Of a DNA stretch of 64,000 bases, positions 1-64,000 are shown piece by piece. Made by a program: the position numbers and the translations under genes. Location: the NCBI GenBank assembly GCA_010015585.1, contig ML975164.1. The stretch is one strand, 5' to 3'. Below the pieces are notes generated by a model. The model saw only the letters and a list, made by a program, of their open reading frames with translations, did not search any database and was not told where the DNA came from. The stretch's first letter is position 1. Each line of letters begins with the position of its first letter. The DNA comes from Eremomyces bilateralis CBS 781.70 (Eukaryota).

Positions 1-3000
1 TTCTGTCCTTGTGAGGTTTGTTGGGTGTGTAAGCGCGGATGATTGGGCCCAGCGGCGGAGTTGGAGGTGCCTTGCATGAGGTACATGGGCATGGGGCCGA
101 AGAGCTGGACATCGAGGTTGGCGGGGTCAGGTTTTTGGTCGGGGTCGTCGGATTGCTGCATCGTTTGATTTCGATCCGGGTACTGTTGTTGCTGCGACGG
201 TTGTTGCGGATTCTCCGCGCCGCCTGGATTTCCATTCGCTGTAGGCTGCCCGGTGAAGTTCATATAGTTCGTGTTCGGCGAGTTGAAGTTGTCGCCCATG
301 AAGTCGCCGAACTGGCTCGGGGGCAGAACGCTGAGGTTCTGGCTGGGGTAGGCGAAGGGGTCGCTGGTGGGGAACATCATGGAGGAGAAGTCGGGGAGGG
401 CGGGGTTGGGGGCCTGCGAGGCGTCGGGGGAGAAGGGGGTGCCGGTGTCGGGGAAGGTGCTGGTCATGGGGCTGATTGGGTAGGAGTTGGTGCCCTCTTG
501 GGGGGTGTAGGCGACGCCGGGGGTGTTGAGGGGCGTGCTGGCGGTGGTGTTGGTGGGTTGGGAGGGGACGTTGAAGTTGGATGAGGAGGTGTCGAGGAAG
601 GGGGTTGCGGCGGGGCTGTTGTACATGTTTGGGTTGGGCGCGTGCGGTTTGTCGACGGTGGAATCTTGGAGGTCCGAAAAGTGGGGGAACGTGCTCGCGC
701 GAATGGGTTGCGTGTGGTTGAAGTGCGGTGTCCCGGTATGATTCAGCGCGTCCGCTTCCCCGAGAGCCGATGAGCTGACAGGGCGCTGCGACTCCGCAGC
801 AGTCTTGGGCGATATGTCGTGACGGCGCTTGCGCATCGCACTCGCTTGGCGGCGACCGCGTTTGAGATTTTCCGGCAGATTTTCAAAGAGTCCCTGACGA
901 ACATTAGCGACGAACATGGCCAACCGAATCAACCCGCTACGAACCTTGAGCCCCTGTGAGCACCGATCCGCCGCCATCGACCTCTTCGCCAACGATTCCA
1001 GCGTATCCTTCCCCTGCCGCGCATCCTTCAGCAACTCCCGGCTGTTCCCGCCATCGGGATTCTCCAGCGCATAGAAAATGAGCGAGAGGATCGCAAAGAA
1101 TGTCGTGTACATCTGGAACCAGTACGCGCCGATCAGAAGGTGGCGACGTTTCATTTCGATGGTGATGTGGATGATGTTGCGGGACACGCTGACGCATGCG
1201 GCGGCACAGGCGAAGGATCGTTTGTCGACTACGCCGGACTTGCAGGTGTGGGAGACATAGTGTAAGAACGGTCGGTATAACATCATCTGCGTATGGGCAT
1301 AGGAAAGTCGAAGCGCTTGTTGGAGGCTGTTTTGGGTCAGCATTGAAGAGTGGGAATTGATGGAAAGATAGCATACCGGAGGATACGTTCCGGGGCCTCT
1401 CCGCCCGGTCTTAATCCCATAGGCAGCTGTTCCATCCAGTCCTGCAGATCCGCTTCGATCTCCCGTATGCGGGCAAATGGTACTCGGTATGACTTGACGG
1501 GTGCCCCACCTTGAGTACTCTGCTCACCCTTTAACGGGTAGATATATCTGACTACCTTTCCTAATAGCGTGCAGAGTTTGGTATGTTGATTTCCCGCGGC
1601 GATAACGGATACCGTGCCCTCCGGCATCGGCATGATGCCATTCTCGGTAATATATTCATCGTCGACTTCCACCGGGAGATCTTGATCGACATCTTCGTCG
1701 TTGAGCAGGTGAGGGAGCCCCAACAATGCGCCGACATACATATCCATACGCTGGATCACCGAAAAGACGCGTTTCCTCACTTCGGCTTCGATGGGGTTGA
1801 AGTTCGCTTGGAAGGATCGGTGAAGGCCCATTCGTAAGGCGGAGCGGAGCGCAACGCCGATGAAGGAATAGCAAGTCGACAATTTAGCGGAGGATTGGAG
1901 GAAAAGAATCATGAATAGGATGGCTTGCAAGGACTGTAGGTCTCGGCAGTCCGCGATGTCCAAAAGTTGGCGAGACGCTCGATAGTATTTGAAACTGTTC
2001 TCGTTAGTAAAATCTTTCAACTGTGGACGAAACTTCGTACCCATTGTCTATTGCAAAGTCATAGCCCTTCGAGACCAGTTCCGAGTCCTCATCTCTGGAA
2101 TATAGTGACGCGAACGCCATCACCGCATACAGCAACGGCAGGAACGTATTCTCCTCATTTCCATAACCCGCCGGCTGCGGATCATAAATCTTATCCAGCG
2201 ACTTCACGAAACTCGGCCAATGCACAAACCGCAGCAACGACGTCGCATCATTGACTGCCAAGTCGCACAACGACAGCGCCACCTCCCTCGGCGGGAGATC
2301 CGACAGCGGCATCGGGCTCTCGAGCGGCGAATCGTGGGTCGACTTCGGCGACTCAAACACCTGGCTCATCGGCCGCGGTCGCCGGATGTTTGGCGGGATC
2401 GCTTCGGTACCCAGCCACCCTTTCAGGTGTTCCCGCATCTTCGCCATGAACGAGATACCGGACGAGTCGCCGTGGTAGTCCCAGTGGCCCTGCTCATCCA
2501 GGTCTAGTCGCGCCGCGGCTTTCAGCATCGAGTCGAGCTCAGGTTCCGTGGGTACGGAAGGGGGCGGCGCGTCGGAGGAGTCGGCCGGGGAGAATTGCCG
2601 GGCGTGGCCGTGGACCATGGCGCTGGGCTGGCCTTGTAGCAAGACGTTGTCCAGATTCGGGTCGTTCAGGTCAACGTTGGGAAGAACGACGCGGAGAAGC
2701 GCCTCCGCGCGCTTCAGCTTGGATTCCAGGGCCTCGATGTATTGCGGCGCGGCATTTCTTCTGCGATTCGACGGCTGGTCGTACGTACATTCTATGATAT
2801 ATTAGCAATTGGCGTGCAGCTCGATGCGGAACGGAGGATTACCGTATGAATACACCTGGCAATGCGTGCATGGCTGCTTCCCATCGCATTTAATTTTCTT
2901 TCGGCGACATTCGTCGCATGCTCTTGTGACTCTCCGTCTCTTCTGCAGCGGAATCGCAGGCTTTGCGCCGTCGACATGGTCTACTGTCGGCGATCCCTGA

Positions 3001-3143
3001 GTCGGCGTTTGCGCCTGGGTCGGAGTGTCCGCTCCATCGCCATCTACATGGTAGGGGTGGGATTCCAGCGCATCATCGGCCTCGACCTCTACTTTAAGGT
3101 TTCTATCGTCGTTGGAGGCCGGTGGAGGGGTAGTGCCGTCCAT
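1..3143 (-). CDS. ASG1: Zn2Cys6 fungal transcription factor, Asg1-like; 3' end runs off the window
   Basis: [28 protein letters not shown] zinc cluster and Fungal_trans domain ([14 protein letters not shown]). GT-AG introns 2792-2842, 1995-2040, 1327-1376 and 894-944 join the frames; the frame appears still open at base 1. Confidence 0.85.
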
Positions 3144-5399
3144 AGTGAAGTCATGCAGCAGTCACACGAGCGGTTCTTAGGTGATATCGGCCAAGCGCAA
3201 TGGGCGGGGTATGGGCGGTCAGGAATCGTCCAATTCGAGGCACGAATCCGGTATGGGAGGTACGGGTACCTGAGGAGAAGATGTCTAAACTCTAAGAACG
3301 AGGGATGAGGGAAGCGAGAGCAAGTTGCCGTTGGCTAAGTACTTGCGTAGCGCCCGTTAGAACGACCGATACGGCAGAGGCGGAGGGGACGTGTACAGTA
3401 GCCCGTCCAGGTTTCGTGTCGAGGACGCTGGGAGTTCGGGGCTCGACGATACGACTTGAGGAACTGAGGAAGTTAATTGGTCGAGGGCCGGGACCAGGGT
3501 GAACGGCGATAGATTTAAATCCGAATAGGCGAAGCGGGGGAGCGCGGCGGTGGGATGCAGGGTGGAATTGGGGGCATTTAGCAACTGACAGGCGGGATGG
3601 ATGAGAGGTTGAACAATATGACTCTTCGTGCATTATGAACTCAAATAGAAAAGGAAGAAGATCATAATCATCATCGTCGTTGAGATAGGTGACTGTGTTT
3701 GGGTGTGGGGCAGAGGCAAAAGTGATCTGGAAAAGGATTGGACGAATGATGAGATGATGACTGATGGTGAGCTCTGAGGCCGGGAGGAGGGCCCGCCCGA
3801 GGAGTGTAAAACTTTCCAAGTTAACTTAGGGGGTTCGCTTCTTGTTGGAATAATCCTTAACTTAACCAGGTAATTAATCATCGCCTGATCTGGTTGGTCC
3901 TTTAACCTTTTACATCAATTCGTGCACCTTAAGTCTTAACATTGACAAAGAACGTAGTCAACTTCAAGAGGACATCAAGCCAACCGATCCATTCGCACTC
4001 GAACGGGCTCTACGGATTACCACTTGGCGACTGGCGATGCGGAACGGGGCGATGGGCACTTGTATGGGAGGACTAAGGACTGGGACAGCCAGACTGCGAG
4101 AGGAAGGTACTTAGATTGCTTCGAGAGTGTATCAACGCCCAAGACTGCCTAGTGTATATATCTTCTAAGTAGCCTATTCCCTCTCCATTCAATATATTTC
4201 GATCTAATGACGACATTAGCCATATTAGATGACTAAGCGCCGTCGACGGAGTTCTGATTTGCAGGGATTTTCCCCAAGACTGTCCCCTTTCCTTTTCCCC
4301 TCCATATCAATATTAAATCCCTCAGGATCGTCTTATTCAAGCGATTGGCTGATGGACATGGCACAATTCCGGCTGGATCCTCATTTGGTTAGATTTCGAT
4401 GACGTGCAAGACCCTATACTACTGCTAGTTTGCGATTCAACGTTGAGGTTTGGATGGAGTTTCCTGTTTCCACCGCGAACGCTCGAAGGATGGCATTTGC
4501 TGTTCACATGAGGAGCTCCTTGCCTCATCATGTCCAATGGTGACCGAAGTATCTCATCGGGGCCTCTCAAGACTCCAGTGCCCGAAATCGGGTTGCAGCG
4601 TCCAGAGATCCAATGACGCATACGAGCCCCGTCACACCATCCAAACCAATATACAGCCTGGGTTGATTGGTAATCCTGTCTTCAAACTGTGCAGTCATAA
4701 CCCACACAGCTCCGAAAGCGGATCCGATGGACAGGAACGAGCGCCAAGCATTGGAACGGGTGTCGCCAAGAGAAAGCTTGGCTGTGCTTGTGAAGGTAAA
4801 CAGAACAACTTTAATTTCTACCTAGCGTTCTCTGCAATCTGACGTCGAGTGGTACAGTGATCGGTTGTTGGACGGGCCTTATGGATGTTTCGAACCGATG
4901 CTGATGTAAAACATTTATATAAACAGGCTGAGGGCTGGTATCATCGTTGCCAATCCAAGCACTCTACGTGATATAACGCTCAATTAAGGATTATAAAGAA
5001 GCGGGTGGCGAGAAGAACGCTGAGACGAGGTGGGAAGGGTGGATCATGCAATGCTGTTTGAAGGAAGACCAAAACGTTGACAGGGACGATGCGGGTGGTA
5101 GGAGTATCGTGCCAAAGGCCGTGATGACTAGGACGAGGAGATGCTGGATAAAGCGCTCGGAAAGCAAGGCAAGAGGACAAAGGGTCGGTATACCGCAGAA
5201 GCAGGTTCTCATCGTCCCAATGACGATGCAGACCATCCGAATCTACGGATCCTCGTAAAGCAAAAGTCCAATTCATTGTAATATACAAATCCACGCCCGA
5301 AACATCCCGGAACCCGCTTACTGGTTCATAAGTTTTTATCCACGCAGCGCTATTGTATCGCACGCATCAAACCCCGTCACATCGCCCATCGCCCATCTA

Positions 5400-6904
5400 T
5401 CACTGCCTCTTCTTCACGCCCCCCTTCTTATCCGTCGGCGCACTATACAACCACAGCGCCAAGAACGCCAACCAACCCCCCACCGTCACCCATACGCCCG
5501 CGATCCACGTCCACGCGCCGCTAATCTGCCAGCTGCGCGGCCACTCGTCGTGCGCCATGTGGCGCAGCGTGACCTGGTCCTTCTCGTCGACGGCGGTCAG
5601 GAAGGGGCGCTTGTAGTTGACGCGGAAGCTGAAGATGCCGTGCTGGTCGGGGGTTGTGAAGGCGGCGCCGAAGAGGGTGCTGTTTGCGGTGGTGTCGAGG
5701 GGGGTAAGGGGGAGACGGTGGAAGGGGGAGAGCATGGTGAATTCGAGTTGGAGGGCGTCGTTGGAGGGGGGGATGAAGGGGGTCCAGTGGTCGTGGGAGT
5801 ATTCGGAGAGCTCGATGGTGTAGGTCTGGTGGATGTTAGGGTCTCCTTCTGAAATATGCTACGGGCAACTTACCACATCGTTCTTGATCCGATAAATCTT
5901 CGGATTCAGCTCCGACTCCGCAATGGACGCCGGATCCACTCCCTTGTTCGCCCCCTCGTTCAAGTAGTGCTGCAGTTTCCCAACTTTCAGCACGCCCACC
6001 TCCTTAAACGTCCACTCCGTGATCTGCCTCGCGAAATCCCGGTTGACCGCCTTGCTCTTCTTCCCACCCGGCGCCTGCACCTGCGCCTCGAACCACCCAT
6101 CCTCTAACATCTCCGCCGACCCGAGCACCGTCAACCGCGCCGAGTTGCGCGCCTGCAGCCCCGTCGCCAGCGCCATCTGCGACCCGGTCGCGAACAGCTC
6201 CTCGACCGCCTCGCCGTCCTCCTTGGGGTTGTAGCTGTACGACGTGGCTGGAGCCGTCAGAATCGGCGCCAGTAAAGGACTGGCGTTGCCGAGCGTCTGG
6301 CCTACGGCGCGGGGGACGGCGAGGAGTCCGTCGCCACCGAAGTAGTTCTTCGCATCAGGGCGGAGAGGGCCGGGTCGGGGGAGGGTGAGCACATCGTGCT
6401 TGTCAGAGGCGGAGCGCGTGTCGTAGTTGAAGTGGTCGACGACGAGGGCGTTGCGGTCGGGCGGGAGGTGGATGTCGAGTTCGAGGAGCAGGGACACGAT
6501 GCCGGTGGGGGTGGCCGTGTTGGCGGAAAGGGGGAGGAGGATGTTTCCTTCGTTCTTGAGGTACTCCAGAAGGATGGTGGGCGTCAGGTTTGGGCCGTAG
6601 GCCTTTGATTTCGGGGGGAGGAGGATGAGGTGGTCGTAGGCGAGCTCGCCGTGTTTGAATAGGGTGACAGCATCGTTCTTTGGTGATTCGACACTGATTT
6701 GGTATCCTCTCGCTGCATTCCAAGTAAGTTACCAGTGCATCAGAAGGTGTTGGGGGTGTTACATTCGAGGTCACCCAGGAACTGTGAGTATTTCCCTTTC
6801 AACTCCGCGTCCTCCAGGACCACCAACAGTCGCTGGCCACTTGAACTGAGAGCATTTACTGCGGTCGAAAGGGCCAGTAGTGCCCAAGTATATATGGACT
6901 TCAT
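5400..6904 (-). CDS. WBP1: Oligosaccharyltransferase subunit Wbp1/OST48 (multi-exon)
   Basis: Signal peptide MKSIYTWALLALSTAVNA, motifs LQARNSAR, PDQHGIFSFRVNYKRPFLT and RHMAHDEWPRS, C-terminal TM helix and KKxx ER-retrieval end (KKRQ). Confidence 0.93.
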
Positions 6905-7254
6905 GACATATGGATTGACCGAATCCCGTAAACCACGGCTTCTGAATGGATGTGGTTTATATCAATTGTGCTTCCAACTGGAAGCTTGAGGCAACGTGTA
7001 ATATGTGAAGCTCGGACTAGACAGGGGGACTTCGGGGATTCTTCGGCTATATTCTCTCACAGGCAGGCACACCCAGAGCTTCAACTTCACCTCATCCCAC
7101 TGCACCTTCCTCCGCTTTCCAATTGCGACTCCATCCATTGCTGATTGTGAATCAATTGTGTCTCTGTGCTGGGAGTGCGAGGAGCCATCTGGTATATCTC
7201 TCAGGTACGTCCAATTGTCGCTATCATACCAGCGCAGCACCTGATATCGACAGG

Positions 7255-7556
7255 ATGTCTCGACCATTCTTCTGGCACAATCCGCTTAAGCTGATGCGAT
7301 GGGCATCACGCGAGAAGCCCGCCTACTTCTGGGCCATTGCAATCGGCTCCGTCGGTCCGGCCCTGATGGTCGTCGTGCCTCCAATTCGAGCTAGGATGGG
7401 AGATGTTGAGATCGAGCAAATACCACATTCATACCCAGGTACGGAATCAGAATGCCTTGCATTATGCTCGGCAAAAGGTTGATTCTTCTCGATGCTGACT
7501 ATCATACAGTGCCAACAGGGCCAAGGAGGATACCGAAAGGCTACGACGACCCGTGA
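7255..7556 (+). CDS. NADH-ubiquinone oxidoreductase 9.5-kDa subunit (N19M/NDUFA3-like)
   Basis: MSRPFFWHNPLKLMRWASREKPAYFWAIAIG...IPHSYP|VPTGPRRIPKGYDDP*; intron 7439-7509. Confidence 0.88.
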
Positions 7557-7988
7557 TTCGACCGATGCAATGAACCGAATAATGGCGTTTACGGCGACCT
7601 CCCTTTTCGCGCGCGCGACACCTACCGATGTATATAACACCACCTTAACTTAGTGTACGAAGGCTGGGTCGATATCGAAAGGACCTGCCGGCACCAAGGG
7701 GCTTTATGTCATTACATCTGGCATTAGCCATCAATCAAGTGAAATTGATTCGAGGTTTCATTAAAATATCCAATCCTGAAGCCGTCTGGGTCCAAATCAT
7801 GTTTTGTGTTGATATATTGACTATGCGTCCGGCCCCTTCCCAAGGTCTGTTCTCGCCATCCTCCAAGGCGGCAAAACTCGAATCTCGGAATCCAGCAGGT
7901 TGCGATGCTTGAACCATCCGTATGGAAATTTAAGTATGCCCGGCTCAAGTTCAACTGTGCTTTCACCCTCCCTCCCAGCAATGAGCAC

Positions 7989-9435
7989 TCAGGAGTGAAC
8001 CCCCTCCTCATTCTCTAGAATTGATTCGTCCCAAGAAAATCCCTCACACTGCTCCAGGATGACACGAACCCTCTCATCGGCGAGGTCTATGCAGGTAAAG
8101 TGAAGGTACGGCGAGACCACAGAGTCCTTGCCTTCTAGCGGATCACTCTTATCCATGGCTGCCTCGACCTTGTTCAGGATGCTACTATTCTTCAGAATCG
8201 CGCCGAAAAGATCGAGGACCCCGGCCTTGAGGTTCTCCAGCTTGTGATAGATGATCCCGACGGCTTTAGGAGTTACATGGTATCTGCGGGTGAGCCTCTC
8301 GACCTGGTCTCGCGGCAGGAGATTCTCCTCCGGATTGCTCTTCAGCCTGTGGTAAAACTGAAACCCCCCGTCCGGCTCGTCGTTCATCATCATGCGGAGG
8401 ATTGCGCCGTCGACGACAACCTTCTCGTCCCCGATCGCCGCATGCCATGCTACGCGAGCCAAGCGGGCCATTCTGACCTTCGTCAGCCGCCACCACTCCT
8501 CGAACACGCTGAACGCAATCAAGTCGAATCCAATATCCGCCAGATCGTTCTTGTTGTACTTCACTACGAACCCGCTGTTCACGCGTGGCGGCAGCAGCGT
8601 CTTGCGGACGTAGTTCTGCACGTCGGCTTCGACCTCCGCCCGGTAGGACTGGAGATAATCGCAGATGGAAAAGACAGTCCGCAGGACGGGTTCGGGAAAG
8701 GCGTTCGGAGGTAGGGCGTGAAGTTGCGCGATTCGGCCGGCCAGGTGGAGGATGGCTTCTTTCGTGATGGAGATGCTGTAGAGTTGGAGGCCGAGGCGAA
8801 GCCAGTTCACGGGGTCCTTGGCGGCTTCGCGTGCCCACTTCTGTTCGTTCTCGCCTTTCAACGCTTCTTCGACAGCGTATTTCAAGATGCGCGGGCAGCC
8901 GAGCTGGAGCGCCACTGCGAAGATGCCTTGGTCACCGAAGAGGTGGAATTTGAGATAATCGAAACAGGAGTACTCGAATATATTGCTGTCTGTCTGGTCG
9001 TACATCGCCCTGAACACGGCGCGATATGAGTTTTGCAAGTAGCTCTCGGTTTTATTGCCATCGGACGTTTCCTTCGCCATGGCCGCGCTCACTATCTTTC
9101 TGCGCTTCTCACGATCCTAATGGCGTATCAGTTCCCACTCATCAGTACCGCACTGACTAAAAGTTAAGTGAACATACTCGCAGCTGCAGCCATCCAGCCC
9201 GACCTCTTTCATGGAGTTCAAACACATGACGAATGCCATGCTTCCTCTTCTTCTTCGGTGGCCGCGTAGATTCCATGGCTGGGGCATCGAGCAGGCGGCG
9301 GAACTCGGGTGAGTATGCATACACCACGGACTCATCCAGCACGGCGGAAACACCAGGTGAAAGGATTATCTTCAGGTCCCCAGTTGCGGACCAGATTCTG
9401 GACTCGTTTTCTGAGAGGGAGTAGGACGCCGCCAT
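7989..9435 (-). CDS. Hypothetical protein, possibly with a degenerate BTB-like N-terminus
   Basis: Two ORFs joined in frame by GT-AG intron 9117-9177 (branch CTGAT); GDLKIIL start and EAILHLAG motif typical of fungal BTB-like hypotheticals. Confidence 0.65.
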
Positions 9436-9830
9436 GGCCAAGTTTGTGTGCTTAAAGGCCTGTGGGTGGTTTGGTGAAGCGGGCGAGTGACAGGCGATTA
9501 TGAATGGGAAGTGATGATAATGTGCGGTGGAGAGTGGGATGAGGTGAACTATGAGTTGAAACGTGGTCCTGGTGAATGTTCAGTGAGGCGGTCTGACAAG
9601 TGAACTGACTGATCATCTAAAGATCTATCCGTGTGATGTATTATCACGGATCATGTAGCTCTGGAGGTGAATTCCTAGGGCATCTGAGCTCGCAAACAGA
9701 GTGATCGTATGGGACACGAAAGGTAGCATCATACTAGCATCTCCATATCCTACAGGGAGAGCATGGAGATGCTTTCCAACCATACAGGTTCTCGTTTCAA
9801 AAATCAGATACCGCCCCACAGTGAAATCTA

Positions 9831-11621
9831 TTACACTCCTAGCGACTGGCGACAATCCTCATATCCCTTTCGAAACCCTTGCTCATATAACCAAGCAAAT
9901 GGCCCTGCGGTTCCTGTATCTCTGATCCGCTTCAACACCCACATGTCCAGACACCCGATTAAATCTCCACCAGTCGGAGGACCCCTCGACGGGATCTGTC
10001 CATTGGCGCGCATACCAAAGAACACTGTGAGGTCATCAAACCCATGCTCGTAGCCAATGCGATAGCGCCAGTGTTCAAAGGCTTGGCCGGGCGATGTCTG
10101 GCTCCAGTAGGTGACGTGGGAATTGAAGGCGGATTCAAGCTTTCCGTTGCGGTCTACTAAAGCGCGGGATAGGCGAGAATGAACGTCATCATGGGATAGT
10201 TTAAGATTCGCTGGACACGAGATGTTCCCGGCGTCAGTTTGTGAGCGGAATCCCCAGCCTCCGGCCCATTGCATCCAGTCCTGTTACCAGTCAGCATAGC
10301 ACTCCAGTCTGGTTTGGGTTGTGTTAAACGCCCCGTCCCGTAGTCAGGTGCAGGCTGAAGGGGAGGATATACCATTTTATAGGTCCAAAATGTGCATCCA
10401 CCTGACCGCTCCACGTATCGATGCACCTGTGCTCGACCGAATCCGGTCTCAAGATGTTCCCTAGTCTCACCCCCAGACTTACTCCATGTATCTTCATTGA
10501 GGACACAGCTGTACTCGCCCACAAATGCTTGAACAGCCCCACCATCGATAACATTCCCATCTTTACCGTCTAGCGCCCTGAGCTTGTTCGACACGTCTTG
10601 TATAGCGTGCTGAGGACTTCCAGGATCATGAAAAGCCCAGTAGAGATGCGTATCGATGAACACGGGATTCGAGTTTAGGGCCGCAGCAACGTTTTTCCTC
10701 TTGCAGTATTCGATACAAGGAGGTAAATCCCATGCATCAGAGATGTAGATCGGCATCGTCGCATCAATCCTTTGGACTGCTTGGAGGCAGCGGTCATACC
10801 ACTTGTACATCCCCGGGATGTTTCGCTCCGCTTCGTTACACAGCTGGAGACCAATGACGCCTCGCATACCGTTTCGAACCTCCGTGGCAATGAACTCAAA
10901 GCAGCGGATTGACAATTCTAGGTACGCCCGATTTCCCCAGAGCTCCGCTTTCCCGCTATTCGTTCCCGAGTGCTCATTCTCGTTGGCTCCGCCTGGAAGT
11001 CCATGGACGTCGATCAACACACCGATGCCGCTCTCATGGCAGCGAGCAACAGTATTCTTGATAAATGCCCAAGCGCTGGTGTAGACCTGCGCAACGTTTG
11101 CAAAGGGTGTGCCTTTGCAAAACTCGGGTCCTAGATCCCAGAATCCGATCGGTAGACGGATCGTTGCGCCTAATATTGATTAGCATACGGTCCGTAAATA
11201 GTAACGGCTTATCATGAGTACAATGTGCCACGTTGGCCAACCAGTCCAGATCCTCGTCTATCAGTGCAGTCCTCCAGTGATTTTCAAACGCCTGAACAGC
11301 ACCGGACAACCCTTTTTGCTTCAATTGAGCTGTTGCGGCGGCTAGCTCTGCAGTCCCTTCGGCGCCTTCGGGAAACATGGAGCCGGAAAGCCATTTCTCA
11401 AGGACGAAGATGGAGCCGAGATTGGTTCCATATTGATATCGATAACGAAAGCAATCTTCAGCGGTCGGAGGTTGGAGAGGGTTGCAGGAAGTGGATATGG
11501 CTGTCTGACCAGCAGCTGAACCCTCCTGATCTGGCCGAAAGAAGGGTTGCCCGTCCCCTGGTATATGTTTATTTAACTGTTCGGTGATCTTCCCTCGAGC
11601 CTTGTTCAGGAACTTATCCAT
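9831..11621 (-). CDS. Glycoside hydrolase family 5 (exo-1,3-beta-glucanase-like), no signal peptide
   Basis: GTNLGSIFVLEKW, IRLPIGFW, LIDVHGLPGGAN, acid/base LCNEA, DTHLY, nucleophile VGEYS; introns 11170-11221 and 10281-10372. Confidence 0.9.
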
Positions 11622-12568
11622 GATTCAAGATATGCGACAAGAGCGAGTTCTAGAGCAGGAGGACATGAGACGAATCGACTAATAAATGGATGACAGCACA
11701 GTTACAAAGATATGTATACTGTATTCCGTAGGCAATAGTCAATACAAAACAACTCTTGTGGAAATGAGGTTCACGGAGATTTGATGCTTTGGGATAGCGT
11801 CACGGACGATCCAAGGTCACCAGCGACAAGCACCAGTTGAGTTGAACCTGCTGACCATTTATTCCTCTTTAAGGTATGAACTGTCACTACTATCGAAAAT
11901 CATGAAGGATTCGATATCGAAAGTCGAAACATTAGTTATTGGGCCTGTGGGAAATTAAGTTGATCTTGTTTGTGATGTACGTCATCCTTTTTCTGGCCGG
12001 AGATAGCGGAAGATGAAAGGGAAGAGGGTGGAATTCCCAGCCATTTCACTTTGCAACATCTAATAATTACCCCTATCGTAACCGTGGGACTCTCGTTGAA
12101 ACCTACCGTACATTCGAAACGTAGGTATACGAAGTACTTCCACGTTCTTAAACTGATCGAAGGTATTCCGGATTATCGCCAACGTATAATGGTTTAGGAA
12201 CTCTTGTTGAAGCAAGACTCGTGATCAATGGGATGCCAAAGTCTGATCATAATAGTGTCTATCACTATCAAGAAACATACACCTCCTACCGGTATACATA
12301 CAGGTATCGAACAGGGTGACACCGGTATCGCCAGAACTATTTACTTGGGGTACCTTTTACTTTGTACAACCTGAGCGGCGCAAGAGGTGCATATTGTTTC
12401 ATGCAAGCGCCACCACGAGGCTCAGCTCCAAGCCTCCACGATCCAGCCGAGATATCTTTGTTGCCTATCTATATTCAAATCTAAAGCGAGTGTCAAAAGT
12501 TCAGATCTTAATTCGTCTTCCTTCGTTTTTTTTATCGTTTCGTTTGGTGTTGGAGACTTGGTTTGTAC

Positions 12569-14505
12569 ATGATGTATCATCCGCTCCCTGAGTCTATCAA
12601 ACCGCACATGTTCAGCCCTAGAGATGGCCACTGGGTGGTGTCGATACAAGGCCAGACAGCTTTCAAGGAGCGGGGACAAAGGTCAACGGAGGATTCTGGA
12701 GTAACATATGAGAAACGAAATATAGGCGAAAAGGAACTTATCCCGTGGCTTCACGAGGTGTGATGTGCTCTCATCTCCCATATTTCAAACCCAGCAAGCA
12801 TTGACGCCTTTCTCTAGATAAATGTCGAGGGAAATCCTCAGGAAGAAAATGGCCGCACCAAGTGGAATCTCAAAGCCATGTAATTACTGCTTACTCAAGG
12901 CGAGCTGCGGATCTCTGACCTCTGTGAAAGACTCACTGGGCATCGTCTTAATGCCAGCTCTTTCGATGGGACGTTCCCCTTCTCAGGGGAAACCTATATG
13001 GCCATTGCCAAAAAGTTCCAGATCCCAGACCCCTTTCTATCCTTCGTCTGGTCGAATACTATGATCACCACGACATTCACCACTCCAAGCGGAGGACATG
13101 GTACGACATGAATGCAGGCCTTGTAATTGGGGACTGGCACTTCTCATTGAATTTCTACAGCACATACTAATGTCTTCAGGCTATCTAACTAACATCTCAT
13201 CCCACGCGATAGTCATCACCCATGATCCATCCACCCTCACAACCTTTTGCTTCACTGTCGGTATGTGCCAGCACCAAATAAGCAGCATATTGCAGGAGCT
13301 CGAAAAATCCAAGCACCTCGCCGGATGCCCCGAGCTTCTCCCCATCCTATGGCTAGAAACCTTTTTGGCGACCCGAGTTCGGCGATGTCATGGCCGTTCG
13401 TTAGATATCCTCGCCATCCAAAAAGACACAGGGCTGCATTGGAGCATCCCGGCGACCGAAGCGCAGTTTGACAAACTGGACTTGCACCCGCTGACGCATG
13501 GGTTGACGGTGTTAAGGGGTGAGTTGGCGTGGGATGAACATGCGTTGGACTTTTTGAAAGGGCTCGGGGAGAAATTGGCCATCGGGCAGCGAGAACATTC
13601 CTTCGCTCCAAGGGAATTACATACGGCGAGGGCGATACAGGACAACGAGGACCTTCAAAAACGAATCGTAACCGCCCTCGACATGATACAAGGACTCCAC
13701 CGCCGAGGTAGCTACTCCATCCAACAAGTCAAAGTCCTCCTTACCACGGTGTGCAACACCTCTTCCCTCATCTCCCCTCCACCGCTCACTCTCCCAGGTT
13801 CACAACCTCATCAGCCAACGCGACAGCCGCATCGCCGCCCAAACCGCCGAAGCGACCCGACAAGTCGTCTGCGCCCAGCAGCGCGACAGTGCCGCCATGC
13901 GGGCCATCGCCGAGGACTCCAACCAAGTAGCCGCGTTGACGCGACGCGATAGTGCTGATATGCGGGTCATCGCTGGCGTAACCTTATTGTTCTTACCCGC
14001 GACTTTTACCGCCGTGAGTAGCGTCCGACCGACCACTAAAGCATACCGGCTAGCTCACGATGAATAGACGTTCTTCAGCACGGGATTCTTTAATTTCCAG
14101 GGGTCAAGCGTAGGCGGTGGCGGCGCGACCGTTTCTCGATGGCTCTGGCTCTACTGTGTCATCACCATCATGCTCACCATCTTCGTAATGGTAACCTGGC
14201 TGGTCGTCTCGCGCCGCCAACGCGCATCCGAGCGGAAACACCGGACGGCGTTCCAGCTCGCCGAGGAGAAACGGGAGTCATGTTATGACGCCCCGGAAGG
14301 CCGGGGAAATGTGCCGGACGCGGATTTGGAGGTAATGGGTGAGGTGACGGTTACGAGGTTGAGATCTGTGCGACAGGAGGAACTTACGCTAGAGGAGTCT
14401 GCTGGTCCGAGGCTGCGGATTCCGAGTTCGAAGGTCGCGGTTAAGGGGGTGACGGGCGATGGGGATACATGTGCGTGTTGTGCCAGTCCTCTGTCTGACG
14501 AATAG
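12569..14505 (+). CDS. Fungal CorA-like protein with a C-terminal 2-TM hairpin (multi-exon; start and some boundaries approximate)
   Basis: TRRDSADMRVIAGVTLLFLPATFTA|TFFSTGFFNF...WLWLYCVITIMLT is the typical fungal CorA-like tail; several GT-AG introns. Confidence 0.65.
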
Positions 14506-14854
14506 CCTCGCCGAAGTTCTGGAAGTTTCTACGGGAGATATGATTAAATGGCTCTTGTGGGGAGATTGTGAACTGAAGGAATAGGTCAACGGTGGAGAAC
14601 AAATGATCAATGACCACGGCGACAATTTGACTATTAAACGGATACTCCGCAAGCCGTCTCGTGTATTGCCTACCCCATGCACGTTAGATCATTGTTTAGT
14701 ACACCACCATCGAGCATCAAAGAATGAAATCATATTTCGTCTCGCAATGATATGCACCACCCAGCACCCCATCCCATACCCCACCAAAACGCCACACTCC
14801 CACAATGCACCTGGTAGTATCCATAAAGCAAGCGCCCTCCCACCTCATCCCGCC

Positions 14855-17504
14855 TCACCGCGTCACCTCCGTCCCCATAACCGTCATCTCTTCAATCGCA
14901 TGCGGACTCTTCGACCGTCCCCGCTTCGCGAACCCCGCCGTCAACGACCCAGACCCCTCGTTTTTCTGCACGGGCAACCCCCCGAGCGGATCTTCGTCGC
15001 TGTCGCCGCTGCTGTCGATTTCCGTGAAAGGCTCGGGGTCTTTCTCGGAGATGACAGGGTCGATGGTCGGCACGGGGGTTGTCTCTTTGCGCTGACTGAC
15101 TGGCTTCTCTGATTCGAGGTGGGTAGTGGGTTGGGGTGGTGGCGCGCGGTCGCCTTTCGGTATGGGCGTCCGCGGTCGTGAGGCGGGTCGCGAGCCAGGG
15201 TCGACGAGCGTGGTCATCGTAGTATTCCGCTCCGAGCGCTCGACGGCACTAAGCACGGTCTGGGGACCATCCGAATGCACTTGCGTCTCGCTCGGGGCGA
15301 AGGACGACGAAGCTTGCGCGGTGACGGGCGGGCCGTTCATCTCCTCGTTGGTGCGGCCGAAGAGCTCGAACCACCAGCGGGTGTTGTCGAGTTCAGGGAA
15401 GAGCATGCGTTCCTTGCCCTTAGCGTTGTCGTCGACGACGGGGTCGTATTTGTCGTTGATGAACTGGGGGCGGCGGGAGAGGAAGTAGTCCCAGACGGAG
15501 CGGGAGCGGTGGCGGATGTTGGCGTCGACGCGCTCTTTCTCGGAGTCGAAGAGGAATGTGCCGTATTGGCAGGAGTAGAGGTGGTACAGGAGACGGCGGA
15601 GGAAGCGTTCGTTGAACTCGAAGCGGGTGGGGTGATGGTGGAGGAGTTGGTAGGTGGCGTCGAGGAATTGATGAAAGACGGGGGAGGTTTCTTTGACTTT
15701 CGTGGCGTGCCTCTCATTCGGCGGATGCGGGTCCACGAGGGGTGCGGATGGGGAGTCGCGTCCTTGCATGTCGGAATCGGAGCCCGGCAGGCTTTCGCGG
15801 CTTTCGTTGCTTCGGTTGAAAAATCCTTTCGCGCTGCGGAGAGCATTCTCGAGAGCTTTGCCGGGACCAATGTTAGCTGTAGGATCGGCGAGACCTGATG
15901 TCACCCTGTTACCACCAATACGCTCGTTTTCAATATCGAACCATTTCTCACTGCTGAGGAAGCCGGATCGATGGCGGAACATGTGTCCGAATGAGAGGAA
16001 GTCTTTCTCAACGAGGACCATGAACCCCTCCAGCGTCCTGTAGTAGGGATCGAGGCACATCTGGGCGAGGCAGCTCAATTGACTGGTGCGATCCCAGCCA
16101 TCCGAGCAATGTATGAGGACGTGCGAATGATGGATCCCAACTTGACGTGCGACCAGCGCCGCACCATCGAGGATGCTGGTGATATGCTTGATCCATCCAC
16201 TCTTTGTGAGTTGTTCTCGGTTCGGTGGTAACGTCGTATAGTCCGCATCTTTCAGGGCCTCGATCACGGTCTGGAGACTCTCTCTCATAACATGAATATT
16301 ACCAATCCCCAGATAGGCCTTGGTTGCGAACTTGTAGTTATCCATGTTTTCGGAACCCATCCCTTGAGCATGGTTGACCAAAGCATTGATGCCCGGTCTG
16401 GCATCTACGATGAGGTTACTTTGTTGCGCACCGTATACCTTGACCATTCCTTCTTCTCTTTGACCATTCATGCGAGCAAGTACTTGGTTTTCGATTGCTT
16501 CAGCGTCCGCATATGAACCATCTTCCGTCGCCGGGAGTGGCGGTTCTCCCTGACTCGATCCACCCTGACTCGGTCCTGATGCTCCTTCAACGGTCACATT
16601 AGACGCGGATGAGGCCGAGGACTCCATGGACTCCCCTCCCCTTTCCGAGGTTGCGAAGATGGCAGCTAACAGCCGCTCATCTTGTACGCTACGGTGGTTC
16701 CGCACGCCCACGAGAGGCTGCGAGCTTCGTGTGATGGTGCAGTGGTTGATGGGGTGAAGGTAGGATAGGACCGGGATTCGGACCTTGGAGCGGTAGCGGC
16801 CAGCGTAATTCAGCGTATTGTCGGATATGCAGGATGGGACAGGAAGAAGCGCGGGGTATGTTGGAGAGTACTGGACAACAAGTTAGCGCTTTCGCCTCGG
16901 TGGGGGATTTGTTGCACACCTTATAGTCCTGATTGATGGTAGATATCCTCCATCCCTTGTCCGAGTCTTTCTCCCCGACCCCTAACCTCCGCCACTCTTT
17001 CGCAGCGTCGTACAGATCCCAGCCGTTGAGCTCTTTCTCCGGACTCTGGGGCTCATAGCTGAAAGCATAGAGCTTGTCGATCCGTCCCAGTTTGCAGGTC
17101 AGGGAGCGGATGGTGTCGTAGACCTGTCTTGCCTGCTCTTCCACCACAAACTGGAAAGCCACGAACATGAAGTCTCGACATCGCAGACGGATGGACGAAT
17201 GTTGTCGCGAGAGGGTGGCGACGTAGGCAGGTCGGTATGTGCAGAATGAAATCATAGGATAGGTGATCCATATTTCTCGTTGCCTGGGAGGCTTGTCGGG
17301 TGGTGGTTGCTGGTCGCTGGGGAGCTTCGATGGTGGAGGGATGTATGTGAAGATGAGGTGGTGGGGAGTCAGATGGAGGATCCCTATGGCCTTTTGTCCT
17401 TGTCGCCATAATGTCACATCTTCCACCTATCTCGCGGTTAGTATTATAGTATTATACACGACAACGCCATGACCACCTACCTTCGATATCCGGATCTTGT
17501 CCAT
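14855..17504 (-). CDS. YMR1: Myotubularin-family phosphoinositide 3-phosphatase
   Basis: Catalytic HCSDGWDRT, YSPTYP, RSSQPL, SPVFHQFLD, FEFNE; first exon MDKIRISK, introns 17427-17480 and ~16871-16919. Confidence 0.93.
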
Positions 17505-18080
17505 TTACCATGCATCTGTACTCGACGCTCGAGTACGGAGCAGCAAGGAATCAGTGGATGTGCAATCAACTCCTCCTCCCCTTGAACGAACGTAGCAGTA
17601 TTGTGATATTCAGTAAAATAATTCAGAGAGCATGTACGGTATTCCTCAGGCTTATGAAGAGCGAAAGTAGGTGGTTTGCTAGTTTGCTGCACAGCCATGA
17701 ATATCATCACCAGGGTTGAGAGCTGACAGCTTAAGACATCGGAGTCCTAGACAGGCGGAGTGGCAGAACTGGGCAGTGACAGACTGGATCTGATGTAGTC
17801 AATAACTAGCGGCGCCGCGGGCAGGCGCGGGGCGATCCCATGCATCGTTCCTTCTGTATGACTGTGACAGGGGTGAGGCTGCAAGGCTGCAAGGCTACAA
17901 GTTTGAAGGCCAGGCAATAAGGCACCCTATTTGTATCCAACACCAGTCTTGGCGCACATGTCGCTTGCTCTCTCTCCAAAATTCAACCACCACATCGACA
18001 TCGACGCTGCATCGTGATTATCTCTCTCGACACCACCACCCAACACACCCAGACATCTCTTGAAGCAACACTCGGTCAAG

Positions 18081-19155
18081 ATGTCAGCAGCACAGACTAC
18101 CATGTATGTTTTCCAATTAGCGAATGGGAATCGAATTGAAGCTAATGTGTACCCAGGTCCAAGCGGAGGAAGTTCGTTGCAGGTACGATATACACAATTT
18201 CCACTCTAGAAATCAAGATGCTCTGCATTCCGTCCATAAGCGACGATATTACGACACATGCCAAAATGAACCTCGATTTGAGAGACGCGATCAATTGAAG
18301 AGAAACCAAAACTAACCTCCACCTCCCAGACGGTGTTTTCTACGCCGAACTCAACGAATTCTTCCAGCGCGAACTCGCCGAAGAAGGCTACTCCGGCGTC
18401 GAAGTGCGCGTGACCCCGACCGTCACCGACATCATCGTCCGCGCGACCCACACGCAAGAGGTCCTCGGCGAGCAAGGCCGCCGCATCCGCGAACTCACCT
18501 CCCTCATCCAGAAGCGCTTCAAGTTCCCCGAGAACTCCGTCTCCCTCTACGCCGCCAAGGTGCAGAACCGCGGGCTGTCGGCCGTTGCGCAATGCGAGTC
18601 GCTCCGATACAAGCTGTTGAACGGTCTGGCTGTCCGGAGAGCGTGCTATGGTGTGCTGCGGTTCATCATGGAGAGTGGCGCGAAGGGGTGTGAGGTGGTG
18701 GTTTCTGGAAAGCTGAGGGCTGCGCGTGCCAAGAGCATGAAGTTCACCGTGAGTCTCCTCTCCCCGTCCTCTCAAATTTTCTCGATGTTCCGAGCGTTAT
18801 GGAACGTTCGCTAACCTCCTCCGAGGACGGCTTCATGATCCACTCCGGTCAACCCGCCAAAGACTTCATCGACTTCGCTACCCGCCACGTCCTCCTCCGC
18901 CAAGGTGTCCTCGGGATCAAGGTAAAGATCATGCGTGGCGCCGACCCCGACGGCAAGGCTGGCCCGCAGAAGGCCCTTCCCGACTCCGTCACCGTCATCG
19001 AGCCCAAGGAGGAGCAGCCGGTCGTACAGCCCATGAGCCAGGACTACGGCGCCAAGGCCATCCAGGCACAGCAGGCCGCGGAGCAGCAGAGGCTGGAGGA
19101 GCAGGCCGCGGAGGAGCAAGGGGAGGAGCAGCCGCAGCCGGCTTTTGAGCAGTAG
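18081..19155 (+). CDS. RPS3: 40S ribosomal protein uS3
   Basis: [20 protein letters not shown]...GRRIRELT...[16 protein letters not shown]; introns 18104-18156, 18183-18329, 18749-18825. Confidence 0.97.
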
Positions 19156-20840
19156 AGGAAAAGAGGGGGGAAGTGGATTGCTTTATGGCACGGGCAGGTG
19201 ATGCCGTCGGACTACGATGGCTCATGGAGTAAATTTTTAGGGTGTCAAAAGCATAACTTCAATGAAGCAATGGCATGTTCAAGTATCAACGTGCCTGTCA
19301 TTCGAGAACCAGACAGACGTCCATGAGAATGGGGTTATTGCCCTCGGTGTTTCCATCCGGATCTTGGGAAGCGTGATGTTTCCCACCGTCGTAAGCGCCC
19401 GTTCTTGAGGCCCCTTGCCGCTCGAGCCAATGCCATGAGAAACATTCCGACAATGCTGAACCAAACAAGCCTGCATATACCCTCCTCGTGGCTCGATTCC
19501 CGATTCCCGGAGTGTGGGACAACAGTGTCCCCTTACCGGTTGTTAGATGGTAGGCATTGGAGGAGATGCAAGGGATTCAATATATGGCTGTTAGGGGGGA
19601 GGCGACGGCTAGGTATTGGACCAAGGTTCGGATACTCGGAGTCTCGGCCAACGGGTATTGTTATTCGAAACCGGAGGAATAGACGCATGTCCGGAAAGTC
19701 GGGTTGACTTGCTATGTAAAACAGAGGCGGGTTCGGACGGTGGATGATGTTGACTTAGAAAAAGGTTTGCAGGGGGAGCATTTCGAACTAGGGTGCGGAA
19801 TATAATCATTGCGGCCGAGGGGGCTGTAGTCCATATTTCTATGCATACTGCTAGTATGGTATTTATTAAGTACTCTTCCACCATAAATGTTGTGGACTGC
19901 CGGATCTTGATTAGTATCGGCTCTCCAGCTTGACCGACATTCCAGTGTGCAGAGTTCAGTTGGGCGCTGAAAAGCCAGCTCAGTGGTCTATGAATATCTG
20001 AATTCACAACCGACACAGCGTTATGGTACTCTTCTCAGACGCGCCAACCAACTCTGAGCATTCATACTGATGACAATGCCTACGGCCAAACAGAGCCAGT
20101 TACTCCAACCAATGACTGCTCCACCATACACTCCTGAGAGCCGACTACAACGAATGCCGTGTCTACATCGGTTTCAAGTTTCGACAACCGGGTCCAAACT
20201 CCATCCCAATCGGCAGTGCCCGAGCTGTTGGGTGTGGAACCCCCTACACATTACACATCTGCGGCGGCCAACGCCAACTGGTGCCTCAGAACGCAGATAG
20301 GATGATGTGCAGAGGGCGGACACTGGTGAGATTTTTCGGATTCGTTGGCGGGCTGATGGAGATAAAAATGGCATCACCACATTTGTCGAATCCTGTGTCA
20401 GCATGAGTACGGAGTCCTGGTAGTGACACCTCTGGAATCCTCGGCTGTCCACAGCAGTCCACAGCAGTCCAAATATCCAATGGTGAATGGACTGCCACAG
20501 GTCATCACTATGAAAAATACGGATAGTTCGTTGGATATTCATTCTCGTCCGTGATGTTTTGGTGGAGCGCCACTTCACGCCTTCACCTGTCCGTTGCCCG
20601 GTGGCCAGAAGACTCGTCGGCTCAGAACGGCAGATGGCGTCGCGGATCGGCTCCGTAGGATGGCACTGATTCGGGGAGACGATGCAACAGGGGGGGAAGG
20701 AAAACCTTCCAGCCCAACAAGTCAACATAAGTCATAAGTCATAGTCTAGTTAAGACATAAGTCACAACTGTCGGCGGCGGATCTTCCAGTTGAAAACTTG
20801 AAATTGATGTTGACAAATGACAACGGATTAGACGGCATCC

Positions 20841-20884
20841 CCTGGTAGAAAAGGCCTAGTAAAAAGGCCCCTGGTAAAAAAGGC
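20841..20884. repeat. Three imperfect copies of CCT(G/A)GTA(G)AAAAGG
   Basis: cctggtagaaaagg cctagtaaaaagg cc cctggtaaaaaagg, read directly. Confidence 0.7.
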
Positions 20885-21407
20885 GGTGGTTCCCTGTCGC
20901 CACAGCAAATCCATGAGAGCCGCTAACACCAGTCCTTCATCTTATCGCAACAACATTCAAAACATCGTTGGGTGTATCCTCTCCTTCGTCTGCAATAATA
21001 ACACCTCTTTATCTATCCGCCTTTGAACCCTATTCCTGACTTGGATACCTCTTCCTTTCAATCCTCCTTCGCTTAAAGGGTCCCTCTATCAGTCACTCTC
21101 CTGTGCACCCCCTTGCCGCTGTCCGTCCCTTTCGATCCCTTCACATCAACATCCCTTCTCGGGCATTCAATCCTCCTCTACCTCGCTCCCCACGATATCT
21201 TGTGCTGTTTTGGTACCAAAGTGTTCCGTTGGACATTTTCGGACGCCATCGGGAACCCCGAAACGCCCTCGTTTGCAATAGATGCACCTCGACCCGTACA
21301 CAACATCGCTAGTCCGCCACAGGGAGTTCTATTCCTACCGCTGCATTGTATCACGAACCATCGATCATTGCTGAACCTCCGCAGTCGCTCGTTTGGGTCA
21401 GCTACAG

Positions 21408-21442
21408 TTCCAGCGTCATTAATTCCAGCGTCATTAATTCCA
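21408..21442. repeat. 15-bp tandem duplication
   Basis: ttccagcgtcattaa x2 plus a partial third copy. Confidence 0.8.
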
Positions 21443-21743
21443 AGACCGTCAAGATCCCACCGAGACATTGCATTCCCCATCCAAGGGAGTCGTGGATGCG
21501 ATATACCTCCTGCAGGTTGCCTTGGACTATCGGATCTAGTATCTCAATAAGAGGATCTTTGTGTTTCACAACATTGAAGAGTATAATAGAGGATAGGATT
21601 GTCTGAGGTGGAGTGGCGGAGCCCATTCACGAGCGAGGACGTAGACGACGAGAAAACTGCGGAAGCGTTTAGAGCTACAAACGATCGTCTTAGCGACGAC
21701 TAAGCGTCCTCACAATCACACATCACCGAAAAGAATTGTGAGG

Positions 21744-24700
21744 ATGTTTTCACATCACCGTTCCTCACAATCCCTCTCCTACCGGCCTACCACTTCACCA
21801 CTCCCATCACTCGCAGATGAGACCACCCGCTCAGTCCGCGCATCAACCTGGGTCGCCAACCGCCGCATGACCAATGATTTCGGCTCAAGACCATCCCACA
21901 TCGCCAGCTTATCCGGAAACTCAACCGGGGATTTAACCTCCTGGAGTGCCGGCTTTTCAGACGCATCGTCAACTGCAACTGGAGATCACTCGAAACCCGA
22001 TCGCTTCAAGCGCTCCATCCACGAAATTTCCAACAACGTCCGCTCGATCGCTCGCCGCGCCTCCAACTCTGTCCGTCTACATCCTCGACCATTGAAGTCA
22101 AGAAAAGGCTCCATCGACCAACTTGATGCGCCCTCATCGATCCACGCACAATTACAAGCAGTCGTCGAAGTCCCGAGCTCGCTTTCACAAGACACCGTGG
22201 AGGAGGCCGACGCCGGTGAAGAAATAGACACCGAACCGGCAACTGACAGTGCCCGCGACACACCGGCGGAAATGGGGAGTAGTCAGAGCAGACCGTCCGG
22301 TTGTCCTAGCCGCCGTCCGAGCATCTTCCGCGGCCGACGACAGGCCGTGTCCACCGCCGCAGGAACCACCGCCGCGCAGGCGGGATATCCCGTGTATAGC
22401 CAGAACGGCGCATTCATGGTCGACGGCGCCGTCATTCCGAACCGCGCCGGGTCCGCCGCTCGAGCCGCCGCCGCCGCGCAGAACGGCACGATGAGTACGA
22501 AGGAGTCCAATCAAGTCCAACCTCCGCTCCAACCACCCTCCGAACATCGAGCGCCCGCCCTGCCCATCAGCTCACCGATTCCCATCTCCTCCACCATGCC
22601 GAGCTTCATTGAGCGAGAGCCGCAGATGTCCGGCCGGATGGCGAGCCACCTGTCCGAGCTGCGCGAACGGCCTTGGAAGTTCGTCCGATGGGGAGAAGGG
22701 AATGGAGCGGATGGAGCGGCGGGCTTGGGTCCGCCGGTGGCAGCGGGATATGGATACCATGCTTTCGGATCGGAGTTGGCAGGGAAAGCGGCGGTGTTGA
22801 AACATTCGCAGGTGGAAGGGGCGAAGGCTTTGGCGAGGGCGGATTCGCTTTCGCCGATGTTGCGGGCTAAGGGAGTTGGTAAGTTTATATGTCCCGTTTG
22901 TTTGTTTTCTAATTTCTATGTCGAGGGGGGTGATGGGAGTTTGGTGGTGATTACCATGAAGTACCATGGTTTCACCTGCGGATCATCACCATGGAGATGG
23001 TTGGTGTTTACGGCATTGCACTTTCCAACCTGTGGACTGTGGTACACTCATCCCAACATCCCGTTCTCCCCACCATCAGACATCTCCTCTCCTTTCTGGA
23101 CTCCTATTTCCATTTCCTGTCACTCGTTTCCATATCTGTCCAACGCATCATCAAGATGGATAATCTGTCTACAGTCATGTTGGAGCTTGATATTAACAGT
23201 ACCATTTACGCAGACCCGGCGATGCGCTTGCCCCCTGAACTCATGATCGAAATTCTCGGCTACCTCGACGCCCGCTCTCTCAGTCGCAGCGAACTCGTCT
23301 CTGGTCGCTGGGCCGCCCTCTCTCGCTCCCAGCATTGCTGGCGCGCCTCCTTCCTCTCCGCGTACAAACCCACGATCAACGTTACCCCTCAACCGCGCAT
23401 GATGGGCGGCCTGGGAATCGGCACCAAACCCAACGGCACCCAGGACTATAAGCAAATGTACAAAGCCCGGCACTTGATTGAAGGTAACTGGCTCCACTGC
23501 AGCCCCCGAGCGATCTACTTCACCGGTCATACCGACAGTGTGTACTGCTGCCAATTCGATGAGGACAAGCTCATCACGGGATCGCGTGACCGCACCATCC
23601 GGGTGTGGTCGATGCGCGATTTCCGCTGTCTCAAAGTCATCGGAGGCCCGGCATCCCGCCCGGTTCGCGACGACCCGGAGACCCGTCTGCCTACCCATCC
23701 GCACGCAACGGTGATGGACCGCCCCAGCCTCAACGGCACCTCCGAAGGCAACGAAATCTACCACATCCCTGAACAATACCACCAGGCCTCCATCCTGTGC
23801 CTCCACTACGACGACACCCATATGGTGACCGGCTCCAGCGACACCACTTGCCTCGTCTGGGACCTCGCGACCTTCGAGCCCGTGCGCCGCCTCCGCAAAC
23901 ACTCCGCCGGCGTCCTCGATGTCTGCATGGACAGCACCCGCATCATCTCCTGTAGCAAAGACGCCACCATCTGCCTCTGGGACCGCGCCACCGGCGACCT
24001 CCTCGGCGTTCTCACCGGCCACAACGGCCCCGTCAACGCCGTCCAGCTGCGCGGCAACCTCCTCGTCAGCGCCTCCGGTGACGGCGTCGCCAAGCTCTGG
24101 AACCTCCAAACCCAGAAATGCATCCGCGACTTCCCCAGCAAAGACCGCGGGTTAGCCGCCGTCGAGTTCAGCGCCGACACGCGCTTCGTTCTCGCGGGCG
24201 GAAACGACCAGGTTATCTACAAGTTCGACTCCGCTACCGGGGAGCTACTACACACGTATCGCGGGCACACAGGCCTCGTGCGCAGCCTGTTCCTCGACTC
24301 GGTGAACGGGCGAGTGATTTCCGGGAGCTACGACCAGAGCATGCGGGTTTATTCGTTCGACGGGGCGGCGCGGTCGAAGCGGTTCCAGCCGTCCGCGCCA
24401 TCCGCGCGGGAGCTGCTGCAGAATCCCGAACTGCAGGGCTCCGTCATCCACAGCCGGCTGCCCTCGACCGCGTCGCAGGCCACCAGCGCCAGCGGGACGA
24501 GCACCGCACATCACTTCGCATCGTTCAACGCCGATAACGACGCGATGGACGTGGATGAGGCGGTGGATGTGGGGGCGGAGGAGCGGAATGATGGGGAGCG
24601 GGAGATTGGGAGCTATATGGATTGGACGACGAGTTGGATCCTTGCAGCGAAGGGGGATTATCGGCGGATCGTGGCGACGAGTCAGGATGGGAGAGCGGTG

Positions 24701-24760
24701 TTAATGGATTATGGTTGGGCGGTGGAGGGGGTGGAGATGTTGAGAGGGGAGGGCGTTTGA
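21744..24760 (+). CDS. F-box/WD40 protein (beta-TrCP/Pof11-like SCF substrate receptor) with a disordered N-terminus
   Basis: F-box DPAMRLPPELMIEILGYLD; WD repeats GHTDSVYCCQFD...GSRDRTIRVW, GSSDTTCLVWD, GHNGPVNAVQL, GHTGLVRSL; probable intron 22879-23213. Confidence 0.85.
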
Positions 24761-25523
24761 GGGTTGGCGTGGAGATCGGAGGTGGAGAGGGGAGCTGTTG
24801 GGGGGTTTGTGTTTTGAGGGGTAGTTGGTTGATGTGAATGAGTTGAGATGTTGTTCTGCCATCTCCAGTCAACATTGTCGGATCCGAAGGCGTTCTCTTT
24901 TGAACCCTTCCATGTCGATTTGGGGATTCCTGCCTGTTTTCATGCCACCCTCTAGCGTTCGTGCCTTTGTTCAGTTCTTTGCGTTCTGCCTAACTAGCGA
25001 TGGCGTTTTATTCCTGCTGCTTTGCCTGCATGCCTTGATGGGAAGCGACTTTTACCTTCTGAGCATTTCTTGCATTGCGCCTGCGGTGGATAGTTGTTGT
25101 CTTCTTCCGCTCTACTTCTTCCTTCGCACATTTGGCGGATTCTTGACATGCCTCAACTGCATTAACACGAGTTTCCGAAATTGCTCTTTACTGATTATCA
25201 AATCATCCATGACGACGCCGTCACATGGTCGATCAATCACTGATGTTTTATCACGACTCGCTTCCTTTCGCCTGACCGGCAGTATTGGAGAGCTTATGAT
25301 CAGCGGGGTTGGGTGTAGAATAGATCTGCGAACTTTGCTTGTATAATACCATACGGTAATCCAATACTTGGGTATATCAAAACCACGCACCGATTCGCTC
25401 CGTCAAGTGACCACACCCGAACTCCGCGTATCCGTTCCTCCTCATCGCTTCCCTCTGAATCCATAGACGAAGCAATGCTTCTCATTTCTCCAAAGTGGAC
25501 GACGATGCGTGCATGCTAGAGCC

Positions 25524-27278
25524 CTACGCCTTGGGGCTGCTCGCGGGCGACCCTCCCGTCTTCGCCTTCAGCGCGGAGAAGAACTTCGATAGCTCCTTGT
25601 TGTCCATGTCGGACTTCGCCTCCGATTTTGCTGTCGTTGGGGTTATGGGGGTAGCTGGGGCGTCCGGCTTTGGTGCGGCTCGGCTTGCTTCGCGTTCCTG
25701 TTGATTGTTCTCCCTTAGCCAATATTCTCCTTGCAAAGCTATGGCCATGCCGCGACCATACAATCGACGAAATGAGGGAAAGGCATCGTCCGGATTGTAG
25801 TCGAGGAATGAAAATGACGTAGAGAATCATACCTCAATCCTCCTGATCTCCTCCTCAGCATCCACATTCACCCCCCCGAAATTAAACTGCACCGGCCCAA
25901 TATGATCCTCCACCACCCTCCCTCCCGCACTCTCCGTCGTCGCCGCCACAATCGAGCTCAGCACCCCCGCGTTGCTCGCCTTCGGCTTGTTCGCCTTCTC
26001 CTTCTCGTCCTCACCCTGCAACTTGTCGAGGATCGACCGCTGCTGCTCGAGGAACACTTGGTTGTCGGGCGCGGACACAGAGATGCTAGTAGCGTGCGAG
26101 CGGATGAGGTCAGTGCCGAGGGTGCCGCGCGGAGAGGGGATGTGGGATTTATAGAGGGCGAGGACGGAGGACGTTTCGGAATGATCGGGGGAGTCTGAAG
26201 GCGATTGGTCGGATGGTTGGAGAGAGTTGGAGGGAGAAGACGCGTCGATGTCGAGGTCCCAGATCTTGCTGACTTCTTCGACGTCCAATCCTTCTCTTAA
26301 CACGCGGATCTTGCCCCAGGAGTCCCAGTTCGGCGGCACCAGGACCTGATCGCGATCGATTACGTTATGCTTCAACTGACTCCGTTTCAACATCGATTGA
26401 ATTCCCAACATCGCGTGCACCAGATCCCGCATGGGCGCCGATGCCTGTGGAGACGACATCGTGTATACCAGCCCCGCACCATGCTTCAGCAAGACCGTCC
26501 GTAGAACCTGCAGAACGAAATCGAACTCCTCTTCCCTCCACCCCCGTTCCCGCTCGAGCCCTTCTATCGCCTCGGCGTTCTGCGCAACCACGCACAGCGG
26601 CAGCCCGAGCGGCGAATCCCATTCCCCCGGCCCTAACGGCACCACCACATCAGAGCCCGCCGTTCCAGGTCTTTCACCCGCACTCGCCTCCGCGCCGGGG
26701 CCTCGCTTCCGCTCCCTCCACGCCCTTACCTCCGCCTCCATCACCTCCTTGACCTCATCGTCCGCTCCGTCCACTAGGATTCTCACCCAGCGTATCCACC
26801 CGCGTAACTTCCGCAACCATTCCCATGGCCGTGCCCAGTCGAGTAGCAGGACAACGCACATCCCCCCGTCGACCGCGTCTTTCGACAACACCACTTTCCT
26901 AGCCAACGGCACTAGCGCCTCGTCTGCGGGGTCGGAGACCATATAGCACCCTACCCTTGCCAGAACATCTTCCTGGTCAGCGTCCAGCACATCATGGTAC
27001 GTGTACCCCAGCGCTAGGTCGTTTGCGAGCGGGTTACTAGGGTTCGTAGTGTTCCGCAGATTGTTCAGGGGTCGGTTACGCGAGGACGCAGGGTCATGTG
27101 TTAGGGAGGTGAGGAAATCGCGTTGGGAATTCGGAGTGCCGCCGAGGATAAGGAGGGTTTTGTTGGGGAGGCGTTTGCTGGTGCTGGCGGCGTCGAGGAG
27201 GGAGGACCAGATGGAGGGGGGTTGGGCGGTGGTGGTGGTGGATGCACCGGTGGAGGAGCGGGGTGGACGGGAGGCCAT
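25524..27278 (-). CDS. Cytoplasmic dynein light intermediate chain
   Basis: SIWSSLL, LALGYTYHDVLDADQED, LLKHGAGLVYT, IDRDQVLVPPNWDSWGKIRVLREG, C-terminal LSKFFSAL helix; intron 25698-25832. Confidence 0.9.
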
Positions 27279-27600
27279 TGTTTGCGCAGTGAGAGGGTAT
27301 GGGTGTTTGTGGGAGAATAGCTGGATTATATTCTCATTTTTGTGAACGCTGGAATGTGTTTGGTTATGTTGGTTATGTTGATGATATGGAACGACGTTGA
27401 AATTTGGGAGACGCGAATTTCCCCAGATTCCGCGTCGAAGCTCGGACCAATCAATCGGACTTTTTGATATGACGAGGTGACGACTGTTTCTTCAACTTTG
27501 ATATTATATTCCCACCAAACAATCCGTACAAAAATTCAGCCAGAGATAACATGAGGATCGAATTCCATATCTGATAAAACAAAGCGAACCACCAGTCAAC

Positions 27601-28404
27601 ATGAACACCATCCGCCAAATCAAAGAACTCAACAAGCGCGAGCTCGAAGCCGGAATCACCCCCGAAGGCTCCTGGCACGCCGACTACCGCGACACTGCCT
27701 ACATCTTCATCGGTGGACTCCCTTTCGAGGTCTCCGAAGGTGACATCATCACCATCTTCTCACAATATGGCGAACCCGTCTTCATCAACTTGGTTCGTGA
27801 CAAGGAAACTGGCAAGAGCAAGGGTTTTGCGTTTCTGAAGTATGAAGATCAGAGAAGTACCGATTTGGCGGTGGATAATATGGGAGGTGCTGTGGTTCTC
27901 GGCCGAACGCTGAGAGTCGATCATACGAGGTATAAGAAGAAGGATGATGAGGAGTTGGCAGATAATACTATGGCTGCCACCCAGCCCGTGGACGAAGATG
28001 CCATGGATGTGGACGATGACAGGAAATCACGGCATAAGCACGGTCGTCGGGATTACTCTGAGGAGCGTTCACGTTCGCCAGACCGTCGGAGAATCAAAGA
28101 CAGGCACGGATCGAAAGAAGGTCGGAGATCGAGGGATAGAGGGAGGGATAGATGGAGGGATAAAGATCACCGGGACTCGGATCGCGAAGAGAGAAGACAT
28201 AAAAGCAGACGTATGAGGGACGGGTCCGGTGAAGAAGCGCCTCGCAGGTCCCATCGCCGACACCGGAGGGATGACAGCGAGGACCGAGATTCGAGAAGGG
28301 ATCGACGAGAGAGGGAGAGGTTACGGTCAGAGGAACGTGCAAGACGGCCGAGGCATGAAGAGGATGGCGAGAGTCATCGAGCACGAGATAAGACTCGCAG
28401 TTAA
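27601..28404 (+). CDS. IST3: U2 snRNP/RES complex RRM protein Ist3/Snu17 (RBMX2)
   Basis: SWHADYRDTAYIFIGGLP, SKGFAFLKYEDQRSTDLAVDN, Arg/Asp-rich tail. Confidence 0.95.
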   Translation: MNTIRQIKELNKRELEAGITPEGSWHADYRDTAYIFIGGLPFEVSEGDIITIFSQYGEPVFINLVRDKETGKSKGFAFLKYEDQRSTDLAVDNMGGAVVLGRTLRVDHTRYKKKDDEELADNTMAATQPVDEDAMDVDDDRKSRHKHGRRDYSEERSRSPDRRRIKDRHGSKEGRRSRDRGRDRWRDKDHRDSDREERRHKSRRMRDGSGEEAPRRSHRRHRRDDSEDRDSRRDRRERERLRSEERARRPRHEEDGESHRARDKTRS

Positions 28405-29090
28405 GGCTGCCTGGTTGTCAAACTCGTTCATCACAGACATTTATATGCCTAAACCCCACGATGGTACTGAGTACTGGCCCGTCGCCACCTACAAAGTCAG
28501 GTCCCCAGATTTGCCGAAACGCCTCAAATGTGCTGTCGCCCTCCATCAGGAATATTCATCCGGACAGTACCAAGATTTTGGACGTTATACGCAGCAAGAC
28601 ATGCCCTACATGGGCCACAATCTGCTGGTGCACTCTCTCAAACGGAGCTAAGTTCACCTCGACCGATTGGCTGTTTCATCAAGCAAAGCTAGCCACCGAC
28701 CCAAGACTCACTAGCAGAATTCGGCAATCTATCAGGCTCTCCATATACCACCGCGAAATAATGGAAGTACCTCACCTCATTTTCCCAGGTGTCAGTATGG
28801 TGGGCGAAGAGTGGTGTGCTTGGGATCCGGCTGGTAATGCTGTGCTGCTTCAATAAATTGAAAGCAGGTTCTACATTCCATTTAAATCTCAAGTGTACTT
28901 GGAGCATTTCTTCACACACTATCCTCGGGAAACAATGACTTTTCATACTGTCTGTCAAGACTTCGATCCTTATTTCCTGCAAAGCAGTTACATTCCATAC
29001 TCGGTCCTCACGCACCTGCCGTCCTCCCCTTTCGATGACTTTGGGCGCGCTCACCAATCCGTGGACATCTAATTTCTTCCTTTCCGACAG

Positions 29091-29730
29091 TTATCGGCTC
29101 AATTTACCCGAATAAGCCGCTACTGGGCCTCCTCCACCATCGTCTCTGCATATATCAGCAAGAATGCGCGGCAGCGGGTGGACGCCACTCTTGCAGTCCC
29201 CCAATAACAGATGGTCTATATTGCAGTCTTCCAACAACTTGATCCCCAAGTGGGTCCACGGCCGAGAAGCGTACGATGGTGGCCCCACAAGGGTGATGTT
29301 CACAAGAGAAATTGACCGCAGACTGCCTATGCTTCCCGAGAAAGGTCCCATGGTCCTCCGAATTGATCATAGGAATATATTAAGTTTCAATTCAAAGAGA
29401 GATGTTTGTAAACGTGTGGTAGGTGAGGCGAAGTCTTGGAAATCAGTAAATCCACAGATTCATAATTAACTAAGACGGAGTTCAACGTTTATTACTACAA
29501 CTATCCGATGACACGAGTTTTTCAGATAAGCCTCAGGAGAAATGCTTTCCTTAAATGTTTGAAACTTGAATTCCCTTGTGCGTTTGATCGAGATCCTTTT
29601 TTAGAACGGTGCATTTTAGAAATACCGGGAAATCAGTCACTGATTTCAATGACAAGCACTGATGGAAGCCTATCAAGACTAATCAGCCCAATATGTAGGA
29701 GCTGTGTTATGTTTGCCATTTCAGGGGTTT
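29091..29730 (-). pseudogene. Degraded paralog of the 30553-31809 F-box/LRR-like gene (C-terminal part)
   Basis: Colinear fragments in different frames match the neighbour: LLHIGL~RLHIGP, SFKHLRK~SFKQLET, DHGTFLGKH~DLLIFLRKH, SLRSISLVNITLV~SIRSVSLVGIQLV, LLEDCNIDHLLLGDC~LLEHFKIDRLLIAEC; interrupted by stops and frameshifts. Confidence 0.7.
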
Positions 29731-30552
29731 GCTTGATTTTCTAGATTCTTATTCCTACAGTTGAACGAGCTAGGGACTGGAGAACAAGCGTTCTCGCCAT
29801 GCCTTTGAAAGTCTGAGAACCAGTTACAGTAAGTGGCCAGATCGGTTGAGCCCAGTACAAGGATTAGGATAAGGGTGTATAGAATTGCAAAGATTGTCTT
29901 TTCATCGAAGCTAGCTTATAAGTAAATCATCAATTCGCCTTGCAGTGATCGCATTATATCTAAGGTCATAAGCCGGAACTCCTTGAGCCTCTTGTAATTC
30001 ATTAGAATAATAGTCACTGCCATAGTGCTGATCCTGGAGATCTCTATGGTCATAGTATATTTTACGTGGCTAGCATCATACTGAACAAGAAAAAGAATGT
30101 CTTAATATACCTACTGCAAGGATAAGTGCATTAATGGCTCCTTCATCACTATTTCCAGGATCCTGCCAGCATATGGATTTCGGCTAGCATATTCCCATAG
30201 GGTGCAGAAACCATTTTCACATCGCCATGGATATTGAGACTCAGGGGTAAAGCAGCAATGGCATCAAAAGCCGATGGTGGATAATATAATTCAATATTTG
30301 AATCGTTTGGGGTGGCATCGGCCGCACTCTTGATGACTGTTGTAAGATTTTCGGCCCTTGGGCCCTCAAACGAATGGTTTGGGTGTCCCGTATTGACACA
30401 AGTGATGTCAGATGTCACAAGAGAAATGACCTAGAATTAGAGGAATTGTTCATCGCGCGGCTCTAGCTTTTCGGATGGATGACTTTTTCATACCATGGAC
30501 TTTGAAAATGTTAATACCCATTTATTGACTCCCTCCGTCCTTCGCAATTGAA

Positions 30553-31809
30553 TTAGCTGCTAACAGCACCTCTGGCACGGAGAAGCTGATTCAATGCCTC
30601 CTCAATCTCCGTCTCCCCAGATGCATCTATATCCAGAGGCCCTTTGCCATCGTCGCCATGAGCCAGTGCGAAATCTCCGTGAACCATGCACTCTGCAATG
30701 AGTAGCCGATCAATTTTGAAGTGTTCCAACAGCGCAGTAGCCAGTCGACTCCAATTCTTGCCACGAATACTTCGATCCAAAGGATCTACAAGTTGTATGC
30801 CCACCAAGGAAACGGATCGGATACTGTTGACATGCTTTCGCAGGAAAATCAGCAGATCATCCACGTTTAGTGTCCACGAGTTCAATTCTAGCTCTTTCAA
30901 ATGGTTGAAGTTGACTTCCTTCGCAAGGAATTGAAATAACCGTTTCCCGACCTGTTTTCTCAAGTGCGTCGAGTCAGACAGTATCAATCTCGATATACCA
31001 GGCGCCGTGTTTAAGAACCCAGACACAAAATGCCAAACAAACAGACTAGGTCCCGACGAGGTATCGACACCCAACTCAAGAGTCTCCAACTGTTTGAAGG
31101 ATACCTCTCGGAGAATGTCGTAATAGAAGTTTGGCAGAGCTAGTTCAGTAAGAAGAATCCCGCCGATGTTGTTGCGCGGACCAATATGTAGCCTCTTGAC
31201 GGGTATTTCGCTCCACAAAATGGCAGATATTACTATCCGGTACACATATGAGGAGGCGCTTGAGTCATCGAGATACCCATAAATAACATTTTTACGAAGG
31301 CGTTTTAAGCCCCATGGGGTTGGGTCCATTTCAGGGAGATGATCAAATATCCGTTCGTAGTGAGGTCCAACGATTGCGATCTCAGTGCACCGTTTGAGCC
31401 GAGCAAATATCTCCCTCAGTAACATCTTATCCTCGTCATTGTCTCTCCGACACTTCTGTTCATTGATAAACTCTGTGGGTCCTTTTACATCGGAGTCATC
31501 GGAGTCATACAGATCAGTATGCTTAGTATGGACGCCACAACAAACGCCATCAGTAGCGAACGTAACGCTTTTGATAGCAGGGCCAAGTGCGGGATCTCGA
31601 GCGATGTCTAAAAGACATAGTAGGCTTTCTTCCGTAAGGAGATGATTTCGTCGAGAAAAATATTTATCTTTGAACGCCCGAAGGCTTGTGTCTCGTAAGA
31701 GAGAGCATGTTAATCGATAATCGAAGAGATTCTCGGGATAGTAACTATTTCCGATGACTTCTCCGATTTCTTCAAGGATCTCCACAGGGAGAGATACGAT
31801 GCGGGCCAT
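30553..31809 (-). CDS. F-box-like protein with a degenerate LRR (RNI-like) C-terminus
   Basis: Intronless 418-aa ORF; IVSLPVEILEEI...YRLTC F-box-like start and LxxLxL repeats (LETLELG, LKELELN). Confidence 0.75.
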   Translation of the reverse strand: MARIVSLPVEILEEIGEVIGNSYYPENLFDYRLTCSLLRDTSLRAFKDKYFSRRNHLLTEESLLCLLDIARDPALGPAIKSVTFATDGVCCGVHTKHTDLYDSDDSDVKGPTEFINEQKCRRDNDEDKMLLREIFARLKRCTEIAIVGPHYERIFDHLPEMDPTPWGLKRLRKNVIYGYLDDSSASSYVYRIVISAILWSEIPVKRLHIGPRNNIGGILLTELALPNFYYDILREVSFKQLETLELGVDTSSGPSLFVWHFVSGFLNTAPGISRLILSDSTHLRKQVGKRLFQFLAKEVNFNHLKELELNSWTLNVDDLLIFLRKHVNSIRSVSLVGIQLVDPLDRSIRGKNWSRLATALLEHFKIDRLLIAECMVHGDFALAHGDDGKGPLDIDASGETEIEEALNQLLRARGAVSS

Positions 31810-32401
31810 GGTGGCAGATAGCTGCGTTCGAAGGGATAAACTGTTGCTTTCTCGTTCAGTCTTTCCGATGTCATCTATATTCTATTAGCAATGCGTCATT
31901 GTTAAGTTCTCAGTGATACTTACTAATACCAGGAACAGTCCCAGTGAGTGTTGTCCCACTTCCCACCCACCAGAGGTACTAAGGCAACCTTTTGTTGAGT
32001 AGTCCAGACTCCAGAGGTGGAGTGGTGGACCAAGGCAAAAGGAAGTTTGATAGGAATATGGGGGGGGTAGTGTGGCGTGTGTAGCTGGCAGGTTGGGACG
32101 TTGGGTGGCCATTTGGGCACGTGTCCCCGACATGATACCCACATTTATACACATCCCAAGGCTCTCAACTTCAATCAAACTTTACGCATACAAGAATGAG
32201 CACAGGCGGTCCTGATTCCCGTTCGCGACCTATCAGTTGCATTGGGAGATCTACAGAATATCTTCTGGTAAGACTATTTATATTTAACATGCCCGTTTAG
32301 GATATCATGTGATGGTTGCAACTCCAGCAGTCTTTGACCATGGACAAATTACTAATTGAAGCATAGAAGACTACAGTAGGAGACACCTCTTCGTTCTGTC
32401 T

Positions 32402-34889
32402 TCAATGAATTTGGTTCCATCCCTGCTGTCCATTCAACTCGTGTACTGAATTCACCATGTTTGGTGCATGACCGGTTTCCATTTCCGGTAGTTCTGCCAC
32501 CAGGGTATTCTCCAGTTGGAATTTCTGTGGCGTGTTGCCCATCCCCCAGCCGTCATCGAATTGCTGGGCCGGAGGAATTGTTTCTGGCGGATTTGTTGCT
32601 TGCCATTCCACTTTGATGGGGTCTCCGGTCGAATGCATCTTCCCTTGGAACCATAGCTCAAACCGAATGTCCGCTGTAGAAGACTTTGTCAGTGTTGCCC
32701 GTCAATATCGCTAGGGTCTTCGTACCAGGACCAAGAACGACTCGAATGGAGAATTCAACTCGATAATATTTGGGTCCATTGTTCCAGAAGTGCCTGTTCT
32801 TGAGCTTGAAACTGGTCAAGTCGAGTGAGGACAAGTCCGACTGCACCTTACAAAGTGTCGTGCAATCTATTGGATTTAACTTCGGCGCTCGTATAGGTGA
32901 GGAGCATACATACTAGGGTCGATTTGAAAAGGGAGTATTTCTTTCGCTACGTTTGATGCGATCACGTCTGTGGGAAATATTCGAGTGGGATCCCCTGGTG
33001 GGACTTTTCGCCGAAAGTTGTGAATGATGGGCCTATCTATGGACACCGGATCGCCCTGTTTTCCCACATGGTGAGTGGCCATGCACATGGTCTTGAGTTT
33101 TTTCCACTTACCTTTTTGATAAACCACTCTACTGTATCATGTAAGTATAGCTTGTCGTCAAGCGCATCACGCACTGTCTGCCTATTATGATGCTGTGGAT
33201 TTTCGGGATTGTACAAGACCTTGCATTTCTGTTCGACTTATCAACATTCATCATGGGGAAGACGGCACACAGCTTACGGTTCCGTAGGACGCCCTACAGC
33301 ATCTCCAACCGAGAATGGACTTTCCGGAACTGAGTTTCGCAATGCGATCTGCCACGAGGCCCTTGCACACGGCCAGCTGAGGATCAGGTGCTACCCTCAC
33401 TTGCATTTGCCGGGCAGTATTCAGATGTGGAGAGCCATCGCCAGCGGCATATCGCTCTCTCAGCTTCCTTTGGACGTATAGAGAGTTGCCCAACCCCCCA
33501 GAGAGGACCATATGAGCCTAGGCGGTTAGAAAATTTCCCTTTGTTTTCAAGGGCTTTAACTCACTATTCGCTCGCTTGGATCTTTTTGCTGCATCCGCTG
33601 AATCTGCGTGTCGATGAGTTGGAACAATTTTTTAATCTGCTCTGGTGTCAGACTTTCATTGTATACAGTCTACTCGTCCACCTACCTGTGGATCAAATAG
33701 TGCTTGAAGCTCCACTCTGCCGTCTTTTAGTCTACGGTCTTGTTTCGAACACTCAAGTCTATACCTACATCTTGAACTGCATCTCTCCATTGAAGATACC
33801 AACTAGTCCATTGCTGTATGCATAGCTAAGTTTGGGAATGGGGATGGAGAAGACTTCTGCATCGTCTGCTGAGCCATAGTCGCATTTCGCGTTTTGGAAC
33901 TCCTTGGATTTCATCATCTCCCACGCCGTTTCTTCTATGTCAATGTTTAGTGGACCAGTTTGGTTCGCCATCTTGAGTCTTGCCTCGGCTTCCTTCTCAA
34001 ACTGGGCATCGATGAAGGTCGAGCCTACCGTTGAACCGAAGACGACATCAAGTTGTCGAAGGGATAAGCAGCCGCTGGTAACGTCCGTCACACGCAGAAC
34101 TGAGAGATCGGTTGTTCCACCGCCAACATCGCAGACGAGGACAACATCTCCCTCGGAAAAGATTCCCGACGCCTCCTGAGACGTGTGGACAGCGGCCGCT
34201 TCAGCTTCAGTCAACCCGATGGTTGTGGTGTGAGAAGGGTATTTTCCAAAGCCTGCGAGACTAGTAATCGAGCGAAATCTCTCGACGGTTGCTGGTTGCC
34301 ATGTCGTTGGAACGCTAAAATGGAATTCTACGATTGCATCTTCCCATCGTTTGCGAGCAACTTCCGATGAGAGTTTTGCCTCAATGTGTTGGTTGAGACA
34401 GCGCAAATAATCGGTATACCTACATATCAGGTTATTGGTGACTATCCTTGCTCTGTATCTTTGCTTTACCATTTTTCCACTTCTTCGATTGACTTTGCTG
34501 CGAATTCAGGTGCCTTTGCTTGTGCTTTCCAGAGTTTCTCCTCGTCAAGCCAGACTTTGAACCATTCCTTATAGTCCTTATCTTGCGCAGTCATTTCAGA
34601 GATATTCTCTGACAGAAATCCCCAACTTGAAGGCTGAGGCCTGTCGCGAGGATACACCAGAAGCGTTGGAACTTTGTTCTCGTTTGCTTGCGATCGTCCT
34701 GGCCAACGCTGGATCCATCTCACCGTTTTGGAGCCAATGGACAAGTTGGCGTAAGCTACACCAGTGCACTGAGTATTCCATTGTGTCAGCGATGCGAAAC
34801 CTCTTCCAAATTATGACGAGAAAACTTAATACCGTCATGCCAAAGTCCACTGCCACCACAACATCAGGCCTCGGGGTGTTTGAATTCAT
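32402..34889 (-). CDS. Atypical Hsp70/actin-fold ATPase (HSPA12-like), about 10 exons
   Basis: VAVDFGMT|CTGVAY, VPTLLVY, FSVPTTW, LTEAEAAA, VCDVGGGTTDLS, VLSGGLGNSLY, RASYGT; GT-AG introns such as 34769-34832, 34420-34469, 33717-33768, 33637-33685, 33518-33564. Confidence 0.88.
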
Positions 34890-35465
34890 CCTGCGGAAAT
34901 GAAATCTAGAGGTCAAATCCCTCCGGAGTTACCTGCTCGGGATTATCTCAAAGATCAGAAATCAAAACAAAACACGATCGTGTCTCTTGTTAGCCTTGTT
35001 GTGGTTTTTCGAACAAGTCAACTCCCATATGCGCTGCACCACATCAAGAAGTGTGGCTCTCGTTACCGGGCTCCGAACTCTAAATCTAGCCTTGCGTTGC
35101 GTTCATTTTTTCTGCAGCCGCAAGTCCTCTCGACCAGTCTGCCTACATTCCTTTTTGCCGTTCAACCGGAATTGGATCCACACCGCTTAAGAGCCTTGTG
35201 CCCAAGGGTATGCCAAGCGTGCCACCCAACATCTGGTGCATGAGGCCGATCGCCTGGAGCCCAATGCATCACATTGCAGGACTCTCTGGAAAGGGGGACT
35301 GGGGGATACCGCATCGAATCCTAGAAGCTAGATCAGCTCCCCTATGAATTCGGTTGCAGAGCCGTTTAAATATACAGAACAGTCCAGACTGAGGTATTTT
35401 TTATAACAACTCCATATACCAAAGTCAAAGTCAACCCGGAGCCTGGTGGTTTGCTAGAAACAAAC

Positions 35466-36896
35466 ATGTCTCTCGCTTCAGCTTTTCCTATGCCTTCTGA
35501 CTGCAGCGACATTGATGCGAAGCAAAGGAATAGTACACTCCTCTGCAGTTGCGGTGGCGGCATCCAGGAGGATTCAACGGGTTGTGTGTGTCTTGATAAA
35601 GCCTTAATCTGGGACAAAAGCAGCTGCGTTTCGCCAGCAGCCATCTCGACCTCACTCCAGATATCTACTACGAATACTCTACCGACAAGCACAATCAGTT
35701 CTTCACCGCAACCAGCAATCACGACCTCATTCCAAACATTTAGCTCGAATACCCTACCGACACACACAATCAGTTCTTCACCGCAACCATCCAACTCGAC
35801 CTCACACGAGGCATCTAATGTGAATACTCTACCAACAAGCTCCACCAGCTCTTCACCCACATCCGATAACCTACCAATTCCGAAAGGGCGTAGCAACGGA
35901 GCAATTGCTGGTATTGCTGTCGCATGTTTGCTCGCTGGAGCAGTCATTACGTGCCTATTAGCATTTGTATGGTTCCGCACTCAAGATCGATCGAAGAAAA
36001 GAGCTGGAGATGGAAATACCGGGCAGTATGATCCCGGAGAAGCATATATAAAGAACGGGAAGCTCATGGGAAGCTCATATAAGGCTCCTGCGGTTGCTGT
36101 CGTGGAGAATTATCTCCCTCAACCGGCTGAAGATGATGCAGTCACTGGAGAATTCTCTAAACTTCGAGACCGAATCAAGAACCATGTCCAGAGTTATTAT
36201 CACACTGCCGAGGTCGATAGAGACATGATTGGAACCGCTGCTCTCCATCCTATCGCAGCGGCCACCAAGATTCATGTCATCAAGCTTAGAGAACTTCTTC
36301 TGAATCCTACCACGCGACACCATGTCTTACGGCTCTACATAGGTTGCCTGTGTCTTTCCAGAGCAGCATTAGATTCGGACCCGAAGGGGTCGTTTCTGCC
36401 GCAAGAAGTTGCTACCTGCATATCTTCAATGGCGTCTTTCCCTGGTTCAGGTCAGTCAGAATTGCCCCCACATATCAGATCTCTAACTTCTGACCTAACT
36501 TTAGCTCAAACAGCCTTGTTCAGCAAATGGAAGGCCATTTCTGGTGTCTTGCTGCAGCCTCAATACGGCCAAAACATTGAGAATGATCCCCGAAACGCTA
36601 GCATTCGCAAGGCTATGGACGAGGCCGATCTAATCCTACAACTGTTTGCAGCGAATCCAGCGGAGGAGAAACGGGTACGAAACTTGGAGGAGATCATGCG
36701 TCGCGCCACTCGCTTCGCATTTCTTCTTTTCTGCCAACCTAGCACCTGGAAGTTCCAATGGGATAGAGTTGTTCCGGATGGGCTGGTCGTGTTTCCAGAC
36801 CTCCTGCAGTTGACAAACGATGAGGCAGAGTTGATGTTGCCACCAAGAGTTTTCTGCAAAAGTGAAGTGGTTCGAGGTCTTCATATTGACGGCTGA
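35466..36896 (+). CDS. Single-pass membrane protein: Cys-rich N-terminus, Ser/Thr stalk, TM helix, uncharacterised cytoplasmic domain
   Basis: CSCGGG..GCVC..SSC; S/T repeats; TM GAIAGIAVACLLAGAVITCLLAFVWF followed by a basic stop-transfer; probable in-frame intron 36451-36504. Start uncertain, no clear signal peptide. Confidence 0.8.
   Translation: MSLASAFPMPSDCSDIDAKQRNSTLLCSCGGGIQEDSTGCVCLDKALIWDKSSCVSPAAISTSLQISTTNTLPTSTISSSPQPAITTSFQTFSSNTLPTHTISSSPQPSNSTSHEASNVNTLPTSSTSSSPTSDNLPIPKGRSNGAIAGIAVACLLAGAVITCLLAFVWFRTQDRSKKRAGDGNTGQYDPGEAYIKNGKLMGSSYKAPAVAVVENYLPQPAEDDAVTGEFSKLRDRIKNHVQSYYHTAEVDRDMIGTAALHPIAAATKIHVIKLRELLLNPTTRHHVLRLYIGCLCLSRAALDSDPKGSFLPQEVATCISSMASFPGSGQSELPPHIRSLTSDLTLAQTALFSKWKAISGVLLQPQYGQNIENDPRNASIRKAMDEADLILQLFAANPAEEKRVRNLEEIMRRATRFAFLLFCQPSTWKFQWDRVVPDGLVVFPDLLQLTNDEAELMLPPRVFCKSEVVRGLHIDG
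35671..35858 (+). repeat. Three imperfect 75-bp-period coding repeats (NTLPT..ISSSPQP)
   Basis: gaatactctaccgaca...tcttcaccgcaacca-like units begin at 35671, 35746 and 35821. Confidence 0.85.
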
Positions 36897-37656
36897 TTTG
36901 CTGAGGCTCTATGCATATTGGTTCAACGTTCCGTATTCAAAAGAAATATGCAGAAGTCAGTGTCTGTGTGTGGCACCCCTGCTCCATGGCTTGCAGCAAG
37001 GCTCTCGTACCCAGCCTTGGACACCATGATCTCTTTCATATCTTTTATCTTGACTAATTTTGGAATCTATCAACTCAGGATTAGGTCTTCGAATTATCTA
37101 CCTAAGTGAAGCCTCTCATTTCCCGCATGACTAGCTAGCCATGCTCGCTTCGTGAGATTTGAGATCTGAAGTGGACACAACTCGACGAGGCTGTGTGCAC
37201 GGTTAGGTCTAAAAGTAAGTGAAGCAAGGGATCTGCAGCCGGCCTAACAGTGGACAACTGCGCGTCTCTCCTGCAGTCTGATTCCATCATTTTTCGGAGA
37301 TGTTACGTTACTCAGATCAATATGTTCCCACCAAGAGCCAAAGCGGTCAAAGATGCCAGGCTTCTACTGAAAGGCAAGTAAGTAGAAAGTGCATCCCGAG
37401 ATACGTTAATGCATACAATGGTGTTGACATTGTCATTGTAGACTGAAGCTCCTTGGGCGCAAATCTTCTATACAGCATTGATGGCTATCGTAAGGGACTG
37501 GTGCAACTGCATGCTTAACAGAAGGACCTATGAAATAGTCAATATATATATTCAACTCTGATCTAATCCAACCTTCCTCCAATATTCGATCCAATCCATC
37601 CATTCTCGTGCAATATGGATCTACGGCAGCGCTCAACCTTTTCAAGGAATATCGGC

Positions 37657-38967
37657 TCAGAACATTTCCTGGTCTGCTACAGCGGCATCGAACATGGCTT
37701 TCTTCCTCCGGCGACGTTCTAAGCCCGCTGATAGAGGAGCCATAGGCGCGGTTCCTTCAGGTATCTGGGGGTTTATGGTGTCTGCTCGACCAGATGTGGT
37801 TCCCGCGAACGGATAAAGCATAGCTGGACTTGTCGAGACATTTTGTTCCAAAGATTGCTGACTTCGGTGTTCTGGAAATGAGCCCGAAGGAGTAGTTGGT
37901 TGGAGGACTTCTTTGAAACTGTTATTTGTGGCAAATATGTCTCCTGCTCCATACAATGCATCCCATTCCTGAGAGAACGAGAGATGAGGATGGCTCCTCC
38001 TTGAATCCACCGACTTATCTCCGATGTAACTTTGAGGTCCCTCACTATCCACCACACTAAACTGGGAAGGAATGGAGCCTGGGGCGGAGAAGTTCGTGTG
38101 GTTAGGTGAAAAGGTAGAGGAAGAACATGTCGACGGCGGGCTTGTGGGCCGTAGGTCAGAGGTGCATGGCGAAAGCGCAGGGTGATCTGAAATCGCTTCC
38201 GAGTGTCTGGATGAAACGGAGGCACGATACTCCGGTGAAAGGTACCCTCCAAGTGGGGATGGTACTACTGATGCTGAGCTGGAAACTTCGGGATGTGGAC
38301 CTGAGTACTGATGGAACATTCTTTCAGTTGTTTGAACTGCTTGCGAGACTCTCGTATAGTCCCCTGAAGCCTGGTCCTCTTTTTCATCGGAGAGATCAAT
38401 CAGATTCTGAGATTCCCCTTTTCTCATGATCTTCCTCCGCGCGAAATGGCCTCGGGGATTCAAATCGCCTTGAAACACTACCTCGTATGGTGGAGGTGTC
38501 GCGTCGAAAGCTCCAGCACCGCCGAGCATTTCTCTTGACTCAACCTGCACCATCGTCTCTAGAGCAGACAGCATAGATTGGTGACACGTACTCAGTCGAG
38601 TTTCCCTCGTCACAAACTTTTCGCGATGGCTCAGCACCCACTGCAGTCGATATTTGAAGTCTACCGCCCCATCGCGCTCTCGATCCGCACGAGCATTCTC
38701 GGTATACCGGCCGATGTCGGCGATTGCATTCTCGACATCGCTGATTGTCGCATCGATCCAATCTCGTCGATTTGGGAGGATGTCGAGATGGGATTTAACG
38801 ACGGGTAAGGCGCGCAATCTTCTGGCTTCTTCGTAGTCACGTCGAACGCCTGATACTAATTTGACAAAAACTAGGTTTTCGGAGGCGACCTCGTTTAGCT
38901 GAATGATGAATTCGACAAACTTGAAGGTGAAGTTGACACTGCTAAAGATGGCGCCTGGGATTGACAT
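37657..38967 (-). CDS. Protein with an N-terminal helical-bundle domain (HeLo-like/SesA-like) and a disordered Ser/Pro-rich tail
   Basis: Intronless ORF; hydrophobic first helix MSIPGAIFSSVNFTFKFVEFI, FKYRLQWVL motif and RLSTCHQSMLSAL resemble fungal N-terminal 4-helix domains; PPPY motif follows. Confidence 0.65.
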   Translation of the reverse strand: MSIPGAIFSSVNFTFKFVEFIIQLNEVASENLVFVKLVSGVRRDYEEARRLRALPVVKSHLDILPNRRDWIDATISDVENAIADIGRYTENARADRERDGAVDFKYRLQWVLSHREKFVTRETRLSTCHQSMLSALETMVQVESREMLGGAGAFDATPPPYEVVFQGDLNPRGHFARRKIMRKGESQNLIDLSDEKEDQASGDYTRVSQAVQTTERMFHQYSGPHPEVSSSASVVPSPLGGYLSPEYRASVSSRHSEAISDHPALSPCTSDLRPTSPPSTCSSSTFSPNHTNFSAPGSIPSQFSVVDSEGPQSYIGDKSVDSRRSHPHLSFSQEWDALYGAGDIFATNNSFKEVLQPTTPSGSFPEHRSQQSLEQNVSTSPAMLYPFAGTTSGRADTINPQIPEGTAPMAPLSAGLERRRRKKAMFDAAVADQEMF

Positions 38968-39721
38968 GTCGACTTCTCCCAATAGAGAGAAATGAGCCTC
39001 GATCGAAAAGCGCTCTGGACTGGCAAAATGAAACGAGGAAGGCTGCCAAAGAGTGGATACTAGAGACCGAAAGTCGATGAATCTCGTCGCATATCAGGAG
39101 TGCATATGGAGGAGACCCTCACTGTGAAGGCCAGAACTGAAGTAAACAATCTGCTCATACCAAGGCTACGAAGTGGCGTCGAATCACAACGCAAATAGAC
39201 GTCACATAATTAGCACAAGGCTGGGTAGGAAATGGAAGGGAAAGAAAGCATAGCCCTGCCTTGCCAACATGACCTCACCCCTTAGACTTTCCCCCAATCC
39301 AATTAACCTTCAGCAGTTGTATAAATATCGACAAACCTTAAGAACAGAGCACAGAGAGCGCGGAGTGGGAGAGCGATCCGTTAAGGGACTGGACTGGACG
39401 TTGGGTAACATCTAAAAAAACAGAGAACGAACCAGCTACGGAGCCATGCATAGCCTTTGACAGCCATGGTAAATCTGAAAATAGCCTGGAGCTTTGGTAA
39501 GAAGTTCTGGCATTCGACGACAGAGAACCAAAAGTTGGAAATCTAAAAACATTGGACGGATGATACTCACCGTAACAAACCCCGGCTCTATGCAATCAAA
39601 GCCGCACAGAATTTGAACGTCGTAGGTGATGAATACCTCGCTAGCTTGGCCATTTCGTGACTTAGTAGATACTGATAAAAACCCCAAAAAAATTTGCGGA
39701 CTGAAAATATACAAAAAGAAA

Positions 39722-39806
39722 TGATTTCGGCCGGGCTCGATCCGGCGACCTTGAGTGTACTAACAGGATGTTAGACTCACGTGATAACCAACTACACCAC
39801 GAAACC
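39722..39806 (-). tRNA. tRNA-Val(AAC) with an ~11-nt intron
   Basis: Acceptor GGTTTCG/CGAAATC-A, A-box TGGTGTAGTTGG, anticodon stem TGAGT/ACTCA with CT-AAC-A, T arm GCCGG-ATCGAGC-CCGGC, downstream T-run terminator. Confidence 0.92.
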
Positions 39807-40602
39807 AATTGATATTAAAGATTTGCACTTTTTCCATTTTCAGCCACAATTCTATACACCGCAACCCATCAACCCTTTCATTCCGTTCCCTAGCAAACAA
39901 TCAGTTCATCCAGTGGATCAAGAGCTGACCAACATATCACAATAACCTATTTTTGGACCAACTGCATTATAGAATATTTAAAAACAAGCTTAAACCCTTA
40001 GAGGGCGGTCGTTTTGCCGATTTGAAGGTTGGTGCTGTGGTACTCAAGTCTTCCCACGACAAGTCCATCACTACGATTAGCCCCTGAAAATGAGTCCCCG
40101 TTCCCCAGAGGAAACATAGGTTTCAAGTAATTATTAAGAGGCTGCATTCTATGAAGTATTATATTTTGTATATCATTTATTATCACCTTGGCTATGCTTT
40201 ATAGTTCTAGAAAACATAGTGAGGGTCAGGACCACGATCAGTTCAATGGAACATCTTCAAGTGATCCCCCTATTGTCATCACGTTGCCCTCAGAACCCTT
40301 CGCGTTCACGGATTACCATTATCAATATTTTCCCAATACAGCAACAATGAATTCACATAGCCGCTGGTACTTTGGTGTAAGAATTCACGCTCCTGATTTT
40401 CACATGCTTCAACTCCTGGTATAAACCTTATCATAAACACATCGACCTTTATCAATCTCTGATAACATTTTGACACGTCACACACATCTATTAGAAGATA
40501 AATTAGAGCAGAATTGCATCTACTTTGGATGCCCCTTCAATATACCTTGCTTCTAATTTCGCACTTCAAAGTCAAACCAAGTCCAATATTGAATCTCCAA
40601 CG

Positions 40603-41767
40603 CTGCCTACACTCACCTCTCTGCCAGTCGGGATGTTGGAAGAAGTAGCAAGACATCTCGCGGAAGGAGATAGCAATGGGATATCATCATATCGCCAAAC
40701 ATGCCGGATGATGTGCAATATAATCTGGAAAGCATTCAGCAACCGATAATTTCCGATACCGATACCATGCGTTCAACGAGCGTGGACTTCACGCCCTCGC
40801 CGGCATTTCCTGCCATCCTAAGCTGGGACCGGCCGTCAAGCACCTTTCGATCTCGATCCTGAGGTTCAGGAATCACAATACCTAGAGGACCACGAGAACG
40901 ATCGCCGAGCGCAACACATCAGAAAGCTTTATAGCGATGATGCGCTGCTCCTTACGCAAGCACTGGGGAACCTCCTCCCAAACAGCACCTTAATTCGAGT
41001 TCTCAACTCTAGGCCTAACGCATACCGCATCTTCGGCCCCAGCATGCCTGCGGACGGAGGTCGCATCACACGAATTGACGACAATGGCCTTGATGAACCC
41101 AATAGTGCCGTTGAGCACGTTCATCGCAATTCTCGCGGCGATTAGTCGGAGCATTACCGAGTTGGTGGTCCGGATGGATGGCGACGGGTTCCACACTGGC
41201 CTACCGTGCGAGCACCTTCGAATCTTAGGGCCGGTAGAGACGGGCTTGAGAACTTAGGGATTTTCAGGGCTCCGGAAACTCGACCTGAACATAAGCAGCA
41301 TTGGGGATCCGGAGTTCGACGAGCTAGATGGAAGACAGATGGGAAAGTTCATCTCCATGGTGCAAGCTGTCGAATCTCTATTCCTAGAGTTTGAGGAGCA
41401 AACAGTGGACGGTATCATATTTGAAGCCGTTGCGGAAGAGTTACACCTTCCGCATTTGAGAACGATTATATTGAAAAACTGGACGATGGCCGATGGAGAC
41501 TTGAAGAAATTCTTGGCAAAGCATGGGAACGCAGTCCACCATCTGTGCCTACAGGTGGTCGACATTGAATCTAGTTCTGCGGGCACGGAAAAGAAAGAGC
41601 TGAAGTTGATGATGGGGGTGATCCAAGAGCTGGGAACACTGGACCTCAAAAGTCTTGGGCTGGGGGATATGACGGTGAACGGCGGGAAGTCGTTGAGTGA
41701 CGAGTGGATGGAGGCTCTGTTCGAGAGGAAATCCCGACCATCCTCGCGGACGGACGAGAGAGGTTGA
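40603..41767 (+). pseudogene. Disrupted paralog of the F-box/LRR-like gene
   Basis: LTSLPVGMLEEV..YRQTC and, after a frameshift, RYHAFNERGLHALAGISCHPKLGPAVKHL align to the 30553 protein; frameshift with TAA at 40747, further shifts near 40880 and 41110, in-frame TAG at 41255; C-terminal LHLPHLRTIILKNW..DLKKFLAKH. Confidence 0.78.
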
Positions 41768-42456
41768 GCTGGTGGGAGGAGTAAGAAGGGAGGAGTCGAA
41801 GAGCCAAACTAGGTTGTGGCGGCGTGCGGGTGTGTCTATTTTGGGTTTACGGTCGCTCTGTTCTCTTGCTGCTACGGCACTGTCGGGCAGTACGTCTGTC
41901 ACTCCTCTACTTTCCCCTTTCCCACTGCATAATTAATTGGTAGTACCAGTATGCACACGTGGCACACAACTTTGCACAGTGAGCTGCAGTCGGGTGTGAA
42001 TAAATTATAAAACAAGGATTGTGGCTGTGCTGTTGCCCCATCGAGTCTAAGAGTCACATGAGCGTCAGGTCCAACATCAAGCCGTGTTCATGTTGATTTC
42101 ATGCTTCGCATTATTTGTAAGTGATGGCCTTAGATGAATCCTAATGGTTCATCTTTTGAAATTCTTAAATCAGCACTTCGAAGGCTCTGTCAACGTGCTA
42201 GGTGATCAAAATCGACTAAGCCGAGCAAGCCAAGCACATTTCCCAGTAAAGACTCGGCACAGCCATTCCATTCCGCATCCGGTCGGTTCGCCGCAGGTGA
42301 CGACGACTCCGACGACACCCAGCGACTACGCCCCACCTGCAACATCAATCTTCAAACGCATCGGAATCCGATTTGAGATTCCTTAAAACTTCCCATTTCG
42401 CACTCAGGGCATCCTCTCCATCTCCATCTCCACAGTCCTCCCCAACAATCATCAAC

Positions 42457-42780
42457 ATGTCGAAATACGATCAACCCATGAGCCCTCCTCCCTCCTACGC
42501 TCCGGGCGGCGGATACCAACAATCACCCCCGCCGCAACAACCCTACGGAGGCCAAGCGCAGCAATACTATCAACAACAACCCGACTACAACAACTATCAA
42601 CAGCAACCGCAGATGGCCTATCCTCAACAAGGATACCCACCGCAAGGACAGCAAGGATATATCCCACCGCAAGGATATCAAGACAACGGAAGGGGACGAG
42701 GGGGTGGCGGAACGACTGCAGCGATGGGAATTTGCGCGGGTCTTTGCGCGGCGCTGTGCTGTTTGGATTGCATCTTCTAA
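42457..42780 (+). CDS. CYSTM-module protein (Q/P/Y-rich, Cys-rich TM tail)
   Basis: PPPSY, repeated PPQG/QQY, ends GICAGLCAALCCLDCIF*. Confidence 0.88.
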   Translation: MSKYDQPMSPPPSYAPGGGYQQSPPPQQPYGGQAQQYYQQQPDYNNYQQQPQMAYPQQGYPPQGQQGYIPPQGYQDNGRGRGGGGTTAAMGICAGLCAALCCLDCIF

Positions 42781-43204
42781 GGAGGGTTGGGCGGAGTCCG
42801 TCGCTGAGACTGGACGTTCAAGAGAGTTGCATTACTGCGTTGGGTTTCAAATCGGATTTCGAGCCGGTGCTCGGTTTGTCGGCGGTTAACGGCGTTCAAA
42901 GGGATATACGTGGGACTTTCATGGATACTGCACGCTGCATCTGTGAGGCTGATCTCGGCGGGGGCAAGGCAGCAAATCGGGACCATGGCGCTTGGGATAT
43001 TTTTGGCTGCGAGAAATTCGGTGGGCTGCTGATACGGTAACTTTCTATAGCTACGAAACTAATAGTGAAATTTACAAGGATGTCAACAACAAATCATTGA
43101 CCGTAAACCTGGGGTATCATGCCGTAACGCCATATCCAAACCGGAACCAGATGCAAACAATCCCACGGGACGCTGAGTAGAGGATCATCGTAGACAAATG
43201 CACT

Positions 43205-44257
43205 TCAGATCAGCCGCAATGCCGCGCGGTGGACATGATTTGTGAAGTTCAGCATGGCCTTCGACTTGTTGTTCGACTTCTGCAACCTCCGGAACGCCTC
43301 CCGAATATGGCTCGGTTGTACCGGCTCCTTCTCTTCCTCCGCGAGATCGAACAATCCCGGCTCTCGCTTCCGCTTCTGGCCCTGCGTCTCGCTCCCCGTC
43401 TTCTTTTTGTATGCGTCCTCGATTTTCTTGACCACCAGCGCCTCTTCTGTAAGCGTCTGCACGATCTCGAAGGTCAGGAACCCAAGGATGTCGATGATGT
43501 CGTCGTTCGGCTTGGTGTCCGTAATACCGCCGAACCCAGCCCATTCTCGAAACCGCTTGCCCTTCCGCCACGTAAACGACGCTTGTCGACATTCCGACCA
43601 ATGCATGTAGTCCTCTCGCGACATATGCTTCGTCCGCTCGTCGGCGTTCTTCAGCCGCTGCAACGTCGCCGAGTTCTGCTCTTCCTCCTCCTCATCGTCC
43701 TCATCATCTCGAGCCGGCACAAACTCGCTGAAGTAGCTGGGGACATCCCAAGCCAGATCCACGCGCGCCTTCTTGTTCGTTTTCTTCAGGTCCGGAGGCC
43801 CGTTCATGCCGGGCGCTGGCCCTTCTTCGGCGGCGGCGATCTCCGCATCCGGTCCCTTGTCATCCGAGGATTCTTTAACGTTTTTGCGGACGTCTTTCCA
43901 TTGGAGGAAATGTCGTAAGCGGGAGAGTTTCGCTCGGTCGTGGCGGATGAGCATCATGAGGTCGTCGGTTGATATGGATCGGCTTCCGCGACGGGTTGCC
44001 AGGGCGGTGCACTCTTTCAACTTCGCAGCTAGTCAGTACATGGTCCATCTTATATCGAGAGCACTATAAGCCTTACAATTTCCATAACTTGTTGCTGGAC
44101 GATCAGCTCAATCAACGATGTCGTCTCCACCGAGGCCTCGCCGGTTTCACCAGAGACGAACATCATCTGCGAAGCTGTCAGCCAAGGAACGATGACGGGG
44201 AGATAATGAACATACCTGCTGGATCTCCGACTTATACTTCGGGTTCTTGTCCGCCAT
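43205..44257 (-). CDS. SPT3: SAGA subunit Spt3
   Basis: [63 protein letters not shown]; two 5' introns. Confidence 0.95.
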
Positions 44258-44696
44258 GATGATGGAGTAAATCCCTTTGACTTGATGCTGGCTGATCGCG
44301 GGGTCGCAATTACGGGATGGTGCAGATGTGAGTCAAATTCGGTGCCCGCCAGACTCTCTCGAGGCTAACGATCAGGAGTGGAATCTTGTGTGTCACCAAG
44401 AAGTTGTGGAACAGGTGATGAAGGAGTTGCTGAAAGGGTTGCTGAAAACACAATGCGAGGGTGTACCTTATTTGTCTTGGAGAATGCTGTGATCAATGCG
44501 GGAGGGAGACACAGACATGCATCTGCCGTCATATAGAGTGTGGCTGAAGTATATTACAGCTAACTGTTTAGCGTATTCTATACATCGTCACCACCTGAAT
44601 TACGGTAGGATGCGAATTTTTGAGCGCGCTTCTTCACTCAAAAATTTGATGTTTTCGGAAGTGACACGGCCCTGTTAACTAAATAGTCGAGGCGGG

Positions 44697-45662
44697 ATGT
44701 TGTACCTCATAGGCCTCGGCCTTGCCGATGAGAAAGATATCACGGTGAAAGGCCTGGAAATTGTCAAAAGAGCTGAGCGAGTCTACTTGGAGGCATACAC
44801 AGCCATTCTCCTCATTGAAAAAAATCAATTAGTATGGTCTACCAATCCTTCAATAGAAGGATCACTGTACTGATGTGGGGGAATGATTAGTAGGAAGCTT
44901 TCTATGGCCGTCCAGTAATCATCGCGGACCGCGAGTTGGTCGAGACCGGCAGCGATGACATCCTCGCGGACGCTGACAAGGTCGATGTCGCCTTCTTAGT
45001 AGTGGGAGATCCTTTCAGGTACCGTGTTGTATAATAGTTCATGTTCCCCCCAAATCTAACCATCTCGAAGCGCAACTACGCACGCTGACCTCGTCATCCG
45101 GGCCCGGGAACTCTCCATCCCAACCCAATCCATCCCGAATGCCTCCATCCTCACCTCCATAGGAACCACGGGCCTTCAACTCTACAACTTCGGCCAAACA
45201 GTCTCCATGGTGTTTTTCCTGCCCTCGTGGCGACCAGCAAGCTTCTACGACCGCATCAAGGAGAATGTGTCGATCGGCTTGCATACCTTGGTCCTTCTGG
45301 ACATCAAGGTCAAAGAGCAGTCGCTCGAGAACCTAGCGAGGGGAAGAAAGATCTACGAGCCTCCGCGCTTCATGACCGTGGCACAATGCGCGGATCAGAT
45401 GTTGGAAGTGGAAGAAGAGAAGGCTGAGGGTGTGTATGGGAAGGAGTCATTGGCCGTCGGTGTCGCCAGGGTTGGCTCGAGTGATCAGAGCATTGCGGTG
45501 GGTACTCTGGAGCAGTTGAAGAGCGCGGACCTGGGGAAGCCTCTGCATAGTCTGATCCTGCTAGGAAAACGGGTACATGACTTGGAAAGAGAGTTCTTGA
45601 AACCATTCGCAATCGACGTGGCGTCATTCGAGTCGATCTGGAAGAGGGATTATAACCATTAA
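44697..45662 (+). CDS. DPH5: Diphthine methyl ester synthase
   Basis: [63 protein letters not shown]; two introns. Confidence 0.96.
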
Positions 45663-47551
45663 CGCATCCGATTATTTATCGAGCGTGTACCACCGATGGT
45701 TATCTAGCTAACAAGCTCGATTCCGATGGAACTATACCGTCATTTCAGGTTTGACTGGCCATTGGGGACTGGGAGCTTTTGCCGACAAGATAGTAACCGG
45801 TGCCCAGATTGTCGTGGCTCAGATCAGGTTTCGAAAGCACCAAGAGAGCAATGGTGAAGTCAACTGGGCCATTATTGTACGTAAGCTACCAAAGTCTGCT
45901 TCCGCCTCGATTGAAGCCGTCTACTTTACAATTCTTCAGCTCCTATGTGAACGTTGGGGGCCGAGAACTCCGGTAGGGCATCAGGAGGTGTTAGAGCTGC
46001 CCCGTCGCGTCCAAGCACGGTCGCCTGCCATAGATACTGGAAGGAAGCGATACCTCAGGGTAACCTATATGATGTCTGAGCATTTGACTGAATCCAGACA
46101 TGAGAGGCAAAATTAGAGTGTTCTCGTGAGGACACCATATTCGGCTGGTACCGGAACAAGGCTGACGACGTCGACGACGGTGGGAGAGTATCACCTTTTA
46201 CCTGCCGATCAACATACTTAGTACATAAACTCGGTGGCCGTCAACGGACAATCCTGTGCTGGTATAACTAAGTGTGCTAGGCGACTCTACTCCGTTCCAA
46301 CATCCACGACAATAGGCGCCATTCAATTTATATGTAGAGTTGAGCTGAGCCTCTATCAATCTGCTGGTTCCCTATCTCGCATTCCTTTGAGCCAAGCAAT
46401 TTACAGTGTTGGAAATTGGCATTAAGTTTCCGGTACGATGCAAAAGGGTTTCAAATTTTTCATCATCCTGTCCCGGCAGGGCGGCGGAAGGATTGGTACG
46501 AATCTATGCGATCATGGCTAATTTTGGACCTAATTCCCGATTACATTTCATCGTTGGTGCTCGGTTCCTGTCAATGCTCCTAAGTTACCAATTACTATAC
46601 CTCTATGCCTCTATGTTGCTTCGAGCTGTCCATAATCGCGACGGCATTGATGATGTCTTGGTGCTACGAACCATACGAAATATGAGTTTGGTTCGAGTGT
46701 CTTGAATTCCTGCACTGCAGTTATCTCATATCTGTTTCAGGTTTCTCTTGTTATGACCTTGTTCTTGACCATCTGCAGTTCAGATAGAGTCGAATGGTCG
46801 ATCAGCGATCAGCGATATTCTAGAACGAGAACCTGAAACACCAGCAAAATATCCATTTCCACCCCCGTCGAGGGCTCCGCCTCGCACTATGGATAAATAT
46901 CAATCCGCTTCCATGGCAAAGCTGAAAACGCCGATTGACATATGGCAAAATTCTAGCCCCCATTCGAATTTCCATCCTACTTTGCAGTATGCCCAGAAGG
47001 GCTAGGCGCAATATCTGACTGCCTAGGGGAGCATCCTTTCAATTTTGCCAATGCAGATTTGGTCGCTTAGGTCGGTTGAAGCTGGTACGCTGAGCCTCGA
47101 CTGATGCACAGGAGGTCGTGGGACTCCCTACATGCCCTCTATATAGGACGACAACTTGGGTCAAATGGAAGACTGTTCCTGGATGTCGCTTCAGTAAATA
47201 GTACGCTGAGAAATTTCAGGTTAGCCATGGAAATCCTGAAGGATTCGGATTCGCTTCACGATGGGGTTCGCGTTGTCCTTTGACCTTGGCGGTCATAAAA
47301 ATGCGAGTTTCTCCTGGACCTCTGATATTAACCATGGCGTGACAATTCAAAGCCCTTAGGGGGTAACACGCAGGATGAGTGCACGAGATGTCAACATGTG
47401 AACTCTTATCTCGGACAGCGGTTAAGGGCGAGATATAAAAACCCCGTCTCGACTCGTTCAAATGGCTTTCCTTTTTGTCAAAACGCTCCCTCATCTTCAA
47501 TATTGTTCATTAAGTCCAGTCCAGATCTCTCGTTGTCACCTTACTTTAACC

Positions 47552-48305
47552 ATGCTGAAGACACTCCTTTTGGTTTCTTTTCTCGTCTCCAGCGCGCTAG
47601 CCAATCCCGCCCCTCTCGGAAGCGTGCGTCTCGGAGCCAGAAATGCGGCCGGACAGCTTGATACCCTCGTCACTACGAAGATGAAGTACACCGGCCCGAT
47701 CACTCCTGGAGGCGAGGATGTGGAGCTGAGTGGTACTGCGGAAGATGTCTACAACCAGATTGTGCACCTCAACCCTAGCTACGACCCTGCAGCGTTCGGC
47801 AACAATGCAACCGACATCGCCCCCCCTTTGAGCAAGCGGGATAAGTCCGGCCTGATTTGCAACATTGGCCGCCACGCTCAGGTCGGCCGTATCTGGCAAG
47901 GGATCTCATACCTCAAGTCTCTTCCCGGTGGAGGTACGTGTGGAATTGACGCTGGCCCGGCCCATTGCGTCCGTATTAGCTGCTCCTGGGACTCGGGGAT
48001 CTTCCTCTGCAACGATGTATGTCATCGGATCCAAACCCCTCAAGTATTATACAATTTGGGCTGATATGACGGCACAGAACCCGTGGCCGATCGCACCGAA
48101 CTGCGCTTACCTCGCAACCTACGCGGAGGACATCGTACTCAGTTGTCCTTATTCCGATGAATGTCAGCCCGGTGCTGCTGCTTTTTGCAACGAATTTGTT
48201 AATGGGCAGCGATTTGATACTGGTTAGTATTATTATTCCTTCATGTGGAACGAGCTGACAATATCAGACAACTACAATGTGATCGTCGGTTGGTCCGGAT
48301 GCTAG
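47552..48305 (+). CDS. Small secreted cysteine-rich protein (effector-like) with a Kex2-type pro-domain
   Basis: Signal peptide MLKTLLLVSFLVSSALA, LSKR site, CVRISCSWDSGIFLCND motif, 10 Cys after the KR, two introns, ends VIVGWSGC*. Confidence 0.85.
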
Positions 48306-48889
48306 CCTACATTCAAATAGCCTAACTTTGGGCGGATGTATACTTCTCTTCTTGAAATGGACATGAACAGTGGAATTGTCCATGTCTGCAATGATTGCTG
48401 CCGCGCAGTGCTGAATCTGGCTGTGTACTTATGATCTCTAAAATTAGTCGGTCGACTTCCTTGTAGGGCGTTCAAAATATACTACATCTCATCTCAAGCC
48501 TTGGACGTTTGAGCATTCCGCGCACATTAACCTAAGGGGAAGACATTGGAAGTAGGGATGGTGAATTACGGATAGGCCATATGTACCATGTTTGAACCTC
48601 TGAAGAGTGATGTGATACTAGATGTGGAACTTTGCGTTCAGGGTATGGTCGAAAGGGTTGAAGAGGTGGTCGTACAGAAGATTTGAAAGCCGCTGGTGTT
48701 TCATCAATCGGTAGGTATCCAAAGTAATAAATCCAATATACGACAATTGCGGTCATGGCTCCAGCACTTGGAATGCCTGCGATCTTGTCGCCTAAAACTT
48801 TTATAATCGCTCAATCAAAGGGCAATCCCCAAGCAACCGGACTCAGTCTGCTTAATGCCAATTCGTTGCTATGGACATTGAGCCGTGGA

Positions 48890-50078
48890 TCAGCATATAG
48901 GCAGCCCCAATGTCGTCCTCAACAACTCCCAGGCCAGCTCCGGGGTCCCTTTGACCGCCTCCTGGATCTCTCTCCGCTCCGCAATTTCTCTGTGCTCCCT
49001 GAACACCTGCAAGCAAACATCCCGCAGGCCCCTATCAGTCTCCAAGCTATTCTCATAGACCTCCACGAGTGAATCCGCAAACTCTTCGCCCGCCCAATGC
49101 GTTTGGACCTGGCATGCGAACTTGGCGCCGGCCAGGGTCTTCAGTCCGGCAATGTGGTACTTATCCGCCAACGCATAGACACGCGCGTGGGCCATCAGGT
49201 GGGGCTCAGGGGTTGGAGAGACTTCCAGGTCGGAGAGGAGTTCGAAGGGGTTTGTATCGCTCCCAGTATCATCAAGAGCGGAGTCGAGCGTAAAGGGGTT
49301 GGATTTGGTCCCCACAGAAGGGGAAGCTGGCATTTCAGGGGAGAGGGGGAGGCAGGAATCAACGTTGTGAGCGTTGGCCGCCGCGGTAGCTATGAGGGGA
49401 TCCTCAACCATGGCAAGATTGAGTTTGCGGGGTCGGCGGAAAGATTGCTGTGCGGTTGCAGAGCATGGGGAAAGGGGGGAGAAAGCGGAGCCAGGTGGGG
49501 ACATTGGGGACGTTGGAAGGGACTGTGCGGGGGAGGACTGGGGAGTATGGAGGCGTGGCTGGGGCGGTAGAAGGTAATCAAGATGGTAAAAGTCTATTGG
49601 TTACGGAATCAGTACGACGATTTGTTTGAGCATCGGGTTTGGTCGGAATTGTGAAGTAGACGGCGCGCCTAACGCGACGACAGCAGTTGCACACCACAAT
49701 ATCCATAACATGGAGAAGGGGTCTTGTGTTCCAAATCTCATTCTGACTAAATCGGCAACTCACAGTGCACCATATGTTCAACGGCAGTTGGGTCATCTTC
49801 GCTTAGATCGATGATACTCGATTGCGACTCTCTAAACGGAGAGCTGACTGCGCCGTCAAAGAAACCGCTTCTCGAGCAGATAATAGCTCTATGCACAGCA
49901 TATGTCTTCGAACCGGAAACAATGGTAAGGTCCGAATATTTGCCAGCTTCAAGCAGTCTGAAAAGTTCCATGAGAAAAAATTCACTGAAAAACATGTTCG
50001 CTAGACGTACGTTGACAAGGCTGACATCAACTCCTGTCGGGGTGCCTCAGTAGGAGTCGATATGGGTGCAGCGGACAT
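48890..50078 (-). CDS. BTB/POZ-domain protein
   Basis: KYSDLTIV..VHRAIICSRSGFF..FRESQSSIIDLSEDDP..MVH|YFYHLDY, HARVYALADKYHI; introns 49958-50010 and 49594-49763. Confidence 0.9.
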
Positions 50079-51450
50079 GATTAAAAGTGCAAGTTCAATG
50101 ACGGATATGGGTAGAGAATTCCAATGCTTTCAAATCACGACAAAGAAGGACAATGCGCTGTGTTCGAGAGACTTGAAAATGATATTTATAGACAAAGCCC
50201 AGAAATAGGAGGATCTAGGCTTCTTAAGGCTCCCCAAAATCTTTGGATCGTCCACACCCGTAGCACCTTGAAATTAGGTGAGAGATTGTAGTATCTCGCA
50301 GAGAGGTACCAGATGGGCTCCTCTTCAGCGGGATGCCATGGTCTTATGTAGTGATCACCCTCGAGCAAGGCTGGAGACGAATTAAACTGAGACATTAGAC
50401 GGATGGTGGCTTATACGTCCCGCAGAGGGACTATGCCCAGACGTTAACAAGATTCACGAATGAAATCGAAGATATGCCGTGCCATATTCCGACTAAATTG
50501 CAGGAGGGGGCATATGCGATATGTCAGTCGACCAACTGGTGGTGGCGCGGGGTTGGGCCACGCAGAAAGTGACGTTAAACTGCAAGAACGGCCAACCTGT
50601 CATACCTGTAGGAAGATGGGATAGGCTGCGCAAAAAAAAGCCCCTTTCCACCACCAAAACAGCCCCGACCGGCAGGACAGATACATATCATCTTCGACGT
50701 CTCCAACGCCCGATTTCGTCCTGCAGTTCTCCTCCCCCAGTCCTGAATTTCCCCTGTGTAACCGAAGAATGCTCTGCTTAAGGTATCAAACGGCCGACCA
50801 CTTCTACGTACCACGATCTGAGCATACGCAATGCCCAGCACAAGGCAGGATATGGTGGTGGTCTTTCATCATGAGTAGGAGGAGCGCGACCGAAGCGGAG
50901 TCAGTGGGTGAGGCATTGCGTTCCTTGCTTTGTTGCAGGATCACTAGATTCGAGCTACACAGGATAGAGTGCTCACGCGGCTTGTGTGTCGTCACAACCG
51001 CTTAACTGATCGGAGCAAGAAGTCTGTTTTCGTTCGTTCCTAGTAGGTCTGCTTTGACGGCCATGCTGGTGAACGGCGATCTAACCGCCTTGCGAAGTAT
51101 TCCTGCGTCGCAAGCCTAGTATGCATGGCATTAGCTATCAGGCCTTCAGAGATTTATTTCCATGGGTTGCTTGTCTTGTTTCCAACCTAGTTCGCTGCAC
51201 ATAGTACTCCTTTGTTGGATCTTATTTTAACAAGAGTCGTCGTAAGCGTTCAAAATCGATTGGCTGGTTTTAGGTGGTTACCATCACCACCCTTCCTTTG
51301 ATGCCTAATTGAATCAACAGGAATCTAGGGGAGGACAAATATAGGTAAAGAAGAAGCATACAAAGTATATTCCGTATAACCTCATGCTAGGAAAAACATA
51401 AAGCATTGACTGTACTGCCCGGAAACACTAGTTATGGTGGTTTGAAAACA

Positions 51451-51530
51451 GCTAACTAGTTAACTTAACTAACTTAAGTTAACTTAACTAAGTTAACTTA
51501 GATCATTGATAACTAACTTAGTTACCATAC
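51451..51530. repeat. TpA-rich low-complexity patch of nested palindromes (TAAC/GTTA units)
   Basis: gctaactagttaacttaactaacttaagttaacttaactaagttaacttag; 14-bp palindromes at 51474-51487 and 51488-51501. Confidence 0.75.
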
Positions 51531-51735
51531 AGACCTAGTTAAAGGTTGGAAAGGTGATACTAGTAAGCTGGCGATAGGTGGTCGGAGGAAAAGAACTCGC
51601 AGAATCCATGTAAATTAAAAAACCTTCCCTCGTTATCCGTACTAGGAAGATAGTTATAACTATAAGTTATGAGTTAAAAAATAACGATAGAAATCGTAGA
51701 TTAGAAAAAAAATCAAAAATAAATCAAAAAGAAAC

Positions 51736-51846
51736 TGCTCCCCACCAGGATCGAACTGGTGACCTTGGGATCTCTCCAGGATTTTCGCCTGGTCATAGAC
51801 ATGAATTCTATGAGACCCACGTGATAACCAACTACACCAGGGAAGC
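51736..51846 (-). tRNA. Elongator tRNA-Met(CAT) with an ~37-nt intron
   Basis: Acceptor GCTTCCC/GGGGAGC-A, CT-CAT-A loop with the T31-T39 mismatch typical of eukaryotic elongator Met, T arm ACCAG-TTCGATC-CTGGT, T-run terminator. Confidence 0.92.
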
Positions 51847-52005
51847 AGGTGATTGATATAGCAAAATTTGAGGTGTATAGTACATATACTAAATTAATGT
51901 GTTCCACCAAAATTCTACCTGGCCACCTCCGACACCGCAACAACCCCCACAATGAGCCCGCCCTTTGACACGACATAATATCAGCATATTCATCTTTGCA
52001 GTTCG

Positions 52006-52841
52006 ATGCGGATACTCAAAAGATTGTCTTATTGTAATATAGCAGGAAACTCTAGTCGCTCATCAATTGTGCCAACCAGGTTACTCCGCTCGTCATCGTC
52101 CTACCATCCACCACTCTTCCGAGTTCAAAGGGGCTTGATAGCTTTCAAGAGTGATATAGCTGGAAGTAATAATTTGAGGACGAAATCCATCACAATGCAG
52201 AAACACTTCACCAAAGAGGCTTGCCCAGGTAAGTAAAGCCCTTTCCGACGGTACCATGGTCTAAACGGCCTTGATCATAGACCATTGGTATCGGGTCTAT
52301 TCAGCACATATTCGCTAACGCCGACTTGTGCAGTGGCGGGTCCCTATGTAAGCTCTACATATTTCAACTACAAGTACATACAGCAGCTAAACATAGATTC
52401 TTCTCGGTTTAGAGCCAAGCCATCTCCATCCCGTCTGGGCCTCTCCTGTTCGTCTCTGGCCAAATCCCAGCTGATGCCTCCGGCACCCTGGTGACTGGCT
52501 CCATTGGCGAATTGACAGCGGCATGCTGCAAGAACATTGAGGCAATTCTCAAGGAAGCTGGAAGCGCACTCGATAAGGTGGTTAAGGTGCGTACAGTATC
52601 ATTCCTATCTATCTATCCTATCTACCGATCCTTCCTGAGAAGCTATGGAGGCTGACGATCGATATCAACTATGATCCAACAGACCAACGTCTTCCTGGCT
52701 GATATGTCTTCCTTCGCCGAAATGAACGAGACGTATGCGAAGTACTTCCCGCATGCACCAGCGAGGAGCTGCGTCGCCGTGAAGCAATTGCCAAAGGGTG
52801 TTCAGGTCGAGATCGAGTGCATCGCTCTGGGTGCTAAGTAG
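52006..52841 (+). CDS. RidA/YjgF/UK114 enamine-imine deaminase (Mmf1/Hmf1-like); core start at 52195, alternative end at 52925
   Basis: [54 protein letters not shown]; introns 52229-52333, 52348-52412, 52587-52682, with a 14-nt micro-exon at 52334-52347. Confidence 0.93.
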
Positions 52842-53352
52842 GTAGGTCTCTTTGCGTGGAGGTTTTCCACCTTGAAAACAAATCTGACGGTGTTATGGCT
52901 TTTCAGTGGGCAAGCGAGATTGTAACGCAACGCGACGCAGACAAAGAATGGAAAATATTCGTATATAACTGCTTGCATTTGATTGTATCTGGAACATCGC
53001 ATACGGTTCGCGATCTTCTGCTCGCCAACGGAATGTGATGACCGTATTTCTAGTATGCACGTGTTTCAGGCACAATCTATACATTCCCTATCAATTCGGA
53101 AACCTCCTGCCTTAGTGACGACATTAGACAACCCGCCTTCTATTTTGTCAGTGTTAAGTTCCACGCAGGATGCGATGGTCATTATGGATTGCAAAGTGTG
53201 GTGGTGAATGCATTATTAGCCAATCAGACGCATAGCTCGTCGTCTTCCATCAGTCGACTTGAAGAGCCGGCAAACATGTCCATCTTCATTCAATCATTCC
53301 CCAATCTCCATCATCCACGATGACTTGATAAGGCTCTATTGGGGCCTCAATT

Positions 53353-54425
53353 ATGGCACCCGTATCGCCCATTCAAACCACTCGACTCCAGAACGGCGGC
53401 AACGACTCGGAGCTCAAATCACCACGTCTTGACCCCAATGTCCTCGATGTGTTCCTTGGGAATCTACACATTAAACCATGGTTTGCGTCCTTTTATCCCG
53501 AAGAACTTGTCGGCCCTAGGACAGAGAAGCTGTTCGTGTGTCCACATTGCTTCAAATATGTGCGGGAGGTGATGCCTTTCTTAGGGCATACGGTGAGATT
53601 CTTCCGAAACCATGTCGAAGAAGAGAAGCTAATACCTGGCGTAGGCAATTTGCGCGAATGATCCTTCGAATCCACCAGGCAGACTTATCTACGAGAAAGC
53701 CCCGTTCACAATCTACGAAGTTGACGGCGAAGAACACAAGCTATATACGCAGAACCTTTCGTTGTTTGCGAAGCTGTTCCTGGAGACCAAATCGGTATTC
53801 TACGACGTCACAACCTTCCTTTACTACGTTCTCGTCTACGCCGATCCGACCCAGAAGCAAGCGACGCCGCAAGTGGTCGGATTCTTCAGCAAGGAGAAAA
53901 TGAGCTGGGATAACAATAATCTGGCGTGTATTCTGGTCTTCCCTCCGTGGCAGAAGAAGGGGTTTGGACAGATCTTGATGGGCGCGAGCTATGAGCTCAG
54001 TAAGCGGGAAGGGCGACTCGGAGGGCCCGAGAAGCGTACGAGTATCGTTCCCCATCCTCGGTCCATGGACTAACCAGACCTCAGCGCTTTCCGAACTCGG
54101 TCGTAAAGGCTACATTTCCTTTTGGTCGGCCACAATTGCACGGCTCCTCCTCTCACAGCCGGTGAAGAAGACTCTGACGGTTCGCGAGATCCGCGACGAG
54201 ACGTATATCCTCCCCGAGGATATCATGACGACGTTGAAAGAGATGAAGGTGCTAGATCGGAGAAAGAAGGGACAGGCCAGTCTAGCCATCAATAAGGCGG
54301 AATTAAGAGTTTGGGCAGAGAAGATGAGGGTCTCGATGGTGCCTCCTATCGACCCGGGGGCGTTTATATTAGAAGATGAGGAAGAGGCCGTGGAGGAGGA
54401 TGAAGAAATGGAGGTCGATGATTAG
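53353..54425 (+). CDS. SAS2: MYST-family histone acetyltransferase, Sas2-like
   Basis: C2HC finger VCPHCFKY, QNLSLFAKLFLETKSVFYDV, VGFFSKEK, NNLACILVFPPWQKKGFG, GGPEK; two introns. Confidence 0.85.
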
Positions 54426-54986
54426 ATGCCATGTTTTTATGATACCCTAGGAGTTCGCATATGAATATCCTTCCGAAGTCTTGCTAGGCTAGAATAGGAC
54501 ATTACACTGCCAAAGGCCTATGCTAGGACGGATAGGCGACACTGCTCTCATGGTCTAAGTTGAAGCGACAATTCTCCAAGTCCAAATCTACAACCATCCT
54601 AGTCACGCGGTTAGTATTGTGAGTCAGATTGGGAGTAAGCCCGCAGCGAAATATAATCCAGTGCCGTTCGCATTCTTCTACCTTTTTCCTCCTAAGGACA
54701 GACTTTTAACTCGTATCCACATGATTTCCTAGAATACTTTGTGTCAGTGTCTAGAAACATTAACTACTTGATCAGACTTATAGGTCCCTGTCACGCCCTT
54801 AGAGTGGGGTTCAAGTGATAACTAATATCTTGTGTCAGCTCAAGGTGTACAGCCGTATCTGCTCCCATGATGGGGAAATAGAGACAGCAGCGATTCCTAT
54901 ATCTTAGGCGAAAGGCACAGTCCTAAATTCTCACTACTCCCCTCCCGTCTATTAGTATATTTATCGAGCTTTACGATATATCAAAC

Positions 54987-55937
54987 CTGTCTCGCCAATT
55001 CGAATATGTCACAGTGGACGTCTTCACGAAAGAGAAATATGTAGGAAATCCACTGGCTATTATCGAATTGCCCCCGGACGCAGCCATTTCACAAGCCGAG
55101 AAGCTGCTAATTGCTCGGGAGTTCAACTTCTCGGAAACCGTCTTTCTGCACCTTAATGCGGGCGGGACCGCTGCCGAATGGAATTTCGACATCTTCATGG
55201 TCGGCGCGGAGCTTCCTTTTGCGGGACATCCGACCATCGGGACGCTTTGGTATTGCGCCAATCATTATTTACCAAAAGAGGTGCTTCGACAAGAGACGGG
55301 AGATAGATGGATTCCGATCACTTTGAATGCAAAGGCCGGAAAGATCGAAGCTGGGTATAACCCCCGTACCGGCTTCGCGAAGGCGTCTATTCCACAAGAT
55401 GTCCATATCCACACGGAGACGCTCACGCAGACGAGTCTCCTAAGCTCGCAACCGGCGCTTCGGCAGTTCGCCGGCCAGATTCAGGAGAGGCTGCCCTTAG
55501 TTTCGATCGTCAAAGGCATGACCTTCGCACTTATTGAGCTTCCATCCGTCGAAACCCTGGGGTCAGTTCACTTGCCTCAGGCTCACCCTGACGTCGCCCT
55601 TGACGAAGGCTGGATGCCCTCGTTCGTCGGGACCTTTTACTTCTGTCGGATACGCAATGCCAGCGCACCGCGCCACACCGAGAAACTTCGGGTGCGAATG
55701 CTCCAAGAAAATATCGAGGATCCAGCCACGGGGAGCGGGTCGGCCGCACTGGGCTCGTACCTTGCGCTGCAGCGGAAAGAGGCTGGGGAGTTTCGATTCG
55801 AAATTACGCAGGGAATCGAGAGGGGGCAAAAGAGTGAGATCGTGGTGACGGTCACGGTGATTGAGGAAGGGAAAGTGGACAAGGTGGTGTTGGAAGGGAC
55901 GGCAGTACAGGTGATGAAAGGGAAGCTTGAAGTATGA
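54987..55937 (+). CDS. PhzF/DAP-epimerase-like isomerase; start codon apparently CTG
   Basis: VDVFT..GNPLA, AREFNFSETVF, ELPFAGHPTIG, EDPATGSG, ITQGIERGQKS; no in-frame ATG before these motifs. Confidence 0.85.
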   Translation: MSRQFEYVTVDVFTKEKYVGNPLAIIELPPDAAISQAEKLLIAREFNFSETVFLHLNAGGTAAEWNFDIFMVGAELPFAGHPTIGTLWYCANHYLPKEVLRQETGDRWIPITLNAKAGKIEAGYNPRTGFAKASIPQDVHIHTETLTQTSLLSSQPALRQFAGQIQERLPLVSIVKGMTFALIELPSVETLGSVHLPQAHPDVALDEGWMPSFVGTFYFCRIRNASAPRHTEKLRVRMLQENIEDPATGSGSAALGSYLALQRKEAGEFRFEITQGIERGQKSEIVVTVTVIEEGKVDKVVLEGTAVQVMKGKLEV

Positions 55938-56082
55938 CCTGAGACGGATGACATTTGGTCTGGAGTTACGAATAGGGAGAAGAGGAGATAGTGGTCGTAG
56001 TCACAGACTGCTTGGTCTAAGATACCTGACACGGTCTGGATGCGCAAGGTCTGCGATTACCAAGTTCATTAATCTAAACTGA

Positions 56083-56101
56083 AGAGAGAGAGAGAGAGAG
56101 A
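56083..56101. repeat. (GA)n microsatellite
   Basis: agagagagagagagagaga. Confidence 0.8.
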
Positions 56102-58115
56102 AGAAATCTCCCGGCACCTTTGTGCGCGAGATAGCGACTCTCCTCTCCAATGCCCTAATGCTGTGTTACCATGTTTGTTTGCTTCTCTGATATAATCCAC
56201 CAGCCACGTATTCAGCCACAACCAAGGGAACAGGCCGCAGGCCTGGGACCATAACAATACCTACCTATCTGCAAGTACACATGTACTGCTCCGAATTCGA
56301 AACCACTCCGCGGACTTGCCTCTCTCAAGTCCACGAGCCGACAGTATTGCTTTTCCGAAGACGCCAGGGCTTCACTCATTTACCGCAATAACGGCTCCAA
56401 CAATGTCAAAGCCAAGTCCTGAAACTGTTCCGGTTGAAGGAGAGGCGGGCGGGTCGCATATTTGCAAGCTCCTTGTCAATACGACCTTGCGGTATGCGAA
56501 AGGTGTAAACAATTACCTCACTTCATGCAGTTGATCGATCAAGCAATTTACCACGGTGCGTCCGCGGATCGCTTCTCCGCTATATTCTTAGCCATCGCTT
56601 GAAGAAGGGTAAGCCCATCCGCTGCCTCCGCGCAGGTGTCGAGTGCATGGTCGGGAACGACTCATGCTGAACCAGCGTTGGCATGGAATATGAGATATTT
56701 TTGTGCCGTTCTAACTTTCTCCTACCCAGTGGATGCAAAGGATGGAAATGAAGGGAGATGCTGCAAAAAAGGGATCTGAGACAGGACCGATGGTGTGGCG
56801 TTGCATGTCTCGAGTGCTGGGGATTACCGGATTGGAAGAAGGAGGGGTTGGGAGGCGCGCTTCGGGATGTCGTTGATGTTTGGGACTCGGACTTGGGACA
56901 TGCGATGTGGATAATGGGTAGTATGGGTAGGAGAGAAATGGATAGTGGTAGGGAATTATGCTCGACACCTCCGAACGTGAATAATAGTAAATTCAATCTG
57001 TTGAGGGACTTGCTTTCCATCTTCACGACTCGGAGCGTTCGTAAGATGTCTCCTCGGATATACACGGACATCGCCAGCCATGCGAAACTTTTACATTCAT
57101 GCCTTTGTCTCTGTGAAGAGACATTTACCTGCCTCACAATACGCCAATACGGAAACATTTGCACAATCCTGTAGCCATGAGAATGAGAAGTCTGTGGGTA
57201 TTCAAAGAAACGCAGACGACGTCCAACCCCCTCCCGGGCCTGGCCAATAATGATGACGCGAGCGATTGGGCGGTTCAGGGGCGTGCGTGTCCAGCGACCC
57301 ACTTGCGGACCTTCAAAGCCGAATCCGTAACAATCCATTTCTCCCATAGCATTCAACAATCATCATCTCGATAAACGCAAATGCCCCTCTCCATAACCCT
57401 TGAGACAAATGACAAGTAGATCAGACATCTTTCAAATCCCTCGATCCATTACGCTTCCGCTGGCCGCCTGGGACCTCCGCGGTCGCCTCCAAACACCAAC
57501 CGTATCAACCTCCTCGACCTCAAACACCACCATGCCTGCGCTATCGCCACCGCTTTTGACTCTTGAGCCGCATCATCCACCTTCAGCGCCAGAAACCCCG
57601 CGGCTCCCCTTGCTAATATTATCGCGAGAAGTCGCTCCGCAGCATGCGGACGATCCGGAGACGCGGCTGTTCGCTGATACAGGAGCAGCTTCATCGTGGG
57701 TTTCACGTCGCCAAGACGCCGTTTTGTAAAATGAATTTGATGCGCAGAGGGAGTCGCCAAGGTAGGTCTCTTAAAGGGCTGTATGCGCTCCGGGACGATG
57801 CTCGAGACTTTTCTCTGATGCAGCTTTTTCTCTTCTGTCGCTTGGACGTCGTGCTGTATTCTTGGGCCACGCCACGTCTTTAGTTGTCGTTGAGAGTTAC
57901 GTTCCTTTCTTTGGTTTCCTCTCGCATTGAATTCAAGTCACTTGCATTCCGCTCAGACGACGTTGACCGTGTCTGTTGTCGTTATTACGATCTAACCACT
58001 TTATACAATACCATCACCGCCTGGCTCGGTATTCATTCGTTCTCCTATACTCACTGCATAGCTATCGATCCGTCGATTGAACTATTGTCTTATCCCCGCC
58101 CTACGATTCAGCAAG

Positions 58116-59667
58116 ATGCGTTTCAGCACCGTGGTGACTACCATTGCTGTTGTTAGTGGTGTGGCCGACGTTGCTTTTGGCCAACGGGCATTTGGGGGCG
58201 GCCGCGGTAAAGGCCAGAACGGAGGGAATCAAGGCGGGAATCAGGGTGGCAATCAGGGTGGGAACCAAGGTGGAAATCAAGGAGGCAATCAAGGTGGGAA
58301 TCAGGGAGGCAACCAAGGTGGTGGTGGACAGAACAACCTCTGTCTTGCTGCGGCGAACGTTCAAGATGCTAGCACCAAAACTGGCCTTGAGGCCGGGGCC
58401 GAAGATGGTCAAGCTGCTGCTTTGACGTACGATCTGTCTCCTACCCAATGTTGCTGTTCTGTTTCTGACTTTCTCCAGGGATGACTCCAATTTCATCAAC
58501 TTCTGTACCGGCAAGACGACGACGAATGGACTACAGAACCGACAGGGGTCATGTAACGGCATTGGTACGCTCCCTTCCGCAATCCGCCTCCATCGAATCC
58601 GCTAATGCAATCCTACAGTGATGGGCGACATCCCCGCCCAGAACAAGATGACCTCCGCCATGTTCATCGCCCCCGCCTTCGGCGAAACCATTGAGCCCGA
58701 AACCGACTTCCAAATCCAAGTCCAAATGATCAACCTCCAAGCCGGCACCTTCACCAACCCGGACGTCACCTACTACAGCAACCCGCAAACCCTCAACAAC
58801 AACGGGGAGATCATCGGCCACGTCCACGTCACCGTCCAAGACATGGGCAACAACTTCAACCCCACCGAGCCACTGGACCCCACCCAGTTCGTGTTTTTCA
58901 AAGGCATTAACGACGAGGGCAACGGGAACGGGCTCCTGTCGGCGGATGTCGCTGGTGGGCTTCCGGCGGGAAACTACCGGGTTTGCACCCTCACTGGCGC
59001 GGGCACGCATCAAGTGGCCCAGATGCCGGTGGCGCAGCGAGGAGCTCAGGAGGATTGTCAGCGCTTTGAGTAGGTGGCTCTCTTTGTTGCATGCTGCTTC
59101 GTTTGCTAATTGACATCTAGGGTCGCGGCTGGCGGTGGAAACGGCAATCAAGGCGGTGGAAACGGCAATCAAGGCGGTGGAAACGGCAATCAAGGCGGTG
59201 GGAACGGCAATCAAGGCGGTGGGAACGGCAATCAAGGCGGTGGGAACGCCAATCAAGGCGGTGGGAACGCCAATCAAGGCGGCGGAAACGCCAATCAAGG
59301 CGGCGGAAACGCCAATCAAGGCGGTGGAAACCAAGGTGGGAATCAAGGCGGGAATCAAGGTGGGAATCAAGGTGGGAATCAGGCCGGAAACCAGGCTGGT
59401 CAAGGTGGAAAGGGCGGAGGGGCTGGCGGTGGCAGACGAAATGGAGGTGCCGCCGGCGGTGCCGGTGCCGGTGCTGCAACCAGCGACACAGCGGCCGGTG
59501 CCGGTGCTGCAACCAGCGGCACAGCGACCGGTGCCGGTGCTGCAACCAGCGGCACAGCGACCGCTGCCGGAGGCGCAGGAGGTGCGGGAGGTGCGGGCAG
59601 GTTTCAGCGAAAGGGGACAAAGTTCGGGGTCCCGAGCCGCTTTGGTGCTCGGCCGTTCGTGGCGTAG
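58116..59667 (+). CDS. Secreted protein with a Cys-containing globular core flanked by G/N/Q repeats
   Basis: Signal peptide MRFSTVVTTIAVVSGVADVAFG; core NFINFC..TNGLQ..GSCNGI|VMGDIP..GHVHVTVQ..FFKGIN..GNYRVCT..QRGAQEDC; three GT-AG introns. Confidence 0.85.
58221..58316 (+). repeat. 12-bp coding repeat (GGNQ)x8
   Basis: Read directly; synonymous variation between units. Confidence 0.92.
59131..59559 (+). repeat. Coding repeats: 21-bp (GGGN[G/A]NQ)x9, GGNQ x4, 33-bp ([A/T]GAGAATS[D/G]TA)x3
   Basis: ggcggtggaaacggcaatcaa units at 59131-59319; 33-bp units at 59461-59559. Confidence 0.92.
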
Positions 59668-60548
59668 GAGCGGACGGACTTGTTAGCATGAGCGTAGGTT
59701 ATTGAGGGGTGGGTGACTCTACATGGGGATCATCTCTGGAGGGATGTATTCGAGAGGTGTCGGGTCCCGTCGGGGTGGTGGGCGTCAGATCCGGATTGCA
59801 GGGCAGGATCGAGTATTGGCAGATGAGATAGCGGTTGATGGATGGACGGATGGTCAACTTTTCTTGATACAGTGTATATTCCCAGTTCTAGAAATGCTCG
59901 TTTGAGTAGAAAAGAACGGATGGTATTATTCATTCCATCAATTGTGACAAACTGATATCATTCTTCAAGTTACACCAGAGGAGACTCGCCGGAATCGTCA
60001 TATCATCATATCGAGCATTCTCACCGAGGGATTTAATGCAGCCAATGGTAATGCAGCGAAATTAGTCGGTGAAGGCTAGCGCTCAATCCAAACCGCTCCA
60101 TTGGCCAGAGTTGCCAGGGATTCCTTCACATGGAAACTGTCACGGGGGCGCTTTCCAATTGCGGGGGCATAGAGAGACTAGAATCGACGTCGGAAATGTT
60201 CCCAATAAATTCTATTAATTGCCGCCCATCCGTAGGAGTCCGGTATTCGATTTATTCCTACTGTATTCCAAGATGTCCCCTTTTAACTCTCCATTCATAG
60301 ATCCCTATTACCAGTCCTATCCTTTCAGGACGCAATAATAAATCATCCTCCCCTGCCAATCCAGTGCCCCGCGCCAGCAGCACGGTGACCTCATCAGCTT
60401 CAACCATTCAGCCCCACCAACGTCGTTGTCCCGTTATCAATCCCTCGCCGATAACCGCCACCTATCGTGATATTCTCGCCCTATCTATATCTCCAAACAT
60501 TCTTCATCCTCAATAATCCAGGGAATCAACCCGTGGGCCACATCCGGC

Positions 60549-61232
60549 ATGCCCTCCACATCTCCCCCCAACATCTTCCCCACCTACCTCCTCTCCCTCC
60601 CCTTCCGCCGCCGCTCCTCTACCCCCTCTACTCCCTCTCTCAGCACCTCCCCCTCCTCCTCCAACCCCACCCCATCCTACCTCTCCGGCCACGCCTCCTA
60701 CCTCCGCTGCTCCCGCTGCCTCACCGATCTCTGCAGCACTTCCCAGATCATCAGCAAAGGTTTCACCGGCCGTCACGGCCGCGCCTACCTCGTCGCGCCC
60801 CCGGCCTCCAGCCTCCAAGCCATCGACCCCTCCGCGTCGCCGAACCAGGTCAAGAACTCGGGGAATTTGCTGAACACCTTCGCGCACAAGGCGATGCCCC
60901 GGCAGCTGGTCACCGGCGCTCACACTGTCTGCGACATCTCGTGCACACTGTGCGGTGCGGTGTTGGGGTGGAAGTATATTGCGGCGGAGGACGAGGCGCA
61001 GAGGTATAAAGTGGGGAAGTTCATTTTGGAGACAAGCAGGGTGTGTAAGTCGGTGTGTTGGGAGGGGGAAGGGGAGGGGATGGTGGTGGAGGAGGGGTAC
61101 CGGAAGAGTGAGGAGGAGTTCGAGTTCGACAGTCAGGATGAGGATGAGTGTGAGGATTTGTTTTCGGGGGTGTGGAGTCCGGCGTTGGCGAAGAGGCGGA
61201 GGAGGGCGAGGTTGGGGAGGGTGAAAGAATGA
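60549..61232 (+). CDS. Yippee/Moh1-family zinc-binding protein
   Basis: CSRC, IISKGFTGRHGRAYL, RQLVTGAHTVCDISCTLCGAVLGWKY, QRYKVGKFILE. Confidence 0.93.
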   Translation: MPSTSPPNIFPTYLLSLPFRRRSSTPSTPSLSTSPSSSNPTPSYLSGHASYLRCSRCLTDLCSTSQIISKGFTGRHGRAYLVAPPASSLQAIDPSASPNQVKNSGNLLNTFAHKAMPRQLVTGAHTVCDISCTLCGAVLGWKYIAAEDEAQRYKVGKFILETSRVCKSVCWEGEGEGMVVEEGYRKSEEEFEFDSQDEDECEDLFSGVWSPALAKRRRRARLGRVKE

Positions 61233-61750
61233 CGGAATGAATGAAATTGCGATCGATCGAGTTTGAAGGCTACGCAGATTCTTTCATGGGAGGGCTACCA
61301 TCACCCTAGACAGCTGCTTATCAGGAATTGGCGTTGGACGGATTTTCTCTTTCCTTTTTCTTTGGTCACACACGGCGAATGGGACCTGGCTTTATTCGGG
61401 GTATACCCAGGGGGAACGAAGGCATGAGATACCCTACTTCTGAGGAGCAATGATGGTTAGGACTACTGGCACCTAATAATATATTAATAACCAAGACTAC
61501 TCATAGTAATGTAGCATCGAATAATGGCATTTTATTTAATCCACACCAGTCGTGATCAGTGAGGGTGACCTCGAGAGGCAATTACGATGGACGGCTTGCA
61601 ATCACTGACTGGGCAATACAATCGCAGCTTCATCCCAGCATACAGGCAATCGCTTCCTTGTAATGAATATGTTTCGATGTTTATTCAGTTCGTCGAGAGC
61701 GCAATCATCCCCTTCAAATCTACAACATGCTCTAACCAAACATTCTTCCA

Positions 61751-64000
61751 ATGTTCCTCAGCAGCACCCCTCGAAAGAGACGGCTAGGTGGGAGTCTCAG
61801 CTCCTTGTCAAGCATCCGCATCCGGGAGAAGATCCGTATCATTACTCGCCACCACACCGTTGACGCCCACTCACCGACGCCGGAACCAGCAGAGGGAAAT
61901 CGACTGAAGAGAATCGGCAGCAGATTGCTTTCGCGCACCCGCTCGAGGAAAGGTGAGTTCGATCCACGACGTATCCGTTGCGGATGACTAACGAAGGATA
62001 TCTCAGATAAGCAGCTTGAAGTCGGACCGACTTTGGGGCAGAACACTCCTCCTGTATCGCCGCCATGCCTCTCAGCACAAGGGGACGCAACAGCCGACCC
62101 CGACCCTCATCGTAAAGGACCACCTCCTCAGGAGCCCCCTGAGTCGAACTCTAAGCCCACGGACCAAAATGCAGATGATCTTCGACGCTCCTTGTCAACA
62201 CGGGAAGGCGCCATCAAACCACCTCTCTCACCAGTGCAAGAAGTCTCATCGATTGATGGTCATGCGGAGCCAACACCTCCCATTGTTCCATCCAGCTCTT
62301 CCAAAAACCAAGAAACCAAAAAAGGCCCACGACTTAGCAAGTCCTCGCCGCATATCGCATTCAAAGGCGAGGCGGCGAATACGGTGGTCCGACGGCCGGG
62401 CCTGAACGCTCGCCCCCAGCTGGTCATTCCGGAGGACAACTCTCTGGATTCCTACGTCCCAACAGCTCCGTTCGGTTTCCCAGACACTCAGAATGACGAT
62501 ACAGACGACCAGCCCAGTGCGAGCGCGCAGACTAGCGCAACCCTCGTCTCAGCGCAGTCCACTGCCCCGACGACGGCATCTCCCCCATCGTCGTCGGAAA
62601 AGAAAGGGATCTCTGACACGGTGACCAGGAAGACAAGTCTCAAATCCGTGCCACCGTTGAAAGAGACTGGGACGGGGTTCATCTACTTCCCCACGCAGGA
62701 GAGTCCGATCCTGCAGCAACCGTCGATATACACGGTCGAGACGACCTCCGCGGCGAAGATCTACCTCGAGACGCACTTCGATTCCATCCTGTCCGCACCG
62801 ACTGCCCCTCGGACGCGGCGTCGACAGGAACTCGAACAGAAATTGCAGGCATACGGGGTGAACGACGGACAAAGAGAGAGGGCTCTACACCACCTTGCGA
62901 GAGCGGAGTCGAACCATCTACGGCATGTTCGGGCCGTCAAGACCAAGTCGGCACTCCGGACGAAGACGAGGAATGCAGGTGTGGTGAGCATTGCGGGATA
63001 CGATATCATCCGTGTCCTTGGGAAAGGCAGCTTCGGTGTCGTTCGTCTAGTGCGAGAGTCCTCGGATTCTTCAACATCGGTGCCATCCGCCAAGGGGAAG
63101 TCATCCAGTCACTACCAAAGCACCTCGTCGCAACGAGCGCAATCGACTAGTACTACCGGATCAACTCCCAAACTCGCCGGCGGTCCCAGCCCGAAATCGC
63201 AGCTCTACGCGATGAAAGTCATCCGCAAATCCGACATGCTCCGCAACTGTCAAGAAGGACATCTGCGCGCCGAGCGAGACTTCCTCGTGGGCTCCGAGGA
63301 TTCCAACTGGGTTGTCCCGCTTGTTGCCGCGTTCCAAGACGATTCGCATCTGTATCTTGTCATGGAATACATGGTCGGCGGCGACTTCCTGGGGCTACTC
63401 CTCCGCGAAGACGTGCTCGACGAGCCAGTGGCACGGTGGTACATCGCGGAGATGATCCTATGCATCGAAGAGGCGCATAAGATGAAATGGATCCACCGCG
63501 ATGTGAAGCCGGATAATTTCCTCATCGACGCAAAGGGTCACATGAAGATCTCAGATTTCGGGCTCGCTTTCGATGGCCATTGGAGTCATAACCAGCAGTA
63601 TTTCAACGAGAGGCGGTATACCCTACTAGAGCGTCTGGGCATCCATGTTCGCGGCGACTCTAAGGACGAGGTGGACGAAGGGGATGGCGGGAGTGCAAAG
63701 AAGTATCATCGCGCCCTTCATCGCTCGGTGAGTACTCGTTCGTGCAGCCATCGTCGCCAGAATGAAGGAGTGCTGGACTACCTCAACCGGACCGCGAAAC
63801 GTCGCCTGGCCAAGAGCGTTGTGGGCACCAGCCAGTACATGGCGCCCGAAGTCATCCGTGGCGAAGACTACGACGGGCGCTGCGACTGGTGGAGCGTCGG
63901 CGTGATCCTGTACGAATGCCTGTACGGCTGCACCCCATTCTTCGCCGAAGACCGCGACAAGACCAAAGCGCGCATCCTACGCCACGAAGTGGAGTTGCAT
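61751..64000 (+). CDS. AGC/NDR (Cbk1/COT1-related) Ser/Thr kinase; runs off the window
   Basis: LGKGSFGVV, YAMKVIRK, HLRAERDFL, HRDVKPDN, SDFGL, long activation-segment insert, SVVGTSQYMAPE; intron 61953-62006; start tentative. Confidence 0.9.

What the first reader, a model, noticed from the sequence alone, without database searches (positions are those of the whole stretch)
52821..52925. Tandem 5' splice donors across the RidA stop codon switch on a hidden peroxisomal signal (-ARL)
Seen: the gene ends GCT AAG TAG GTAGGT, which holds two overlapping GTAGGT donors (52838 and 52842). A CTGAC branch point (52884) and a TTTTCAG acceptor (52906) follow. The 52842 donor keeps the stop (...ALGAK*). 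The 52838 donor removes it and reads AA|T GGG CAA GCG AGA TTG TAA = ...ALGANGQARL*. Established: ARL fits the PTS1 consensus, and cryptic PTS1 made by alternative splicing is known for fungal glycolytic enzymes. Inference: a 4-nt donor shift sends part of the RidA pool to peroxisomes, where imines are produced; I do not know of this being described for fungal RidA.
Basis: partly seen in the sequence, partly recalled or inferred. Interest (0 to 1): 0.82.

Follow-up and report, generated by a model that had tools for sequence, protein, structure and literature searches.

The report
Splice-switched peroxisomal tail of fungal RidA
A fungal RidA (imine deaminase) gene has a real intron right at its stop codon, behind which lies a short inherited peroxisome-address tail that only a 4-base-upstream splice site could attach; relatives switch the same tail on and off by splicing, but here only the stop-keeping form has been seen in RNA.

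Summary
The RidA gene (Eremomyces bilateralis, 126 aa) ends AAG TAG and is followed by GTAGGTAGGT, a CTGAC branch point and a TTTTCAG acceptor. After the acceptor, one frame reads NGQARL-stop.

A spliced RNA contig proves that the intron is real. It uses the downstream donor (52842), so the main mRNA keeps the stop. Use of the 52838 donor is not shown; contigs cannot exclude a minor form.

The tail is not a chance match. 34 of 176 homologues carry tails of 4 aa or more that end in a published PTS1 pattern (SKL, AKL, ARL and others).

In Pleosporales the tail is itself under splicing control. In four genomic loci a 49-64 nt terminal intron contains the tail. Retention gives the PTS1 form and splicing gives "G-stop". 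Four protein pairs are identical except for the 5-aa tail, and some of these come from transcript contigs or from one annotated locus.

E. bilateralis is therefore a rearranged version of a clade-wide switch.

It is a new variant of a known kind (cryptic PTS1 by alternative splicing). I put a functional minor peroxisomal isoform at about 55%, and a relic tail cut off by a GTAG duplication at about 33%.

The parts
52007..52194 (+). In-frame upstream extension from an ATG at 52007. It is rich in Arg and Ser and has no acidic residue for about 48 aa, so it may be a mitochondrial presequence of a long isoform.
   Evidence: Stop-to-stop ORF 51979..52236. Many homologues have 150-215 aa forms with MLR-type N-termini. 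The RNA contig starts at 52047, downstream of this ATG, so the long form is not shown.
52195..52228 (+). Exon 1 of RidA (ATG at 52195); its donor is GTAAGT at 52229.
   Evidence: Sequence; contig piece ends at 52228; matches the N-terminus of P0003.
52334..52347 (+). 14-nt micro-exon 2 (codes VAGPY together with the last base of exon 1).
   Evidence: table 5c: the contig holds these 14 letters between 52228 and 52413.
52413..52586 (+). Exon 3 (58 aa).
   Evidence: Translation; Pfam PF01042 E=1.6e-11; contig joint 52586^52683.
52683..52841 (+). Exon 4 with the TAG stop at 52839-41 (protein ends ...IALGAK).
   Evidence: Translation; Pfam PF01042 E=3e-17; contig piece runs to 52839-41.
52838..52843 (+). 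Upstream tandem donor GTAGGT. The stop codon TAG lies inside it. Using it would delete the stop and put the tail in frame.
   Evidence: Sequence. U1 duplex -6.9 kcal/mol, within the range of the gene's three other RNA-confirmed donors (-4.3 to -13.7). No RNA evidence for its use.
52842..52847 (+). Downstream tandem donor GTAGGT, used in the assembled transcript; it keeps the stop.
   Evidence: the joint skips 65 nt with GT..AG ends (cut +2), which is 52841^52907. U1 duplex -10.2 kcal/mol.
52884..52888 (+). Branch-point motif CTGAC, about 18 nt before the acceptor AG.
   Evidence: Sequence. The CTRAY consensus is recalled. Orthologue introns have CTRAY 14-20 nt before the 3' splice site.
52900..52906 (+). 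Acceptor TTTTCAG.
   Evidence: RNA joint ends at 52906/52907.
52907..52925 (+). Mini-exon tail. With the two bases AA from 52836-37 it reads N-G-Q-A-R-L-stop (candidate PTS1 -ARL). In the observed mRNA this stretch is 3' UTR.
   Evidence: Sequence; script; homologous tails in 34 of 176 homologues.

Best explanation
This is the RidA (2-iminoacid/enamine deaminase) gene of Eremomyces bilateralis.

Shown:
- It has four introns. The last one (65 nt, 52842-52906) begins directly after the TAG stop.
- The abundant mRNA therefore encodes the 126-aa protein ending GAK, which has no peroxisomal signal.

Shown by comparison:
- The 19 nt after the acceptor are the remnant of the C-terminal PTS1 tail that Dothideomycete RidA orthologues carry.
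- In Pleosporales that tail is switched by splicing. A 49-64 nt terminal intron contains the tail. Retention gives ...G-x-x-[SA]-K-L and splicing gives ...G-stop.

Inferred:
- In E. bilateralis the same two-product logic is carried out differently. The tail lies behind the intron, and a GTAG|GTAG tandem donor straddles the stop.
- The weaker upstream donor (52838) is used in a minority of transcripts. It removes the stop and appends NGQARL.
- Pex5 then imports that fraction of the RidA trimer into peroxisomes. There it would hydrolyse the 2-imino acids released by flavin amino-acid oxidases.
- A long isoform from the upstream ATG at 52007 may add a mitochondrial pool.
For: - RidA identity: PF01042 on both large exons; TIGR00004 at 132.9 bits against a cutoff of 106.25; PDB RidA/YabJ/Hmf1/Mmf1/UK114 chains at E 1e-30 to 1e-21.
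- Intron and acceptor are real: the spliced contig has GT..AG joints.
- The frame reachable from 52838 ends in ARL, against a 1.0% chance rate (38 of 3845). A search for a strict PTS1 reachable by GT..AG near the stop found none in 11 other fungal RidA loci.
- 34 of 176 homologues have tails of 4 aa or more ending in the Stiebler-2014 PTS1 pattern. One is ...TKARL (P0036). A further 12 stop exactly at the G where the tails begin.
- Four genomic loci (L002, L004, L008, L010) of 7 tested have a phase-1 donor at that G. The intron holds the tail and its stop, CTRAY lies 14-20 nt before the acceptor, and the acceptor is followed by 2 nt and a stop.
- Four of 7 compared protein pairs are identical except for the 5-aa tail. 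P0155/P0180 are both in Logan contigs. P0189/P0190 are in JGI/Logan contigs. P0106/P0184 share one locus tag in Exserohilum turcicum. P0193/P0191 are from Bipolaris.
- The two donor hexamers are identical, and the upstream one pairs with U1 as well as two other functional donors of the gene.
- Regulated GYNNGY sites have two sites that resemble each other (PMC4267661 abstract).
- A 4-nt splice-site shift at a final intron is known to switch a PTS1 on in fungal MDH (PMC7491326 passages).
Against: - The only RNA record (one Logan contig of one run) uses the 52842 donor. No 69-nt skip was seen. Contigs drop rare variants, so this limits abundance but does not exclude existence.
- The upstream donor has A rather than G at -1, and its U1 pairing is weaker (-6.9 against -10.2 kcal/mol).
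- GYNNGY alternative splicing is mostly noise (PMC4267661 abstract).
- The E. bilateralis architecture differs from every relative examined, and no close relative was available. The nearest homologue is 73% identical and has no tail (P0108; for identity, for its C-terminus). Conservation of the tandem donor and the tail frame therefore could not be tested.
- Import was not tested. Peroxisomal RidA is documented here only for mammals (PMC5979572 introduction).
Confidence: 0.55

Rival explanations
1. Relic. The ancestor made a PTS1-tailed RidA. In the E. bilateralis lineage a 4-nt GTAG duplication (or donor shift) created the stronger 52842 donor behind an in-frame TAG. The protein now ends at GAK, and the tail is a not-yet-decayed 3'-UTR remnant with no function. 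Any use of 52838 is splicing noise.
For: The assembled transcript uses only 52842. The downstream donor pairs better with U1. GYNNGY events are mostly noise. Several Dothideomycete lineages lack the tail altogether: P0108, L003, L005 and L012 stop after IALA or IALS, so loss does occur. An 18-nt frame can stay open for a long time without selection.
Against: The clade repeatedly keeps both a tailed and an untailed product, which argues that both are needed. The upstream donor, the frame and the ARL-stop are all intact. The two donors are identical hexamers.
Confidence: 0.33
2. The PTS1 form is the condition-specific main product. Donor choice is regulated (for example on fatty-acid or D-amino-acid media), and the single RNA sample simply caught the non-inducing state.
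For: There is only one run of unknown growth condition. About 20% of human alternatively spliced GYNNGY sites are regulated, and those have look-alike site pairs (PMC4267661 abstract).
Against: No data for any condition. In Pleosporales the untailed form sits on more contigs than the tailed one (17 against 1, and 7 against 2). That is only a weak hint that the tailed form is generally the minor one.
Confidence: 0.08
3. Chance. The ARL-stop behind the acceptor is a coincidence in a 3' UTR that happens to hold an intron.
For: Short motifs do occur by chance (1.0% of random segment ends).
Against: Tail length and ending match 34 orthologue tails. The frame is exactly the one that a GT donor opens. 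None of 11 other fungal RidA loci gave such a reading.
Confidence: 0.03

Closest known systems
[quoted passage not shown] Seen only as cited in PMC4207609 and PMC9549241 passages; the paper itself is not held.
   Same: One gene gives a cytosolic form and a C-terminally extended form ending in a PTS1. The choice is made at the 3' end of the mRNA.
   Different: The enzyme differs: RidA is not named in the passages I read. 'L-PSP', 'endoribonuclease', 'YjgF' and 'Hmf1' have 0 hits in the main text of PMC4207609, and 'RidA' and 'deaminase' have 0 hits in PMC9549241. Here the switch would be two donors 4 nt apart across the stop. Readthrough of TAG in the observed mRNA gives no PTS1 (frame read).
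Malate dehydrogenase of Yarrowia lipolytica, Aspergillus fumigatus and Lipomyces starkeyi, where alternative 3' splice sites 4 nt apart at the final intron decide between cytosolic and PTS1 forms (PMC7491326, passages).
   Same: A 4-nt shift of a splice site at the last intron decides whether the protein ends in a PTS1. Intron retention gives the same protein as the non-PTS1 splice form, as it does here.
   Different: There the tandem sites are acceptors and both isoforms are documented by RNA. Here they are donors and only one isoform is seen.
GYNNGY tandem 5' splice sites (PMC4267661, abstract).
   Same: GTAGGT followed by GTAGGT is a GYNNGY site with two look-alike donors.
   Different: Most described cases are noise or feed NMD. 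Here the shift would exchange a stop codon for a targeting signal.
RidA orthologues of Pleosporales
   Same: Same protein and same tail position after ...EIECIA-x-x. There is a terminal short intron, and two products are made, with and without the PTS1.
   Different: In Pleosporales the tail lies inside the intron (retention gives PTS1, splicing gives G-stop). In E. bilateralis the tail lies behind the intron and the choice is between two donors. L001 is intermediate: read by eye, its tail lies behind the intron and retention gives an early stop.
Mammalian UK114/RIDA in the peroxisomal matrix (Antonenkov et al. 2007, as cited in the PMC5979572 introduction); yeast Mmf1 (mitochondrial) and Hmf1 (cytosolic) paralogues (same passage).
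   Same: RidA-family proteins are distributed over cytosol, mitochondria and peroxisomes in other eukaryotes.
   Different: Yeast uses two genes. The passage gives no splicing mechanism for mammals. No paper found here describes a PTS1 on a fungal RidA.

Membership tests
RidA / YjgF-YER057c-UK114 (PF01042, TIGR00004) | Profile match above the curated cutoff | tested here: met
   PF01042: 63.2 and 44.7 bits on the two exons against a cutoff of 27.3. TIGR00004: 132.9 bits against a cutoff of 106.25 on P0003.
RidA / YjgF-YER057c-UK114 (PF01042, TIGR00004) | Conserved active-site arginine (Arg105 in the enterobacterial numbering, recalled) in the P-A-R-S motif | tested here: met
   P26-A27-R28-S29 of exon 4 are invariant in the 34-sequence alignment and aligned to PARS in 5y6u and 1qd9. 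The role of the residue is recalled, not tested.
RidA / YjgF-YER057c-UK114 (PF01042, TIGR00004) | Imine/enamine deaminase activity | not testable with these tools
   Needs an enzyme assay.
PTS1-targeted peroxisomal matrix protein | C-terminal tripeptide fitting a PTS1 pattern at the very end of the protein | tested here: inconclusive
   The hypothetical 52838 isoform ends in ARL, which fits [ASTPCE]RL of the Stiebler 2014 pattern. The RNA-supported protein ends GAK, which does not fit.
PTS1-targeted peroxisomal matrix protein | Pex5-dependent import | not testable with these tools
   Needs localisation in wild type and a pex5 mutant.
Cryptic PTS1 by alternative splicing | Two mRNA isoforms of one gene, one with and one without the PTS1 frame | tested here: inconclusive
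   E. bilateralis: only the stop-keeping isoform appears in one contig. Relatives: both forms are present. P0155 is on 17 contigs and P0180 on 1 Logan contig, and P0106 and P0184 share one locus tag.
Cryptic PTS1 by alternative splicing | Conservation of the hidden signal in related species | tested here: met
   34 of 176 homologues have PTS1-pattern tails. Four genomic loci hold the tail inside a spliceable intron. The exact tandem-donor layout was not found elsewhere.
GYNNGY tandem donor | Two GY dinucleotides 4 nt apart, both used as 5' splice sites | tested here: inconclusive
   The motif is present. Use of the downstream site is shown; use of the upstream site is not shown.

The most novel reading that the evidence does not exclude
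Dothideomycete fungi keep the peroxisomal address of RidA under splicing control, and they have rebuilt that switch in at least three gene layouts. In Pleosporales the tail lies inside a retainable terminal intron. In locus L001 the tail lies behind an intron whose retention gives an early stop. In Eremomyces a tandem GTAG|GTAG donor straddles the stop. This would point to a conserved need for a small, tunable peroxisomal pool of RidA beside the cytosolic (and perhaps mitochondrial) pools. It would make RidA a new, non-glycolytic member of the cryptic-PTS1 class and the first with a donor-side 4-nt switch.
Probability: 0.45. Interest if true: 0.68.

Novelty: new variant of a known kind. Interest (0 to 1): 0.55.

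Why it matters
RidA removes reactive imines and enamines, and where it acts in eukaryotic cells is only partly known. A conserved, splice-controlled PTS1 on fungal RidA would place imine detoxification in fungal peroxisomes, which house the flavin amino-acid oxidases that release imino acids. It would extend cryptic peroxisomal targeting beyond central carbon metabolism.

There is also a practical point for annotation. 12 of 176 homologues are annotated as ending at "G-stop" and 34 with the tail. These appear to be two isoforms of one gene rather than species differences.

The E. bilateralis case would add a donor-side counterpart to the 4-nt acceptor switch known for fungal MDH.

Tried and rejected
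- Whole-genome access: none is held for this window. Pex5, D-amino-acid oxidase and RidA paralogues could not be searched.
- RNA runs: one holder only (X1), listed as 'RNA?' by guess and kept as Logan contigs. No listed holder is on record as RNA. Junction read counts were therefore impossible and a minor isoform could not be assessed.
- Readthrough of TAG in the observed mRNA gives a 66-aa extension ending ...ANGM, with no PTS1 (frame 52838..53038). Rejected.
- A donor at the position homologous to the Pleosporales one (G|GT at 52831) joined to the RNA-confirmed acceptor gives no PTS1. It gives ...ALARL only with an unsupported AG at 52913-14. Rejected as unsupported.
- Gene tree of 169 homologues. 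Only the quick tree finished. E. bilateralis paired with the long-branch row P0127 at the midpoint root and 87 of 164 forks were open, so its placement relative to tailed clades is unresolved. The tree was used only to show that tailed and G-stop rows intermingle.
- Metagenome loci: only L001-L022 of the 80 loci were read. L023-L080 (58 loci, mostly 65-71% identical, many from gut metagenomes) were not examined.
- Literature: the Freitag 2012 Nature paper is not held. Searches 'RidA+peroxisomal+PTS1' (18 papers), 'L-PSP+PTS1' (1 paper), 'YjgF+peroxisomal+fungal' (2 papers) and 'intron retention/PTS1/peroxisomal isoform' (45 papers, 15 listed) showed no title or abstract on a fungal RidA PTS1. 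Supplements of Freitag 2012 and Stiebler 2014, which may list genome-wide candidates, were not seen.
- Earlier findings near this place or resembling this protein: none.
- tRNA scan of 51300-52100: none found.

Full report
**1. Observation**

- The + strand gene ends GGT GCT AAG TAG, with the stop at 52839-41.
- GTAGGT starts at 52838 and again at 52842.
- CTGAC lies at 52884-88 and TTTTCAG at 52900-06.
- From 52907 the sequence reads T GGG CAA GCG AGA TTG TAA.
- Joining 52837 to 52907 gives ...GA-NGQARL-stop.
- The decamer GTAGGTAGGT occurs once in the window against 0.04 expected; 4 of 100 shuffles had at least one.

**2. The gene**

The exons are 52195-52228, 52334-52347 (a 14-nt micro-exon), 52413-52586 and 52683-52841.
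- Both large exons hit PF01042.
- The annotated 126-aa product P0003 ('L-PSP endoribonuclease [Eremomyces bilateralis CBS 781.70]') scores 132.9 bits on TIGR00004 against a cutoff of 106.25.
- It matches solved RidA-family chains (YabJ, Hmf1, Mmf1, UK114, plant RidA) at E 1e-30 to 1e-21.
- The organism is a Dothideomycete of uncertain position, order Eremomycetales.

**3. RNA**

- One public run held the stretch (X1, Logan contigs, kind guessed).
- Laid on 51800-53300, it gave one 2118-nt contig that is 100% identical to the window.
- The contig lacks all four introns at GT..AG borders. This includes the micro-exon, whose 14 letters stand between 52228 and 52413. The contig therefore derives from spliced RNA.
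- Its last joint skips 65 nt (from 52839 to 52905, cut +2), which is 52841^52907.
- The intron, branch region and acceptor are therefore real, and the donor used is the downstream one. The abundant mRNA keeps the TAG.
- A 69-nt skip (the 52838 donor) is not in the contig. Contigs drop rare variants, so this shows which form dominates, not that the other is absent.
- The contig begins at 52047 and runs on past 53300 into the next gene.

**4. Is the tail meaningful?**

I collected 176 homologues (best 120 of 606; best 120 of 7998) and cut each after the last-strand motif E-I-E-C-I-A.

| Tail after the motif | Homologues (of 176) |
|---|---|
| At most 2 residues | 115 |
| 4 aa or more, ending in the Stiebler et al. 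2014 PTS1 pattern (PMC4207609 methods) | 34 |
| Stops after x-x-G, exactly where the tails begin | 12 |
| Other | 15 |

- The 115 short-tailed proteins are Eurotiomycete types ending LE, LQ or LA and Sordariomycete types ending LP. The class assignments are recalled.
- Endings seen among the pattern-matching tails include AKL, SKL, SNL, SRL, ARL, PRL, TKL and PKL.
- The 15 others include the query's own LGAK, three ...GKA, two ...GSAL and one ...KGRL.
- The named organisms with tails are, by my recall of taxonomy, all Dothideomycetes (Pleosporales, Venturiales and others). Only Eremomyces was checked by a call.
- The hypothetical E. bilateralis long form (9 residues after IA, ending ARL) matches these tails in length and ending. 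Examples are ...LSGRADSKL in P0038 and ...YAGTKARL in P0036.
- By chance, 38 of 3845 (1.0%) stop-to-stop segment ends in the window fit the pattern.
- A scan for a strict [SAC][KRH][LM] end reachable from a GT near the stop to a downstream AG succeeded in the window. It failed in all 11 other fungal RidA loci tested.
- Chance is therefore not a serious explanation. The mini-exon is the inherited PTS1 tail.

**5. The relatives switch the tail by splicing**

Eighty metagenome loci were fetched and L001-L022 were read.

In L002, L004, L008 and L010, which are genomic because the ORF starts at the exon-4 boundary, the tail is contiguous with the last exon. One search shows more:
- There is a phase-1 donor at the G codon (G|GTACGG, G|GTGAGA or G|GTATGA).
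- CTRAY lies 14-20 nt before an acceptor 49-64 nt downstream.
- Directly behind the acceptor come two bases and a stop (G+GC TGA, G+GT TAG, G+GT TGA).
- Splicing therefore gives ...x-x-G-stop (126 aa), and retention gives ...x-x-G-x-x-[SA]-K-L (131 aa).

This explains the 12 'G-stop' annotations. Both products exist. Within 90% clusters, four of seven compared pairs are identical over their shared length and differ only by the 5-aa tail.

| Short form | Tailed form | Sources |
|---|---|---|
| P0155 (126 aa) | P0180 (131 aa) | Plenodomus lingam; NCBI plus Logan, 17 contigs, against Logan, 1 contig |
| P0189 (126 aa) | P0190 (131 aa) | JGI/Logan, 7 contigs, against JGI, 2 contigs |
| P0106 (179 aa) | P0184 (184 aa) | Same locus tag in Exserohilum turcicum |
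| P0193 (126 aa) | P0191 (131 aa) | Bipolaris |

- The other three pairs differ at 1, 4 and 8 positions, consistent with different species.
- Full-length contiguous ORFs in Logan or JGI contigs of an intron-bearing gene must come from transcripts (inference).
- L006 has the same donor, but the contig ends 3 nt after a candidate acceptor.
- L007 (...LAGEGSKL) has no GT at that place.
- L001, read by eye, has the tail behind a 55-nt intron. Retention gives ...FTVSGS-stop and splicing gives ...FT-GMGVKL.

**6. Reading for E. bilateralis**

- The clade keeps a tailed and an untailed RidA from one gene. E. bilateralis has the same parts in a different order: the stop, then the intron, then the tail.
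- Retention and the 52842 donor both give the untailed protein. Only the 52838 donor gives the PTS1 form.
- The two donor hexamers are identical.
- The upstream one has A at -1, and its U1 duplex is -6.9 kcal/mol against -10.2 kcal/mol for the downstream one. That is still within the range of the gene's other three RNA-confirmed donors (-13.7, -4.3, -7.7). The U1 motif was recalled.
- GYNNGY donors are the commonest alternative 5' splice sites. They are mostly noise, but the regulated ones have look-alike pairs (PMC4267661 abstract).
- I therefore consider a minor PTS1 isoform likely and a functional one somewhat more likely than not (0.55).
- The main rival (0.33) is that a GTAG duplication disconnected the tail and it is now a relic.
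- Readthrough of the TAG gives no PTS1.

**7. What is known**

- Cryptic PTS1 by alternative splicing or readthrough is established for fungal glycolytic enzymes. I saw Freitag 2012 only as cited in PMC4207609 and PMC9549241; the paper itself is not held.
- It is also established for 6-phosphogluconate dehydrogenase, and for MDH with 3' splice sites 4 nt apart at the final intron (PMC7491326 passages).
- Rat and human UK114 are reported in the peroxisomal matrix. Yeast uses two paralogues for mitochondria and cytosol (PMC5979572 introduction).
- I found no paper on a PTS1 or a splice switch on a fungal RidA. The terms 'L-PSP', 'endoribonuclease', 'YjgF' and 'Hmf1' are absent from the main text of PMC4207609, and 'RidA' and 'deaminase' are absent from PMC9549241. 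Supplementary candidate lists were not seen.
It is an analogous layout and was not tested here.

**8. Verdict**

The intron and the stop-keeping donor are shown, and the PTS1 tail is inherited and splice-controlled across the clade. Use of the 52838 donor, import and function are inferred.
- It is a new variant of a known kind.
- Interest is 0.55.

Noticed in passing
window 52334-52347: RidA has a 14-nt micro-exon between two short introns. The RNA contig carries exactly these 14 letters between 52228 and 52413.
   Followed up: yes
window 52007-52194: An in-frame upstream ATG gives a 63-aa extension that is rich in Arg and Ser and acid-free at its start, like a mitochondrial presequence. Many homologues have 150-215 aa forms with such N-termini. 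Some (P0093, P0160, P0184) combine one with a C-terminal PTS1 tail, which hints at three-way targeting. The RNA contig starts at 52047, so the long form is not shown here.
   Followed up: partly
loci L002, L004, L008, L010; proteins P0155/P0180, P0189/P0190, P0106/P0184, P0193/P0191: In Pleosporales RidA the PTS1 tail and its stop lie inside a 49-64 nt terminal intron. Splicing yields G-stop and retention yields the PTS1 form. Public annotations pick one form or the other (12 G-stop against 34 tailed among 176 homologues).
   Followed up: yes
locus L007, last 12 coding bases: The S-K-L codons AGT AAG TTG contain a perfect GTAAGT donor consensus. Whether it is ever used as a splice site is unknown.
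   Followed up: no
proteins P0041, P0092, P0116 (Botryosphaeriales by recall): These homologues end ...AGKA. That ending could be a read into an unrecognised terminal intron (G|GTAAGG...) rather than the true C-terminus. No DNA was available to check.
   Followed up: no
window 53332-54070 (+): The next gene downstream is a MYST-family histone acetyltransferase (zf-MYST E=7.8e-12; MOZ_SAS E=1.6e-50). The same RNA contig runs from RidA across the intergenic stretch into it, so the two transcripts abut or overlap, or the assembler merged them.
   Followed up: partly
protein P0039 (JGI): This gene call reads ...YTGMSSKL, then W, then continues. It looks as if the TGA stop behind the PTS1 tail was translated as Trp, so it is probably a gene-calling artefact with an alternative code.
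   Followed up: no
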